DNA of 52,892 nucleotides from a virus (Duplodnaviria; Caudoviricetes), in IMG/VR virus record IMGVR_UViG_3300003937_000378, positions 1 through 52,892 of that record. One strand, written 5' to 3'. Under the pieces are notes generated by a model, which did no database searches, was not told the origin of the DNA, and saw nothing but the letters and a program-made list of their open reading frames with translations. This document shows, one piece after another, positions 1 through 52,892 of the stretch; position 1 is the stretch's first letter, and each line of letters starts with the position of its first letter. Both the position numbers and the translations under genes were made by a program.

Positions 1-357
1 GGCGCGCTGCCAGCGCTCACGCGCCTGCTGCCGGGCCACGGCCTGGCGTTGCGCACGCTCGGCCTGCTGCTGGCGCTGGGCGCGCACCACGGCCTCGCGC
101 AGCATCGCGCGGTCGGCCTCGCTCAGCGCCTCTCCTCCACCCTCGCACCAGGACTCATTGAGCCCGGTCTTCCAGTTGCCATAGGCACCGGCCTGCGGCG
201 GGCCTGCGTGCAGCACATACCAGCCGCTGCGCTGGCCACTGCCATCGCCCTCGGCGCGTACGCGGCACAGACGGCCATTGGCCAGGACAGATTCGCCCGT
301 GCCGACGCATAGACCTGCCGCACGCAGTGCCGCAATGAATCCCTCAGGCCGCGTCAT
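1..357 (-). CDS. Toprim-type primase, N-terminal part (TraC/COG4643-like), truncated by the window edge
   Basis: Not in the ORF track. My translation from ATG 357: MTRPEGFIAALRAAGLCVGTGESVLANGRLCRVRAEGDGSGQRSGWYVLHAGPPQAGAYGNWKTG..., open to base 1. The GWYVLH..GAYGNWKTG motif plus coiled coil is typical of satellite primases. Confidence 0.8.
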   Translation of the reverse strand, partial: MTRPEGFIAALRAAGLCVGTGESVLANGRLCRVRAEGDGSGQRSGWYVLHAGPPQAGAYGNWKTGLNESWCEGGGEALSEADRAMLREAVVRAQRQQQAERAQRQAVARQQARERWQRA

Positions 358-982
358 CGTCGGCCTCCAGCTGGCTGCTGTGACGGGCGTTGGCCAACAC
401 GGCGGCGAGGTCCTCATGCACGTAGGCGGCGCTGAACGCTACAGCCTCAAAGGGCACCGCCATGCGCTCATCGACGCTGGCCAGCAGCAGTGCAGCCGAG
501 CGTGCACGCTCCACGCGATTGAAGCTGTCCTCGCTGATCCAGTAGCCAAAGGGCATGGGGGCAGCGCTGCGCGAAAGCGCTTGCGGCGGCGCGGCAGCAG
601 CCTGCTCGGCTTGCAGGTCGGCCAACTGCAAAGCCATGCCTCGGTCGAACTGTTCCTGCGACTCCGCAGGCGCGAACAACGACAGGCGCACGCGCACCCG
701 CGCCGCGACGGTGGCCAGCTCCAGGCAATCGCGCTCCAGCGGCCACAGCAGGCGCTCGCGCAGGCGGTCCTCCAACGGATGGCCTTCCAGCGCCTCATCC
801 AGTTCGCCACTGAGGATGGCCAGACGACGTGAGGCCTTGTTGTGCAGCCGCTCGACGCGGCGAGCCACCTCGACAATATGGGCGGTACGCTCGGCATCGA
901 ACCAGGTATCGGTGATGGTGGCGCTGAGTACGCCATCGGCCACGCCCGGTACGCCGGACACACTCACGGTTTCCGTGTTCAT
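344..982 (-). CDS. hypothetical satellite protein (C-terminal part resembles XAC0095-type domains, tentative)
   Basis: 212 aa, overlapping start/stop with both neighbours, protein-like composition. Confidence 0.7.
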   Translation of the reverse strand: MNTETVSVSGVPGVADGVLSATITDTWFDAERTAHIVEVARRVERLHNKASRRLAILSGELDEALEGHPLEDRLRERLLWPLERDCLELATVAARVRVRLSLFAPAESQEQFDRGMALQLADLQAEQAAAAPPQALSRSAAPMPFGYWISEDSFNRVERARSAALLLASVDERMAVPFEAVAFSAAYVHEDLAAVLANARHSSQLEADDDAA

Positions 983-1194
983 GCAGTCACCTGCGCATCA
1001 CGGACCATGGCCAACAACTGGCCTACGGAGAGTGCTTCCAGTGCACCGGGTCGGCGTTCCAGCGCGTTCACCAGCTGCGACAGTGCGGCCATCGGCATCG
1101 TATGGATGCGCTGCAACTGACACACAGCGCTGAACAGGTCATGCGTGGCCGCATCGTCGTTGGCGACGGCAGCATTCAGGGCGAGAGCGTTCAT
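979..1194 (-). CDS. small hypothetical satellite protein
   Basis: 71 aa, ATGA overlaps at both ends. Confidence 0.7.
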   Translation of the reverse strand: MNALALNAAVANDDAATHDLFSAVCQLQRIHTMPMAALSQLVNALERRPGALEALSVGQLLAMVRDAQVTA

Positions 1195-1697
1195 CGCGCG
1201 GCCTCCTGGACGGTGGCGGCAATGGCGTGTTGCACCTCGCCCAGCGTCAACGCCTCGGGGGCCTTGCCGGTGGCCTCAAGGCGCGCAGTCAGCGCCAGCC
1301 AGCGGGAATGGTCCCAGTCGAGGGTGTCGGCGATTTCGCCAAGATGGTGTGCGATACGGGTGGCAAAGCGCGACGGCGCGGCCAGGGTGTCGAGAGACAT
1401 GGCAGGATCCTTGTGTGAAATTGGATCCGCCAACTCGCTGCTAAACGAGGTGACGGACGGTACGCGGTTAGCAGACCGGCACAAGGACCGGCAGGCCTTT
1501 CGGCCTCCGCGCACCGCCCGCCATAGAACTGGCAAGCAATCGCCCGCGACGACACAGCGAGCAATAAAAAAGCGCCATGCATCGGTCGATGGGCGCTGGT
1601 GCGCCTTGTGAGTCGGGCTGCTAAACCCGGTCGCCGATTGTGCGGCGACGGGGCAATGCTGCGCCTGGTGAGCGGGTGCTGTCAACAGTTGCGTCAT
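1191..1697 (-). CDS. ash: Ash-family ORF; an internal start at 1400 gives a 69-aa protein (MSLDTLAAPS...)
   Basis: SATGFSSP...RFF...GGRKACRS...ANRV pattern typical of ash/eta ORFs that span the immunity RNA; internal ATG 1398-1400 with AAGGA Shine-Dalgarno. Confidence 0.7.
   Translation of the reverse strand: MTQLLTAPAHQAQHCPVAAQSATGFSSPTHKAHQRPSTDAWRFFIARCVVAGDCLPVLWRAVRGGRKACRSLCRSANRVPSVTSFSSELADPISHKDPAMSLDTLAAPSRFATRIAHHLGEIADTLDWDHSRWLALTARLEATGKAPEALTLGEVQHAIAATVQEAAR
1449..1525 (-). ncRNA. C4/CI-type antisense immunity RNA
   Basis: Minus strand ATGGCGGGCGGTGCGCGG-AGGCCGAAAGGCCT-GCCGGT CCTTGTG CCGGT CTGCTAA CCGCGTACCGTCCGTCACC forms a cloverleaf. Loops CCTTGTG and CTGCTAA are complementary to CACAAGG/TTAGCAG targets at 1604-1624 and 1409-1444. 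Confidence 0.85.
1565..1624 (-). promoter_or_regulatory. upstream antisense target (a1/b1-like) plus conditional terminator
   Basis: Minus strand GGGTTTAGCAGCCC..CACAAGG followed by hairpin AGCGCCCAT..ATGGCGCT and a T-run. Confidence 0.7.
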
Positions 1698-1978
1698 CGC
1701 CGTGCCTTGCGTGGGGTCACGGGTTCTGGCGCGGCCTGTGCACTGAGCGCGGCGCGTTCAGCGGAGCTGCTGATGGGCAGGCAGACGTCCCCCCTCGGGC
1801 ACGCACTCTGCGTATGCGTACGCACGATTTCGGTGTAGGCCGAGAACGTGTGACCGCACAGCGCATTGCGGCACTGGAGCACGGATTCGCGCAACAGTTT
1901 GGAATGCAGCACGCTGGTGCGCACGATGGCGGGCGTATCGCAATGCGGGCAGCGCAGGAAGGCTCTGGATTGGCTCAT
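1694..1978 (-). CDS. ogr: Ogr/Delta-family zinc-finger late-gene activator
   Basis: CPHC...AIVRTS...QCRNALCGHTF signature. Confidence 0.93.
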   Translation of the reverse strand: MSQSRAFLRCPHCDTPAIVRTSVLHSKLLRESVLQCRNALCGHTFSAYTEIVRTHTQSACPRGDVCLPISSSAERAALSAQAAPEPVTPRKARR

Positions 1979-1987
1979 TGCAGTGCC

Positions 1988-2191
1988 TCAGCAGTCAGTG
2001 ATGGAACGGCTGCCCGCGACACCACGCGACAGCGCGATGCGGCCACCTTGCTCAGTCCGACTCTGCGAGAAATTCAGTGCCAGGTTCGGCTGCGCCACAG
2101 CTGTGCGCAGATGCTCAGCCAGGAACTTCGCCTCTGCCGGGCTGAGGCTGAATTTCTGGTTGGAGATGGTCAAGGTGATGGTGTCTTTCAT
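1988..2191 (-). CDS. small hypothetical protein
   Basis: 67 aa from ATG 2191, overlapping the alpA stop (ATGA). Confidence 0.6.
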   Translation of the reverse strand: MKDTITLTISNQKFSLSPAEAKFLAEHLRTAVAQPNLALNFSQSRTEQGGRIALSRGVAGSRSITDC

Positions 2192-2460
2192 GGCTGCACT
2201 CGCAGGTGGGTGTCGGGAATGTGGGTGGCAATCCACGCGTCCACGTCCGACTCCAACCAGACAGTTACGCGCGGGGAAAGGGGGATCGATGCGGGGAACC
2301 GGCCGCGCCTCATCAGCCAGTACAGGTGCGAGCGGGAAATGCCGGTGCGACTGAGCACTTCGGGCTTGCGCAGGAAGCGTTCACCGCGTGCGGCGTCAGG
2401 CCGAGAATGATCGGCAGGCTGACCGGGTGCGGTCGCCTGAGGGGCTGGGGAACCAAGCAT
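2188..2460 (-). CDS. alpA: AlpA/Vis family regulator-excisionase
   Basis: FLRKPEVLSRTGISRSHLYWLMRRGRFP..I.LSPRVTVWLESDVDAWI. Confidence 0.93.
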   Translation of the reverse strand: MLGSPAPQATAPGQPADHSRPDAARGERFLRKPEVLSRTGISRSHLYWLMRRGRFPASIPLSPRVTVWLESDVDAWIATHIPDTHLRVQP

Positions 2461-2927
2461 GTGAGAGGTCGCGGGGCTGACGTTTAGTCAACCGCCGCCC
2501 TGTGTTGTGGGCTTGGTTAGAAGGCTAGAGACAGCTGCCGCTCAACTCACGCAGCACGATGTGTAGGGAAAATTTTTACAGTATTTTGTAAAATTACACA
2601 TGACGAATTCCCCTTGACGGCGCACGTTCTCGATGCGAAAGCCAACTGGCGGGAGCTGACAATCGAGCGCAGCAGTCAAGCCGCCCGACTGGTTGCGCAG
2701 GACAAACGGACGCGCCTGGCAACCTGCTGCTCCAAGCCGACGGCGCAAAATGTGCGGCGAGCGAACTATCGATTACCGGCGGGTTCGGTCTGGTCATCGG
2801 CCGTCATGACGACAACTCGGCGGCCTACAAAGCCACCCGCTGGCCGGAAAGAGGCTGCGGCAGAGCCATTCAATCGGCGTGCGCCATCGATCCAGATACG
2901 TCCAATGTGGATCGATAGGGCGCAGCT

Positions 2928-3040
2928 GTAACCAGCGTAACCAGCTGTAACCAGTGAATGCGGCGCTCCGAAAATGGACGCAACCGACTGATTTTTAATA
3001 CGTTTCTCAGCGGTGTAACCAGTGTTACCACTGTAACCAG
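2928..3040 (+). repeat. two triplets of GTAACCAG iterons flanking an IHF site (crr/ori-like)
   Basis: GTAACCAG at 2928, 2937, 2947, 3015, 3033 and GTTACCAC at 3024; the reverse complement of 2981-2993, AATCAGTCGGTTG, fits WATCARNNNNTTR. Confidence 0.75.
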
Positions 3041-3082
3041 CAGAAACAGTAAGTTAGAAATGAAAGATGGAAGAACGGGAGG

Positions 3083-4273
3083 TCAGCTGGAGGCTCTCAA
3101 GCCGTCCAGATAGTCCGCCCACGCCTGCATCATTTTTGCCCGCTCAATCAGGTGAGCCGTACGGTTGTATGCCCGTCCGTTGGGATCACGCACAGCGTGT
3201 GCAAGCTGGTGCTCGATGTAGTCCGGACGGAAGCCCAGCACCTCATCCAGCACAGTGCGCGCCATCGCGCGGAAGCCATGCCCGGTCATTGTGTCGGAGT
3301 CGTAGCCGAGGCGACGTAGCGCCGCGTTGATCGTGTTCTCACTCATGGGCCGCCCCTTGCCACGCACACTGGGAAACACGAACTCTTTCCGTCCAGTCAG
3401 CGGGTGCACAGACCTAAGAATCGCCACAGACTGCGAAGCCAATGGAACAACGTGCGATTGGCCGGTCTTGCTTGCCGTGAACCGCCATTCGCCATTGTCC
3501 AGGTCGATGTCCGACCATCGTGCACGACGAAGCTCACCAGGGCGAACGAATACCAGCGGCGCTAGGCACAGGGCCGCCATGACAATCGGTGATCCTTGAT
3601 AGCCGTGTATTGAGCGCAGCAGTTCTGCGATCTGCTTGGGCTCAGTCATGCTGGCGAAGTGACGCCCTTCGGGCGAAGTGAGCGCTCCTTTCAGATCCTC
3701 TGCCACGTTTCTGTCTGCACGTCCTGTCGCAATCGCGTATCGAAGAACCTGGCTGACCAGCATCCGCGCCCGATGTGCAGTTTCGACCGCGCCGCGCCCC
3801 TCGATCTTGCGCAGCGTCTCCAACAGTTCACGCGCTGTGATCGCCGCAATGGGTCGTTGCCCGATGTACGGCGTCAGATCTTTCTCGATCAAGCGCGTCT
3901 CTCGTTTCACCGACCCGGCAGACAGCTTCTTGGCTCTCATCGCCAAGTGTTCGCGCGCCAGCGCCTCGAATGTGTTGGTGGCCAGTTCCAAGCTGGCCAC
4001 TTTCTGCGCCTTGCGCTGCTCGCCCGGATCAACACCTTCGGCCAACAGCTTTCGCGCAGCAGCATGGCGCTCGCGCACGGACGCCAGGCTCACCTCTGGA
4101 TAGGTGCCAAGCGACAGCGTGTTGCGCTTGCCGGTCACAGGACGCCGATAGTCCCAGCGCCACCATCTGGCGCCATCAGGTTTCAGCAGCAGGTACAGGC
4201 CTCCACCGTCTCGCAGCTTCTGCACGGCAGCGGTGGGCTTGGTCCTGCGAATGGCGGTATCGGTCAATGACAT
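3083..4273 (-). CDS. int: P4-family tyrosine integrase (arm-binding N-domain)
   Basis: MSLTDTAIR...DGGGLYL; catalytic VRPGE, HGFR, LAH, RAYN. Start moved to ATG 4273. Confidence 0.96.
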   Translation of the reverse strand: MSLTDTAIRRTKPTAAVQKLRDGGGLYLLLKPDGARWWRWDYRRPVTGKRNTLSLGTYPEVSLASVRERHAAARKLLAEGVDPGEQRKAQKVASLELATNTFEALAREHLAMRAKKLSAGSVKRETRLIEKDLTPYIGQRPIAAITARELLETLRKIEGRGAVETAHRARMLVSQVLRYAIATGRADRNVAEDLKGALTSPEGRHFASMTEPKQIAELLRSIHGYQGSPIVMAALCLAPLVFVRPGELRRARWSDIDLDNGEWRFTASKTGQSHVVPLASQSVAILRSVHPLTGRKEFVFPSVRGKGRPMSENTINAALRRLGYDSDTMTGHGFRAMARTVLDEVLGFRPDYIEHQLAHAVRDPNGRAYNRTAHLIERAKMMQAWADYLDGLRASS

Positions 4274-4276
4274 GGT

Positions 4277-4340
4277 GGCGGTAACTGATTCGGCGGTAAC
4301 AGGTGTAGAGCGGGTGGAGGTTACCGCCAAAGATACCGCC
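4277..4340. repeat. integrase arm-type binding sites of the satellite
   Basis: GGCGGTAAC at 4277 and 4292; inverted GTTACCGCC at 4320 and GATACCGCC at 4332, between int and att. Confidence 0.7.
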
Positions 4341-4454
4341 AGAGAAGCCTGGATGCTCCTGGATCACATAGGACGCAATCAGACGCAAAAAAAGCCGAAA
4401 CCCCTGTTTTTTCAGGATATTTCAGCCTTCATAGGACGACATAGGATCATCAAT

Positions 4455-4499
4455 TGGTGGGCCCATCAGGATTCGAACCTGAAACCAAGGGATTATGAG
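4455..4499 (-). pseudogene. 3' half of tRNA-Ile2/Met(CAT): att junction between satellite and prophage
   Basis: Minus strand CTCATAA TCCCT TGGTT TCAGG TTCGAAT CCTGA TGGGCCC A CCA. The sequence 5' of the anticodon loop (GAGGC) cannot form the anticodon stem, and there is no D arm. Confidence 0.9.
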
Positions 4500-4547
4500 G
4501 CCTCTACATGGCTTCCACGACCTTCCATGAGCGGCCCCGTTTTAAGC

Positions 4548-4636
4548 TAAGTGGTTGATTTTCTCAGGATGTGAGACCACCTGTGCCCATCATCGTCCAC
4601 CACTTTCCACGGACAAACGGTCACCGAGCGGTCACC
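4548..4636. promoter_or_regulatory. prophage att arm: IHF site and arm-type repeats
   Basis: Reverse complement of 4548-4560, AATCAACCACTTA, is a perfect IHF consensus; CGGTCACC at 4618 and 4629. Confidence 0.7.
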
Positions 4637-4637
4637 A

Positions 4638-5969
4638 ATGGGCGCGATGAAGGGAATGCTTACAGCGAAGGGACTGGCCGCCTTGCCGGTCGGCGAATGG
4701 GCCTCCGATCCGGCCCCGCGTGGCACCGGCTGTCTGGACGTGCGCAAGCTGGCTGGTGGGCACCTGCGGTTCTACTACCGGTACACGAAGGCCAACGGGC
4801 AACGCGACCGCCTGCTGATCGGCACGGGCTTGGCACTGACGGCAGCGCGCGAGGCAGCGGCGGAATTGTCCCGCCGGTACCAGGCCGGCGAGCGGGATCT
4901 GCGCGACTCGATGACCGCCGAAGCTGCGGCAGCGGAGCGCGCGAAGGAAGAGGCGCTGGCCGAATCGACGCGCCGATCAGGCGCCACTCTCGGTGCCCTG
5001 ATGCTGGCCTATGCCCAGAGCCTGAAGGACGCCGGAAAGGTGTCTGCCGACGCCACCCGAGCGTCCATCAAGCGCCACATCGAGAAGCCGTGGCCAGCCC
5101 TGTGGGCGCGCCCTGCATCCGAGCTGGAACTGGACGACCTGATCCCGATCCTGTCGCGCCTGGTGCGCGGCAAGAAGATGCGCGAGGGTGGCAAGGTCAG
5201 GTCGTACCTTCGCGCAGCCTACGCGGCAGCGATCGCGGCAAAGCAGGACGCCGCCGCCCCTGACGCGCTGCGTGCGCTCAACGTGTCCAGGAACCCAGCG
5301 CGTGACTTGGCCACGTTGGACAGCGGGCAACCGCGCGACCGGGTTCTTTCGGTGGCGGAGCTTCGGGCCTACTGGCGCAGGATCGAGGCCATTCCCGGGC
5401 GGCCTGGAGCGCTCCTGCGCTTCCACCTGCTGACCGGCGGCCAACGCATCGCTCAGATGATCCGGCTGCAATGGTCAGATCACGATCACGACGCCGACAC
5501 CGATACCGGCTCCGTCCGCCTGCTCGACATCAAGGGCCGGCGGCGCCTGCCGCGCGTGCATCTGGTGCCGCTGCTCCCCCGCATCGCCACGGATCTCGAA
5601 ACGTTACGCGGTGACGGTGAAGGTCCGCACCTGTTCTCGCTTACCGCCGGTAAGAAGGCGGCCAGCTATGACGAGTTCCGGGGCATCATGGACCCGGTGG
5701 TGGCCAGCATGGTTGCCGCAGGGGAACTGGCATCGCCGTTCACGCCAGGCGACCTGCGCCGCACAGTGGAAACTCGGCTCGCGGCGCTGGGCCTGTCCGA
5801 GGAAGTTCGTGGCCACCTGCAGTCCCACGGCCTGAGCGGCGTCCAGAAGCGGCACTACAACTTCTTCGAGTACGACGCAGAGAAGCGCGCTGCCGTTGAG
5901 GCACTGCTGGAATTGCTCACCGGCTCCGGCGCTACGGTGCTGCAGATGCGCAAGGGCTCGGGCCGCTAG
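4638..5969 (+). CDS. int: prophage tyrosine integrase
   Basis: Arm-binding N-terminus, RDRVLS..EL, LLTGGQR, GDLRRT, SH, RHY; adjacent to the tRNA fragment. Confidence 0.92.
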   Translation: MGAMKGMLTAKGLAALPVGEWASDPAPRGTGCLDVRKLAGGHLRFYYRYTKANGQRDRLLIGTGLALTAAREAAAELSRRYQAGERDLRDSMTAEAAAAERAKEEALAESTRRSGATLGALMLAYAQSLKDAGKVSADATRASIKRHIEKPWPALWARPASELELDDLIPILSRLVRGKKMREGGKVRSYLRAAYAAAIAAKQDAAAPDALRALNVSRNPARDLATLDSGQPRDRVLSVAELRAYWRRIEAIPGRPGALLRFHLLTGGQRIAQMIRLQWSDHDHDADTDTGSVRLLDIKGRRRLPRVHLVPLLPRIATDLETLRGDGEGPHLFSLTAGKKAASYDEFRGIMDPVVASMVAAGELASPFTPGDLRRTVETRLAALGLSEEVRGHLQSHGLSGVQKRHYNFFEYDAEKRAAVEALLELLTGSGATVLQMRKGSGR

Positions 5970-6184
5970 AACGGCAAGTCATCTGGAAGGTCCAGGCCTA
6001 CCAGACGGCTGGCGGCGCGCTGATGGCCGCTGGCCACCTGCCGGAGCCGTTGTGCACTCCGCTGTCGGCGCGCACGGGACCGCCAGCTCCCCGAGGTATC
6101 CCGTTCGAGATCCGATGCCTGCTGCAGCTTGGCCGCAGCCTGGGCCTCCAGTGATGCCTGACTACTTCCACGATAGGTCATCAT
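5966..6184 (-). CDS. small basic hypothetical protein
   Basis: 72 aa from ATG 6184, helical, ends DDLPF, convergent with int. Confidence 0.5.
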   Translation of the reverse strand: MMTYRGSSQASLEAQAAAKLQQASDLERDTSGSWRSRARRQRSAQRLRQVASGHQRAASRLVGLDLPDDLPF

Positions 6185-6256
6185 CAGAGCTTGGCACCAC
6201 GCTGTCGCGCAGAACGCGACGGTCCAACAACCTCCCCCACTCAACCGCCAGCGGGC

Positions 6257-6282
6257 AAAAAAAGGGCCCCGGAGGGGCCCTT
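6257..6282 (-). terminator. intrinsic terminator of the protease moron
   Basis: AAGGGCCCC-TCC-GGGGCCC-TTTTTTT on the minus strand. Confidence 0.88.
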
Positions 6283-6304
6283 ATTCGGTCATCGACCGTG
6301 GATA

Positions 6305-7345
6305 CTACTCAGCACTAGGCTCTGATGCGTCGGCTGGCACACCACTTCCCGCCTGCGCTCCATTGCGTCCTGGGCGAACTCGAACGCGCGTACCACCTGC
6401 CCCTGGATTCCCGGCGTCCACTGGCTCTCCACGGCTCGGTTCGGAGCTTGGGGCTGCGCTTGGGTCTGCGTTTGCAGCTGGAATGTCGGATTCATGGGAC
6501 GTACCTTCGTGGGAATTGGGAAGAACCGGGAAATCGATGAATCGGGGTTGCTGGTGCTCGCTGGGGTATTGCAGCATCCCCCAAGCAAACTGAACGAGAG
6601 CGTTTTCCGCAGCGGTCAGCGGGGACACCCTCTTGAAGAGGTTCGAAGCTTCTTTTCGGTCAATGACGAAGCTATGAGACGGGTAGTCATTGATCAGTGA
6701 TTTTAAGGCGTCATCCTTAAGGTTCTGCGAATAGCTATCCAGCCGCCCGCCGTACTCAAAGGCGATTCGAGTAGCACGCTGGAGCTCTCCGAGCCGCAGG
6801 GGATCCACCTGGTTCAGGAGCGGCGCAGCCATGGCAGCACCAATGTGGGCAGCCATTTCCGCAGCCAGCTTGGTCGATAGCCCCATCCGCCTGGCTTCGC
6901 CCAGCATCTGGTGGTACCCCCACCGCACATGCTGTCCTACGACACCAAGGGCTTCTGTGATGTCCAGCCCAGAACTGCGCTCCTGCAGCTCGGTTCCCTT
7001 GAACACCTGGACGTCGAGAGGGCCCAACTCGCCCCGGTCGCCAATACCGAGCTCATTGGCAGCAATCGCGATCAAGGTGCCGGCACTCTTGCACCAGCTC
7101 GGGACTGCTACCCGGAGCCCATCCTTGTAATGATGACGGAGACAGCGAGCGATGCGGTATCCACCGTCCGGGTCGCCACCGAAGGTGCTCAGAACGACAG
7201 TAGCCCGCGGCTTGAGCGGCCGGCTCGCAAGCAAGTCGCTGAGCTGTGAGTGCAGCTCCCGCGTGATCGGGCTTGCGATAACAATGTAGTCGCGCCCCGG
7301 ATCTTCGCCCGAAAGCATGTCCAAAACCTCTGCGTACGTTGACAC
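6305..7345 (-). CDS. ClpP-fold serine protease (SDH/SppA class), moron
   Basis: STFGGDP, CKSAGTLIAIAA, ELGPLDVQ, YPSHSFVID motifs; GTG start with a strong purine SD; own terminator. Confidence 0.88.
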   Translation of the reverse strand: MSTYAEVLDMLSGEDPGRDYIVIASPITRELHSQLSDLLASRPLKPRATVVLSTFGGDPDGGYRIARCLRHHYKDGLRVAVPSWCKSAGTLIAIAANELGIGDRGELGPLDVQVFKGTELQERSSGLDITEALGVVGQHVRWGYHQMLGEARRMGLSTKLAAEMAAHIGAAMAAPLLNQVDPLRLGELQRATRIAFEYGGRLDSYSQNLKDDALKSLINDYPSHSFVIDRKEASNLFKRVSPLTAAENALVQFAWGMLQYPSEHQQPRFIDFPVLPNSHEGTSHESDIPAANADPSAAPSSEPSRGEPVDAGNPGAGGTRVRVRPGRNGAQAGSGVPADASEPSAE

Positions 7346-7540
7346 CCTTCCCCCTATGAACGCCGTCCTGGCCGGCGAATCTTACACCGCGTTCCACACT
7401 TTCCAGATATCCCCCCATTCTCACGCCCTGAGAAATTCTGAACGAGATTCCATCCATTAAGGATTGGGAGGCCTCCACTAGAGGTCATGCAACTGGCGTG
7501 CCACGCGGGAAGCGCCAAATTTATGCCTCACCTCCATGAG

Positions 7541-7556
7541 TTAGTAATTGTACTAA
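7541..7556 (+). promoter_or_regulatory. Xanthomonadales-type LexA (SOS) box
   Basis: TTAG-TAATTG-TACTA matches TTAG-N6-TACTA, 50 bp upstream of umuD. Confidence 0.85.
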
Positions 7557-7605
7557 TATGCGTGCCGTCTCGACTCGTGAGACAAGCCGCTCCCAGAGTA
7601 CGCCC

Positions 7606-8088
7606 ATGCAGTCCCTCCCCCTTCCCCACACCTTGGCGCAGCCCATCGGCCCGGCGCTGATCGACGGCCCGGCGCAGTTCGTGCCCTTGGCAGCAGCGCG
7701 CGCGCGGCTGGGCTTCCCGTCGCCGGCCGACGACTTCATGGATGAAGCGATCGACCTGCACCGCCTGCTGGTGCGCAACCCGGCCGCCACGTTCCTGTAC
7801 CGGGCCGATGGCTGGTCCATGAGCGGCGCCGGCGTCAGCGATGGGGACATCCTGGTGGTGGACCGGTCGGTGACGCCGCTGGCCGGTGACCTGGTCATCG
7901 CCATCTGGGATGGAAACCAGCCCACCTGCAAGGTGCTGCAGCTGTTCGAGAACCACATGGAGCTGCACTCGGCCAACCCAGACTTCCCGCCCATCGTGCT
8001 CGAGCAGGCCATCGAGGTTGAGGTGTTCGCTGTGGTGGGGGTCGTCCGCCAGATCAAGCGCCGGGGCGGCCATGTTCGGGCTCGTTGA
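7606..8088 (+). CDS. umuD: UmuD-like S24 peptidase (Pol V subunit)
   Basis: GFPSPADD, GWSM (Ser), GDILVVDRS, TCK (Lys). Confidence 0.93.
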   Translation: MQSLPLPHTLAQPIGPALIDGPAQFVPLAAARARLGFPSPADDFMDEAIDLHRLLVRNPAATFLYRADGWSMSGAGVSDGDILVVDRSVTPLAGDLVIAIWDGNQPTCKVLQLFENHMELHSANPDFPPIVLEQAIEVEVFAVVGVVRQIKRRGGHVRAR

Positions 8089-9322
8089 TGGGAACAACTT
8101 CTATGCCAGCTGTGAGCGGGTGTTTCAGCCGGCGCTGCGCGGCGTGCCGCTGGTGGTGCTGAGCAACAACGACGGCTGCGCGATCGCGCGCTCGGCGGAG
8201 GCCAAGGCCCTGGGCATCAAGATGGGCCAGCCGGCCCACGAGCTGAAACACCTGGTGCGTCGCCACGGTCTGCAGATGCGCTCGGCGAACTTTGGCCTGT
8301 ACGGCGACATGAGCGCTCGCGTCGTGACCATCCTGCGAGAAGCCGCGCCCCGGGTGGAGGTCTACAGCATCGATGAAAGCTTCATCGATCTGGAGGGCGT
8401 GCGGGACCGCGAGCGGTTCGCCCGGGATCTGCGGCAGCGCGTGCACCGATGGACCGGCATACCCAACTGCATCGGCATCGGGCCGACAAAGACGCTGGCC
8501 AAGCTGGCCAACAAGGTGGCCAAGACCGCCGACGGCGTGATCGACCTTGGGGACGCCGCCTACAGAGCCTCGGTGCTGCAGACCTTCCCCGTTGGTGATC
8601 TGTGGGGCGTTGGCCGCCGGCTGGCACCGCGGCTGGAAGCCATGGGCATCAGCACGGCGGCTGCTCTGCGCGACGCGCCGGCGGACGACATCCTGGCCAT
8701 CTTCGGGGTGACGCTCGCGCGCACCCAGCGCGAACTGCAAGGCCACTCCTGCATGGAGCTGGAAGAGGTGGAGCCGGACCGGCAGCAGATCATGGTCAGC
8801 CGATCATTCGCTGACCGAGTCGAGGACCACGAAGCCGTTGCCCAGGCGCTGGCCACCTTCGCCGTGCGCGCCTGCGAGAAGCTGCGTGCCCGGGGCCTGG
8901 TCACCGCCGGCGTGTGGGTGTTCGCCCATTCGGACGTATTCCGGCCGGAGCTGCGGCAGCACAACGCCAGCAGGACCGTGGGCCTGCCCGCGTCGACCGC
9001 AGACACCACCGTGGTGCTGGGCGTCGTGCGCAAGCTGCTACGCGGCCTGCTCCGCGACGGCATTGGATACAAGAAGGCCGGGGTGGCGCTGCTGGACCTG
9101 GCCCGGCCAGATGAGCTTCAGGAGGATCTGTTCGGGCCGACGGTGGTCGGCAACGAGAGGCTGATGGCCACCATGGACCGGATCAACCAAAAATTCGGCC
9201 GCGGCACGGCCGGCCTTGGCGCATCGGGTTGGCAGGCGCGGCCAGCGTGGGGCATGCGGCAGCACATGCTGTCGCCGAACTACACGACCTCCGTGCACGA
9301 GATCCCGCCGGCGCGATGCTGA
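8072..9322 (+). CDS. umuC: Y-family DNA polymerase V catalytic subunit
   Basis: LVDGNNFYASCE, VVLSNNDGC, YSIDE, W.MRQ..LSPNYTT C-terminus; start moved to 8072. Confidence 0.96.
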   Translation: MFGLVDGNNFYASCERVFQPALRGVPLVVLSNNDGCAIARSAEAKALGIKMGQPAHELKHLVRRHGLQMRSANFGLYGDMSARVVTILREAAPRVEVYSIDESFIDLEGVRDRERFARDLRQRVHRWTGIPNCIGIGPTKTLAKLANKVAKTADGVIDLGDAAYRASVLQTFPVGDLWGVGRRLAPRLEAMGISTAAALRDAPADDILAIFGVTLARTQRELQGHSCMELEEVEPDRQQIMVSRSFADRVEDHEAVAQALATFAVRACEKLRARGLVTAGVWVFAHSDVFRPELRQHNASRTVGLPASTADTTVVLGVVRKLLRGLLRDGIGYKKAGVALLDLARPDELQEDLFGPTVVGNERLMATMDRINQKFGRGTAGLGASGWQARPAWGMRQHMLSPNYTTSVHEIPPARC

Positions 9323-9390
9323 TGCGCGGGCCAAAGGCCCGTGCCTGGCGGGAACCTGCGGCCGCCAGAAGGCGGCCGCAGGGGTGTGGA

Positions 9391-9825
9391 TCAGGCCGGG
9401 TCGTCCAGGTGATCCAGCACGCTCTCCTTCCACTTCAGCTGCTGCACGTCGGTGCCAGCGAGCTGCTTCTTGTGGACCTGCAGCAGCACGCTGAAGGCCT
9501 TGCCGGCCTCAGTGGGGCACCACAGCCCATCACGCTTCTCCTGAAGGCCATGCTCCACCAGCAGGCGGTTGAACTTCTGGGGAGACAAACCCATGCGCCG
9601 ACCGAGGTCGGTGGGCGTGAAGAAGCGGATGCCGTCCACGTGGACCGCTACCGGCCCAGCCGACAGTGCGCCGGGCAGAGGCGGGGGCGGCACCTGGTTG
9701 GCCGCAGCCAACAGGGTAGCCAGAGGAACCTGGGAGGCCTCACTCAAATGGGACAGTGAAACCTGTTCCAATTTCGTAAATTCCGAAATTGATAAACCGC
9801 TCGTAACTTCATGTTTCTTAAACAT
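9391..9825 (-). CDS. DNA-binding protein with antirepressor-type (KilA-C/ANT-like) C-terminal domain
   Basis: FFTPTDLGRRMGLSPQKFNRLLVEHGLQ...W.PTEAGK...QLKW; ATG 9825 with AGGAAG SD. Confidence 0.7.
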   Translation of the reverse strand: MFKKHEVTSGLSISEFTKLEQVSLSHLSEASQVPLATLLAAANQVPPPPLPGALSAGPVAVHVDGIRFFTPTDLGRRMGLSPQKFNRLLVEHGLQEKRDGLWCPTEAGKAFSVLLQVHKKQLAGTDVQQLKWKESVLDHLDDPA

Positions 9826-10121
9826 TTTCACGCTTCCTGTAGGTAGGAGCATGAACCATCGGGAGGTTGACCTTATACGCCTAGGCGATAAGATCAACTC
9901 CGTTCTAATCGCCTAGCGATTACTCGCGCGGCGGCAGGACGGGAGCATTGATCGATTGGCGTCGATCTCCGCTTCTCCCGATGGCCATGCCATTGGTACA
10001 ACACGTTTAGTTTTGCGCGACCCTGAGGCTGACCTGATAGAAGGCCTCGGGGTTTTGCGTTTTGTGGGTCAGACCCGTTGAACTAGACCCGTCGAATTGG
10101 GCTACCGACACCACGGGCCTG

Positions 10122-10150
10122 AAGATAGTGGGGGTGTTGGGGGCCGTCAA
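10122..10150 (-). promoter_or_regulatory. sigma70-like promoter for the 9391-9825 gene
   Basis: TTGACG-N17-TATCTT on the minus strand. Confidence 0.6.
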
Positions 10151-10449
10151 CGCTAAATGTAGTGAATTCTGGTAATCCCTTGCGCCGCAAGCGTCATGCC
10201 ATCGGCGCCGATCAGAGGTGGTCTAGACCTGCTTGGGAAGGCTGCGCAGTCAAGCCCGATGGGCGTCACATCGGCGGTACAACGTGCTGCGGAAAGGGAA
10301 CAGTGACAGCTTCACACGACACGTAGCCGGCGGCCATGGACGGTGCTGTGGATAACCAGCGGGCAACGGTGCACGCCTGGATCGCATCCGCGCGGTGCTC
10401 GGCAAACAAGTACACGCGTCGCGCACGGCGGCGGGCATACCCTTCGGCC

Positions 10450-11115
10450 ATGTGCGGCCGCTTCGTCCAGCTTCCCGTTGTCGACTTCGGCCTGCCCGAC
10501 TTGGCGGACCTCGCCCCTGGCTTGGCCGAGATCCAGCCCAGCTTCAACCTGGCCCCCACCCAGCGCGCGGCGGTCATTCTTGACCGCGGCGAAGGCCGGC
10601 AGGTCACCCGTATGGCATGGGGCCTCCTGCCATTCTGGGCGAAGACCAAGGGCATGCAGGGCAAGGCGATCAACGCGCGCATCGAGACGGTAGCCACCAA
10701 GCCCGCATTCCGCACCGCGTTCAAGAATCGCCGCTGCGTCGTCCCCATGGCCGGCTACTACGAGTGGTCGGAAAACCCGGAGGACGGCGGCAAAGACCCG
10801 TGGTTCATCCACGCAGCCGGGCCGCTGCTGGCGGCCGGCCTGTGGGAAGACACCAGCCCGCTGCTGCCCGATGGCAACCTGGGCACCTTCACAATCATCA
10901 CAGGCGACAGCAGCGGCGTCTCGGCGGACATCCACGACCGCATGCCGGTGTGGCTGCAAGCCGGCCAGATTGATGAATGGATGGCCGTAGGGCCAGATAA
11001 CGCAATGGCCATGCTGCTGGCCAGCACGCCCCCGTCTATGGAGGCGTACCGGGTGAGCCGGGCTGTGAACACGGCCGGCAACAACAAGCAACAGCTGCTG
11101 CAAGCTATTTCTTAG
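10450..11115 (+). CDS. SOS response-associated peptidase (SRAP/YedK/HMCES), abasic-site protection
   Basis: N-terminal MCGRF, NARIET, GYYEW, IHDRMPV. Confidence 0.95.
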   Translation: MCGRFVQLPVVDFGLPDLADLAPGLAEIQPSFNLAPTQRAAVILDRGEGRQVTRMAWGLLPFWAKTKGMQGKAINARIETVATKPAFRTAFKNRRCVVPMAGYYEWSENPEDGGKDPWFIHAAGPLLAAGLWEDTSPLLPDGNLGTFTIITGDSSGVSADIHDRMPVWLQAGQIDEWMAVGPDNAMAMLLASTPPSMEAYRVSRAVNTAGNNKQQLLQAIS

Positions 11116-11145
11116 AACACCGCTGTCAAGCAGGGCTGAACCAGC

Positions 11146-11868
11146 TCAGATCTCAATGCCGCCTGCAGCAAGTGATTCCTTCGCGGATGCGTAGATGGTG
11201 TCCATCTGCTGGGTAGAAAGCGCACCGCTGATGAATGCCACCAATGCGCCCTCCACCGGTGCCGCGTAGAGCGCATGGCCCAAAACGCGAATGGATCCGG
11301 CGACCGCCGGTGGTGCACCAGGAAGATCAGCAGCCACCTCAGTACCAGTTCTTGGCCTGTACATCCTCGCTTTCAGACCTGCGGTATCGACCACTCCGAA
11401 CAACGCCTCAAACCGGTCTCCACCTTCGGCGGGAATCGTCGCATAGTGCGAACCGCCAATACGCATGGCGGTCGCCAGCGTGCCATTTGCGCGGTACATC
11501 CCGAAGCTCGCGTTGGCAGAATCAGCACTACCGCCCAGCCACTGGTATGGAGCGGCGCCTGCGCCGGCAACCTGGCGGGATACCACCAGCATGGTCATTG
11601 GGCCGGTGGGCATTGGTCGACTCGGAACCGCGAGGTGCTTTCCGGCAGCCAGCGCGGATGCGAAACCGTAAACCACATCTGCCCCGCTGTCGGCACTGAC
11701 CAAGGCGGCCCATTCACCCTGACGCGGCATCGCAGATTTCACCTCTGAAACTTTGAGACGATACTCAGCAAGCAGCCCGTCCGGGTATGAAATGAGCGGC
11801 TCCAGGTCAAGCACCAACGAATCGCTGAATGCCGCCGGTGCTGCGTAACGGCGAATGATCGCAACCAT
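11146..11868 (-). CDS. tail-fibre-associated beta-rich protein (LamG/ConA-like, tentative)
   Basis: Directly follows the tail fibre; GGAGAG SD before ATG 11868; beta-rich. Confidence 0.6.
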   Translation of the reverse strand: MVAIIRRYAAPAAFSDSLVLDLEPLISYPDGLLAEYRLKVSEVKSAMPRQGEWAALVSADSGADVVYGFASALAAGKHLAVPSRPMPTGPMTMLVVSRQVAGAGAAPYQWLGGSADSANASFGMYRANGTLATAMRIGGSHYATIPAEGGDRFEALFGVVDTAGLKARMYRPRTGTEVAADLPGAPPAVAGSIRVLGHALYAAPVEGALVAFISGALSTQQMDTIYASAKESLAAGGIEI

Positions 11869-11880
11869 CTTTCTCTCCAA

Positions 11881-13344
11881 TTAGCCGATTTCTTTCTGGA
11901 AGATGCCGTCTTCCAGGACGTTGTTCCAAAGCACGTCGTTGTCGTGACTTACACCAGGCACGATGGTGAGGTTGCAGAACCCACCAGCCGCACGAAGTGA
12001 GTCACGCAGGATCGGGTAGTTCAAGTCTCCGCCGAAGTCGACGGAATAGGTCGAATCCCCGCTACCTGCATAAAGGTGCATCCGTGGGAAGCCGAACTTT
12101 CGATTCGGCACCCCTTCGGAAATGCCCATGTTGAACCAGTCATACCCTGAGAAGAACTCTGCAGCGCGAGAGTCATCCGTGCCGTCCGCTGCCATTCCAA
12201 AGGCGCTGCGAATTGCACCCCGCCTTGCTGGAGCGTTGGCAAAGATGTAATTCAGAGACGGTACTGGCCCAATGCCCAGGCAAAGACGAATAGGAAATGG
12301 TTTGTAGTAGGCCAACTGCCCCATAACCAGACCACCCATGGAATCTCCGGCCAATACGACCGACGGGTGAAACTTGTAGCGCTCCATCAAATACTGGTAA
12401 AGAGCGACAACGCGGTTCCTTGAAACATCATTTCCCCAGCCAGTCGTGCCTCCCTCCTGCAGACTGATGCAAGCGTATGAAACGCGGTTTGCGCGCGCCC
12501 ATTCTTTGAAGGCGTTGTTAGGGGCGTAGGTGTAGTTTTTCGTGTTTCCGTGGCAGAGAACAATCAGGGTGTCACGACCAAACCCGTATCCATCGGAGGT
12601 TACGACGCGAGCATTGATTCCACCGACCCGAAAGTCGGAAACGTAGCGGCCGCGCATCGTACCGACATCATCAGATCCATCCTTCCACTTTACGCGCCCG
12701 ACCCGACCAAGCTCATCAATATCGACTTCGATCGCGTCTGCGAAGGCCGTTCCGGATAGATCCATCGCGTACTCATCGTACACCCCCCTGTTGTTCGACC
12801 TGCCCATTATCAGCGCAGAATCATCCCCATCACGGAGAACCCTGTAGCCACCAATCTTTGTACCGATGAATTCGCGAGTTCCATCACGATGAATTGCGAA
12901 CGCAACGTTACCATCGGGATCTTGATCTGCCTCGATGAAGCCACTCCGAATGCTGGCGACCAGCGTTCCTGCAACCTCGGCTACCTCAGCCTTGCCAGCC
13001 TTCAATGCGAGCATGTCGGCTCGCAGAAAATTCCACGAGCTGCCGTCCCAACTGTACTGCCCAGCACCATCGCCGTTGAGGACAAATGCACCCTGACCAA
13101 CATACGTGCCTGTAATTGCCTGCAGCGCACTCAATGTCGATGAGTAGATTGCGCTGGTGGACTGACCAGCTTTAAGTGAATCAATCTCCTCCTGAGTGAT
13201 CCGCGACGGGGGAATATCATTGATGGTGAAAGCGGCAAGGGAATTATCCTGCCGTACCACTCCCACGATCGCATCTGACCGCCCCGCTGGCCGCCTCGGA
13301 AGATCCGCTGCCGGAATGATCTGCCGGCCATCAATCGTCGTCAT
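11881..13344 (-). CDS. tail fibre/spike with C-terminal alpha/beta-hydrolase domain
   Basis: Position at the end of the tail operon; LCHGN, GDSMGG, GSGD, VSHD catalytic-triad pattern; visibly lower GC. Confidence 0.75.
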   Translation of the reverse strand: MTTIDGRQIIPAADLPRRPAGRSDAIVGVVRQDNSLAAFTINDIPPSRITQEEIDSLKAGQSTSAIYSSTLSALQAITGTYVGQGAFVLNGDGAGQYSWDGSSWNFLRADMLALKAGKAEVAEVAGTLVASIRSGFIEADQDPDGNVAFAIHRDGTREFIGTKIGGYRVLRDGDDSALIMGRSNNRGVYDEYAMDLSGTAFADAIEVDIDELGRVGRVKWKDGSDDVGTMRGRYVSDFRVGGINARVVTSDGYGFGRDTLIVLCHGNTKNYTYAPNNAFKEWARANRVSYACISLQEGGTTGWGNDVSRNRVVALYQYLMERYKFHPSVVLAGDSMGGLVMGQLAYYKPFPIRLCLGIGPVPSLNYIFANAPARRGAIRSAFGMAADGTDDSRAAEFFSGYDWFNMGISEGVPNRKFGFPRMHLYAGSGDSTYSVDFGGDLNYPILRDSLRAAGGFCNLTIVPGVSHDNDVLWNNVLEDGIFQKEIG

Positions 13345-13352
13345 CGTCTCTC

Positions 13353-13739
13353 CTACAGAACAGCCGAGGCATCGACTGCCCCGGTATCAATGTTGGCCAG
13401 GGCCAATGCCTGGCGGATGCTCACGTCCAGCAAGACCTGGTCCGACCAGACCACCAGCTGCGGCGGCTCCCCGAGAAGTGCCAGCAGCACGTCCCGGGCG
13501 ACTTCGTCGGCCTTGGCCGGCCTGGGGTCGCTGTGCTGGAACTCGCGCTCGATGGCCTTGCCGTCCGTGCCGACCAGTGGCAGCCCCGCATCGGTAACGG
13601 CACGGGCCCAGCCACGGAACAGGATCTGTCCACCCTGCAGAGTCCTGGTGCAGACGACCGCCACCAGGTCTCCGGTGTCCAGCTCGACCACCGTCTGACC
13701 GGCCTCGGCAGCGACCCCGTCTTTCTTCACATAGCTCAT
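13353..13739 (-). CDS. tail-region hypothetical protein
   Basis: 128 aa, coupled to the upstream gene. Confidence 0.7.
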   Translation of the reverse strand: MSYVKKDGVAAEAGQTVVELDTGDLVAVVCTRTLQGGQILFRGWARAVTDAGLPLVGTDGKAIEREFQHSDPRPAKADEVARDVLLALLGEPPQLVVWSDQVLLDVSIRQALALANIDTGAVDASAVL

Positions 13740-14386
13740 TGCAACACTTCCTCATATGCGGGATTTCTGACGCCACCGCTTCCGCCGCCGCCGCCGATGC
13801 CGCCACCGCCGCTGCCACTGGAGCCGGCGGCGGGGAACTGGATCTGCAGGGCACTGATGGCGACGTTGCCATTCGCGTTGGCCGACTCGACCACGTTGGT
13901 TGTTACTCGCAGCTGCTTGCTGCCGCCCTGCAGCAGCGGGTCGCTGTAGTACAGGTAAACGGTGACCTTCTGACCTGCCGTGCCGGTCAAGCTGGCGCTG
14001 CTGGCTGCGTAGGAGACCTGCACCGAGCCGATGACCAAGGTGCCTGCGGTCACGCTGATGGTGGCCACCGAAGCGCCTTCGGCATCGCTCGCCGCGGCGA
14101 ACGTCACGGAGGTCGCCATATCCCACATGGACTGCTGGTTGCCGATGTTCGGCAGCGCCGCCGCACCCACACGGTTGGTGTCAGGCACATTCACCGCCAC
14201 GTCGATCCATTCCGAGGATCTCCCGTTGACGCCGATGGATCGCATCTGCAGATCGTAGGGCGTGCCCCGCTGAAGCTCACGAACGACAAACACCTGCCCT
14301 GCCACCTGGCTGCGGTACTGCCAGGCGGTGTCCGGCGCACCCACTTCACGGAACCGAAGCTCATACGACGCGATCGCGACGGTCAC
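13736..14386 (-). CDS. FN3-like tail tip protein with Gly-rich tail
   Basis: YELRFRE...ELQRGTPYDLQMRSIGVNGRSSEW; GTGA overlap with the gpJ stop. Confidence 0.75.
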   Translation of the reverse strand: MTVAIASYELRFREVGAPDTAWQYRSQVAGQVFVVRELQRGTPYDLQMRSIGVNGRSSEWIDVAVNVPDTNRVGAAALPNIGNQQSMWDMATSVTFAAASDAEGASVATISVTAGTLVIGSVQVSYAASSASLTGTAGQKVTVYLYYSDPLLQGGSKQLRVTTNVVESANANGNVAISALQIQFPAAGSSGSGGGGIGGGGGSGGVRNPAYEEVLQ

Positions 14387-16905
14387 TGAAGCATCTCCAC
14401 TGTGTTGTAGCCATGGCGCGGCGCGGTGCCGATTCGCACCACTGCGGTAGGAATGCCGGCATCGTCCACCTCATCGTTTACCGGGTCCGACACCGCCACG
14501 GTGACTTTGGGCGCCGCCGGGACACCGTAATCGCGTCCGCTGATCTCGCTCACGATGCCCTCGGGCGGATTCTTCCAGTAGGCGTCCACGCGCTCGTCGT
14601 ACGCCACAGCGGTAAACGAGGACGACAGGTCTTCGGAGTAGCGCACGCCGGTGATGATCAGCGTGGTCATCTCCAGCCCGCGCTCTCCCACCACAACACG
14701 ATCACCGACGACGGCCGTAGCAAGCCGGCTATCCGTGTAGAAGGTGTCGCTGAAGGCGCTGTGCGGCCGGCAGTTCACCTTCCGTTTTGCGCCGCCCGAC
14801 GTGCGCGTCTGAATGCCATAGAGCTTCAGTGGATCGGTGTAGATCTCCGTGTCGAGCCTCAAGGTGGCGCCATCAGTACCTTCCGGCGTGCCGTTGACCA
14901 CGCTCACGATGCGGCCCCAGCCGGTGCCCCATTCGGCCACGTCATGCGCCACATCCACCACGTCGCCGCGGACGATTCCAAGGCCAGAGATATCGGTGGT
15001 GAAGCTGTAGACCGTGCTGCGGTACAGGCCCTGTGCCATGTGATACCGGGCAACGCGCCATGCCTGCTTCGCCAGCATGGCCCATTCCAGCCGCAGCGTT
15101 TCGAACAGGGTCGCCGCCGGCTCGGTAGAGGGGTTCCCCCGCGCGTCGACGCCGCGATAGCTGTAGCCGTCCTGGACCACGATGATCTCGTCGTCCTGCC
15201 AGTCCGCATCCGGGTTCTTGAACTGCACGCGCAGCGCGTGCGGCAGCTTGATGAACTGCCGGCTGCCGCTGAATTCCTTGATGTCCAGGGGAGACAGCTC
15301 GGCCGTGGCAGCGGAACTGTTCCGGTCGAACACAACGCAGTAGCGACCATCCCGGTTGCCGATGTCACCCAGCCCGCAGGCCAGCACCTTGCTCAGCAGA
15401 TCGCGGGCGGTCATCTGAGCATCGACCACCATCCGGCAGTCCAGAGCATTCGCCGAGCAGTGCGCGGCGAAGTCAGCAAACGAGTTCAGGTCGATGCGGG
15501 ACGCAGGCACATGTTCGGCCAGGGCCTGGCACCGCGTCATCAGCCAGTAAGCGATCCATGCCGGATTCCGCGTGTACTGGTTGCTCCAGGTGTTGGTGTT
15601 GCGGTTGTAGACCGGCACCATCGACCTGGCCAGCACGCTGAAGGTCTGCAGGGTGCCGGACAGCTGGTCGGTGCCCTTGACGCGCACATTCAGCTTGGAC
15701 GTGCCCGTAGTGCTCGGGGAGGTGTAGCGGATGCTTCGGAAAGAGGTCCAGATGGCGCCGTCGGCCCAGGTCCGATTGGTCTGGTTCTTGCGCGCTACGC
15801 GGGTGACGCGCACCTCGTACTGACCGGTGTCGACGTCCCAGGCGATGCCTGATGCGAACGGATCACGGGTTTGATCCCAGCTCAGGTAGAGGCCCGGTGC
15901 CGGCGGCGTGGTCGGGTACTCGCTCGCCCCAGCAGTCCAGGTGCCGAGCAGCTTCGACAGCCGCGGCGATGGGGGCGTCAGCCAGGCGGTGGTGCCAACC
16001 CGGCGGTACTCCACCCGCCACAGTACCCACATCGGCCAGCCCTTGTTGAGGGAGTCGCCGAACACCTTGAGGCCGTTGGAGAACAGCAGATCCAAGCTGA
16101 TCGCGTCCACCCCTTGTGCCGTGGTGCGCAGGACCTGGTCGCCTTCGGAATTCATTGTCGCGTTGACCGCCTGCTCGTCAACGTCGTTGGTGTACAGCTT
16201 CGGGGCTGCACCACCGGGCCAGGACAGCTCCCACTGGAAGTCTTGGTAGCTCTGCACGGGGGTGTCACCGATCCGGAGGTCGGAGATGCTCAGCGCCCCG
16301 AAGCCAAGGTCGAACATGCAGCACTGGTAGGCGTCGTAGCCGACGACATCGGTGTAGGGAATGGCGGCGTGCGTCGGGAAGAACCGGTGCTCGCCAAGGA
16401 TAAGGGGGATGGCGCCATAGGGGTTGATCTGATTGGAGCTGCCCGTCAGGGCGTTCCATGAACGCTGCGCCTCCGATCCACCCTCGGTGGACATGGGCAC
16501 GGCAACGAGAGCGTTCACGGCTAGCGAAGCGGCGAGCGTGATGCCCGACGCGATCGCATTGCCCGCAGCGGCGCTCCAACCTGCGCCCTTCGCCAGCGAA
16601 GCACCCCAGCCCGGGGCGTAGTAGGCGACCACGATCATCGCCACCGCGGCCAGAATCTGCCGCGCGCCGCCCTTGGCCAGGCCCTGTCGCAGCACATCGA
16701 CACGCACGCCGGCCTTGGGCCGCAGGCGGCCCCACGCCGCGCGCGGCACCACATAGCCACCAACCCGAACCACGACGTCGGCGGAGATCTCCGCGCCGCC
16801 GGCGGCAACCCTGAGCATCTGCAGCAGCGTCTGCCCGGGCTGGGCATAGACCACGCCTGGTGCATCGAACTCGTGCCCCCGAAGGTGCAGCGGAACTTCA
16901 TTCAT
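14383..16905 (-). CDS. tail tip / host-specificity protein (gpJ-like, with gpI-like N-terminus)
   Basis: PYGAIPLILG, YTRNPAWIAYWL, GDVVDVAHD; 840 aa from ATG 16905. Confidence 0.9.
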   Translation of the reverse strand: MNEVPLHLRGHEFDAPGVVYAQPGQTLLQMLRVAAGGAEISADVVVRVGGYVVPRAAWGRLRPKAGVRVDVLRQGLAKGGARQILAAVAMIVVAYYAPGWGASLAKGAGWSAAAGNAIASGITLAASLAVNALVAVPMSTEGGSEAQRSWNALTGSSNQINPYGAIPLILGEHRFFPTHAAIPYTDVVGYDAYQCCMFDLGFGALSISDLRIGDTPVQSYQDFQWELSWPGGAAPKLYTNDVDEQAVNATMNSEGDQVLRTTAQGVDAISLDLLFSNGLKVFGDSLNKGWPMWVLWRVEYRRVGTTAWLTPPSPRLSKLLGTWTAGASEYPTTPPAPGLYLSWDQTRDPFASGIAWDVDTGQYEVRVTRVARKNQTNRTWADGAIWTSFRSIRYTSPSTTGTSKLNVRVKGTDQLSGTLQTFSVLARSMVPVYNRNTNTWSNQYTRNPAWIAYWLMTRCQALAEHVPASRIDLNSFADFAAHCSANALDCRMVVDAQMTARDLLSKVLACGLGDIGNRDGRYCVVFDRNSSAATAELSPLDIKEFSGSRQFIKLPHALRVQFKNPDADWQDDEIIVVQDGYSYRGVDARGNPSTEPAATLFETLRLEWAMLAKQAWRVARYHMAQGLYRSTVYSFTTDISGLGIVRGDVVDVAHDVAEWGTGWGRIVSVVNGTPEGTDGATLRLDTEIYTDPLKLYGIQTRTSGGAKRKVNCRPHSAFSDTFYTDSRLATAVVGDRVVVGERGLEMTTLIITGVRYSEDLSSSFTAVAYDERVDAYWKNPPEGIVSEISGRDYGVPAAPKVTVAVSDPVNDEVDDAGIPTAVVRIGTAPRHGYNTVEMLQ

Positions 16906-17227
16906 CTTTCTTCCCCGTGTATCGATAGAAGCCGGCGATGCGCGCCTCCCACATGGGGGAGCCAAGTCGCTCAATGCGACTGGTGCGGCCCAGCTCCACG
17001 TGCAGGAAATCGCCGCTACCCATGCATACGCCGACATGCCAGGGCCTGCCTGCGCTGTTGAACACGACCACGTCGAAGCGCTCCGGCATCTCGACCTCGG
17101 CCCAGCCAGTTGCATCAGCCGGTGCGGACACATCGGGCATGGGGATGCCCTGCTCGGCCAGCACCATGCGGGCGAACTCGCGGCAGAACTTCTCGCCCTT
17201 GTACGGGATGCCGATCCACTTCCTCAT
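16898..17227 (-). CDS. NlpC/P60-like tail assembly protein (gpK-like)
   Basis: WIGIPY..C...HVGVCMGSGDFLH...GFYRY. Confidence 0.85.
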   Translation of the reverse strand: MRKWIGIPYKGEKFCREFARMVLAEQGIPMPDVSAPADATGWAEVEMPERFDVVVFNSAGRPWHVGVCMGSGDFLHVELGRTSRIERLGSPMWEARIAGFYRYTGKKDE

Positions 17228-17703
17228 ACGAACAGACCGGGCGAGTTGGACGGCGTGTAGGTCTGTGCGGGCACGCCTTGGTTGAGGAAGTCTTCCTGGT
17301 AGCCGATCTGCACACCCAGTTCCATGATGTCGAAGTCCACCTGCAGCACGGAGAAGTTGAACGGCCCCATCTCCACCACGCTGGGCTGGCTCGCCAGCAC
17401 GGCTTCCAGCCGCACCTGCGGGCGCGGCCCCTGCAGCGCCTTGATCTGCCTGGTGATGTCGCGGTCGACGTTGTCGATGCGCAGGGAGACGTTCGGCGTC
17501 GCGTCGTCCGTGTCGTCGGGGAACGATGCTTCGAACGGGTACGGCTGCCAGACGGTATTTCCCCGTGCCACGGGCTCGGTGTTGTTGACGATCCGGATCG
17601 TCTGCAGATCCGGATGGGTGATGGTGAGCAGGCACAGCCAGGTTTCGGCCGTGTCCTCGGCCAGAATCGATCTGGCGGCAGCGGCTGAGAGGACGCGTGG
17701 CAT
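17224..17703 (-). CDS. tail tip protein (DUF1833 / gpL-like)
   Basis: LLTITHPDL..IRIVNN...IDNVDR...P..TYTP...PGLF. Confidence 0.85.
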   Translation of the reverse strand: MPRVLSAAAARSILAEDTAETWLCLLTITHPDLQTIRIVNNTEPVARGNTVWQPYPFEASFPDDTDDATPNVSLRIDNVDRDITRQIKALQGPRPQVRLEAVLASQPSVVEMGPFNFSVLQVDFDIMELGVQIGYQEDFLNQGVPAQTYTPSNSPGLFV

Positions 17704-18119
17704 CAGGTTGTCGGCCAGTTGTTGGTGTCGTGAATGTCGAGCAGGAACTGCCCCTCAACGCTGGCGACGATCAGCAGGCTCAGTTCCGCCCGCCACATGT
17801 CCTGCCATTTGACGTAGCTGGGTCGCGCCGTGAACTTGTAGATGGCCCGGCTCTGCCCCGCGCCAGACCACCGCCAGTCCCACCAGTAGAACGGGAGCAC
17901 GCGGCGGGCGCTGATGGTGTAGAAGTCCAGCAACGTCTTCAGCTGCGCCGGCTCCAAGTAGAGCCGGCACTTGAACGCTTCGAGAGAGCTGGTCCGGACC
18001 GGGCGCGTCTTCGTCCCCGCCCCCATGGTCGATCGCATGACGTCCTCACCGTGTGGCGCGTAGTCCAGGCTCTCGTTCTCGGGGTCGGGGATGCTCGATG
18101 GCATGTAGAGATCAACCAC
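17703..18119 (-). CDS. distal tail protein (gpM-like)
   Basis: Follows the tape measure gene; RSTMGAGTKTR...F.WWD; GTG start overlaps the TMP stop. Confidence 0.75.
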   Translation of the reverse strand: MVDLYMPSSIPDPENESLDYAPHGEDVMRSTMGAGTKTRPVRTSSLEAFKCRLYLEPAQLKTLLDFYTISARRVLPFYWWDWRWSGAGQSRAIYKFTARPSYVKWQDMWRAELSLLIVASVEGQFLLDIHDTNNWPTT

Positions 18120-20907
18120 CTCGGTTCCCCCTGTAGGCAAGCCCGTATCGGCTGCGGAAGTCGTTGTCGAACGATCCGCCACGGATTTCGCCACGGATCA
18201 GATCGCGCAGGGACGCCCTGATATCGAGGTCACCTGAAGAGCCAACCTCTGCCTGGACCCCATTGGAGTCGCTCTTCACGCCGTCGATATAGACGTTGAC
18301 GTCCCCACGGGACATACCCATGGCGGCAGCGCGCGGCGCACCCACCACGCCACCATTCGCATACCCGCGCAGGCCAAGGCGCATCGCCTCCACGATTCCG
18401 ACACCGCCCGCGCGCGCGATGTCGGCCTGCGACCAGACAACCTCGCCGGCATGCACGATGCCGCGCGGGTCGTGCTTGGCGCCGTCGCCGGTGTAGCCGC
18501 CGTCGGCCTTGCCGTTCCGCTGAAGACGCTGGAACAGGTCGTTGTTGATGGAGGAGGTGCCTTGGGTGACAGCGGCGTTGCCGGCGGTGTTGATGGAGCC
18601 GGACTGCGCCGCGAAGGAGCCGCTGATCCAGTTGCCGATGCCCACGATCGCCTGCTTGATCTGGATCCGGGACAGGTCGGCCAGCACCGACTTCGTCAGG
18701 TCCGAGAAGCTCAGCTTGCCGGTTTCGGTAAACCGCACCCAGGCGTCCTCGAATCCACCGATGACGGTGGTGACCGTATCGCCCATCTGCCGGGCGTAGT
18801 TCCCGGCTTCCTGCTGGTAGTTGGCCCATGCCGCGCTGGCACCGGCCAGCCAGTTGCCCTCGGCTTGGCGCAGATCCTCGTAGCCATCTTTGATCAGTTG
18901 CAGGCGGTCGAGTGTCTTGGCCATCAAAGTGGCCCGCTCAGCTTCAAAGGTCTCCTGATCCACCTGGCCAGCATTCAACTGCAGCTGCAGCTCACGGAGC
19001 TTGTCGGCCTGGTCTGCGTATGCGTCGTTGATGCGCTGCTGGATTTCATACTCACGATCACCCATACCCACTCGCTGGGCTTGGGTGGCGAGCTGACGCT
19101 GCAGCGCCTGATTGCTCGCGTCCAGTGCATTCGCGTAGGCGGCGATGACGTTGGTCCTCGCCCGCATCGCCGCCGCCTCTTCCGTCGAGAGAACCTGCAG
19201 CGCGCTTGCACCCTCGGTTCGAATCTTCGTCAGCCGCGCTTCGATCTCACCGATCTGGCGATTTACACCGATGGCTTCCTTGCCAGCGACAGACTGCCGT
19301 TGGAGATAGGCCAACTGCTGTTCCAGCGACTTTGCCTGTGCATCCGTGTTCCTTTGCACCAGTTCACGCATGCGGCTGTAGTACTCAGCTGCCGTAATCT
19401 CACGCGCCGAGAATTGTGCGCGCAGCAGCTGCGTGCTGGCGGTGATTTGGGCCTGTTCGGCCACCAGGTCGTCTTTGTAACCTTGCAGCCCAGCTGCGCG
19501 CGTTACAGATCCTGTGCCGCCGCCAGTTTTCTTCTTCTCGGCATACTTCTTCTCGATCGCGGCGACAGCAGCAGCACGCCGTTCCTCGATCTTCTTCACA
19601 TCTTCGATCAAGCCAGCGGCTTCGGCCTGGCGTCGGACCTTCTCCGCCTCCCCATTGATCCGAGAGATCTCGTCCTTCTTCTTTTGCTCTTTGCTCGCCT
19701 GAGATTCGGCGATGGCATCGGCGCGCTGCAGGAAATCAACGCTCGCATCTTCTGCGGCTTTCACCTCCGCGTCTTTACGCTCCTTGATCAGGTCGGTGGC
19801 CAGCGCCTTGATCTTGTCCGACCGGTCCTTGATCGACTTCTCCATCGCCGCCAAGGCGATGGGATTCCTTGCCAGCGGCAGGCCGCGCTGATCACCGGAT
19901 GCCAGGGCGTTCAGCTTTGCCAGCTCGCGCTGATTCTCCGCCAGAAGGTGCTGCATCTGCGCCGCGGCCGGCCCGAGGCCAACGCTCGCCTGCATCGCTG
20001 ACCATGCACGGGTCGCTTCCACCCACAGATCCTTGAAGCCACTGATCACCGGGTTCTGGCTGGCGCGAACCTTTGCCAGGGCCATCACCGTTTCATCGGA
20101 AGCAGCGCGGGTGATCACCGTCACTGCATCCTGGTTGCGCCCCTGCTCCTGCAACGCCTTGACCTGCTCGTACAGAGCCACTGTCATGAAGTTGACCTGC
20201 TCGTTAAGCTTCTCCGCGCCCTTGACCGGATCCTCTGCCAGCTTCGCGTAGAGGGCGATGGTGTCTTCCAGCGCCTTCCCGCTGACCTCCCTCATGGCCA
20301 CAGCCGCGTTGGCCACGGCCTGCAGGTTCTGCGCGGCGATCTTGCCGTTGGACCCGACCTCCTGCGCCGCCTCGGCGCCAGCACCGGCAGACACCTGCAG
20401 CGCGTCACTGGTCTTCCTGGCCATATCGACAAGTGTCAGCGTCGTCGCGGCCGCCTCATTGCGGGACAGCACCAGGGCCTTCGTGTAGGCCTGCGCCTGC
20501 TGCTCTGCGTCGTACCACGCGAACACCACCAGGCCTACGGCCGCAGCGGCAACCGTATAGGGGTTGACCATGTCCAGCAGTGCCGTCGAAACGCCTTTCA
20601 GTGCCGGCGCCACGCCGCCAAAGCTGTCCTTGATCTGGCCGCCCTGCTGCACCAGCACGGTGAAGAACGGCATGCCGCCCTGCAGACTGGTGAAAATATC
20701 GGTGAACTGAGCAGGCAGTTGCCGCATCGCCTGCGCGGTCTGGCCGGCCGAGATGCCCAGATCACTGATGTTGTTCTTCGTCGGCAGCGGGCGAGCAGCC
20801 TCGGTGCGCACCTCGCGCAGCTGGCGGGTGAGCACGCCCAGGCCCTGCCGGATGTCGGCCAGGTCCGCACTGATACGGACGCGCAGATTCGCTGAAGGCT
20901 CAGCCAT
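18112..20907 (-). CDS. tail tape measure protein (lambda gpH family)
   Basis: LPAQFTDIFTSLQGG...QQGGQIKD, long Ala/Gln-rich helical region, GGYTGDG..G.VHAGE. Confidence 0.95.
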   Translation of the reverse strand: MAEPSANLRVRISADLADIRQGLGVLTRQLREVRTEAARPLPTKNNISDLGISAGQTAQAMRQLPAQFTDIFTSLQGGMPFFTVLVQQGGQIKDSFGGVAPALKGVSTALLDMVNPYTVAAAAVGLVVFAWYDAEQQAQAYTKALVLSRNEAAATTLTLVDMARKTSDALQVSAGAGAEAAQEVGSNGKIAAQNLQAVANAAVAMREVSGKALEDTIALYAKLAEDPVKGAEKLNEQVNFMTVALYEQVKALQEQGRNQDAVTVITRAASDETVMALAKVRASQNPVISGFKDLWVEATRAWSAMQASVGLGPAAAQMQHLLAENQRELAKLNALASGDQRGLPLARNPIALAAMEKSIKDRSDKIKALATDLIKERKDAEVKAAEDASVDFLQRADAIAESQASKEQKKKDEISRINGEAEKVRRQAEAAGLIEDVKKIEERRAAAVAAIEKKYAEKKKTGGGTGSVTRAAGLQGYKDDLVAEQAQITASTQLLRAQFSAREITAAEYYSRMRELVQRNTDAQAKSLEQQLAYLQRQSVAGKEAIGVNRQIGEIEARLTKIRTEGASALQVLSTEEAAAMRARTNVIAAYANALDASNQALQRQLATQAQRVGMGDREYEIQQRINDAYADQADKLRELQLQLNAGQVDQETFEAERATLMAKTLDRLQLIKDGYEDLRQAEGNWLAGASAAWANYQQEAGNYARQMGDTVTTVIGGFEDAWVRFTETGKLSFSDLTKSVLADLSRIQIKQAIVGIGNWISGSFAAQSGSINTAGNAAVTQGTSSINNDLFQRLQRNGKADGGYTGDGAKHDPRGIVHAGEVVWSQADIARAGGVGIVEAMRLGLRGYANGGVVGAPRAAAMGMSRGDVNVYIDGVKSDSNGVQAEVGSSGDLDIRASLRDLIRGEIRGGSFDNDFRSRYGLAYRGNRGG

Positions 20908-21226
20908 GGGTCGTGGTTCCTTGTTTCTGCGGCGCAGGGGCCTTGCCGCTCAGTTCGGCCTGGTACGCCTGCCATTCGCTCTGCTCGGCCCACATCGCCG
21001 TTCGGATGGCGTTGGCTGTGTGGGCAAGGTGCGCACGCTCGCGCTCGCGCTCGTCGTGGGCTGCAGCGACGGTGAAGCCCCTGATCTGCGCCAGGGTGTA
21101 CGTCATGACCTCGGCCCTGCTGTGGCCTCGGGCGATCAGGTACTGGGCGAGGTCGGCGAGCCCGAGCTCTCTTCCGCCGGCGGCTTGGCCTGCATCAGCA
21201 GGTTCCGCAGGCGATGGGCGAAAAAA
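20900..21226 (-). CDS. gpT-like frameshift extension of the tail assembly chaperone
   Basis: -1 frame ORF (QYLIARGH...YTLAQIRGF) entered at slippery T TTT TTC 21220-21226. Confidence 0.75.
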   Translation of the reverse strand, partial: FFRPSPAEPADAGQAAGGRELGLADLAQYLIARGHSRAEVMTYTLAQIRGFTVAAAHDERERERAHLAHTANAIRTAMWAEQSEWQAYQAELSGKAPAPQKQGTTTHG

Positions 21227-21606
21227 TCCCGGTTCAGGCCCACCACGGCCGACAGCAGGTCCACGATCTCGTCCAGGGTGCCGCCGCCGATCCATGCCGC
21301 CTTCAGGCTCAGGGCCTCATCCAAGCCCGAGCCCGGAATCCACTCCGGTTCGGGGCAGATGGCCACCGCCAGTGCCGAGGCAAGCTCGGCACTGTCCTGC
21401 TCCAGCAGGTCCAGCAGGATCGCGCCGGTTGCGCCGGCCGGGGCATCCTCGACAGCGCCGACCATCATCGCCACGCGGCCGATGACGGTGCGGCTGGCCG
21501 TGATGAACGGACCGATCTGCTGCAGGCGGAGGGGCGTTACACGCACTGCCTCGCCACGGAATGGCACCGTGACCGACGGCGGGGTAATCACGTCCAGATC
21601 CGCCAT
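21136..21606 (-). CDS. tail assembly chaperone (gpG-like)
   Basis: Between major tail and TMP; LNRDFF motif. Confidence 0.85.
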   Translation of the reverse strand: MADLDVITPPSVTVPFRGEAVRVTPLRLQQIGPFITASRTVIGRVAMMVGAVEDAPAGATGAILLDLLEQDSAELASALAVAICPEPEWIPGSGLDEALSLKAAWIGGGTLDEIVDLLSAVVGLNRDFFAHRLRNLLMQAKPPAEESSGSPTSPST

Positions 21607-21609
21607 GGC

Positions 21610-22365
21610 TTACTTCTCCTGCTGCCAGTAGAAGTAGGCCGACTTGTCCGAGCCGGTGGCCTTGGCGGCGTCCTTCACGAGCTTGCCCGGCACGCTGCCG
21701 GCGCCGTACTCGTTGCCGATCAGGCCCATGTTCTCGATGACGCCGCCGGACACCTTGTGCGCCACCATGCGCACCAGCTTGCCGCCACGGGCCTCGTTGG
21801 CGCCGTAGAACTGCATCTCGTAGAACTGCTGCGAGGTGACAGCAGCCTCGACGTGGCCCAGGTCCGCGTTCTTGTAGGTGACCTTGACGTTGGCCGCGCC
21901 TGCAGTCGTCGGTGCCGCGATGGCCGAGCCGGCCGGGATGAACAGCATGCCGCGCTCGAAGCGGTAGTCCTTCCCAGCCACGTAGGTATCGGTGCCGGTG
22001 ACCGGCTTCACCGAGGTGATTTCGCTGGCCAGGCGCGACAGCGGGGAGAAGCGCTCTGGCGTTGCCACCACCAGCTCGTCGGTGACCGTGCCGGCGGCGA
22101 TGGTGCTGGCCTTGCCACGGGTGGCGCGCGCGAAGTTCTCGGCGTTGAAGTCGTGGAAGGTGTAGTTGAGGTTGTAGCCGGTGACGCGATCGACGCTGTT
22201 GGCCGTGCCGCCGCCCGGGTTCTGGCTGTCGGCCAGTTCGAGGGTGGTGGTCTGGGGCGCGACGGTGTAGGCGGAAACGTTGCCGACCTCGAGGAAGGGT
22301 TCGTTGCTATTCCACTTGCGAATCAGGACGATGCCGCTGCCCAGGTAGCTGTAATCTTCGGCCAT
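21610..22365 (-). CDS. major tail tube protein
   Basis: YSYLGSG..., EVGNVS, position in operon, strongly biased codon usage. Confidence 0.85.
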   Translation of the reverse strand: MAEDYSYLGSGIVLIRKWNSNEPFLEVGNVSAYTVAPQTTTLELADSQNPGGGTANSVDRVTGYNLNYTFHDFNAENFARATRGKASTIAAGTVTDELVVATPERFSPLSRLASEITSVKPVTGTDTYVAGKDYRFERGMLFIPAGSAIAAPTTAGAANVKVTYKNADLGHVEAAVTSQQFYEMQFYGANEARGGKLVRMVAHKVSGGVIENMGLIGNEYGAGSVPGKLVKDAAKATGSDKSAYFYWQQEK

Positions 22366-22401
22366 GGTGGCTCTCCAGTTGGGTTGCCGCTGTGCGGCGG
22401 G

Positions 22402-22857
22402 TTATTTCTTGGGGATGTAGGACTGGTAGGTGAGCAGCGCGCCCACCCAGCCGGCGCTGGCCTTCTCCGGCATCAGGGGCTCCATGCCGACGTACACCGG
22501 CACAGAGATGCCGTCAGGGAAGTTCCGGGCCGTCTCGCGGCTGTCCAAGGCCGCCTCGATGTCGGTCACCAGGTCGTCCAGCGCCTGCTGGTACGCATCG
22601 GTGTTGGAGGGAACCTTGGCGATGACGCTGACCGTGGTCAGCCGGTGCGTGTGGACCTTCGACGGGCTCTCCGCCCGCTGCTGCTTCTCGATCACGGCCG
22701 TCAGCACGACCTGGGTGTCCTGGTCTCCCGGCGCGGGCTCCAGCGTCCAGCCCTCGCCGGCGTTGGTCAGGTAGCCGTTGTCGGTATTGATCAGCTGCAG
22801 CGTCTTGCCCATGGCCAGCAGCAACTGCTTCCGTGGGCTGGGGGTGAGATCAGACAT
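22402..22857 (-). CDS. tail terminator protein (gpU-like)
   Basis: I...NGYLTNAG, LDDLVTDIEAAL; position before the tail tube gene. Confidence 0.75.
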   Translation of the reverse strand: MSDLTPSPRKQLLLAMGKTLQLINTDNGYLTNAGEGWTLEPAPGDQDTQVVLTAVIEKQQRAESPSKVHTHRLTTVSVIAKVPSNTDAYQQALDDLVTDIEAALDSRETARNFPDGISVPVYVGMEPLMPEKASAGWVGALLTYQSYIPKK

Positions 22858-23182
22858 CGGCCACCTCCCACACCGCCGTTGACTCGTCGCCGCGGATCTT
22901 CTCCACCAGCTTCAGCTGGCGACCGGTGCCGTCGATGCGCACCACGCCGCCTGCGCGAGGGGTAACCTCGGCCAGCTGCAGCGTGATCTTGATGATTCTG
23001 GTTGCAACAGGTGCCACGTCGTCCGGTGTGAACGGCTCGACTGTTTCGTCCAGCAGCACCGTGCACGGCACTTCATCCGTGCTGGCCGATCCCTTGTAGT
23101 GGGCAGCATCGGCGACGCCGGCTGCACGGAAGGCCCCGAACGCGGCTGCGTCGAAGGCCTGCATGAAAGCTCTCTGGTTCAA
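22850..23182 (-). CDS. head-tail joining protein (gpFII-like)
   Basis: 110-aa beta-rich protein in the connector position. Confidence 0.7.
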   Translation of the reverse strand: MNQRAFMQAFDAAAFGAFRAAGVADAAHYKGSASTDEVPCTVLLDETVEPFTPDDVAPVATRIIKITLQLAEVTPRAGGVVRIDGTGRQLKLVEKIRGDESTAVWEVADV

Positions 23183-23937
23183 GGCAGCGGCCTCGCGGTT
23201 TCCATGGCCTTCTCCAGCTCGCGCTTCAGGAAGAACGGCATCAGCCGCTTCCAGGTGTCCTCGGCCATGCCGAAGATGTCGTAGCGCGGCGTGTAGGCGG
23301 CCGTGGTGGTGAAGATGAAGATGGATCGGACACCGGATCCGCGTCCGATCCGCTCATAGATGCCCGGGCGCAGCACGCCGCGGCGCTTGGTGATCACGAA
23401 GTACTCGCCATCACGGTTGTTGCGTTTGCCCCGCCGCCGCTTCCGGCTGACGCTGGTCTCGTTCTGGTAGCCGTCCCGCTGGGCGCCCAGCTGGGACAGG
23501 ATCTTGGTGACCTGGCCGGCCGGCACGTTGCCGAACTGGTTTGCCTGGGCGCCGCGGCCCATCACCGCAAACTGCGTCGGCGACAGCAGACCTCGGCTCT
23601 GCAGCAACCGCTCGAAGCCCTTCCGGCGACGCTGACCACCATCCACCTCGGCCAGCAGGTACTTGGCCGGCGGCGTGCCCTTGAAGGCCTCGTCGCGGAT
23701 GAAGATCTCGGCGTACGGCTGATCCTTGGTGGCCTTGCGGTACATGGCCGCGTTGACCGTGAGCGGCGTCGGGCGGTCGAACACCTTCGGTGCCTGGCGC
23801 TTCCAGCGCTCGCGGATTTCGTAGGCCACCTTGTTGGCGGCTTGCGCTGCGGCGTATGGAAGCTGTGACTGCTCCAGCTCGTTCAGCTGCCGCCCGAACG
23901 CGTTGTCGGGGTCGACCCCGATCCTGATCTGGGCCAT
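23179..23937 (-). CDS. tail completion protein (gpZ-like)
   Basis: QLPYAAAQAAN, FDRPTP.T, very basic. Confidence 0.75.
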   Translation of the reverse strand: MAQIRIGVDPDNAFGRQLNELEQSQLPYAAAQAANKVAYEIRERWKRQAPKVFDRPTPLTVNAAMYRKATKDQPYAEIFIRDEAFKGTPPAKYLLAEVDGGQRRRKGFERLLQSRGLLSPTQFAVMGRGAQANQFGNVPAGQVTKILSQLGAQRDGYQNETSVSRKRRRGKRNNRDGEYFVITKRRGVLRPGIYERIGRGSGVRSIFIFTTTAAYTPRYDIFGMAEDTWKRLMPFFLKRELEKAMETARPLP

Positions 23938-23982
23938 ACAACCTCCTGCCCGGCCCGCCGAAGCGGGCCAGGCACTGCTGGC

Positions 23983-24984
23983 TTACTTCGCGCCGGCCTT
24001 CAGGCGGATCACCGCATCCGGTCGGGTGTTGATGTTCAGCGGGTTGGACTGGCTTTCCAGCTGGATGCCCTTGTCCATGCGCATCTTCGCGGTCTTGGTG
24101 TAGTACGGCAGGCCGATACCGCGCACCGTCTCCAGGTAGTCCGCCGGCGCGAAGCGGGTCAGGAACATGTCGGGCACACCCAGCGGGAACGCGATCGCTT
24201 CACCGTCGGCCAGTGCCAGGTCACCGCCGGTGTTGCCCTGCAGCTCTTCGAAGGTGATATCGCCGAACACGAAGCCCTTGCGGACGTCATCGCGCAGCGC
24301 TGCACCGTCCTGCCAGCGCTCGTAGGCCTTCTGCACTTCCGGGTGGTCGGTCAGGGCATCGAAGAAGCCGGCGCTGCAGAACACGTGGATGCCGGTGTAC
24401 GGGACGCCGCCGAGCTTGTCCTCGATCGCGCGCTTGATGGCCATGCACTTGGCGCGGACCTTGGTGGCGTCCTTGTTCAGCTCCATGCCGATGACGGACT
24501 GGTCGACACCGAATTCTTCGTAGAAGTCGATGATCACCGAGCCGTCGGCATCGAGCAGCTTGCCCTGCAGCGCGCCCATCCGGTGGTACTCGATGGTGTA
24601 GTCCAGGTCGCGCTTGTGCACCACCTGCAGCGCGTTGACCACGGCGGCGACGTTGTTGCCTTCCGGGTCGGCCGGGTCATAGACACCCAGCAGCTGGTCA
24701 GCCATGACCGTCGAGTTCTGCGGCAGGTGGGTGGTTTCCAGCAGCTTCACCTTGCCGCGCTCCAGGCCCTTGGGCTGGCCGGGCGCACCACGCGGGACAT
24801 TCGGGACCAGCACCAGCTTGGTGCCGTTGATACCCACCTTGACGATGGTGGTGCCGACCAGGCCCTGTTCCTGGAACAGGCGCATGTCGGCCAGCCGGGT
24901 GGAGATGCGCGGCAGGTTGTTGATATAGGCGTTCAGGGCATCGAAGCTCAGCACGCCCAGCGCCAGAAGAATCTGCAGATCCAT
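23983..24984 (-). CDS. major capsid protein (lambda gpE family)
   Basis: TIEYHRMGALQGKLLDADG, FAPADYLETV...GLPYY, QSNPL. Confidence 0.93.
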   Translation of the reverse strand: MDLQILLALGVLSFDALNAYINNLPRISTRLADMRLFQEQGLVGTTIVKVGINGTKLVLVPNVPRGAPGQPKGLERGKVKLLETTHLPQNSTVMADQLLGVYDPADPEGNNVAAVVNALQVVHKRDLDYTIEYHRMGALQGKLLDADGSVIIDFYEEFGVDQSVIGMELNKDATKVRAKCMAIKRAIEDKLGGVPYTGIHVFCSAGFFDALTDHPEVQKAYERWQDGAALRDDVRKGFVFGDITFEELQGNTGGDLALADGEAIAFPLGVPDMFLTRFAPADYLETVRGIGLPYYTKTAKMRMDKGIQLESQSNPLNINTRPDAVIRLKAGAK

Positions 24985-25012
24985 GGTGTTGTCTCTCTCG
25001 AAAGGGGATACG

Positions 25013-25036
25013 AAAAGGCCCCGCCGAAGCGGGGCC
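25013..25036 (-). terminator. terminator-like hairpin between the decoration and capsid genes
   Basis: GGCCCCGC-TTCG-GCGGGGCC-TTTT. Confidence 0.7.
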
Positions 25037-25071
25037 AAGGGTCAACAAGTGAAAGGGGTGCCGCTCGGCTG

Positions 25072-25758
25072 TCAGCCGCCGGCGGCGGCGATGGTGATGG
25101 TGTCGGTGGTCGCTTCGTCCAGGTCGGCCGCGGTCACCTTGAGGGTGTAGTCGCCCGCGGCGCTCAGCGTCGCGGCATCCCAGGTGATCACGCCGCCCAC
25201 AGCGGCCTTCGCGCCGCCGCCGGTCAGGGTGCCGGTGCCAGTGGCCTTGGCCAGGGTGGCGCTGACGGTACTGCCGGTGACCAGGGCGCCGAAGACGTCC
25301 TTGACGTGCGCCACGATCGGGCCCAGCGCCACACCGGCGGTGCCGGTCAGCGGCGCGGACACGAACACCAGGTGATCGGCAGCGTTCGATGCGATCGGCT
25401 GCTGCGTCCAGCGGGTGATGATGCCGGACTCGGCCAGGCTCAGCGCGGCCAGCAGCTTCTGGTCAGCGGTGACGCCGCTGGCCCAGCCCAGCTTCTCGCC
25501 GAACACTTCGGCATCGCGCGCGATCGCCGCGCCCTTGACGGCCAGCGCCGCGGCATCGGTGCCGGTGTCGATCGGGCCATACAGCACCTTCACCGCGTCG
25601 GTGCCGTTGGCAGCGACGGTGTTGTCTGCCTTGAGCAGGGTGCCGGCGGACAGCATGCCCTGCCCGGCCGGCAGACGGATCAGTTCGCGGCTGCGCTCGC
25701 CGCCCGCTTCGGACAGCAGGAATTCGCCGGTACGGGTGCCGGCCAGGGAGATTTCCAT
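25072..25758 (-). CDS. head decoration protein (gpD-like) with C-terminal Ig-like extension
   Basis: EFLLSEAGGERSRE..ARDAEV..GIITR then ~110 aa Thr/Ala/Gly beta domain (AGDYTLKVTA). Confidence 0.85.
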   Translation of the reverse strand: MEISLAGTRTGEFLLSEAGGERSRELIRLPAGQGMLSAGTLLKADNTVAANGTDAVKVLYGPIDTGTDAAALAVKGAAIARDAEVFGEKLGWASGVTADQKLLAALSLAESGIITRWTQQPIASNAADHLVFVSAPLTGTAGVALGPIVAHVKDVFGALVTGSTVSATLAKATGTGTLTGGGAKAAVGGVITWDAATLSAAGDYTLKVTAADLDEATTDTITIAAAGG

Positions 25759-25760
25759 CG

Positions 25761-27122
25761 TCAGTTACCTCGTTGCTTGTAGATGTGAGTTGGATTCAGC
25801 TTCGCCTTGTTGTCGGCGGTGCGTTGTTCGGCCGTGGAGACCGGGTGTGCGGTGACGACCTGGGTGCTGCGGCCTTCCTCCGCCTTCATCGACAGCAGCT
25901 GTGCACGCACCGTGTCGAGGTCGGTGCTCTTCTCGATGAAGCTGGCGGCGAGGGTGTCATCGCCACGCAGCGCAGCAGCACAGGCGTCCTGCACTGCGGT
26001 CGCGTACTCGATGGCGCTGGCCGCCGGTTCGCCCTCCTGCAGGGGCCGGCGCAGCAGGGCCACCGCGAGCGCCGGCGGCAGCTCACTGTTTGCAACCGCA
26101 GCTGCCAACGCAGCGGCCGGGCTCTCCACCACGGCTGCAGGCGGTGCGGCTGCAGCCTCGGGCACCGGCGGCGCTGCCGCCGCCTCCGGCTCGTCGTCCG
26201 GATCAGGGTTGCCCGGCGCGGGCGGCGACGGCGCTTCGGCCGCACCGAGGTGCGCGATCAGGTCGTGCCAGGTGCCGAGCCGGGTAGCGAAGCCGACTGC
26301 CACGGCGGCCTGGCCGCGATAGCAGGCTGCCTCGGTAGCACGCACGGCCTCCGCATCCATGCCGAGGTTGCGCGCCACGGTGTCGACGAACATCGTGCGC
26401 ATGTCCTCCAGATCAGCCATGGCCTCGGCATGCGCTTCTTCGCTGAGCGGGAAGTTCGGGTTGAAGTCGACCTTGCGGGCGCCGGCGAACAGCGGGGTCA
26501 CCTTCAGGCCGATCTGAGCGTTGTTGCCGCTCCAGTCGTGGTGATAGCAGACCACGCCTACCGACCCCACGCCGCCGGTGCGGCTGATCCAGATCTCGTC
26601 GCACGCCGAAGCGAGGGCGAAGCCGGCGGAGTACGCATGGTCATCCACCAGCGCATAGACCGGCTTCCGGCCACGCGCCTCGAAGATGTGGTCGACCAGG
26701 TCGAAGCAGCCAGACGCCATACCGCCCGGCGTATCCAGCCGCAGGATGATCGACGTCACCGCATCGTCGTTCAGCAGTTCGTCGAACGTGTCGCGCACCG
26801 CGGCATAGCTCACCGGACCCGAACCGCTGGGGCCGGGCATCGGCCGGTTCACCATCCCACCGGACAAATTGATCACACCGATCAGGTTCTGGGCAATGCC
26901 CACCGGCTGACCGTCGGGGGCAGACACTTCGAAGCGGTCGGCCTTCAGCACGCTGTCGTCGCTGGTGACCTTCCCTTCCAGATAGCCGCCCACCAGCGCT
27001 TCGCCGATAGCCGGCTGCACCAGCAGGGGCTGATTGAGGACCGCGGCAGCGAGCGAGGCCACCACGGGCGCACGGCTGCCGCGACCCAGCATTCGGGCCA
27101 ACAGGCCAGGCTTACTCGTCAT
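25761..27122 (-). CDS. S49 prohead protease with scaffold C-terminus (gpC/Nu3-like)
   Basis: LDTPGG, AYSAGFALASAC, GSVGV; Pro/Ala linker and acidic helical tail. Confidence 0.92.
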   Translation of the reverse strand: MTSKPGLLARMLGRGSRAPVVASLAAAVLNQPLLVQPAIGEALVGGYLEGKVTSDDSVLKADRFEVSAPDGQPVGIAQNLIGVINLSGGMVNRPMPGPSGSGPVSYAAVRDTFDELLNDDAVTSIILRLDTPGGMASGCFDLVDHIFEARGRKPVYALVDDHAYSAGFALASACDEIWISRTGGVGSVGVVCYHHDWSGNNAQIGLKVTPLFAGARKVDFNPNFPLSEEAHAEAMADLEDMRTMFVDTVARNLGMDAEAVRATEAACYRGQAAVAVGFATRLGTWHDLIAHLGAAEAPSPPAPGNPDPDDEPEAAAAPPVPEAAAAPPAAVVESPAAALAAAVANSELPPALAVALLRRPLQEGEPAASAIEYATAVQDACAAALRGDDTLAASFIEKSTDLDTVRAQLLSMKAEEGRSTQVVTAHPVSTAEQRTADNKAKLNPTHIYKQRGN

Positions 27123-28593
27123 CGTCATTCCTTTCATCGTCGTTGGCGCCAGGGGCGCCGGGTTCGTCGTCCTGCCGGGCACCGGAGGCGTTCGTTCGCC
27201 TCGGGTCGCTGTCGTAGCGAAGCCCGGCCGCGTCTGCACGCGCGTTGTCCTGCGCCTGCTCGGCGTCGACCTGTTCGGGATCCTCGCCGGCGCTCAGCAC
27301 CACCTTGCTGCGCGACTTGAAGCCGCCTCGCACCGCCTTGAGTTCGGACGTCACGTCCTGCACCGGGTGGCTCCAGGGCCAGCCCTCGGGCACCCACAGG
27401 GTTTCGGTCACGTCATCACGCAGGGCTGCATAGCGCGGCACCTTCAGCAGACCCGACAGCACCGCCTGGTCCATGAAGGCGTCGCGGACCCGCTGACAGA
27501 ACATGGGGATCATGAAGAGCCACTGGTCCTGCTCGATCACCCGGCGGAACTCGTTGAGGATCAGCCGCAGCGCGCGGTCAGAGACGTTGCGCAGGTCACC
27601 GGTCAGCACTTCATAGGGCACGTCCTGACTGGCACAGATCGCCAGCAGATGCCCGCGCAGGAACTCGGCATAGTCCGAGCCGGCGCTGGGCGGTGCGGCG
27701 AAGGTGACCTTGCGGCCCGGCGGCAGTTCCTGCAGTGTCCCGGGCTCGAGCCCACCGAGGGCCGTACCGTCTGCATCCTCACCGGTGATCAGGTCGCCGA
27801 TGGCCTCGCCGTCTTCCCCTTCCGCGTTCGCGTCGGTGGTGATGAAGCCTGCGAACAGGTTGGCAAGCGCCTGCCGTTCCAGCACCGCATCATCGAGGCG
27901 GTCCAGGTTGAACATGCGCAGGAGAGCCGGAGCAGAGCCGGGCACGCCGCGCATCGCACCCGCACGGTTCGGTCGGTACAGGTGCAGCACCTGGTCCGCC
28001 GGCACGCGCACCAGCTCATTGCCGTTGACGGTCAGCTGGAGGTCGCCGGGGTGCTCCCGGTACATCCAGTAGGCAACGCGGCGGCCGATGCTATCGACCT
28101 CGATGCCCTGCCGGATCACGTTGCCGTTGCTGGCCACGCCGTTGTAGTGCTGCGGGCACTGCTCCGATTCGATCAGCTGCACCTGCAGCGGCACAGGCAA
28201 GCCGTCCTCGGGCCGCCGGTACCGGATGCGGGCGAATACCTCGCCGGCCTCCTTCCACTCGCGCCAGGCCAGCGCCTGCAGCCCTTCCCACACCAGAACG
28301 CCATCGGCATCAGCGTATTTGCCCCAGCGCGTCCACAGCTTGGTGACCTTCTTCTTGTGCTCCTTCGTGCCCCAGATCGGCTTTGCCTGGATGCCGGTGG
28401 CGATGCCGTTGGACACGCTCTTGTTGAGCGCGCTGACCATCCACGGGTCATTCCTGGCCAGGTGCCGGGCCCGTGCCAGCAGCGTCGGCAGACCCAACAA
28501 CGATGCGTTGGGCCCGAGCGACGTCGGCCGGAAGGTACGAAGGCGGCGGCCGTTGCCGGCGGCGCGGTAGCTGCTCTCGGAGGTATCAGACAT
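27112..28593 (-). CDS. lambda-family portal protein
   Basis: RARHLARND, RGVP, YEVLTGD, W.HPVQD. Confidence 0.95.
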   Translation of the reverse strand: MSDTSESSYRAAGNGRRLRTFRPTSLGPNASLLGLPTLLARARHLARNDPWMVSALNKSVSNGIATGIQAKPIWGTKEHKKKVTKLWTRWGKYADADGVLVWEGLQALAWREWKEAGEVFARIRYRRPEDGLPVPLQVQLIESEQCPQHYNGVASNGNVIRQGIEVDSIGRRVAYWMYREHPGDLQLTVNGNELVRVPADQVLHLYRPNRAGAMRGVPGSAPALLRMFNLDRLDDAVLERQALANLFAGFITTDANAEGEDGEAIGDLITGEDADGTALGGLEPGTLQELPPGRKVTFAAPPSAGSDYAEFLRGHLLAICASQDVPYEVLTGDLRNVSDRALRLILNEFRRVIEQDQWLFMIPMFCQRVRDAFMDQAVLSGLLKVPRYAALRDDVTETLWVPEGWPWSHPVQDVTSELKAVRGGFKSRSKVVLSAGEDPEQVDAEQAQDNARADAAGLRYDSDPRRTNASGARQDDEPGAPGANDDERNDDDE

Positions 28594-28801
28594 TGCCGGT
28601 CCCCGATTGGTAGAGGCGCACGATGCGTCGGCGCCGCGGTCCACCTGCGGCCTGGCTCAGCTCATCGCGCATCTGCTTCAGCAAACCGCGCATCTCCTTC
28701 AGGCTCTGGTAGGTCACGGTGCGGTCGGCATAGCGGACGCTCAGCACGCCGGCCGCAATCGCGGCCTCCAGTTGTTCGACTTGCTTGGTGGTGAATGCCA
28801 T
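28586..28801 (-). CDS. head-tail adaptor (gpW-like)
   Basis: LEAAIAAGVLSVRYADRTVTYQS. Confidence 0.88.
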   Translation of the reverse strand: MAFTTKQVEQLEAAIAAGVLSVRYADRTVTYQSLKEMRGLLKQMRDELSQAAGGPRRRRIVRLYQSGTGNV

Positions 28802-28802
28802 T

Positions 28803-30890
28803 TCAGCGTCCCAGGTACTTGCTTCTGATGACGCGGCGGGTGCGCGCACGCGGCATTGGCGCCGGCGCGACGTCGTCTGCCCTCACGTCTGGGTTGTCGT
28901 CCCACGGCGCGGCCCATGCCGGCGGCGTGGTCCAGTTGATGGCCGGAACCTTCAGCCACAGCGCCATGCCCTCGGCATAGCCGCACAGGTCGAACGCCTC
29001 ATTGCGTCGCTTCGCCAGGTTCTCCCAACCCCTTGCAGTGCGCGATTCCGCCGTCAGCTCGGCGTAGAACGCCTCTGGCAGCCAGTCGGGGAAGTGGTAG
29101 TAGCCCGGCCCGGGCTCGGCCCGCTTCACGTTGGCGTCTACGGTGTCCTTCAGCCTGTCCACGTTGAGCAGCAGCTGCGGCACATCACCCTTTGACCCTG
29201 ATTTGCGGTCCCGGCGCTTGCTGCTGTCGGGGAAGGTCTCGCGAAAGAGACCGCCCTCGCGGCGTGCATCACCCTTGATCAGCCTGACCCTGGCGTGCAG
29301 CTTCCGGGCCTTGAGCGAGCGCCAGAACTCCAGTGCGCGCACCGAGGTGCCCGACTTGCCACCCCAGTCGATACCCACTGCGTGCACCGGCATGCTGCGG
29401 CCGGTGGCATCGTCCAGCGGGTAGCGACGGCTGATGACCTTCTCGACCAAGCGCTCCCAGTCCTCCAGGTACTTCGGCGGGTCCAGCGGCAGGAAACCGC
29501 CTGATCCGTCCTCGCGCTTGGAGGTGCGCAGGGTGAAGGAATCCACCACCCAGCGCTCCAGCTGACCGGAATCGCCAATACCGAAGCCCAGCACCAGCAC
29601 GACGAAGCGGTTGGCCTGAACGTCGACCTCACCCAGCAGGAAGCGCACGCCGGCGGGAACAGCACCAGCGGGCCAGACTTCGGCGCGCTCCTGCATCTCG
29701 TTCGGGTCACTGGCCGAGCGGGCAGCCATCGGCACGTAGTTGATCGCGCCGTCCACGTTGTGCGTGGTCTTCAGCGGACGCTCTTCGCCGGTCGTGGCGA
29801 AGGTTCGCAGCGCCTGGAGGTATCGCTCGATCAGCGATTCCCAGGACTGGTAGGACGCCGCCACACCGCCAAGCCAGTAGCTGGCGATGCGCGCCTCCGG
29901 CCTCTCACCGGTGACCGTTCCGTCGGCGTGCACGACCTGGCCCTCCGCAGCCCACACGCCGCTGCGGTTCATCCCGTCCTTCCACCGGTGCTTCAGTCCC
30001 ACACCGCAGTGCGGACAGTGCAGCAGCGAGTAGTGCCGCGCCATCTTCTGCACGTCGTCCAGAACCACCCGCTCGAGCAGTTCCTCCATCGGCGGCAAAG
30101 CGAATCCGTCATAGCCTGGCGCTGCCTGAAACCGCTCTCCGCACTCCGGGCAGGGCCAGTACCAGCGGCGGCGGTCACCACGCGCATACAGCGCGGCGAT
30201 GCCGGCGGCCGGTGGGCCCTGGTGCGGGTGCAGCGGCTTCCAGGCTCCGTCTGCATAGTCGGTTGCCGGGCTCGATTCGGCCACGACCATGCCGGCAGAC
30301 ATGTAGGTCTGCGTGCGCTTCAGGCCCAGGCCGAAGCACTCATCGATCGTCAGGTCGCCGGTGTAGTTGTCCACGTCCGTCATCAGGACGTCGTGGATGT
30401 CCTTGCCGGACAGCACCGACACCGACGGCCAGCCCATGCGCAACGACATTCCTGACCGGAAGAACTTCAGCAGGATGTTGTCGTCGTGGGCTCGTGGGCT
30501 CAGCCGGGAACGCAGTTCCGGGCTGGCGGCGATGCTGCGGGCGATACGGGTCTTGCTGTAGTCCTCGGCCGCATCCTTGGACATCTGCACAACCATGGCG
30601 TCGGCCGGGTTGCAGGTGATCAGGTAGGCCAGGCGCGCATCGATCAGCGAGATGGTCTTACCCGATCGCGCCGGCCCTACGAACACCACGGCCTCGTATT
30701 GCCGGCTGCCGGTCGTGTCCAGCGGCTCGACCATGTAGGGCGTCGTGTCCGGATCCCAGGAACCGGCGGCGCCGGCGGCATTGGCCACCTGCAGCACCCG
30801 CGCGCCCTCGCTCACCCTGATGCGGCGCGGCGGCCGGATCATCTCGGCAACGCCTTGGCGCACGCTACGCGCTGTCGCGTACGTCGTCAT
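28803..30890 (-). CDS. terL: terminase large subunit (gpA family)
   Basis: TPYMVEP, GPARSGKT, CPEC/CPHC, DVQ, RNEAFD. Confidence 0.96.
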   Translation of the reverse strand: MTTYATARSVRQGVAEMIRPPRRIRVSEGARVLQVANAAGAAGSWDPDTTPYMVEPLDTTGSRQYEAVVFVGPARSGKTISLIDARLAYLITCNPADAMVVQMSKDAAEDYSKTRIARSIAASPELRSRLSPRAHDDNILLKFFRSGMSLRMGWPSVSVLSGKDIHDVLMTDVDNYTGDLTIDECFGLGLKRTQTYMSAGMVVAESSPATDYADGAWKPLHPHQGPPAAGIAALYARGDRRRWYWPCPECGERFQAAPGYDGFALPPMEELLERVVLDDVQKMARHYSLLHCPHCGVGLKHRWKDGMNRSGVWAAEGQVVHADGTVTGERPEARIASYWLGGVAASYQSWESLIERYLQALRTFATTGEERPLKTTHNVDGAINYVPMAARSASDPNEMQERAEVWPAGAVPAGVRFLLGEVDVQANRFVVLVLGFGIGDSGQLERWVVDSFTLRTSKREDGSGGFLPLDPPKYLEDWERLVEKVISRRYPLDDATGRSMPVHAVGIDWGGKSGTSVRALEFWRSLKARKLHARVRLIKGDARREGGLFRETFPDSSKRRDRKSGSKGDVPQLLLNVDRLKDTVDANVKRAEPGPGYYHFPDWLPEAFYAELTAESRTARGWENLAKRRNEAFDLCGYAEGMALWLKVPAINWTTPPAWAAPWDDNPDVRADDVAPAPMPRARTRRVIRSKYLGR

Positions 30891-31368
30891 CGGTGATGCC
30901 CTCGTACATGGATTGCCGGACGCGATCGCACTCGTCCTGGACCTTCACCACCTGCTCTGGCGTGAGCCCAGCCTTACGCTCGAGCACATCAGGAAGCGTG
31001 TCGAAGAACTGCACGACCTTCTTCACCAGCTCGGCGTAGTCGGCCTCGACCTCTGCCGCCGGCACCAGCTGCCCGATGGTCGACTCCACCTTCAGGCGCT
31101 CGTTCTCCGACTGGTAGTAGGCGCGGCGCTCCATCGGCGGCAGGTCGCGCGGATCGACCACGCCCTCCGCGCCGAACGCCGCGGCCCCCGGATTCACCAG
31201 CGCAGGCGCTGCGTCGGCCAGGCGATAGACGTCGTGCCCGGCGCGCTTGGTCAGCGGCGGTACGCCGGCCTCCTTCAGCCGCTTGCTGGCCGTTCGGCGG
31301 TCTATCCCGAACTCATCCGCCAGCCTGGCCACGGACCAGCCCTTGGTGAATTCGTGGATGTCAGCCAT
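30865..31368 (-). CDS. terS: terminase small subunit (DUF1441/Nu1-like)
   Basis: N-terminal HTH, YQSENERLK, LPDVLER. Confidence 0.9.
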   Translation of the reverse strand: MADIHEFTKGWSVARLADEFGIDRRTASKRLKEAGVPPLTKRAGHDVYRLADAAPALVNPGAAAFGAEGVVDPRDLPPMERRAYYQSENERLKVESTIGQLVPAAEVEADYAELVKKVVQFFDTLPDVLERKAGLTPEQVVKVQDECDRVRQSMYEGITDDDVRDSA

Positions 31369-31559
31369 GTCCTACCCGATGCACAGCCTATTCAGGCATG
31401 AAAATGCGGTTTCTCCCGGCAAAAACCGCCAAAAGTGCGGCCTGTGGTGGAGCACCCTAGAGGCCGAAATACTGTCTTTTACCGGGGTCCGAATTCCCCC
31501 CGGTGGCTGTGGATAAGCCCGGGGGCCCCGCCCCGTGGAACATTTCGCGTGAAACGCGC

Positions 31560-31847
31560 TTAATCCGTGTTATCGGGGGTGGGCGCCGGCTTCCCCTGCA
31601 CCTGGTCGACGGCATCCAGCTGCGCCTCGTACTGAAGCAGGCATCGCTTCCTTCCGTTGCTCACCTCGAACACCTCGGATGGCTTCCCGTCGCGCACCCA
31701 ACGACAGCGCTTGGTCAGCGCGGCATCGATGGGAACGTAGGTCGCCACCGGAACTTTGATCACGGCTGGCGCGGGTACGTTGGGCTTGATGGGTGCGGCG
31801 TGACAGGCGGCCAGCAGCATGGCGAGGGCAAACACGGTGGCGCGCAT
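31560..31847 (-). CDS. o-spanin lipoprotein (Rz1-like)
   Basis: Lipobox LLAAC, Pro-rich, follows the i-spanin. Confidence 0.85.
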   Translation of the reverse strand: MRATVFALAMLLAACHAAPIKPNVPAPAVIKVPVATYVPIDAALTKRCRWVRDGKPSEVFEVSNGRKRCLLQYEAQLDAVDQVQGKPAPTPDNTD

Positions 31848-31848
31848 T

Positions 31849-32331
31849 TCAGTACCCCTTCAATGCTGGGCAGGCTGAATCAAGCAGCTCCAGCGCTGCC
31901 TTGCAGGTGTCCGGCCTCTGCTCATACCGGCCGCGCCAGGTTGATGCCTCCTTCTCGGACGCCTCGATCTTGCCTGCCAGGCTTTGCAGAGCAGCTGCGC
32001 TCTCGGCCTTCAGGGCTTCCAGCTTCTCGGCCTCCGCCCGGAGTGCGATGGCCACCTCGGCCAGACGCTGATCACGAGTATCAACATCAGCCTGCAACCG
32101 CGCCGCGTCGGCTTTCCAGTCAGCCTGGACCTTGATGACCTGGGCGTTCAAATCGCGGATCTTCTGCTCTTTCTCCCAAGCCGTCAGGCCGGAGACCAAG
32201 CACCCGAAGGCCAGCACGGCACACACCAGCTTGACCTTGCTCCCAGGTTTGCCCAACCAGCGCAACGCGTCGGCAGCTGCACCCACGACCAGCGCCCACA
32301 GCGCGCCCAGGAATCGAATCAGTACGCTCAT
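31849..32331 (-). CDS. i-spanin (Rz-like)
   Basis: N-terminal TM segments followed by a long coiled coil. Confidence 0.8.
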   Translation of the reverse strand: MSVLIRFLGALWALVVGAAADALRWLGKPGSKVKLVCAVLAFGCLVSGLTAWEKEQKIRDLNAQVIKVQADWKADAARLQADVDTRDQRLAEVAIALRAEAEKLEALKAESAAALQSLAGKIEASEKEASTWRGRYEQRPDTCKAALELLDSACPALKGY

Positions 32332-32783
32332 GGCTTCTCGCCTCCGATGGCGCCGGTGGCTCTCTCCACCATGCGCACGTAGCCGGGCAGCAACCGGCGG
32401 ATCAGAACGCCGGACAGACCGGCCAGCGGCAGCTGTGGGGCGCCGGCCAGTGCCGGCCAGATGGACGCCGCAACTGCGATGACCCATGCGGCCACGATGG
32501 CGTACGCCACCACTGCCACTGCCAGCGCGGCCCAGCGCGCAGCCGTCTGCAGGAATCGGTGGCCACGCCTGCGGTTGGAATCAGCGGCCACCCGCTCTGC
32601 GTCCTTCTCGGGCAGCAACAGAACGCCGATCAGTGCACCAGCCATAGCCACCAGCAGCACGGACTGCGGCACGCCCAGGATGATTCGCTCGGCCTCGCGC
32701 AACGCGTCAGCCGTCGCCGGTGCCACCACCGCAGCGGTGAACGTCCCGACGAAGGTTTTCAGGGTGCTCATCGGCTCGGTCAC
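32328..32783 (-). CDS. putative holin
   Basis: 151 aa with several hydrophobic segments, between endolysin and spanins; GTG overlaps the endolysin stop. Confidence 0.75.
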   Translation of the reverse strand: MTEPMSTLKTFVGTFTAAVVAPATADALREAERIILGVPQSVLLVAMAGALIGVLLLPEKDAERVAADSNRRRGHRFLQTAARWAALAVAVVAYAIVAAWVIAVAASIWPALAGAPQLPLAGLSGVLIRRLLPGYVRMVERATGAIGGEKP

Positions 32784-33292
32784 GGCGCCACTGCCCCGCC
32801 AGCGTTGCGGTAGGCAGCCAGCAGCTTCTCCAGCGCGTGCTCCGGCTGGCCGTAGCCTGCGCCCGGCAGGCTCGCCCAGATGTTGCGCACGGCCTTGATG
32901 GCGTCGGTGATGCGGCCGGCCTGGATCATCGGAAGTGCGCGGCGCTCGCGGATCAGCTGGATGGCCCAGAGATCCTGCGACAGCGGCCCGAAGTCCGGCA
33001 GCTTCAGCAGCGCGCGGTAGTGGGCATAGTCCTTCAGCATGAACTGGTAGCGTCCGGACGCGTTCGAGGTCAGGCCCTTGCTGTTGATGGCCTTCGACTT
33101 CCGTCCGCGGGAGAACGGGTGTACCGAGTAGTCGGTGAAGATCTCCGGCACCCGGTCGGCACCGGTCACGATCACGTCGTAACCTTGGCTCTTCGTGGCC
33201 GGGCTGGTGCTGGTGCCCTCCGACCAGGCCAGCATATCCAGGAAGGCGACGACGTTGGTGCCGCCGGCCTGTTGAGCGGTGATCTTGGCCAT
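32780..33292 (-). CDS. endolysin, lambda R-type lytic transglycosylase
   Basis: AFLDMLAWSEGT, ASGRYQF, IWASLPGAGYGQ. Confidence 0.96.
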   Translation of the reverse strand: MAKITAQQAGGTNVVAFLDMLAWSEGTSTSPATKSQGYDVIVTGADRVPEIFTDYSVHPFSRGRKSKAINSKGLTSNASGRYQFMLKDYAHYRALLKLPDFGPLSQDLWAIQLIRERRALPMIQAGRITDAIKAVRNIWASLPGAGYGQPEHALEKLLAAYRNAGGAVAP

Positions 33293-33391
33293 CAGAGGTT
33301 CCTGCAGAAAGGTGCCCGCCCCGCAGCCGGCTAGGCACGAGGGTTGATCCGGTCGGGAAACGGGCATAGAGACCGCTGGGCCGAGGCCCAG

Positions 33392-34156
33392 CTACGTGGT
33401 GTAGATCAGCTCAGTGCGCGCAACCCCAGCACCGCCGCCAACCGTGTATCGAATTGGGACGCTGATGCGATGGAAGCGATCGAACAGCGCGCGCATCTGC
33501 GGGTGGTCGTTGATGGTGAGGATCGCCCTACCCTTCAACGCTCCCATCACCGTGGCCAGCTGCTTGTACTCTTCAAGCGGGAATGCCTGGCCATAGCCGG
33601 TGGTCTGCCAGTACGGCGGGTCCAAGAAGAACAGCGTCTCGGGCCGGTCGTACTTTGCAATGCAGCGCTGCCAGGGCAACTGCTCGATTACCACGCCATG
33701 CAGCCGCATGTGGGCATCGCTCAGATCCTGTTCCAGCCGGAGCAGGTTGATGCGCTTCGCACCAGTCGGGCCCACTCCGAGCGTCTGGCCTTCCACCTTC
33801 CCGCCAAAGCTGAGCTTCTGCAAATAGTAGAACCGAGCCGCGCGCTGGATATCGGTCAGCGTGTCGACGTGCTGCAGCTGTGCCCACCGATACATCTCAC
33901 GACTGGTCAGGGACCAGCGGAAGTGTCGAACGAACTCGTCCAGGTGGTTCGCCACAACGCGGTACAGGCGTACCAGCTCGCCGTGCGTGTCGTTGAGCAC
34001 CTCGATCTTCGCCGGCGAGCGCTCGAACAGCATCGCAGCACTGCCCGCGAAGGCTTCAACGTAGCAGGAGTGATCCCGCTGGTTGATCAGGGGAAGCAGG
34101 TGTTTCACCAGGCGCGTTTTACCGCCCGGCCAAGGGAATAGGGTCTTTGTGTTCAA
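33392..34156 (-). CDS. orphan DNA adenine methyltransferase (Dam/D12 class)
   Basis: PWPGGK, YVEAFAGSAA, LND, DPPY; TTG start. Confidence 0.94.
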   Translation of the reverse strand: MNTKTLFPWPGGKTRLVKHLLPLINQRDHSCYVEAFAGSAAMLFERSPAKIEVLNDTHGELVRLYRVVANHLDEFVRHFRWSLTSREMYRWAQLQHVDTLTDIQRAARFYYLQKLSFGGKVEGQTLGVGPTGAKRINLLRLEQDLSDAHMRLHGVVIEQLPWQRCIAKYDRPETLFFLDPPYWQTTGYGQAFPLEEYKQLATVMGALKGRAILTINDHPQMRALFDRFHRISVPIRYTVGGGAGVARTELIYTT

Positions 34157-34318
34157 GTCTCAACTGTTGCGACATTCGTTAAGCAAACTGCTCGCGCTCT
34201 CCGGAGAGCGGCAGGGCTTAGGCCAATGGCACGCGGCTGAAACGCGTGTACTGAGGCGGCGCCGCGCTGCTGCCAGGCATCGGGGCGTCGCTCTGTTTAA
34301 TGGTTGGGCTTCGCACCC

Positions 34319-34438
34319 AGAAACGACGAACCGCAGGTCACTGGACCTCCCGAGTCCAGGCCTGCGGCCGTTGAGTGCGGGTTGGTTGGAACCTCGCCCA
34401 CGGTAGCTACTGTGGCCTAAGTCTGGTTCCCGCTGCAA
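34319..34438 (-). promoter_or_regulatory. putative late promoter and tR'-like terminator
   Basis: TTGCAG-N18-CACAGT followed by hairpin CCGCAGG..CTGGAC/GTCCAG..CCTGCGG-TTCGTCGTTT; lies between Q-like gene and lysis genes. Confidence 0.5.
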
Positions 34439-34505
34439 CTGCGGTAAGGTTCCTTACCGCAGTCGGGCGAATGCGGTAAGGTTCGCGGCGAATGCGGTAA
34501 TGTTC
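34438..34505. repeat. TGCGGTAA repeat cluster (palindrome plus 21-bp tandem)
   Basis: ACTGCGGTAAGG-TT-CCTTACCGCAGT at 34438-34463; GGCGAATGCGGTAA(G/T)GTTC at 34466 and 34487. Confidence 0.85.
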
Positions 34506-34559
34506 ATTAACGTTTACGGGTGGGGATGCGTGGCTTAAGCGAATTCCGTGTAGAACGGC

Positions 34560-35306
34560 TCACACGCGCCGGACGAAGTTCGCGCCCTCAAGCCATCCTT
34601 TGTTAGGACCTTCGATTCGATCGTCGAAGCCCCCAATCTCTCGCTCGATGAAGTCAAACCACTTCCGCCCGATGTCATCGACGAAATCAACCAAATTATC
34701 TGAAGCTCGTTCCTGATAGCTTGGAATCCAAATTAATCGTGCGAAATCATCACCAGGAACGTCAATGTACTCGTTAACAGTGATGAGCACTATTCCCGTT
34801 ATCGACGAGTAATCATGAAGAAGGATCTTTGCAACGAGCGCCAGCAAAAATTGCGGAGCAACACTGCGCAAACCGTCGATCACAAGCAACAAGATACCTT
34901 CGCCTGACTGATGCCGAAGATTCTCATGCGTATCCCTAATCTGACGATTGGCTTTTTCCAGGATACGTTTAATTGGTTTGCGTAAGAGCTGAAGGAAGTC
35001 TCGCCGAACATCCCTCGGCAGCTGTAGGTCGCCAGCCAAATGCCGAGCCGTGACTCGACCATCATTCGCGAATTTGAGCCACAGATCATTGATCTTTTGC
35101 TGGTAGTCCTCCAGCAGTGGCCAATCCGTAGTTAGCTCTTTAAGCTCCAGAACGAACTGCTTTTCTGTGAAAACATAGTCTGCATTAGCGAAAGCAGGTG
35201 TCTGACCCACAATTGAACCGACACGAGCCCCTCCAACCAACTCAATGAATCTATCAAAGGTGGCTTCAACTGGCAGGGGATCGTGAGGGTTATCTAAAAT
35301 ACGCAT
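34560..35306 (-). CDS. lower-GC moron protein, possible PD-(D/E)XK nuclease fold
   Basis: 248 aa; NADYVF..VLELK; KANRQI; AT-rich codons unlike neighbours. Confidence 0.7.
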   Translation of the reverse strand: MRILDNPHDPLPVEATFDRFIELVGGARVGSIVGQTPAFANADYVFTEKQFVLELKELTTDWPLLEDYQQKINDLWLKFANDGRVTARHLAGDLQLPRDVRRDFLQLLRKPIKRILEKANRQIRDTHENLRHQSGEGILLLVIDGLRSVAPQFLLALVAKILLHDYSSITGIVLITVNEYIDVPGDDFARLIWIPSYQERASDNLVDFVDDIGRKWFDFIEREIGGFDDRIEGPNKGWLEGANFVRRV

Positions 35307-35504
35307 GGGTTCGATGATCGTCCGTTGAATTTGACACCGTCTTGACCGTGCATCACGGGCGGATGGCAAGACGAATTTTCCTGCTAGACAGCTGCAATCG
35401 TATGCTGGCCATGGTCGACCATCAAGCCATTGGAGCGCATTTTTGTAGGCGGGACTTGGCAGCACTCGAGCAGCGAACTCTGGCTGCCTTACTCACCAGA
35501 CGGG

Positions 35505-36266
35505 TCAGTTAAATACCCTTCCGCTGAACTCCTTCCGTCCATCCTCCAGCGCCTGTCGCAGCGTTGCGGCAGCGATCCCGTACACGCGCAGGTAGTCCCC
35601 CTTCCGCATCTTTGCCGCCTTGGCAGCATCCTGCGCGGCGATCTTTCCTTCGGGCCACACCAGGTCGTTCACGGCGTCCTGCAGCACCAGCCTCATGCGC
35701 CAGCGGTCCGCCGGGTCATCCATTCGCAGCGCTGGCTTTGTGCCGTTGCGCCGCTGCCATTGAATCTGCCGCATCACTCGCCTTGCCAGGGAACGCCCCA
35801 GCGACGACAGGGACACCCCCTGCCCGCGCAGCGCCACCGCCAGCACGGCCTGCTTTGCTACCGAATCGCGCATCATGCCGACGGCACCGGCGATGTCGGC
35901 AGATGTCAGCGGCGGCATGGTTGACCGGCCGTCGGTTGGCTCGCGGAAGCTCCCTCCTACCAGCATGCGAGCGATCAGCTCGAGCGGATCTCGCTCCAGG
36001 GTCGGCTCTGGCACCGGCACTCGGCCATGCACCACCCTGGCCGCCGTTGGAGCCGGCATGTAGACCGGTCGGTTCGCCCAGACCCTGCATGCGCGCTCTT
36101 CTGCATCTGCACCAACATGCAGCTCACCGCGCGCAGTGCAGCGCGCGCACACCACCTGCGCGGTTCGGCGGCTACCGGCGCTACCGCGCGCGCGCATGCG
36201 CACGTCGTCGCTGCCGCAGTTGCCGCACGGCGTCAGGTTTCCCGCGGGCGCGGCCACTGCCGACAT
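35505..36266 (-). CDS. Q-like late regulator with N-terminal Lar-like zinc ribbon
   Basis: LTPCGNCGS..VVCARC..A..VWAN; LTSADIAGAVGM; last gene of the early-right operon. Confidence 0.65.
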   Translation of the reverse strand: MSAVAAPAGNLTPCGNCGSDDVRMRARGSAGSRRTAQVVCARCTARGELHVGADAEERACRVWANRPVYMPAPTAARVVHGRVPVPEPTLERDPLELIARMLVGGSFREPTDGRSTMPPLTSADIAGAVGMMRDSVAKQAVLAVALRGQGVSLSSLGRSLARRVMRQIQWQRRNGTKPALRMDDPADRWRMRLVLQDAVNDLVWPEGKIAAQDAAKAAKMRKGDYLRVYGIAAATLRQALEDGRKEFSGRVFN

Positions 36267-36418
36267 CAGGCCACCTCGCAGTTGCTGACCCAGCGGGACC
36301 GACCGTCCTGCCAGACATCCCACAGGCTGCCGTCTACCCGGCACCTGATGGGGCCCTCCTTTCCTTCCAGGTACAGGTGGTGAGTTGCCTCGTCCAGGCT
36401 GGGGAAATTGGGAATCAT
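36266..36418 (-). CDS. small hypothetical protein
   Basis: 50 aa MIPNFPSLDEA..., coupled at both ends, GGAG SD. Confidence 0.65.
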   Translation of the reverse strand: MIPNFPSLDEATHHLYLEGKEGPIRCRVDGSLWDVWQDGRSRWVSNCEVA

Positions 36419-38163
36419 CGGGAGGTCTCCATGGTTGTAACGTTGGTTGTTTCCAGGGCCACGCCCTGCTGTTGAAGGAACTGCTGGGCCAGCGCGCGCA
36501 GCTGGTTCTCGCCTACATCCAGACGCTCCGCCAGGTGTTCTCCCGGGCTGCGCACGCCCTCGATCTGCTCCCGCTTCACCCCGAGCACGTCCGACACGAT
36601 CGGGTCGCTGCCGCTGTCGGAGAGCAGGAAGTACGCCATAACCGGCTCGGTCTGCCCGTCGCGGTGGACGCGGCCGATGCACTGCTCGTGGACACCTGGC
36701 GACCAGTCCAGTTCGCCGAACACCACGGTGCTGCATACGTGCTGCAGCCCGTCTATACCCGCACCCGAGCGGAGGCTGATCAGCATCACCTGGCTAGCGC
36801 CGCTGATGAATGCGTCTTTCGCTGCCTGCTTCTGGCTCGGCGACTCGCTGCCGGTGTACATGACGGGGTTGTACGCAGCGAGCTTCTCCTGCCAGATGCT
36901 GTAGACCTCGCGGTGCCATCCGAACAGCAGCACCTTCTGGCCGCTCTCCAGCAGCAACCTGACGAACTCGGCCACGTAGGGCGCCTTGGCCACGCCGGTC
37001 GCCTGCCGCAGCAGGCGGTCGAATTCGCCGGCGGCCTGCATCTTCTCGCCGCGGTACTGCTCGTTGGCCCGCAGGATGATCCGCGCCAACGCCGCAGCGT
37101 CGCCGGTGATGGCATCCAGTGCTTTGGCGTCGGATTCCACCTCGTGCGGAATCTTCGACAGCGCCGGCAGCTCGCGACCCACTTCCTTGCGGGTGCGGCG
37201 CAGCATGATTCCCTGGCGCCGCAGGTACTGGCCGAACTGCTCTGCGTCCTGCAGCTTGGCCTTCTCCCCGGGCGCGGAGATGCACCATTCCCGGAGGAAC
37301 TCGTCATAGGTGCCCAGGCAGCCCGGCAGCAGCGGGTCGACCACATGGAAGAACTCGCAGCCGTAGTTGTAGATCGGGGTGGCGGTCAGGCCCATGCGGA
37401 GCCGCGCACGGCTGGCCAGGTGGCGGCAAGCGCTGTGGATGCTGCTGTCCGGGCTACGCAGCTGCTGGCATTCCTCGAACACCACGTACTGCGCGATCTC
37501 CGCCAACGTCTCGGCCCAGCCCCGAAGCTTGTGGTAGCTGACCAGGATCACGTCCGGCAGCGTGTCCCACAGATCCTTGATCCTCTGCTTCGGCTGGCGC
37601 ACGAGGGGGTACGGCGCGCTCTTCCTGATGTGGTGCACCCGCAGCTGCGGTGCAAATTCGGCAAGCTTCTCCGGCCAGTGGTTCGGCAGCGCCGCCGGGT
37701 ACACCACCACGGCCGGCAGGTTGCCCGGCGCGGCCATCGGGCAGATGCCGGTGACCGTCTTGCCGAGGCCAAGATCGTCGGCCAGCAGCAGCCCGCCGCG
37801 GATGGACAGCTGCGCCCCCGCCACCCGCTGGTACTCCCGCGGCGGCTTGGCCAAGGTGAACTCTGGAATCTGAACGCGACCGGCCAGCAATTCGCCCAGG
37901 CTGCGCTCCATGTCCACGTGCTCGTCCGCCAGCTGCTGCAGCGCGCGCTGCGTGTCGGCATCCATCGCCAGCGGATAGCGCTGGGTGAACCACTGCAGCT
38001 CCCGGCTGTTCTCTGGCGTGGCAGACAGGTCGATGTGCTCTGCGGCGTGCTGGCGCACACGGGGAAATACGCGCTTCATGCGCGCGCGGACCTGCGGCTC
38101 GCAGATCACCCGCCAGGTACTGCCGGCGGCGCTGTACAGAAGGGTTCCATAGGTCGTCTGCAT
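36415..38163 (-). CDS. SNF2-family helicase/ATPase
   Basis: LLADDLGLGKT, LTATPIYN, LRRTRKEV, QCIGRVHRDGQ. Confidence 0.92.
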   Translation of the reverse strand: MQTTYGTLLYSAAGSTWRVICEPQVRARMKRVFPRVRQHAAEHIDLSATPENSRELQWFTQRYPLAMDADTQRALQQLADEHVDMERSLGELLAGRVQIPEFTLAKPPREYQRVAGAQLSIRGGLLLADDLGLGKTVTGICPMAAPGNLPAVVVYPAALPNHWPEKLAEFAPQLRVHHIRKSAPYPLVRQPKQRIKDLWDTLPDVILVSYHKLRGWAETLAEIAQYVVFEECQQLRSPDSSIHSACRHLASRARLRMGLTATPIYNYGCEFFHVVDPLLPGCLGTYDEFLREWCISAPGEKAKLQDAEQFGQYLRRQGIMLRRTRKEVGRELPALSKIPHEVESDAKALDAITGDAAALARIILRANEQYRGEKMQAAGEFDRLLRQATGVAKAPYVAEFVRLLLESGQKVLLFGWHREVYSIWQEKLAAYNPVMYTGSESPSQKQAAKDAFISGASQVMLISLRSGAGIDGLQHVCSTVVFGELDWSPGVHEQCIGRVHRDGQTEPVMAYFLLSDSGSDPIVSDVLGVKREQIEGVRSPGEHLAERLDVGENQLRALAQQFLQQQGVALETTNVTTMETSR

Positions 38164-38597
38164 TACAGTGCCTGCCTCTTCAGGCGAATGATGTTGAAGG
38201 GTTTCCCCTGCCAGGCCGGCCGGGCTACGAGCGGGCGTTCACCCCAGCGCTCGGTAGTAGCGAGCAGCACGCCGCGCACCTGCGGCAGGCTGATGTAGCG
38301 CCCGACCTGCCGCAGGGCGTCGGCGAGTGAGCCGGCCACCTTCACCTCGATCACCAGGCCGTCCAGCCAGAAGTCCGCGCGGTTGCTGGCATCGAGCCGG
38401 TACTCGCGTACGTGGGCGTGGCCGGCATGGTCAAGGACGGACGACAGAGCCTGGTGCAGCTGCACCTCAGAGCCGTAGCGATACCCGAATCCGGCAAGCA
38501 GCCGACCAATACCCTTCAGCTGCAGCTGCTCTTCCATGGCGGTACCCGGCTTCACCGGTGCCACCTCCCGCTGCATGATGATCGGACCGCCCATCAC
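38163..38597 (-). CDS. PD-(D/E)XK nuclease-like protein
   Basis: REY..RADFWLDGLVIEVK..QVGRY. Confidence 0.8.
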   Translation of the reverse strand: MMGGPIIMQREVAPVKPGTAMEEQLQLKGIGRLLAGFGYRYGSEVQLHQALSSVLDHAGHAHVREYRLDASNRADFWLDGLVIEVKVAGSLADALRQVGRYISLPQVRGVLLATTERWGERPLVARPAWQGKPFNIIRLKRQAL

Positions 38598-38836
38598 TCC
38601 CCCTCCGGCCGCTGTGCGGCCTCAATTGCTTGCCGCATGTCTCTGCGCACCGCTTGGGCCAGACAGGCAAGGCGAGCCGCGCGGGTGAAGGCCTCGGCCA
38701 AAATCTGTTGGGCCTCGTCCTTCAGGTTCCACACGACAAGGCATTCCGGATCATTGCTGCGCACGTCTCGATCCATTGCCGCAACTTCGGCCAGGGCATG
38801 CACTGCGCGGTCCGCAAGGCTCGGATGGTCAGCCAT
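38594..38836 (-). CDS. hypothetical protein
   Basis: 80 aa, coupled to both neighbours. Confidence 0.65.
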   Translation of the reverse strand: MADHPSLADRAVHALAEVAAMDRDVRSNDPECLVVWNLKDEAQQILAEAFTRAARLACLAQAVRRDMRQAIEAAQRPEGE

Positions 38837-39626
38837 GGACCACCTCCGCAGCCAGCTGCAAACCGGTGGCCGCGTCCGCCTGCGCCCAGCTCATCTGCCC
38901 CCGGTCGATGCTCTCCGCCAGCCGCGACAGGCCCTTCGCGGTCACCAGCACCTGCTCGTGTACGCGCTCCTGCTCACCGTCAGTGCGCTGGATGCACGCC
39001 TTGTGCACCAGCACGCCCTGCTGCAGCCGGTTCTGGTACGCCAGCCAGTTCTTGCTGCCCGCGCGGCGGTAGATCCAGCCGTGCTCGGACAGCCAGGCGA
39101 ACAGCTGGCGCGGCTGGACCTGCAGCATCTTGGCGGCGGTGCTGATGTTGAAGGCACCGTCAGCCTGGGTCAGCCTCAGCAGCGCGCGGACCTGCGGTTC
39201 CTGGTACTGCACGCGCGCCTCAAGGATCTCGGCCTTTTCGCTGTAGGACAGCAGCAGCGCGCGCAGCGTCGCCGGATCGGTCAGCGCCTGCATCGGGTCA
39301 GGCGCCGCCGCCCCGGCCGCGAGCGCGTCATAGGCGCGGATCACCTGCAGGCTGAAGCTGGGACTGATCCACATGGCGTAGGCATAGACCAGTTCGCGAA
39401 CCACGTAGCTGCCGCCGTAGCGGCCTGCCACCGAGTGCACTGGGTAAATCCGGGAATCACCGGAGTTGACCAGCTCGGCCACCAGTTCCTCGGTCTGCTT
39501 CAGGCGCTGCCAGTCGCTGGGCTGGTGGCGCTTCGCACCACCAGATGCCTGGTGCAGGTCGTTCAGGCAGAACCTGCCCACGTCGTCGCGGCGCACAGTG
39601 ACCCCGCCAATCATCATTGCGTTCAA
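38829..39626 (-). CDS. antirepressor, KilA-N + KilA-C domains
   Basis: GRFCLNDLHQASG, LVYAYAMWISPSF, AAKMLQ..LFAWL, VTAKG; TTG start with GGAGGT SD. Confidence 0.92.
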   Translation of the reverse strand: MNAMMIGGVTVRRDDVGRFCLNDLHQASGGAKRHQPSDWQRLKQTEELVAELVNSGDSRIYPVHSVAGRYGGSYVVRELVYAYAMWISPSFSLQVIRAYDALAAGAAAPDPMQALTDPATLRALLLSYSEKAEILEARVQYQEPQVRALLRLTQADGAFNISTAAKMLQVQPRQLFAWLSEHGWIYRRAGSKNWLAYQNRLQQGVLVHKACIQRTDGEQERVHEQVLVTAKGLSRLAESIDRGQMSWAQADAATGLQLAAEVVHG

Positions 39627-40135
39627 GAGAACACCTCCGTTTTCCAGCCGCCGCCTGGGGCACGCTGGACTGCCAGGAATCGAAACGGGTACATCTCCGC
39701 GGCCACCTTCACCTTCACGCGGGCGTCTTCCTCCCAAAAGCCCTTCACCTCGTGGGCCTCCAAGTCACCAGCGGCCGTCATCACGAAGAAGTCGATGGTG
39801 AGGTGAGTCTTTTCGGCCAACTTCAGCTTCACGGACTCGAACCGGAACCATGCGATCTCGCCGGCGGCCAGCTGCAGCGCCAGATGCGCGGCATAGGCTT
39901 CTTCGGTCTTGTTCATCTCCCCGGGCACGTGCCGCGGCCTCCCGCGTGCGACCTTGCCGGCGGCGTTTCCGCTGCCAGAGGGCTGACCAGCAGACGGCGG
40001 ACGGTAGGCGCGCGGCGCGGCCGGTGCTGGCCCGGCTGCCGGCGCACTGGCCTGCACGAGGCGGCGCATGCCTTCCGGCATGTCCTGCACGGTTGCGTAG
40101 CGCAGGGAGCGGCTGGATGTCTTCTTCGGCGGCAT
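39623..40135 (-). CDS. DUF1064-like nuclease
   Basis: MNKTEEAY, DFFV, HEVKGFW..DARVKVKVAA..YPF.F. Confidence 0.85.
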   Translation of the reverse strand: MPPKKTSSRSLRYATVQDMPEGMRRLVQASAPAAGPAPAAPRAYRPPSAGQPSGSGNAAGKVARGRPRHVPGEMNKTEEAYAAHLALQLAAGEIAWFRFESVKLKLAEKTHLTIDFFVMTAAGDLEAHEVKGFWEEDARVKVKVAAEMYPFRFLAVQRAPGGGWKTEVFS

Positions 40136-40665
40136 CAGACAGATGCCTCCATAGCGCTCCACACTCGCATTGCGCGCTGCCTGAATGCGTCGAACTCCTG
40201 CCGGGCGCGTTGCTGCGCGGCCTGGTGCTCGCGGTCCATCTGCTCAAGCATGCAGTCGAATTCAACGTTCAGCAGTGCCATCAGCTGTTCCATGGACAAC
40301 CCGCCGCGCGTGCGCTGCCCCGATGGTGGCGCGAGCATTGGCATGGCCAGCTGCTGCTGACCCGAGGGCGGCGCCGGCGCACGCTCCACGCGGCCGGCCA
40401 CGGTCGCAGCCCACGTCGCCACCGGCCGCCCATCGCGGCCGCTGTCGCGGTTCTCGCACCTGCGCACCAGGCCATCACCGTCCAGCTCTCGCAAAAGGCC
40501 AGCCACGGCGGCCGTGCTCAGCAGCATCACCTCGCGTGGCGCGCCGGACTCGAGCGCGGCGTTCCCCATCAGCTCCAAGGCCTCCGCTGCAGTGCTCTCG
40601 CCGTGGATGCCCAAGCAGAACAGCAGCAGCTGCCGCTGGTAGGCGCGGATTTCAGCTGGCTCCAT
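40135..40665 (-). CDS. hypothetical protein, possible winged HTH
   Basis: TAAE..VAGLLRELDGDGLVRR..W pattern. Confidence 0.65.
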   Translation of the reverse strand: MEPAEIRAYQRQLLLFCLGIHGESTAAEALELMGNAALESGAPREVMLLSTAAVAGLLRELDGDGLVRRCENRDSGRDGRPVATWAATVAGRVERAPAPPSGQQQLAMPMLAPPSGQRTRGGLSMEQLMALLNVEFDCMLEQMDREHQAAQQRARQEFDAFRQRAMRVWSAMEASV

Positions 40666-41365
40666 GAGCGCCTCCGAAACCCAGATCCGCCGCGGCCTGC
40701 GCCATAGCGTTGCGCGCGGCGTCGCGGTTGCGCACCACGTGTAGCTCTGGCCTGGGTGCAGGCAATGCAGCCATCGCCTCGGGCACCGCCCCGCCGTCCA
40801 TGACGTGTTTCACCGCCCTCTCATAGGCGTTCACCAACATGCGCTGCTGCTGCGCGCCGCTCTCGGCCGTGGCGTAGGCATGTAGGTCCAGATTCGATCG
40901 CACCAGCACGGTGAACCCGCTATGAGCCTGGCCGGGTCGCATCTGGCCATCAACCTCTGCCAACGACGGCACGCCCAGGCACATGGCCCGGAATTGCCCG
41001 GGGTTCGGTGGCCACTGCAGCGCACTGCGCAGGCAGTTGCCCATACCGTCAGCGACCCGTCGTGGGGTGATGCCAACCAGCACCTGGAGCCACAGTTCAC
41101 CGGCGGTGGTCAGGCTGCCCGCGTTGTTCACTGGGGCTGAGCCGTTCTCACGCACCCACTTCCCCGGAAACATGCCAGCCATCCGTTCCCACACCGTCCA
41201 CAGCATGCTCACCGCGCGCTGGTCCGGCTCAGTGGTGGACGGGCTCGAACTCGACGTCGATGACGTCGCCGCCCGTTCCGCCAAAGCCGCCAACTCCCGC
41301 GCGCTGCTCGAATTGTCGTCGCTGCTCTGTGACCTGATCGGCAGAACCTGGCTGATGGCTTGCAT
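40652..41365 (-). CDS. replication protein P-like (helicase loader)
   Basis: W.RM..MFPGKW, WPPNPGQFRAMC; follows the O-like gene. Confidence 0.75.
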   Translation of the reverse strand: MQAISQVLPIRSQSSDDNSSSARELAALAERAATSSTSSSSPSTTEPDQRAVSMLWTVWERMAGMFPGKWVRENGSAPVNNAGSLTTAGELWLQVLVGITPRRVADGMGNCLRSALQWPPNPGQFRAMCLGVPSLAEVDGQMRPGQAHSGFTVLVRSNLDLHAYATAESGAQQQRMLVNAYERAVKHVMDGGAVPEAMAALPAPRPELHVVRNRDAARNAMAQAAADLGFGGAHGAS

Positions 41366-42230
41366 TGGTGCCTCCGGTGGTATTGGGGATTGCGGGCATT
41401 GCGCCTGCCGCATGGCGATTGCGGGCGGTCTTGATTGCCCAAGGGAACGGGTTCGTGACCGGTGGCGATCGCGCCAGCCCTTCAGCGACCGTGTGCCCCA
41501 GCGTCTCGGGCGTCACGCCCTCCTTCAGGGCGGCCAGCAGGTCGGGGTGGCTCGGGTTGGTGGAATGGCAACCGACCTTGCGCATCAGCAAGCACGCACG
41601 CCCCGCGTCGGTCACGCCTCCCAGAGATCCATGAGTGAGATGTGATGTATCTGGAGTAGTAATGGGGTCTGGGGTCTGGGTACCCGTGTTCACACCTGTG
41701 TTCACACCACCTGTCACACGTGACTCTGCGTGACATGTCACGCGTGACAACTGATCAAATGTCACGCGCTCGTCGCCCGTGACATGCGTGACGTGGAGCG
41801 CCTTCAGCTGTGCCATCGTGACCATGCCTCCCGGCACGACGCCGACGGCGCGCAGGTCTTCGAACAGCATGGTTCTGCGTGCTCGGGTGCGTGCCTGGCG
41901 CTCGGTTTCATTGCTCTTTCGGGCATCGCGGCGGCCTTGGCCCTCGGCAATACGGCCTTGCGCCTTGGCAATTTGCTCATCGCAGCGCTTGCTGTGCCGC
42001 AATCCGTCTTCTGCCACGGGGAAGTAGCGGTCGGCGACCTTCTTGACCGCGGCCTTGTCCGCCGCAGTGATTGCGCCGGCGATGATGTACAGCTCGGCCA
42101 GGCTCTCTGGCAGCGCCTGCTCTTCCGAGTAGTACGCCAGCATCAGCTTGAAGTAGACGCCGTGGTCGGTCAGGGACAGTCGGGTCGTGTCCTTGAGGTA
42201 GTCGCCCGGGAACATCTCGAAGTAGATCAT
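41229..42230 (-). CDS. replication initiator (DUF1376/YdaU, gpO-like)
   Basis: FPGDYLKDTTRLS..HGVY..L...YY..E..LP; internal iterons. Confidence 0.88.
   Translation of the reverse strand: MIYFEMFPGDYLKDTTRLSLTDHGVYFKLMLAYYSEEQALPESLAELYIIAGAITAADKAAVKKVADRYFPVAEDGLRHSKRCDEQIAKAQGRIAEGQGRRDARKSNETERQARTRARRTMLFEDLRAVGVVPGGMVTMAQLKALHVTHVTGDERVTFDQLSRVTCHAESRVTGGVNTGVNTGTQTPDPITTPDTSHLTHGSLGGVTDAGRACLLMRKVGCHSTNPSHPDLLAALKEGVTPETLGHTVAEGLARSPPVTNPFPWAIKTARNRHAAGAMPAIPNTTGGTNASHQPGSADQVTEQRRQFEQRAGVGGFGGTGGDVIDVEFEPVHH
41686..41795. repeat. putative phage replication origin iterons
   Basis: Dense GTCAC/GTGAC direct and inverted repeats (TGTCACACGTGAC, TGTCACGCGTGACA) and GTGTTCACACC x2 inside the initiator gene. 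Confidence 0.78.
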
Positions 42231-42616
42231 CAGGGTTCCCCGGCCCCTTGCTTGCCGCGCGCAGCAGCACCGGAGCTGCCAATCCTGGTCAGCTCATGCT
42301 CGTTGGGCGGCAGCGTCTCCAGCCGGTATGTCTCACCCAGACTGTTGCGCCAGCGATACGCCGTGGCGCGGCTCACGCCGAAGTGCCGGACAATCGCCTC
42401 AACAGTTGGGAAATCGCTGAGCTCGACTGCCCAGCGCATGAACTCCATGACGATCCTGGTGGTGTTGTAGCCGGCAAGGGCGTGCTGCGGCGCGCTGCGC
42501 CGCAGCTTCTTTTCAGACATCGCGGCGGCGACCGGAGCTACGGCCGGCTCTCGCTCGGTCGGAGCGGCGCGAAGCGCAGGGCCACAGCGCAGACCGAGGG
42601 TCGGACTGATGTTCAT
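42230..42616 (-). CDS. HTH DNA-binding protein
   Basis: IVRHFGVSRATAYRW. Confidence 0.8.
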   Translation of the reverse strand: MNISPTLGLRCGPALRAAPTEREPAVAPVAAAMSEKKLRRSAPQHALAGYNTTRIVMEFMRWAVELSDFPTVEAIVRHFGVSRATAYRWRNSLGETYRLETLPPNEHELTRIGSSGAAARGKQGAGEP

Positions 42617-42939
42617 CCTGTCGCCCCCGCATGACCCGATACGGGAACCTCACGCCCCATCGCGGTGCTCAGCTGCCGCAGGCTGGGAAGCCGCCGCCTG
42701 GCGGCCGCCGGGTCGTTGAGGTCCTGCAGCGCTAGCTGCCAGCGATATGCCGTCGCGCGCGAAAGGCCGAATCGCTTCTGGAGCACATCAACGCGCACCG
42801 GCTGCGGCTGCTCTTTGGCCCAGAGGACTACATCCACCATGGGCAGAAGCGGCACCACACTCTCGGGGATGCGACGGCCGGCACTGTCGAATTCACTGAC
42901 CACGGCGATTGCCCAGCTCACCATTGCACCGCCGCTCAT
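42613..42939 (-). CDS. HTH DNA-binding protein
   Basis: LQKRFGLSRATAYRW. Confidence 0.8.
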   Translation of the reverse strand: MSGGAMVSWAIAVVSEFDSAGRRIPESVVPLLPMVDVVLWAKEQPQPVRVDVLQKRFGLSRATAYRWQLALQDLNDPAAARRRLPSLRQLSTAMGREVPVSGHAGATG

Positions 42940-43538
42940 CGCTGCGCACCCTGCACCGCTCGCGGCGCCAGATCCTGCAGGTGACCCGACACGTAGCGCT
43001 TGGCCGTCACCAGTTCCGCCTCGAGCTGACCGATCTCGTCCAGCGCGCGGCGCAGCTCAGGTATGTCCTTCGGGCAGATGCGGCCGTCGGCCAGGACGTT
43101 GGTGATCGCTTCGAGCGTGTGACCGAACTCCACCGACAGGCGGGCGACAGCCAGCACGCCGGCATGCGGCTCCATCATCGGAATACGGGCACCGAGAAAG
43201 CCATAGCGCTGGGCTAGCTCGCGCGAGCAGGCGTCGCGCCAGTGCGGCGGCAGCGCACGAACCCACGACTCTTCCAGGTCAACAGGCATCTTGACTGTGC
43301 CATTGCGGATGCGGGCAATGAGCTGGCCGTTGGACTTCAGCGCTTTTTCGGTGCTGTCGGCGTCTACACCGACATGGAAGTGCAGGATGCGCTCGGCTGG
43401 CGCTACGTCCGCCATGTACTGCTCGGCGATCGCCTGGGCGAGGCTGCTGTCGGTGTGGCCGCTGTTGCGGATGGCGTCGGTCGTGTGCCGGAACACCACC
43501 GCAGAGCGCGGCTCGTGGTACTGAGGATCAGGCTTCAT
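42936..43538 (-). CDS. CII-like regulator
   Basis: Position after cro; C-terminal LADGRI...ELRRALDEI. Confidence 0.6.
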   Translation of the reverse strand: MKPDPQYHEPRSAVVFRHTTDAIRNSGHTDSSLAQAIAEQYMADVAPAERILHFHVGVDADSTEKALKSNGQLIARIRNGTVKMPVDLEESWVRALPPHWRDACSRELAQRYGFLGARIPMMEPHAGVLAVARLSVEFGHTLEAITNVLADGRICPKDIPELRRALDEIGQLEAELVTAKRYVSGHLQDLAPRAVQGAQR

Positions 43539-43646
43539 TTACGCACCTCGGGAGGCGATGCAAAGTGGCCGCCATGGACAGGGCGACCGAATTTCAGGGA
43601 TTGGGTGGCTTGGGGATCGCGGCTCAGCGGTCTGGCGGGAACGCGG

Positions 43647-43889
43647 TCACACCGCGTCGACCGGCACGATCCGGTCAGCGTCCGGGTCGTTTTCCGGAGG
43701 TCGCTCAAGCGCTTGGAAGTGGGCTGGCATCAGCACGAAGCGCAGCTTCAGCGCCCAAAGATCGTCGATCTGGCCATCGGGCCACTGATAGACAGCCGAC
43801 GGCGTGATTCCGAGAGCGCGTGCGAGCGCGGCGGCATTGCCGTCGTAAGCGGCAATGGCTTCTTCCTTGGTGATCCGGGGCATGTTCAT
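43647..43889 (-). CDS. cro: Cro-like repressor
   Basis: KEEAIAAYDGNAAALARALGITPSAVYQW, divergent from cI. Confidence 0.9.
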   Translation of the reverse strand: MNMPRITKEEAIAAYDGNAAALARALGITPSAVYQWPDGQIDDLWALKLRFVLMPAHFQALERPPENDPDADRIVPVDAV

Positions 43890-43900
43890 GCCGCCCATAT

Positions 43901-43958
43901 AAGCACGCTTTCATTGCCAGTGCAAGCACGCTTACTTAACGGACTAATAAGCTCGCTA
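43901..43958. promoter_or_regulatory. right operators OR1-3
   Basis: AAGCACGCTT at 43901 and 43924; AAGCTCGCTA at 43949. Confidence 0.85.
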
Positions 43959-43960
43959 AC

Positions 43961-44668
43961 ATGACTACAGCCCTCGCTACCCGCCTGAAGCGCGCACGAA
44001 CTGAGTGCGGCATTACCGAACCCGCTGATGCCGCGCGTCGTGCTGGCATCACCGCATCAGCTCTGTACCAGCTGGAGGACGGCAAGACGAAGTCGCTCAG
44101 CGGCGAGACGGCGGTGAAGCTGGCCCGTGTCTACAAGCCTTTTCGGGTCGAATGGCTGATCACTGGTGAGCTCCCTGAGCGCTGGGACGAGTCTCATGGG
44201 TCCTCGATATCAGACGGTGAGACACCCGCTGGCTATGTTCGCCTTCGAGTAATGGAAGGCGAGGCTTCAGGGGGCTTTGGCGCAATGAATCAGGATTACC
44301 CGGATGTGGTCCGGGAGCTCGACATCGCGGAGTGGCAGGTTCGCCAACAGCTGGGCTTCGTGCCCGAGGGTGACCGCGTGCGCCTGGTGACCGTGCGCGG
44401 GGACTCGATGTATCCCGACATCAAGAATGGCGACGTGGTGTTCGTGGACGTCGCCAAGGACTACTTCGACGGCGATGGCCTGTATCTGATCAATCTGCAT
44501 GGGCTGACCTACGTCAAACGCCTGCAGCTGCTGCGGGATGGCCTGCACGTCATCAGCACCAACCGGAAGTACCTCAGCGAGGTAGTTCCTCCCCACGAGG
44601 CTGATCAGCTGCACGTGGGTGGCAAGATTTTGGGCCTGGCGCTGCTGCGCAGCGCGCAGGAAGTCTGA
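43961..44668 (+). CDS. cI: CI repressor (HTH + S24 autopeptidase)
   Basis: Xre HTH, SGG cleavage region, RGDSMYP, YVKRL. Confidence 0.95.
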   Translation: MTTALATRLKRARTECGITEPADAARRAGITASALYQLEDGKTKSLSGETAVKLARVYKPFRVEWLITGELPERWDESHGSSISDGETPAGYVRLRVMEGEASGGFGAMNQDYPDVVRELDIAEWQVRQQLGFVPEGDRVRLVTVRGDSMYPDIKNGDVVFVDVAKDYFDGDGLYLINLHGLTYVKRLQLLRDGLHVISTNRKYLSEVVPPHEADQLHVGGKILGLALLRSAQEV

Positions 44669-44670
44669 CG

Positions 44671-45348
44671 TTAGAACGATTTGGTCTGTGCTTTCTGGCG
44701 CTGTGCCTCACGCGCCTGCTGCTCAGGGGTATAGACCAAAATCAGACCGGAATCGATGGCCCCGACGATCCCACTAAAACGGACATAGACGTTTGGCAGA
44801 TTCCACACTGCCTCAGGGCTTGAGAACTTTGCGCCTACCCCTGAAACAACGTCGCTGGTTCCCTGGGTCGTCGGCTTCCCGAGCTTCTGCTGCAGCTGCT
44901 CAAAAAGCTGCTGCGCATGTTGAAACCCATCTGTTTCAACCATGAGTCCTTCGATTCTGCCATCTACAACAACCGCTGTGACGTTACGCGTGCCTGTAGG
45001 TCTCTTCTTTGAAACAGGCACAACAGTCAGCGCATCGTTGTTCCGCAGGTTAGGACGCGGGTCTTGGCGCATGTCCGAGGTCGCCCAGCACGCCGTTTCC
45101 AGCGATGACAGATCGTAAATTGCCCCGCCATAGAGTTGCTTTACGGGGCACTCACGCACCAGTCGTCCACCGACAAAAATTCCCATGAACTCAAAGCCGG
45201 TGTTCGGCCTTTCATCTGATCGGCGGGACGTATTCGCTTTTTCGACAGAGATAGCCTGCCGTTTGACCTCGCTCGGGTCCGGGGTCTGGGCACCAACTGT
45301 TCCGACTGCGCCAAGAGCCAGCAACACCAACGATTTCCGCCAATCCAT
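44671..45348 (-). CDS. exported hypothetical protein (moron in the immunity region)
   Basis: Signal peptide MDWRKSLVLLALGAVGTVGA; lower GC; GAGGA SD. Confidence 0.75.
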   Translation of the reverse strand: MDWRKSLVLLALGAVGTVGAQTPDPSEVKRQAISVEKANTSRRSDERPNTGFEFMGIFVGGRLVRECPVKQLYGGAIYDLSSLETACWATSDMRQDPRPNLRNNDALTVVPVSKKRPTGTRNVTAVVVDGRIEGLMVETDGFQHAQQLFEQLQQKLGKPTTQGTSDVVSGVGAKFSSPEAVWNLPNVYVRFSGIVGAIDSGLILVYTPEQQAREAQRQKAQTKSF

Positions 45349-45384
45349 TCCTATTCCTCGTGCTCCTTTGAGCTAGTAGCGTAG

Positions 45385-45430
45385 AAGCACGCTGAATAAG
45401 CGTGCTTGCATTCTTCGTATAAGCGTGCTT
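45385..45430. promoter_or_regulatory. left operators OL1-3 / pL
   Basis: AAGCACGCTG at 45385; AAGCGTGCTT at 45398 and 45421; same motif as OR. Confidence 0.85.
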
Positions 45431-45475
45431 TTATAGTTGCGCAGCCGGCTTCTGCCGCACACGGAGAGACACGCA

Positions 45476-45991
45476 ATGCCCCTGACCCTCAGCACCAAGC
45501 GCACCGCCCGCGTCGGCATGGCCGCCTTGGCGTGCTTCATCGCCCTGGGCGTGGTTGCCTGGGCCACCCCCACCGATGCACCCGCCGCGGCTACCGACGA
45601 CGCGCCAGACGGCCTCGTGATCACCAGCCCCCGCATCTGCGCCGCTCTGGCTGTGTATGAGCTGGCCGCCGGGGACGATTGGGCACTGCGTGCCACCGTC
45701 GCCAACACGACCCTCAACGCTTTCCGCGATGCAGACCGGGTGCCCGACTGCGCAGCCGGCGTCACTGCGGCGCTGACGCAGAACTTCGAGCCGGCGCGCT
45801 GGCAGCTTTCCCTCGACGCGGCAGATGCCGTCCTGAGCGGCTCCTATGAGATTTCCCCGGCGGCATGCGTCCGGGCCAATGCGGTTGTCCCCCTGTCGAC
45901 CGCAGACGGCAAAGAGCCGAGCACCTCCCCGGTGCTGGCCCGGGCGCAGTGCGTCATGCACGAACTGGCCTTCGTGGAGGTGGCGCCGTGA
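45476..45991 (+). CDS. exported protein, divergent SleB/cell-wall-hydrolase-like
   Basis: Signal/TM segment; ICAALAVYELAAGD...VANTTLN resembles the CLA..IY.EARGE...VA.V.LNR pattern. Confidence 0.55.
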   Translation: MPLTLSTKRTARVGMAALACFIALGVVAWATPTDAPAAATDDAPDGLVITSPRICAALAVYELAAGDDWALRATVANTTLNAFRDADRVPDCAAGVTAALTQNFEPARWQLSLDAADAVLSGSYEISPAACVRANAVVPLSTADGKEPSTSPVLARAQCVMHELAFVEVAP

Positions 45992-46272
45992 TCACCGGCC
46001 TCCTTACCGAACCGCGCGCCGCGATGATCGGCACACAGCGCCTGCCCCTGAGCCCCACTGAATCTAGGGTGCTGCAGCTGATCATCAACGCAGGTGACAC
46101 CCCGATCAGCCGCTTCCAGATCGAGCGGGAGATCTACGGCGCCTCTGGCCGCAAGTCGAACACCGTCGAGGTGACCATCTGCCGCCTGCGCCAGAAGCTG
46201 GCCCAGCACGGCTACCGCATTAATGCCACCCGCAGCCGTGGCTACACGATCAGCCAGGTCGGTGCAGCATGA
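45988..46272 (+). CDS. stand-alone OmpR/PhoB-type winged-helix domain
   Basis: LSPTESRVLQL..SR..I..EIY..SNTVEVTICRLRQKL..I...RSRGY. Confidence 0.85.
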   Translation: MITGLLTEPRAAMIGTQRLPLSPTESRVLQLIINAGDTPISRFQIEREIYGASGRKSNTVEVTICRLRQKLAQHGYRINATRSRGYTISQVGAA

Positions 46273-46493
46273 TCGCCGTCATCACCTACCCGCTCGCACA
46301 GCGCGCGGCCGTTGCCGCCAAGGCAGCCGCTACCGCCGCCACTGGTATGGGCTTCGCCCCGAATCAGGTCGCCGCAGCCGCTGACGTTGCCGCGCACGCA
46401 GTGCTCGAGCGCCGCTCCAGCGCCGGCCGAGCCATTGCCGACGTGCGCAAGAACCTTCGCCGCATGATGCGGGCACAAGGCGGTGCTGCATGA
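46269..46493 (+). CDS. early hypothetical protein
   Basis: ATGA-coupled, ends GGAA. Confidence 0.7.
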   Translation: MIAVITYPLAQRAAVAAKAAATAATGMGFAPNQVAAAADVAAHAVLERRSSAGRAIADVRKNLRRMMRAQGGAA

Positions 46494-46684
46494 GGGCGCC
46501 TGCGATCAAGCTCCCAGCACCCGATCTGACGCCCGACCAGCGCGCGGTCTTGGAGCGCGCGAAGCGCCCCCGCCGCCATCCCTACCGTGTGTATTGCACG
46601 CACCAGGCGAGCGCGCAGCGTCAGCGCGAGGCAGAAGAGCAACGCCAGCGCGTCGCGCCGAACCTGCACAGGTTGGTGCGCTGA
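46490..46684 (+). CDS. early hypothetical protein
   Basis: Coupled 64-aa ORF. Confidence 0.6.
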   Translation: MRAPAIKLPAPDLTPDQRAVLERAKRPRRHPYRVYCTHQASAQRQREAEEQRQRVAPNLHRLVR

Positions 46685-46929
46685 TGGACGGCCTGCATCC
46701 GATCGGCGGCGGCTTGGACGCGGTGATCGTCAGCACGGCCGCACCGACGCCCGAAGAACGGCTGCAGCGGTATGCGGCGGCCGTTGCTGCCCACCCGTGC
46801 CGCTGGTTCTCGCTGCGCGTGCAGTTCGGGCAGATCCTGCAGCGCTCGCTCAAGAGCGGCCGCCGGGTGGGCTACGCAGCCTGGCAACGGCAGATGCCGG
46901 CTCTCTGGCCCCGGGTACACATCAACTGA
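46684..46929 (+). CDS. early hypothetical protein
   Basis: TGATG coupling, 81 aa. Confidence 0.6.
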   Translation: MDGLHPIGGGLDAVIVSTAAPTPEERLQRYAAAVAAHPCRWFSLRVQFGQILQRSLKSGRRVGYAAWQRQMPALWPRVHIN

Positions 46930-46944
46930 CTGGAGAAGCTTCGT

Positions 46945-47169
46945 ATGCCGACCATCACTGTCGACGTCGACCTTGACGACTTCGATGACCAGGACCTCTT
47001 GGAGGAGTGCAGGGTTCGCGGTCTCAATGTGCTGCCCACTGCCCCTGCCGATGTGCCTGTTGCGGAGCTGGTTGTAGAGCGCGCCTATCTCGCGGCTCGC
47101 GCCATGACCGAACTTCCGCAGGAGCTGAAAGACATGTTCTGGGTCGTGCATGGCCGCGCAATCGCATGA
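46945..47169 (+). CDS. small acidic early protein
   Basis: GGAG SD; VDVDLDDFDDQDLLEECRVRG. Confidence 0.75.
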   Translation: MPTITVDVDLDDFDDQDLLEECRVRGLNVLPTAPADVPVAELVVERAYLAARAMTELPQELKDMFWVVHGRAIA

Positions 47170-47188
47170 CGTCGAAGGGCCGCCTGAG

Positions 47189-47395
47189 ATGGACCTCCGC
47201 AACCAGCTCGACATCTTCGACCACGACCCAGCCCGCCTGGCCAAGGCCAACCGCGCCGCCGCCGAGCACGCACTGACCGATCCGTTCTTCTCCGCGAAGG
47301 TCCGTCAGGACCGCCACGACTACTACATCGCCGAAGCCGAACGCCTTGAGCGCTTGGCAGCCATGGCCGAGAAGCCGGCCACCACCGCAGCCTGA
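47189..47395 (+). CDS. early hypothetical protein
   Basis: 68 aa MDLRNQLDIF..., good codon usage. Confidence 0.7.
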   Translation: MDLRNQLDIFDHDPARLAKANRAAAEHALTDPFFSAKVRQDRHDYYIAEAERLERLAAMAEKPATTAA

Positions 47396-47405
47396 GATCT
47401 CCCGA

Positions 47406-47858
47406 ATGAAACAGCCTCAGCCCAGCGAAGCCAAATCTTCAACTCCGATCCCCGACAGCGCGATTGAAGCGTTCCGCGCTGCCTACGCCACCCACGGCGC
47501 CCAGAAGGGCTACGCCGAGGCCATCCGCGCCGGCCTCGCCGCCGCGGCGCCACTGATCAGCCATGACGCCATGCTCTCGCTCGAGCAGGATGCGCAGGCC
47601 TACCTGGTGCGCCAACTGGACATTGCCCTGAATGGTGAAGCCGCCGCAGCGCGCGAGCCGGTGCTGGGTGATCTTCTAAGCCAGTGCCAGGACGAGGTTC
47701 GCCGCCGCAGCGGCCCAGTTCTAACCACGCTTCCGATTGGCGTGCAGCACCACCTACGGCAGGTGTTCAGCGATATGGCCGATCGCGCGCGCCTGCTGTC
47801 CGACGCCGCCGTGCGTGAAGTTGTGCTGATGGGCACTACGGAGGTGCGCTGTGGCTGA
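47406..47858 (+). CDS. early hypothetical protein
   Basis: 150 aa, helical. Confidence 0.65.
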   Translation: MKQPQPSEAKSSTPIPDSAIEAFRAAYATHGAQKGYAEAIRAGLAAAAPLISHDAMLSLEQDAQAYLVRQLDIALNGEAAAAREPVLGDLLSQCQDEVRRRSGPVLTTLPIGVQHHLRQVFSDMADRARLLSDAAVREVVLMGTTEVRCG

Positions 47859-47862
47859 TCAC

Positions 47863-48099
47863 TCAGTCCAGGTCCAACGGATGAGCTCGCGCGTAGTCAG
47901 CCCCCAGGCCTTCGGCGATTCTCTCGGCCTCATCCTGGCTTGCGTGGTGCGCCATCGTGTGATCACGGAACGCAGGCGCGTCATCACCCTCGCGCCAGAC
48001 CTCAACTTCCGCGCGCCAGAACGGCAGCGGTTGGCCCTCTGCGATGTACTGGGAGTCGATGTCCAGATGCCATCCGGAAACCAATCGGGTGAAAGGCAT
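47863..48099 (-). CDS. antisense-oriented small protein
   Basis: 78 aa MPFTRLVSGWHLDID...; protein-like composition; fully overlaps + strand ORF 47851-48105. Confidence 0.5.
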   Translation of the reverse strand: MPFTRLVSGWHLDIDSQYIAEGQPLPFWRAEVEVWREGDDAPAFRDHTMAHHASQDEAERIAEGLGADYARAHPLDLD

Positions 48100-48883
48100 G
48101 GCTAAGCGTCCGATACTGACGAATGGAACCATCGTACGCGCTTCCCTGGCGGACGTGCAGCCCGGTGGGAGGGTGAGGCTGGAGGATCATCGCTCCGACC
48201 TGGTGCCGGGCATCGTGCGCTGTGCGAAGTGCCAGTTCCAGCTTGTGCGGTCGAATCTCAACATGCACGACGGAACCGTGACCGCTGGCGACAGCAAGAC
48301 TGAGCCGTGCCCGAATGGCTGCGGCCCGCTCTGGCCCGTAACGTGGGAAACGTGGGCGCGCGAAGGCTGGGCCGAGGCCGAACGACTGCACCTGGAGAAT
48401 GCCGCCCTCTCTGCCCAGCCCTCCCCGGGTGGTCAGGGGGATGCGCTTTTGGAATCGCTGGTCGCCCGGTGGCGCAACCACGCCGAGGAGATCGGAGTCA
48501 GCGACAACTTGCTGTGCCAGAAGATCGCGAACTGCACGATGCGACACGCGGCCGAACTGCAGGCCGCCCTCGCCGCCCGCCAGCCGGTGGGGGAGCCGGT
48601 GGCTTGGTACTACGGTTTCTCTGACACCGGCGAGGCCGGGCCGGTCACATTCGGCGGGAACCCTGGCGCGGAAGCAATCGCATGGGCAGAGCGCCACGGT
48701 CACACGCTGCACTACCTCTACGCCGCCCCGCCCGCGAAGCAGCCCGCGAAGGCCGTGGACCTGGGTGCGGTGCGCGAGGCCGTCCGCAAAGCATGGCAAA
48801 AATGCGCCGCTGGCGAGAGTGTCGACCTTCAGTTCGGCACGCTGTTGGCCCTGATCGACGGCCAGGCGGTGGGCAATGGCTAA
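48098..48883 (+). CDS. mosaic early protein with zinc ribbon
   Basis: RCAKC..EPCPNGCGPLWPVTW; ARQPVGEPVAW and LYAAP linkers typical of Ea/Ead-type mosaics. Confidence 0.75.
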   Translation: MAKRPILTNGTIVRASLADVQPGGRVRLEDHRSDLVPGIVRCAKCQFQLVRSNLNMHDGTVTAGDSKTEPCPNGCGPLWPVTWETWAREGWAEAERLHLENAALSAQPSPGGQGDALLESLVARWRNHAEEIGVSDNLLCQKIANCTMRHAAELQAALAARQPVGEPVAWYYGFSDTGEAGPVTFGGNPGAEAIAWAERHGHTLHYLYAAPPAKQPAKAVDLGAVREAVRKAWQKCAAGESVDLQFGTLLALIDGQAVGNG

Positions 48884-49238
48884 CCAGACGACTGGCGGCG
48901 CTCTGCCGGATGTCGAGCTGCAGATCCTTCGCCACGCCCTGGGCGTCGGCGAAGGCGGCTTGGAGCGCAGCTACCGCAGTCACTTCGTCACCGGCCCCGG
49001 CGGCGCCGACCACCAGTACTGCATGGCGCTGGTCGCTCGCGGGTTCATGGTTCGGCGAGCGGGCAACGCGATCACCGGCGGCAGCGACCTGTTCAACGTC
49101 ACCCAGGCCGGCCGCGCAGCGGTGCAGGAGCACACTCCACCACAGCCGAAACTGACCAGGTCGCAGCAGCGCTACCAGCAGTTCCTGCGCTACGACGGTG
49201 GCGTGACGTTCGGCGAGTATCTGCGGGGCTGGCGATGA
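48876..49238 (+). CDS. phage hypothetical protein
   Basis: ILRHALG..YRSHFVTG..LTRSQQRY. Confidence 0.78.
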   Translation: MANQTTGGALPDVELQILRHALGVGEGGLERSYRSHFVTGPGGADHQYCMALVARGFMVRRAGNAITGGSDLFNVTQAGRAAVQEHTPPQPKLTRSQQRYQQFLRYDGGVTFGEYLRGWR

Positions 49239-49429
49239 AGGCGATCACCACCAACACGTCGGCGCTTATGGCTGACCAGCTGCTGCTGTTTCCGATCATG
49301 ACGTTCGATGTTGAGGACGCCATCCAGAAGATCCTGACGCTGCGCCGGAAGTACTGCTGCAGCGGTCATGCCGGCGAAGACATTGAGCTTATCCGGGCCG
49401 CATTGATGGAGGAGCACGGCCATGGCTGA
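49235..49429 (+). CDS. small hypothetical protein
   Basis: Coupled at both ends. Confidence 0.55.
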   Translation: MKAITTNTSALMADQLLLFPIMTFDVEDAIQKILTLRRKYCCSGHAGEDIELIRAALMEEHGHG

Positions 49430-50165
49430 CCAGCTGCTCACCGCTGCGCCATGGAAAGGGAAAGGCGCCATCGATCAAGATCTGGCCCTCAAGGTCGCCG
49501 ACGGCATTGTTTCGCGGAGACTGGTTAAGGGGTGGTCGCGTCAAGCCATCCTATCAAGCATCGAGGGAGGTCCGTCGCCATGCGGGCGTGCGTTCTATTT
49601 GATGCGCGGTGGCGTCATCGTCGTCGCCCTCTTCCCGATGACGCAGCTGAGCGATATGAACGGTCGCGGGTACTGGTACTCAATCCGCGACCTGTTCCCG
49701 CCGCTTCCCGATCGCACCCATGCAGGTACCGACGATCTGCAGCCGTTCCAGGTCGGTGACAAGGTCTGGGCTTGGTACAAGGACGAGCCCAGGGCTGATT
49801 ATGGCCAACCCGATCAGCCGGGCGACGACACACGCTGGAGTCGGTGCTTTCCTCTGTTCACCGTCAAGAGCGTGACGGGTCCACACCTCGAACCGGCAAA
49901 GTTCGCCGGTCGATCGCACTACCAGGTGCAGCTCAGGTATCGCGAAGGGCCGCCCGCCACCCACTACGACGCGGGCTACCACGACGTTTGCCCGATCAAG
50001 GGGCGTCCCTGGCAGATGCGCGGAGACGGCGACTACCTGCAGTTGGTGCACCGTGCACCGCCTGCGGCAAAGCCACGCCGTGCTGCTGCGGTGCCACCGC
50101 CCACCCCCACCCTGCCGCCGCCGTTGCCGTTGCCGTTGCCGGCCCAACTGGACCTGTTCGCATGA
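49422..50165 (+). CDS. phage hypothetical protein
   Basis: 247 aa, Pro-rich linker, ends AQLDLFA (beta-clamp-like motif). Confidence 0.7.
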   Translation: MADQLLTAAPWKGKGAIDQDLALKVADGIVSRRLVKGWSRQAILSSIEGGPSPCGRAFYLMRGGVIVVALFPMTQLSDMNGRGYWYSIRDLFPPLPDRTHAGTDDLQPFQVGDKVWAWYKDEPRADYGQPDQPGDDTRWSRCFPLFTVKSVTGPHLEPAKFAGRSHYQVQLRYREGPPATHYDAGYHDVCPIKGRPWQMRGDGDYLQLVHRAPPAAKPRRAAAVPPPTPTLPPPLPLPLPAQLDLFA

Positions 50166-51352
50166 TCCACATCGGAGACTGCCTGAAAGTGATGCGCGGC
50201 ATGGCCGACAACTCAGTTGATGCCGTCGTGACCGATCCACCCTACGGCCTGTCGTTTATGGGCAAGCGCTGGGATTACGACGTACCCAGCACCGAGATTT
50301 GGGCCGAGTGCCTGCGCGTGTTGAAGCCAGGCGGCCACCTGCTGGCGTTCGCCGGCACACGTACGCAGCACCGCATGGCAGTGCGAATTGAGGATGCTGG
50401 CTTCGAGATCCGCGACATGATCGCGTGGGTCTACGGCAGCGGTTTCCCAAAGTCGCACAACGGTGCTTGGGGCGGTACCGCTCTGAAGCCAGCGCTCGAA
50501 CCGATCACCGTCGCCCGCAAGCCTCTTACAGGTACGGTGGCAGCCAACTGGCATCAGCATGGCACCGGTGGGCTCAACATCGACTCTTGCCGGATCGAGA
50601 CGATGGACAAGCTCGGCGGCGGCGACCAATCGGCCGCGCCGAAGATTGCTTCCGATGGTTGGCACCGGCCATGGATGGAGGACGAGCAGGCAAAAGCCGC
50701 ACATGCTGACCGTTGCAACACCAACGTAGCGAAGGCGGAAGCGCTGGGTCGCTGGCCTGCTAACCTGATCCACGATGGCAGCGAGGAAGTACTCGCGGCA
50801 TTCCCTGCAGCGCCGGGACAGAAAGCGGACCTGAGCGATGATGGGGAAAGCGCCCGATTCTCGGTCGTCTACGACGGCGGGCCCCTCCCGCGAGGCGGCG
50901 AAGCGAGTTCGAACAGCGTCAACGATGGAGCGGTGGGCTTCAAGATGCGTCCTGGTGCACGCCGTTTGGATAGCGGCAGCGCTGCCCGGTTCTTCTACTG
51001 CGCCAAGGCAACGCGTGAAGACCGCAACGACGGCCTCGATTCTGGCCCGGTGCCAGCAGTCTCGGCTGGCGCAACGATGCGCGACCGCGAGACTGCCAAC
51101 TGGCCGGCGCGGAACGGCAACCACCACCCCACCGTGAAGCCGACTGACCTCATGCGCTACCTGTGCCGGCTTGTCACTCCTGCCGGCGGCATGGTGCTGG
51201 ACCCGTTCATGGGTAGCGGCAGCACCGGCAAAGCTGCCGTTCTCGAGGGCTTCCAGTTCATCGGCATCGAGCTGGACCCCGCCTATGCCGCAATCGCCGA
51301 GGCGCGCATCCGGGTCGCACAGCCTGGCCTTTCATTTGGAGACGTCGCATGA
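50162..51352 (+). CDS. orphan DNA amino-methyltransferase (N4C/N6A, beta class)
   Basis: GDCL, TDPPY, HPTVKP, LDPFMGSGST; start moved to 50162. Confidence 0.94.
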   Translation: MIHIGDCLKVMRGMADNSVDAVVTDPPYGLSFMGKRWDYDVPSTEIWAECLRVLKPGGHLLAFAGTRTQHRMAVRIEDAGFEIRDMIAWVYGSGFPKSHNGAWGGTALKPALEPITVARKPLTGTVAANWHQHGTGGLNIDSCRIETMDKLGGGDQSAAPKIASDGWHRPWMEDEQAKAAHADRCNTNVAKAEALGRWPANLIHDGSEEVLAAFPAAPGQKADLSDDGESARFSVVYDGGPLPRGGEASSNSVNDGAVGFKMRPGARRLDSGSAARFFYCAKATREDRNDGLDSGPVPAVSAGATMRDRETANWPARNGNHHPTVKPTDLMRYLCRLVTPAGGMVLDPFMGSGSTGKAAVLEGFQFIGIELDPAYAAIAEARIRVAQPGLSFGDVA

Positions 51353-51675
51353 GCCCAGGACGCAACGCCGCATCTATCCGCGCTGCTCTTCGCGGCCCAG
51401 CGCCCGCGCACGTAACGGCGCGCGACATGATCCGCCGCCACTGCCGGGAGCACGGCAAGCAGCTTGCCTGCCTTGCGCCCGCCTGGGGCTGCCAGGTGTT
51501 CAGCGTTTGGCGCGCATTCGGCCGGACGTCCCGCCCCCTGCAGCCGCATCAGGTTGAGGGCGCGATCACAACGCTGCAGCTGGACGAGTTCGATGCGAAC
51601 GAGCTACGGCTGCGTGCTGCTCGCGAAGCAGGGTGGCACATCGATCCCAAGATGCTGCTCGAGGGCGGAGCATGA
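51349..51675 (+). CDS. hypothetical protein, HTH-like
   Basis: Coupled 108-aa ORF. Confidence 0.65.
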   Translation: MSPGRNAASIRAALRGPAPAHVTARDMIRRHCREHGKQLACLAPAWGCQVFSVWRAFGRTSRPLQPHQVEGAITTLQLDEFDANELRLRAAREAGWHIDPKMLLEGGA

Positions 51676-52244
51676 GCGGCGATGCCTCGACCATCAGCAC
51701 AGCACCGCCGCAGACTGCGAGTGACGCCGTGCGCGAGATGCGAGCAGCAGGCCGCGCCGGGCATGCGGTGCCGGCCGATCAGGTGAATCGATGGGCCACC
51801 ACGCTGATGCGTCTGTTCGGCCAGCAGCGGGCCGTCAGGCTCGAGCAATGGGGCGGATCGTTCTGGTATCAGATCGATGAAAGGCAGTGGTACCGAGCCC
51901 TTGCAGCTGGCGAACAGGTCCGGGCTCTTTACACCCAGCCGCTTCTCCACGAGGTCCGCAGGGCCGGCAAAGATCGGGATCACATCTGGTCGGCGGATCG
52001 AACGCACTGCACCGTCTGTAACGACCCCTTCGATTGGGCCGATCCGTACTGCAACCCACCCAAGCCGCCGGCCCCGATCGCCCTGAAACCCCAGCCGTTC
52101 AATCCGTCCTGGGTTCTCCCGCTGCTCGACCGACTGGAGCGAGCGTTGAAGCGTGAAGGCAAGCGGGAAAGGGACGAGTGGGGTTTCCGAATTGCGCAGA
52201 TGCGTAAGTCAATCGAAGAGCATACGAAGGAGAAATCACATTGA
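51672..52244 (+). CDS. hypothetical protein with His/Cys motif
   Basis: HIW..CTVC..C; coupled. Confidence 0.65.
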   Translation: MSGDASTISTAPPQTASDAVREMRAAGRAGHAVPADQVNRWATTLMRLFGQQRAVRLEQWGGSFWYQIDERQWYRALAAGEQVRALYTQPLLHEVRRAGKDRDHIWSADRTHCTVCNDPFDWADPYCNPPKPPAPIALKPQPFNPSWVLPLLDRLERALKREGKRERDEWGFRIAQMRKSIEEHTKEKSH

Positions 52245-52651
52245 CCGTTGAGCACATCAAGGCCGCCGCTGGCGAGCGGTCACCACTGATCCACCAGCAG
52301 CGCGCGGCCATAGCGGTTGCAGCAGCTCTCGAAACCGCCCTGACCAGCACGCGCCCCGCCAGCGGCGGCGGCCGCGCATTGACCTTCACCTTTGCCGGTG
52401 AGCCGCAGCTGCAGGCCGCGTGCGACGCCTGGCGCGCATACGCCCTCGCCACCATCGACACGCAGGCGCCGCTGGCGGAGACGGCGGCCCAGCGGCTGAC
52501 GGCCCAGATCGGCCTTGCCCTTTTCGATGACCCCACCATGGACCTGACACAGATCGCAAACCTTGTGTCCACGGCGCGGTTGGATTCGCACACTGCGCTG
52601 CTGTTGGCGCCCACCACTGAAGTAACGGAGGCCCGAGATGGGCGCAGCTGA
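52241..52651 (+). CDS. hypothetical protein
   Basis: TTG start with AAGGAG SD. Confidence 0.65.
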   Translation: MTVEHIKAAAGERSPLIHQQRAAIAVAAALETALTSTRPASGGGRALTFTFAGEPQLQAACDAWRAYALATIDTQAPLAETAAQRLTAQIGLALFDDPTMDLTQIANLVSTARLDSHTALLLAPTTEVTEARDGRS

Positions 52652-52892
52652 GAACATCCCCGAAGTCCTGCTGAAGCTCGAACAGGTCGAAGCCCAGACC
52701 GGGATGAAGAAGAGCTACATCTACCGCGAGATGGAGAAGGGCACTTTCCCGCCCAGGCACAAGGTCGGCGGCGGCACTCGCTGGTACCAGAGCGACATCC
52801 AGCGTTGGATCCGCGCACGTAGGAGCGCCCCGCAGTGGACGCCCGAGGATGTGGGGCGACCAGCGGCCAACTGCGACAGCAGCGGAGCGTAA
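52638..52892 (+). CDS. xis: AlpA-family excisionase
   Basis: LLKLEQVEAQTGMKKSYIYREMEKGTFP...RWYQSDIQRWI; last gene of the early-left operon. Confidence 0.85.
   Translation: MGAAENIPEVLLKLEQVEAQTGMKKSYIYREMEKGTFPPRHKVGGGTRWYQSDIQRWIRARRSAPQWTPEDVGRPAANCDSSGA

What the first reader, a model, noticed from the sequence alone, without database searches (positions are those of the whole stretch)
9849..10115. ~290-nt heavily structured leader/ncRNA in front of a small DNA-binding gene
Seen: outer inverted repeat GCATGAACCATCGGGAG (9849-9865) / CTCCCGATGGCCATGC (9975-9990). It encloses a 40-nt near-palindrome (9862-9901), TAATCGC-CTA-GCGATTA (9906-9922) and GATCGA-TTGGCG-TCGATC (9950-9967). GGAG/CTCC segments allow mutually exclusive pairings, and the stem closes just before the SD of ATG 9825. 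Established: UUGGCG/CGCCAA loops are the kissing loops of CopA/Inc-type antisense systems. Inference: an undescribed RNA switch or ncRNA-protein module. The nested-hairpin layout recalls retron ncRNA, but there is no RT in the window.
Basis: partly seen in the sequence, partly recalled or inferred. Interest (0 to 1): 0.75.

Follow-up and report, generated by a model that had tools for sequence, protein, structure and literature searches.

The report
Structured leader plus antisense RNA module
A Stenotrophomonas prophage carries a conserved, heavily folded 290-base messenger leader and, overlapping it on the other strand, a likely 165-base antisense RNA, which together probably gate an antirepressor-like gene that is driven by a copy of the host's ribonucleotide-reductase promoter.

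Summary
The element recurs in 15 distinct prophage sequences, and 21 of 58 pairs change on both sides while staying paired. Wobble pairs split the region by strand. The long closing stem and the hairpin next to it fit only the minus-strand leader. A terminator and its neighbouring hairpin fit only the plus strand.

My reading is a 290-nt leader (10115-9826, -) with three hairpins, a long closing stem and a hairpin that buries the ribosome-binding site. It is overlapped by a convergent ~165-nt antisense RNA (about 9901-10066, +), whose conserved promoter lies inside one leader hairpin.

The gene encodes a KilAC/antirepressor-like protein. Upstream, 10116-10321 is 80-84% identical to the host nrdAB control region, including NrdR-box-like motifs. 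Other leader types behind the same promoter precede KilA-N and AntA genes.

No Rfam family, retron or reverse transcriptase was found. No usable strand-specific RNA data exist, so the mechanism is inferred. The scan has not found this element on other DNA.

The parts
10116..10321 (-). Copy of the host nrdAB upstream control region, ending at the predicted transcription start
   Evidence: blastn gives 80-84% identity over 204-210 nt to the DNA just upstream of the nrdA leader in five S. maltophilia-group chromosomes, and 75% to a sixth. The host genes downstream are RNR large and small subunits.
10150..10165 (-). NrdR-box-like motif 1 (TCACTACATTTAGCGT), overlapping the -35
   Evidence: All six positions named as highly conserved in PMC13584703 (C4 A6 A8 T9 T11 G13) are met.
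10118..10133 (-). NrdR-box-like motif 2 (CCCCACTATCTTCAGG), 16-bp linker after box 1, overlapping the -10
   Evidence: 4 of 6 conserved positions in the window and 5 of 6 in most relatives and in all 29 host promoters. It resembles E. coli nrdAB 'box 0', which that paper found non-binding.
10122..10150 (-). Sense promoter: -35 TTGACG, 17-nt spacer, -10 TATCTT. Predicted start near 10115.
   Evidence: One search found 2 promoter-like sites against 0.2 +/- 0.5 in shuffles. The promoter is identical or nearly so in all relatives.
9826..10115 (-). Sense leader RNA of the KilAC-like gene, about 290 nt
10068..10113 (-). SL1: first stem-loop of the leader, hypervariable in sequence, with a tandem duplication in the window only
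   Evidence: (D7). The sense strand folds better in 13 of 15.
10015..10066 (+). T': intrinsic terminator of the antisense RNA (long stem, then UUUUGCGUUUU-type tail)
   Evidence: It is 100% paired on the plus strand across 15 sequences, including G-U pairs that would be mismatches on the other strand. The antisense strand folds better in 15 of 15, by a mean of 6 kcal/mol. A terminator-like site sits at this relative place in 23 of 23 phage leaders.
9978..9996 (+). H2': 8-bp hairpin of the antisense RNA
   Evidence: 99.2% paired. Its two basal U-G pairs occur in 13 and 12 of 15 sequences. The antisense strand folds better in 15 of 15.
9867..9894 (+). Antisense promoter: -35 TTGACC, 16-nt spacer, -10 TAAGAT. 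Predicted start near 9901.
   Evidence: The -35 is invariant in 15 of 15 and the -10 in 14 of 15, while the spacer varies. Equivalent antisense promoters scoring 9-11 of 12 occur in 7 of 8 phage leaders of other types.
9901..10066 (+). Predicted antisense RNA, about 165 nt, four hairpins (Hb', Ha', H2', T')
   Evidence: In the window it folds at -73.8 kcal/mol, z -4.54, 0 of 200 shuffles. No direct RNA evidence.
9975..9994 (-). P1 5' arm: long closing stem of the four-way junction
   Evidence: Helix 5 has 17 pairs, 96.9% paired, 6 with compensatory changes. It holds 30 G-U cells in the sense orientation against 3 A-C cells.
9845..9865 (-). P1 3' arm. Its lower part overlaps the 5' arm of the SD hairpin.
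9944..9973 (-). Ha hairpin (GATCGA/TCGATC core 9950-9967, plus an extension helix)
   Evidence: Compensatory GATCGA/TCGATC to TACCGA/TCGGTA changes (helix 6).
9900..9942 (-). Hb hairpin (apex TAATCGC/GCGATTA)
   Evidence: 7 of 9 apex pairs show compensatory changes (helix 8).
9866..9898 (-). Hc hairpin. Its DNA holds the antisense promoter.
   Evidence: The lower stem is invariant, with a U-G pair in the sense orientation in 15 of 15. The upper stem covaries (helices 9 and 10). The sense strand folds better in 11 sequences and the antisense in 1.
9827..9855 (-). SD-sequestering hairpin (SD AGGAAG at 9838-9833) just before ATG 9825
   Evidence: A hairpin with the SD in its 3' arm can be drawn in all 15 sequences, with different stem sequences (read by eye because MAFFT does not align it in register).
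9391..9825 (-). Gene for a 144-aa protein: variable N-terminus, conserved KilAC/antirepressor-like C-terminal domain

Best explanation
This is a prophage regulatory module made of two overlapping convergent RNAs.

(1) A sigma-70-type promoter sits inside a 206-bp copy of the host nrdAB control region, with two NrdR-box-like motifs over its -35 and -10. It starts a 290-nt leader (10115-9826, minus strand). The leader folds into a variable first stem-loop, then a four-way junction: a 17-20-bp closing stem P1 around hairpins Ha, Hb and Hc. Next comes a hairpin that buries the Shine-Dalgarno sequence just before the ATG of a KilAC/antirepressor-like gene. The base of P1 and the SD hairpin compete for the same nucleotides, so a fully formed P1 tends to free the SD.

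(2) A promoter inside the DNA of hairpin Hc fires the other way. It makes a ~165-nt antisense RNA (about 9901-10066, plus strand) with four hairpins, ending at an intrinsic terminator about 50 nt short of the sense start site.

Inferred mechanism: the antisense RNA pairs with the 5' two-thirds of the leader, including the 5' arm of P1. The 3' arm is then free, the SD hairpin forms, and translation is held off; the duplex may also be cut. Sense transcription, probably under NrdR and so tied to dNTP or replication status, must outrun the antisense RNA for the protein to be made.

Shown here: the structures, their conservation and their strand specificity, the promoter and terminator motifs, and the host homology. 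Inferred: that both RNAs are made, that they pair, the direction of the effect, NrdR binding, and what the protein does.
For: Structure beyond chance.

Conservation and covariation in 15 distinct sequences:
- Sense structure: 94.7% of cells paired against 87.5 +/- 0.7 in shuffles. 21 of 58 pairs have compensatory changes, against 12.4 +/- 1.9 in shuffles and 4-10 in slid controls. 0 of 500 shuffles reach the observed value.
- Antisense structure: 96.1% paired, 16 of 43 compensatory, 0 of 500.

Strand assignment:
- T' and H2' fold better on the plus strand in 15 of 15. The junction folds better on the minus strand in 12 of 15, by a mean of 7.6 kcal/mol.
- P1 has 30 sense-type G-U cells against 3 A-C cells.
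- T' plus H2' have 71 antisense-type G-U cells and 1 unpaired cell.

Promoters: both were found by the scan, 2 sites against 0.2 expected. The antisense -35 and -10 are invariant in 15 of 15 and 14 of 15 while the spacer varies.

Generality: an antisense-oriented terminator lies at leader position 41-65 in 23 of 23 phage leaders, 15 of this type and 8 of other types. An antisense promoter is found in 7 of those 8. Their genes are KilA-N (82.9 bits), AntA (83.9 bits) or KilAC-like.

SD model: removing the part of the leader covered by the antisense RNA lowers the predicted unpaired probability of the SD in 15 of 15 sequences (a clear drop in 13, only 0.01 in the window); the median falls from about 0.40 to 0.04.

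Host promoter copy and NrdR-box rules.

Protein: ANT/KilAC matches in 31 of 36 homologues at E<0.1. There are 4 BFVD structure matches at E<=1e-3, of which 2 are named antirepressor, 1 repressor-domain protein and 1 is unnamed. tblastn finds 12 phage records, 10 of them annotated antirepressor at the match.
Against: There is no direct RNA evidence.
- The two raw-read RNA runs held no reads on this stretch.
- The contigs of two RNA libraries cannot show strand. One covers promoter DNA as well, so DNA carry-over is possible.
- One metatranscriptome contig ends at 10066, the end of the terminator tail. It starts at 9752, upstream of the predicted antisense start. Its end may simply mark where conserved sequence meets the hypervariable SL1.

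The 15 sequences include close relatives; the effective number from cmbuild is 1.61. Cells therefore overcount independent events.

Only my script and the alignment fold show it.

In the window itself the SD is predicted to be equally buried with or without the 5' part (0.26 against 0.25).

Box 2 carries C at position 6, like the non-binding E. coli box 0, and the window also lacks G13. Box 1 was part of my search pattern for many loci, so its perfect score there is partly by construction.

The phage has its own CI with an S24 domain, and a Cro. An antirepressor is therefore not obviously needed for induction.

My script also finds a sense-strand terminator-like site after Hb in 8 of 15 sequences. 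Attenuation may therefore be part of the control.
Confidence: 0.6

Rival explanations
1. Cis-only leader. The minus-strand leader is a self-contained switch (protein-binding, ligand-binding, thermosensing or attenuating). The plus-strand promoter and terminator are not a functional RNA gene. The terminator only stops read-through from the umuDC side before it reaches the nrdAB-like promoter and the SRAP gene.
For: The sense structure has strong covariation. P1 and the SD hairpin are mutually exclusive without any partner RNA. A sense terminator-like site follows Hb in 8 of 15 sequences. No RNA data show the antisense RNA.
Against: The -35 and -10 hexamers inside Hc are invariant while other helices covary freely. 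H2', next to the terminator, is also plus-strand specific in 15 of 15, which a mere insulator does not need. Equivalent antisense promoters occur in 7 of 8 leaders of unrelated sequence. No Rfam riboswitch matches.
Confidence: 0.17
2. c4/IsrK-type lock. The cloverleaf-like junction is cut out of the leader and acts on the same strand, pairing through exposed loops with the ribosome-binding site of the gene behind it, as P1 c4 RNA does for icd-ant.
For: A closing stem plus three hairpins in front of an antirepressor-type gene looks like c4 cassettes, which this scan has often met. A true C4 RNA lies elsewhere in the window. SD-like and anti-SD-like words (GAAGC / GCUUCC) lie inside the junction.
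Against: There is no match to C4, c4-a1b1, IsrK or sRNA-Xcc1 even at E<=10. By eye, the variable bases around the SD covary only with the local hairpin arm, not with any junction loop. This reading does not explain the plus-strand-specific terminator, hairpin and promoter.
Confidence: 0.08
3. DNA-level sites. The palindromes are operators for a dimeric repressor or for the KilAC protein itself, or they form cruciforms, and are not RNA structure.
For: TAATCGC-CTA-GCGATTA and the neighbouring palindrome share TCGCCTAG. They lie between two convergent promoters.
Against: TCGCCTAG occurs 2 times against 1.33 expected, and 41 of 100 shuffles do as well. The palindrome sequences are not conserved among relatives, yet pairing is kept through changes on both sides (7 of 9 pairs in the Hb apex). 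Strand-specific G-U pairs have no meaning for double-stranded sites.
Confidence: 0.05
4. Retron-like or other reverse-transcribed ncRNA.
For: A nested-hairpin layout closed by inverted repeats.
Against: No RVT_1 match in the 52.9-kb record, although the same search rings in control genomes. The gene behind it is KilAC-like.
Confidence: 0.01

Closest known systems
Countertranscript control of plasmid replication genes (R1 CopA/CopT-repA; ColIb-P9 Inc RNA-repZ)
   Same: A convergent, terminator-ended, multi-hairpin antisense RNA is made from a promoter inside the leader. It covers the upstream part of the leader, not the ribosome-binding site. It is predicted to act indirectly, by preventing a long-range RNA interaction near the start site. 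The window's antisense hairpin loop even reads UUGGCG, the Inc RNA loop motif. I saw that motif only in the title of Asano et al. 1998 in reference lists; the mechanism itself is recalled.
   Different: The element is not homologous to these and sits in a prophage, not a replicon. It controls an antirepressor-like gene. No leader peptide is conserved: the AUG in the H2 loop is missing in 2 of 15. UUGGCG is exact in 1 of 15. The long-range element is an ordinary 17-20-bp helix, not a pseudoknot.
Phage P22 immI: sar antisense RNA and the ant antirepressor gene (recalled)
   Same: A cis-encoded antisense RNA sits opposite the leader of a phage antirepressor gene.
   Different: As I recall it, sar is about 69 nt and overlaps the ant ribosome-binding site. 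Here the predicted RNA is about 165 nt and starts about 75 nt upstream of the ATG, so it does not cover the RBS. No sequence relationship was tested.
Phage P1/P7 c4 RNA and relatives (Rfam C4 RF01695, c4-a1b1 RF03163, IsrK, sRNA-Xcc1)
   Same: A structured RNA cassette in front of antirepressor-type genes. A real C4 and its a1b1 target lie at 1446-1662 of this window.
   Different: Those RNAs are made from the same strand as their target and pair with its RBS. Here no clan member matches, and the second RNA is on the opposite strand.
Host-repressor-controlled antirepressors (LexA-controlled Gifsy antirepressors, PMC3121763, title and abstract start seen; 186 Tum and N15 AntC recalled)
   Same: A prophage antirepressor-type gene is placed under an operator for a host stress-sensing repressor.
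   Different: The operator here looks like NrdR's, not LexA's. It comes as a 206-bp copy of the host nrdAB control region. An antisense RNA layer is added.
NrdR operators of ribonucleotide reductase operons (PMC13584703)
   Same: Two 16-bp boxes with a 16-bp linker. Box 1 meets 6 of 6 conserved positions.
   Different: The gene controlled is not an RNR gene. Box 2 is degenerate: C at position 6, as in the non-binding E. coli box 0, and the window also lacks G13.

Membership tests
Rfam clan CL00128 (C4, c4-a1b1, IsrK, sRNA-Xcc1 type) | Match to a covariance model of the clan | tested here: not met
   cmscan of 9700-10500 at E<=10 lists only Atu_C10 (19.4 bits against a gathering score of 60) and a viral pseudoknot. 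The gathering scan finds C4 only at 1446-1662.
Rfam clan CL00128 (C4 type) | RNA on the same strand as its target, with loops complementary to the target's RBS | tested here: inconclusive
   By eye, bases around the SD covary only with the local hairpin arm. No formal duplex test was run.
Retron msr-msd ncRNA | Adjacent reverse transcriptase gene | tested here: not met
   No PF00078 match in the record. The downstream gene is KilAC-like.
CopA/Inc-type countertranscript systems | Antisense promoter within the leader, plus an intrinsic terminator | tested here: met
   Met in silico only. Promoter at 9867-9894, conserved. Terminator at 10015-10066, plus-strand specific.
CopA/Inc-type countertranscript systems | Conserved recognition loop (UUGGCG / YUNR-type) | tested here: not met
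   The Ha' loop is UUGGCG in the window only, 1 of 15. Other sequences have loops such as UUGCCG, UUGCAG and CUCCAA.
CopA/Inc-type countertranscript systems | Leader peptide whose translation is coupled to the controlled gene | tested here: not met
   The only recurrent AUG lies in the H2 loop, is absent in L005 and L147, and has no properly spaced SD.
CopA/Inc-type countertranscript systems | Controls a replication initiator | tested here: not met
   The controlled gene is antirepressor-like.
P22 sar-type antisense RNA | Antisense RNA overlaps the RBS of the antirepressor gene | tested here: not met
   The predicted start near 9901 lies about 75 nt upstream of ATG 9825. No other plus-strand promoter-like site was found in 9300-10600.
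NrdR operator | Two 16-bp boxes separated by 15-16 bp | tested here: met
   Box starts are 32 bp apart, giving a 16-bp linker. The rule is from PMC13584703.
NrdR operator | C4 A6 A8 T9 T11 G13 in each box | tested here: inconclusive
   Box 1 scores 6 of 6 in 22 of 23 phage promoters. Box 2 scores 5 of 6 in 15, 4 of 6 in 6 (including the window) and 3 of 6 in 2. For many loci box 1 was part of the search pattern.
NrdR operator | NrdR binds and represses | not testable with these tools
   Needs EMSA or MST with Stenotrophomonas NrdR plus dATP/ATP, or an nrdR mutant.
Pfam ANT (KilAC domain, PF03374) | Score at or above the gathering cut-off (25.3 bits) | tested here: not met
   The window protein scores 13.7 bits, E 0.079. 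31 of 36 homologues match at E<0.1 with a best E of 2.6e-4; the scores I saw for relatives (18.2 and 19.7 bits) are also below the cut-off. Likeness is supported by BFVD Foldseek and by tblastn to annotated antirepressors.
Known riboswitch classes | Match to an Rfam riboswitch model | tested here: not met

The most novel reading that the evidence does not exclude
A family of Stenotrophomonas prophages has copied the host's ribonucleotide-reductase (nrdAB) control region, NrdR operator included. They use it to drive antirepressor-type genes of three different domain families (KilAC, KilA-N, AntA), each buffered by its own convergent antisense RNA. The phage would then read the host's dNTP or replication-stress state through NrdR. 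This would be an induction or cross-talk input separate from LexA/RecA, with the antisense RNA setting a threshold.
Probability: 0.3. Interest if true: 0.8.

Novelty: new variant of a known kind. Interest (0 to 1): 0.6.

Why it matters
It adds an uncatalogued structured-RNA family: a leader plus a cis-antisense RNA, with strand-resolved comparative support. It joins the short list of RNA locks on phage antirepressor genes.

The more unusual point is the promoter. A 206-bp copy of the host nrdAB control region with NrdR-box-like motifs precedes antirepressor-type genes in several phage lineages. If NrdR really controls it, prophage decisions in Stenotrophomonas would be wired to nucleotide-pool sensing, in the way other phages wire antirepressors to LexA. 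That is directly testable with reporter fusions, an nrdR mutant and hydroxyurea-type stress.

In four literature searches I found no description of NrdR boxes before phage antirepressor genes, nor of this RNA.

Tried and rejected
Searches and checks that led nowhere:
- Rfam at gathering and at E<=10: nothing relevant.
- tRNA/tmRNA scan: none.
- blastn of 9826-10335 against deposited phages and plasmids: no match.
- The 17-nt pattern gave 4 loci. None showed up as a relative in the nhmmer scan, and I did not examine them further.
- The pattern gave 72 loci. nhmmer found no new member among them.
- The metagenome pattern scan gave 78 loci. Five matched the leader profile (L116, L139, L147, L148, L181), and only L147 and L148 were new.
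- Family-level genome search: 1 of 401 genomes, the centre genome itself.
- Genus-level search: 4 of 147 by BLAST, and 4 strong plus 2 weak (E about 7e-4) of 147 by covariance model R1.
Leaders of the more distant protein homologues P0020-P0045 could therefore not be fetched.
- PDB Foldseek of the protein model (mean pLDDT 76): no match at E<=0.001.

RNA runs:
- X23 and X24, both raw reads, laid 0 reads, so they are no test.
- X6 gave three contigs at 100% identity (9670-9899, 10017-10167, 10178-10328).
- X11 gave four contigs at 90-99% identity, including 9752-10066.
- Contigs carry no strand information, and one X11 contig spans promoter DNA joined to a host nrdA leader. I do not count any of these as proof of transcription.

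Ideas considered and dropped:
- Leader peptide: rejected, because the AUG is not conserved.
- Shared TCGCCTAG operator word: rejected, 2 matches against 1.33 expected.
- Retron: rejected.
- The tree of promoter copies and the identity table suggest that phage copies resemble the nrdAB region of different host clades. Branch support was not assessed, so this is only a lead.
- PMC1170848 (ColIb-P9 pseudoknot paper) is not held.

Rows dropped. Of the 23 pattern-bearing stretches of this leader type, duplicates were collapsed to 12. L116, L139 and L181 (duplicates) and L109 (partial duplicate) were dropped. L190, L191 and L188 were dropped as duplicates, and L189 was added.
Full report
Setting. 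The window is an IMG/VR provirus record of 52,892 bases. The finding lies in a 624-nt gap. On one side is a small minus-strand gene (ATG 9825 to 9391, 144 aa). On the other is an SRAP gene on the plus strand (Pfam SRAP, 2.5e-55; its MCGRF start is at 10450). umuD and umuC lie at 7558-9322 on the plus strand. The phage has a CI-like repressor (HTH_3 plus Peptidase_S24, 43961-44668) and a Cro (43647-43898). A C4 antisense RNA and its a1b1 target lie at 1446-1662.

Observation. The repeat finder recovers the perfect 10-nt outer arms. The stretch 9826-10000 folds at -82.5 kcal/mol on the minus strand (z -7.44) and at -79.9 on the plus strand (z -5.81). None of 200 shuffles does as well on either strand. 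The whole 305-nt leader gives z -6.88.

Relatives. A search with the 144-aa protein found 13 viral loci. Reading their upstream DNA showed a strongly conserved promoter, a conserved hairpin and covarying stems. Pattern scans and profile searches followed, then genus-wide searches. After removing duplicates I had 15 distinct sequences of this leader type: the window, L002-L009, L032, L062, L074, L147, L148 and L189. The element is sporadic. It occurs in 4 of 147 species-representative Stenotrophomonas genomes by BLAST, and in the same four (plus two weak hits) by covariance model. In a family-wide sample it occurs in 1 of 401. It is absent from deposited phage and plasmid records at blastn sensitivity.

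Sense structure. RNAalifold on the 15 leaders (alignment A1; sense is the window's minus strand) predicts a long closing stem P1. P1 pairs GGYGGCAUGGCCRCCAAG with CUUGGUGGUUCAUGCYCC and encloses three hairpins, Ha, Hb and Hc. Counting on that structure gave these figures:
- 94.7% of 864 cells are standard pairs, against 87.5 +/- 0.7 in shuffles.
- 21 of 58 pairs show changes on both sides, against 12.4 +/- 1.9 in shuffles and 4-10 in the six slid controls.
- The covariation score is 0.254, against 0.135 in shuffles and 0.05-0.10 in slid controls.
- No shuffle out of 500 reaches the observed value for the first three measures or the score.
The sequences include close relatives, and the effective number from cmbuild is 1.61. 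The cells therefore overcount independent events. Even so, Ha (GATCGA/TCGATC against TACCGA/TCGGTA), the Hb apex (7 of 9 pairs compensatory) and the upper part of Hc change between lineages while keeping pairing.

The SD hairpin. Just before the ATG, every one of the 15 sequences can form a hairpin whose 3' arm holds the SD. The stems have different sequences, for example CAUGCUCC/GGAAGCAUG, GUCUCCG/CGGAGAC, CCAUCC/GGAUGG and CUCCA/UGGAG. I read this by eye, because MAFFT does not put these hairpins in register. The 3' arm of P1 overlaps the 5' arm of this hairpin by 3-8 nt, so full P1 and the SD hairpin exclude each other.

Two strands. G-U pairs become A-C mismatches on the complementary strand, so they show which strand is under selection.
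- P1 holds 30 G-U cells in the sense orientation and only 3 A-C cells.
- The lower stem of Hc has a sense-oriented U-G in 15 of 15.
- By contrast, the conserved hairpin at 10015-10066 and the small hairpin at 9978-9996 are 100% and 99.2% paired only when read on the plus strand. They hold 71 G-U cells there and 1 unpaired cell.
Energy comparison agrees. The terminator region folds better on the plus strand in 15 of 15, by a mean of 6.1 kcal/mol, and H2 does so in 15 of 15. The junction with P1 folds better on the minus strand in 12 of 15 (mean 7.6 kcal/mol), Hc in 11 against 1, and SL1 in 13 of 15.

The plus-strand hairpin is followed by UUUUGCGUUUU, whereas on the minus strand it is preceded by an A-run. 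It is therefore an intrinsic terminator for plus-strand transcription. About 125 nt upstream of the hairpin on the plus strand, inside the DNA of Hc, lies TTGACC-16 nt-TAAGAT. The -35 is invariant in 15 of 15 and the -10 in 14 of 15, while the spacer varies. That pattern fits a promoter laid over an RNA hairpin better than an RNA constraint alone. Together they define a predicted antisense RNA of about 165 nt (about 9901-10066) with four hairpins.

Generality. The same host-like promoter precedes eight phage leaders of unrelated sequence (L011, L012, L026, L027, L030, L035, L036, L087).
- All 23 phage leaders (15 plus 8) have an antisense-oriented terminator-like site at leader position 41-65.
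- 7 of the 8 others have an antisense sigma-70-like promoter scoring 9-11 of 12, for example TTGACA-16-TATGAT.
- Their genes are KilA-N (82.9 bits), AntA/AntB antirepressor (83.9 bits), or KilAC-like below threshold.
The unit 'nrdAB-like promoter, antisense RNA gene, antirepressor-type gene' is therefore the conserved thing. The body of the RNA is exchangeable.

The promoter. The sense promoter is TTGACG-17-TATCTT at 10150-10122. Its exact 21-nt core occurs in 66 loci of species-representative genomes, nearly all Stenotrophomonas, Luteimonas or Pseudoxanthomonas. In most of these it precedes a long leader and a gene that Pfam identifies as the RNR large subunit, followed by the small subunit. 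Window 10116-10321 is 80-84% identical to that host region in five S. maltophilia-group chromosomes, and the homology stops at the predicted transcription start.

PMC13584703 (passages read) defines an NrdR site as two 16-bp boxes 15-16 bp apart, with C4, A6, A8, T9, T11 and G13 highly conserved.
- Box 1 (10165-10150) meets 6 of 6.
- Box 2 (10133-10118, after a 16-bp linker) meets 4 of 6 in the window and 5 of 6 in most relatives and in all 29 distinct host promoters.
- Box 2 has C at position 6, like the E. coli nrdAB 'box 0', which that paper reports as non-binding.
NrdR control is therefore plausible but not shown.

A tree and an identity table of the promoter copies suggest that different phage lineages resemble the nrdAB region of different host clades. 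Branch support was not assessed.

The protein. Its N-terminal ~55 residues vary, and residues ~56-140 are highly conserved.
- Pfam ANT/KilAC matches are below threshold but recurrent: 31 of 36 homologues at E<0.1.
- The AlphaFold model (mean pLDDT 76) has four BFVD matches at E<=1e-3: two named antirepressor, one repressor-domain protein and one unnamed. It has no match in the PDB.
- tblastn finds the C-terminal half in 12 deposited phage records, 10 of them annotated antirepressor at the match.
Because the phage's own CI has an S24 domain, the role of this protein in induction is open.

Mechanism (inferred). The antisense RNA is fully complementary to the leader from the terminator region to Hb, including the 5' arm of P1. 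In a simple model I removed that part of the leader. The predicted unpaired probability of the SD then fell in 15 of 15 sequences, clearly in 13; the median went from about 0.40 to 0.04, and the window itself barely changed. The likely logic is that the antisense RNA keeps the gene silent by freeing the P1 3' arm so that the SD hairpin forms. Duplex cleavage and polymerase collision are possible additions, and strong sense transcription would overcome the block. This is how CopA/CopT and Inc RNA/repZ work in outline (recalled). The element is not a member of those families (see the membership rows).

RNA evidence. Only assembled contigs of two RNA libraries touch the stretch, and two raw-read runs held nothing. 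One soil metatranscriptome contig spans exactly 9752-10066. Its end coincides with the terminator tail. However, contigs carry no strand, this one begins upstream of the predicted antisense start, the break may simply reflect the hypervariable SL1, and another contig covers promoter DNA. I treat this as neutral.

Comparison and novelty. No Rfam family matches. None of four literature searches turned up this RNA, or NrdR boxes in front of phage antirepressor genes. Supplements were closed, and subscription journals are not covered. Earlier notes of this scan on other genomes describe c4/IsrK-type same-strand locks before antirepressor genes. This element differs in having the second RNA on the opposite strand and in matching no member of that clan. 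I rate it a new variant of a known kind, namely RNA control of phage antirepressor genes by a countertranscript. The nrdAB-promoter copy is the most unexpected feature.

Noticed in passing
window 10116-10321 (minus strand); loci L044, L047, L063, L084, L088, L099: A 206-bp stretch of the prophage is 80-84% identical to the region upstream of the host nrdAB leader (75% to a sixth genome, L088). It carries the core promoter and two NrdR-box-like motifs, and the homology ends at the predicted transcription start.
   Followed up: yes
L011, L012, L026, L027, L030, L035, L036, L087 (about 250-280 nt after the shared promoter): Eight phage leaders of unrelated sequence sit behind the same promoter. 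All 8 have an antisense-oriented terminator and 7 of 8 an antisense promoter. They precede KilA-N, AntA/AntB or KilAC-like genes.
   Followed up: partly
promoter copies in all phage and host loci: Phage copies of the nrdAB control region group with different host clades. Type-A copies sit nearest S. maltophilia-group hosts, and L035, L027 and L036 sit nearest the L037/L071 group. This hints at repeated capture or recombination with the host. Branch support was not assessed.
   Followed up: partly
L039, L058, L060, L061, L067, L075, L080, L082, L083 (after the promoter): In Luteimonas and Pseudoxanthomonas the nrdAB leader contains a stretch (GGGAAGCCGGTGA ... GCACTG) that I recall as cobalamin-riboswitch-like. 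It was not run against Rfam.
   Followed up: no
window 1446-1528 and 1610-1662 (minus strand): Rfam C4 antisense RNA (72.8 bits) and its a1b1 target (49.6 bits).
   Followed up: no
window 10071-10096: A tandem 12-nt duplication (AGACCCGTTGAA / AGACCCGTCGAA) inside the variable first stem-loop. It is present only in the window among the 15 leaders.
   Followed up: partly
window 9740-9762 (inside the coding region): A conserved palindromic word TCACT-N10-AGTGA in the AT-rich 5' part of the gene. It is kept at the nucleotide level in most relatives. It could be a protein site, or simply the conserved VSLSHLSE codons.
   Followed up: no
window about 9895-9942 (minus strand); 8 of 15 type-A leaders: On the sense strand, hairpin Hb is followed by the U-rich GUUGAUCUUAU. 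My script scores this as terminator-like, so it is a possible attenuator.
   Followed up: no
window 43647-44668: A divergent CI-like gene (HTH_3 plus Peptidase_S24) and a Cro-like gene. The prophage therefore has a classical, probably RecA-sensitive switch besides the antirepressor-like gene.
   Followed up: partly
run X11, contig 3 (window 10122-10176 plus 244 other letters): A metatranscriptome contig joins the shared promoter region to a host-type nrdA leader. It includes DNA upstream of the predicted start, so it reflects either an upstream promoter or DNA in the library.
   Followed up: no
L026 leader, antisense terminator loop: The loop of the antisense terminator hairpin in this unrelated leader type reads TTGGCG, the same hexamer as the window's Ha' loop.
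   Followed up: no
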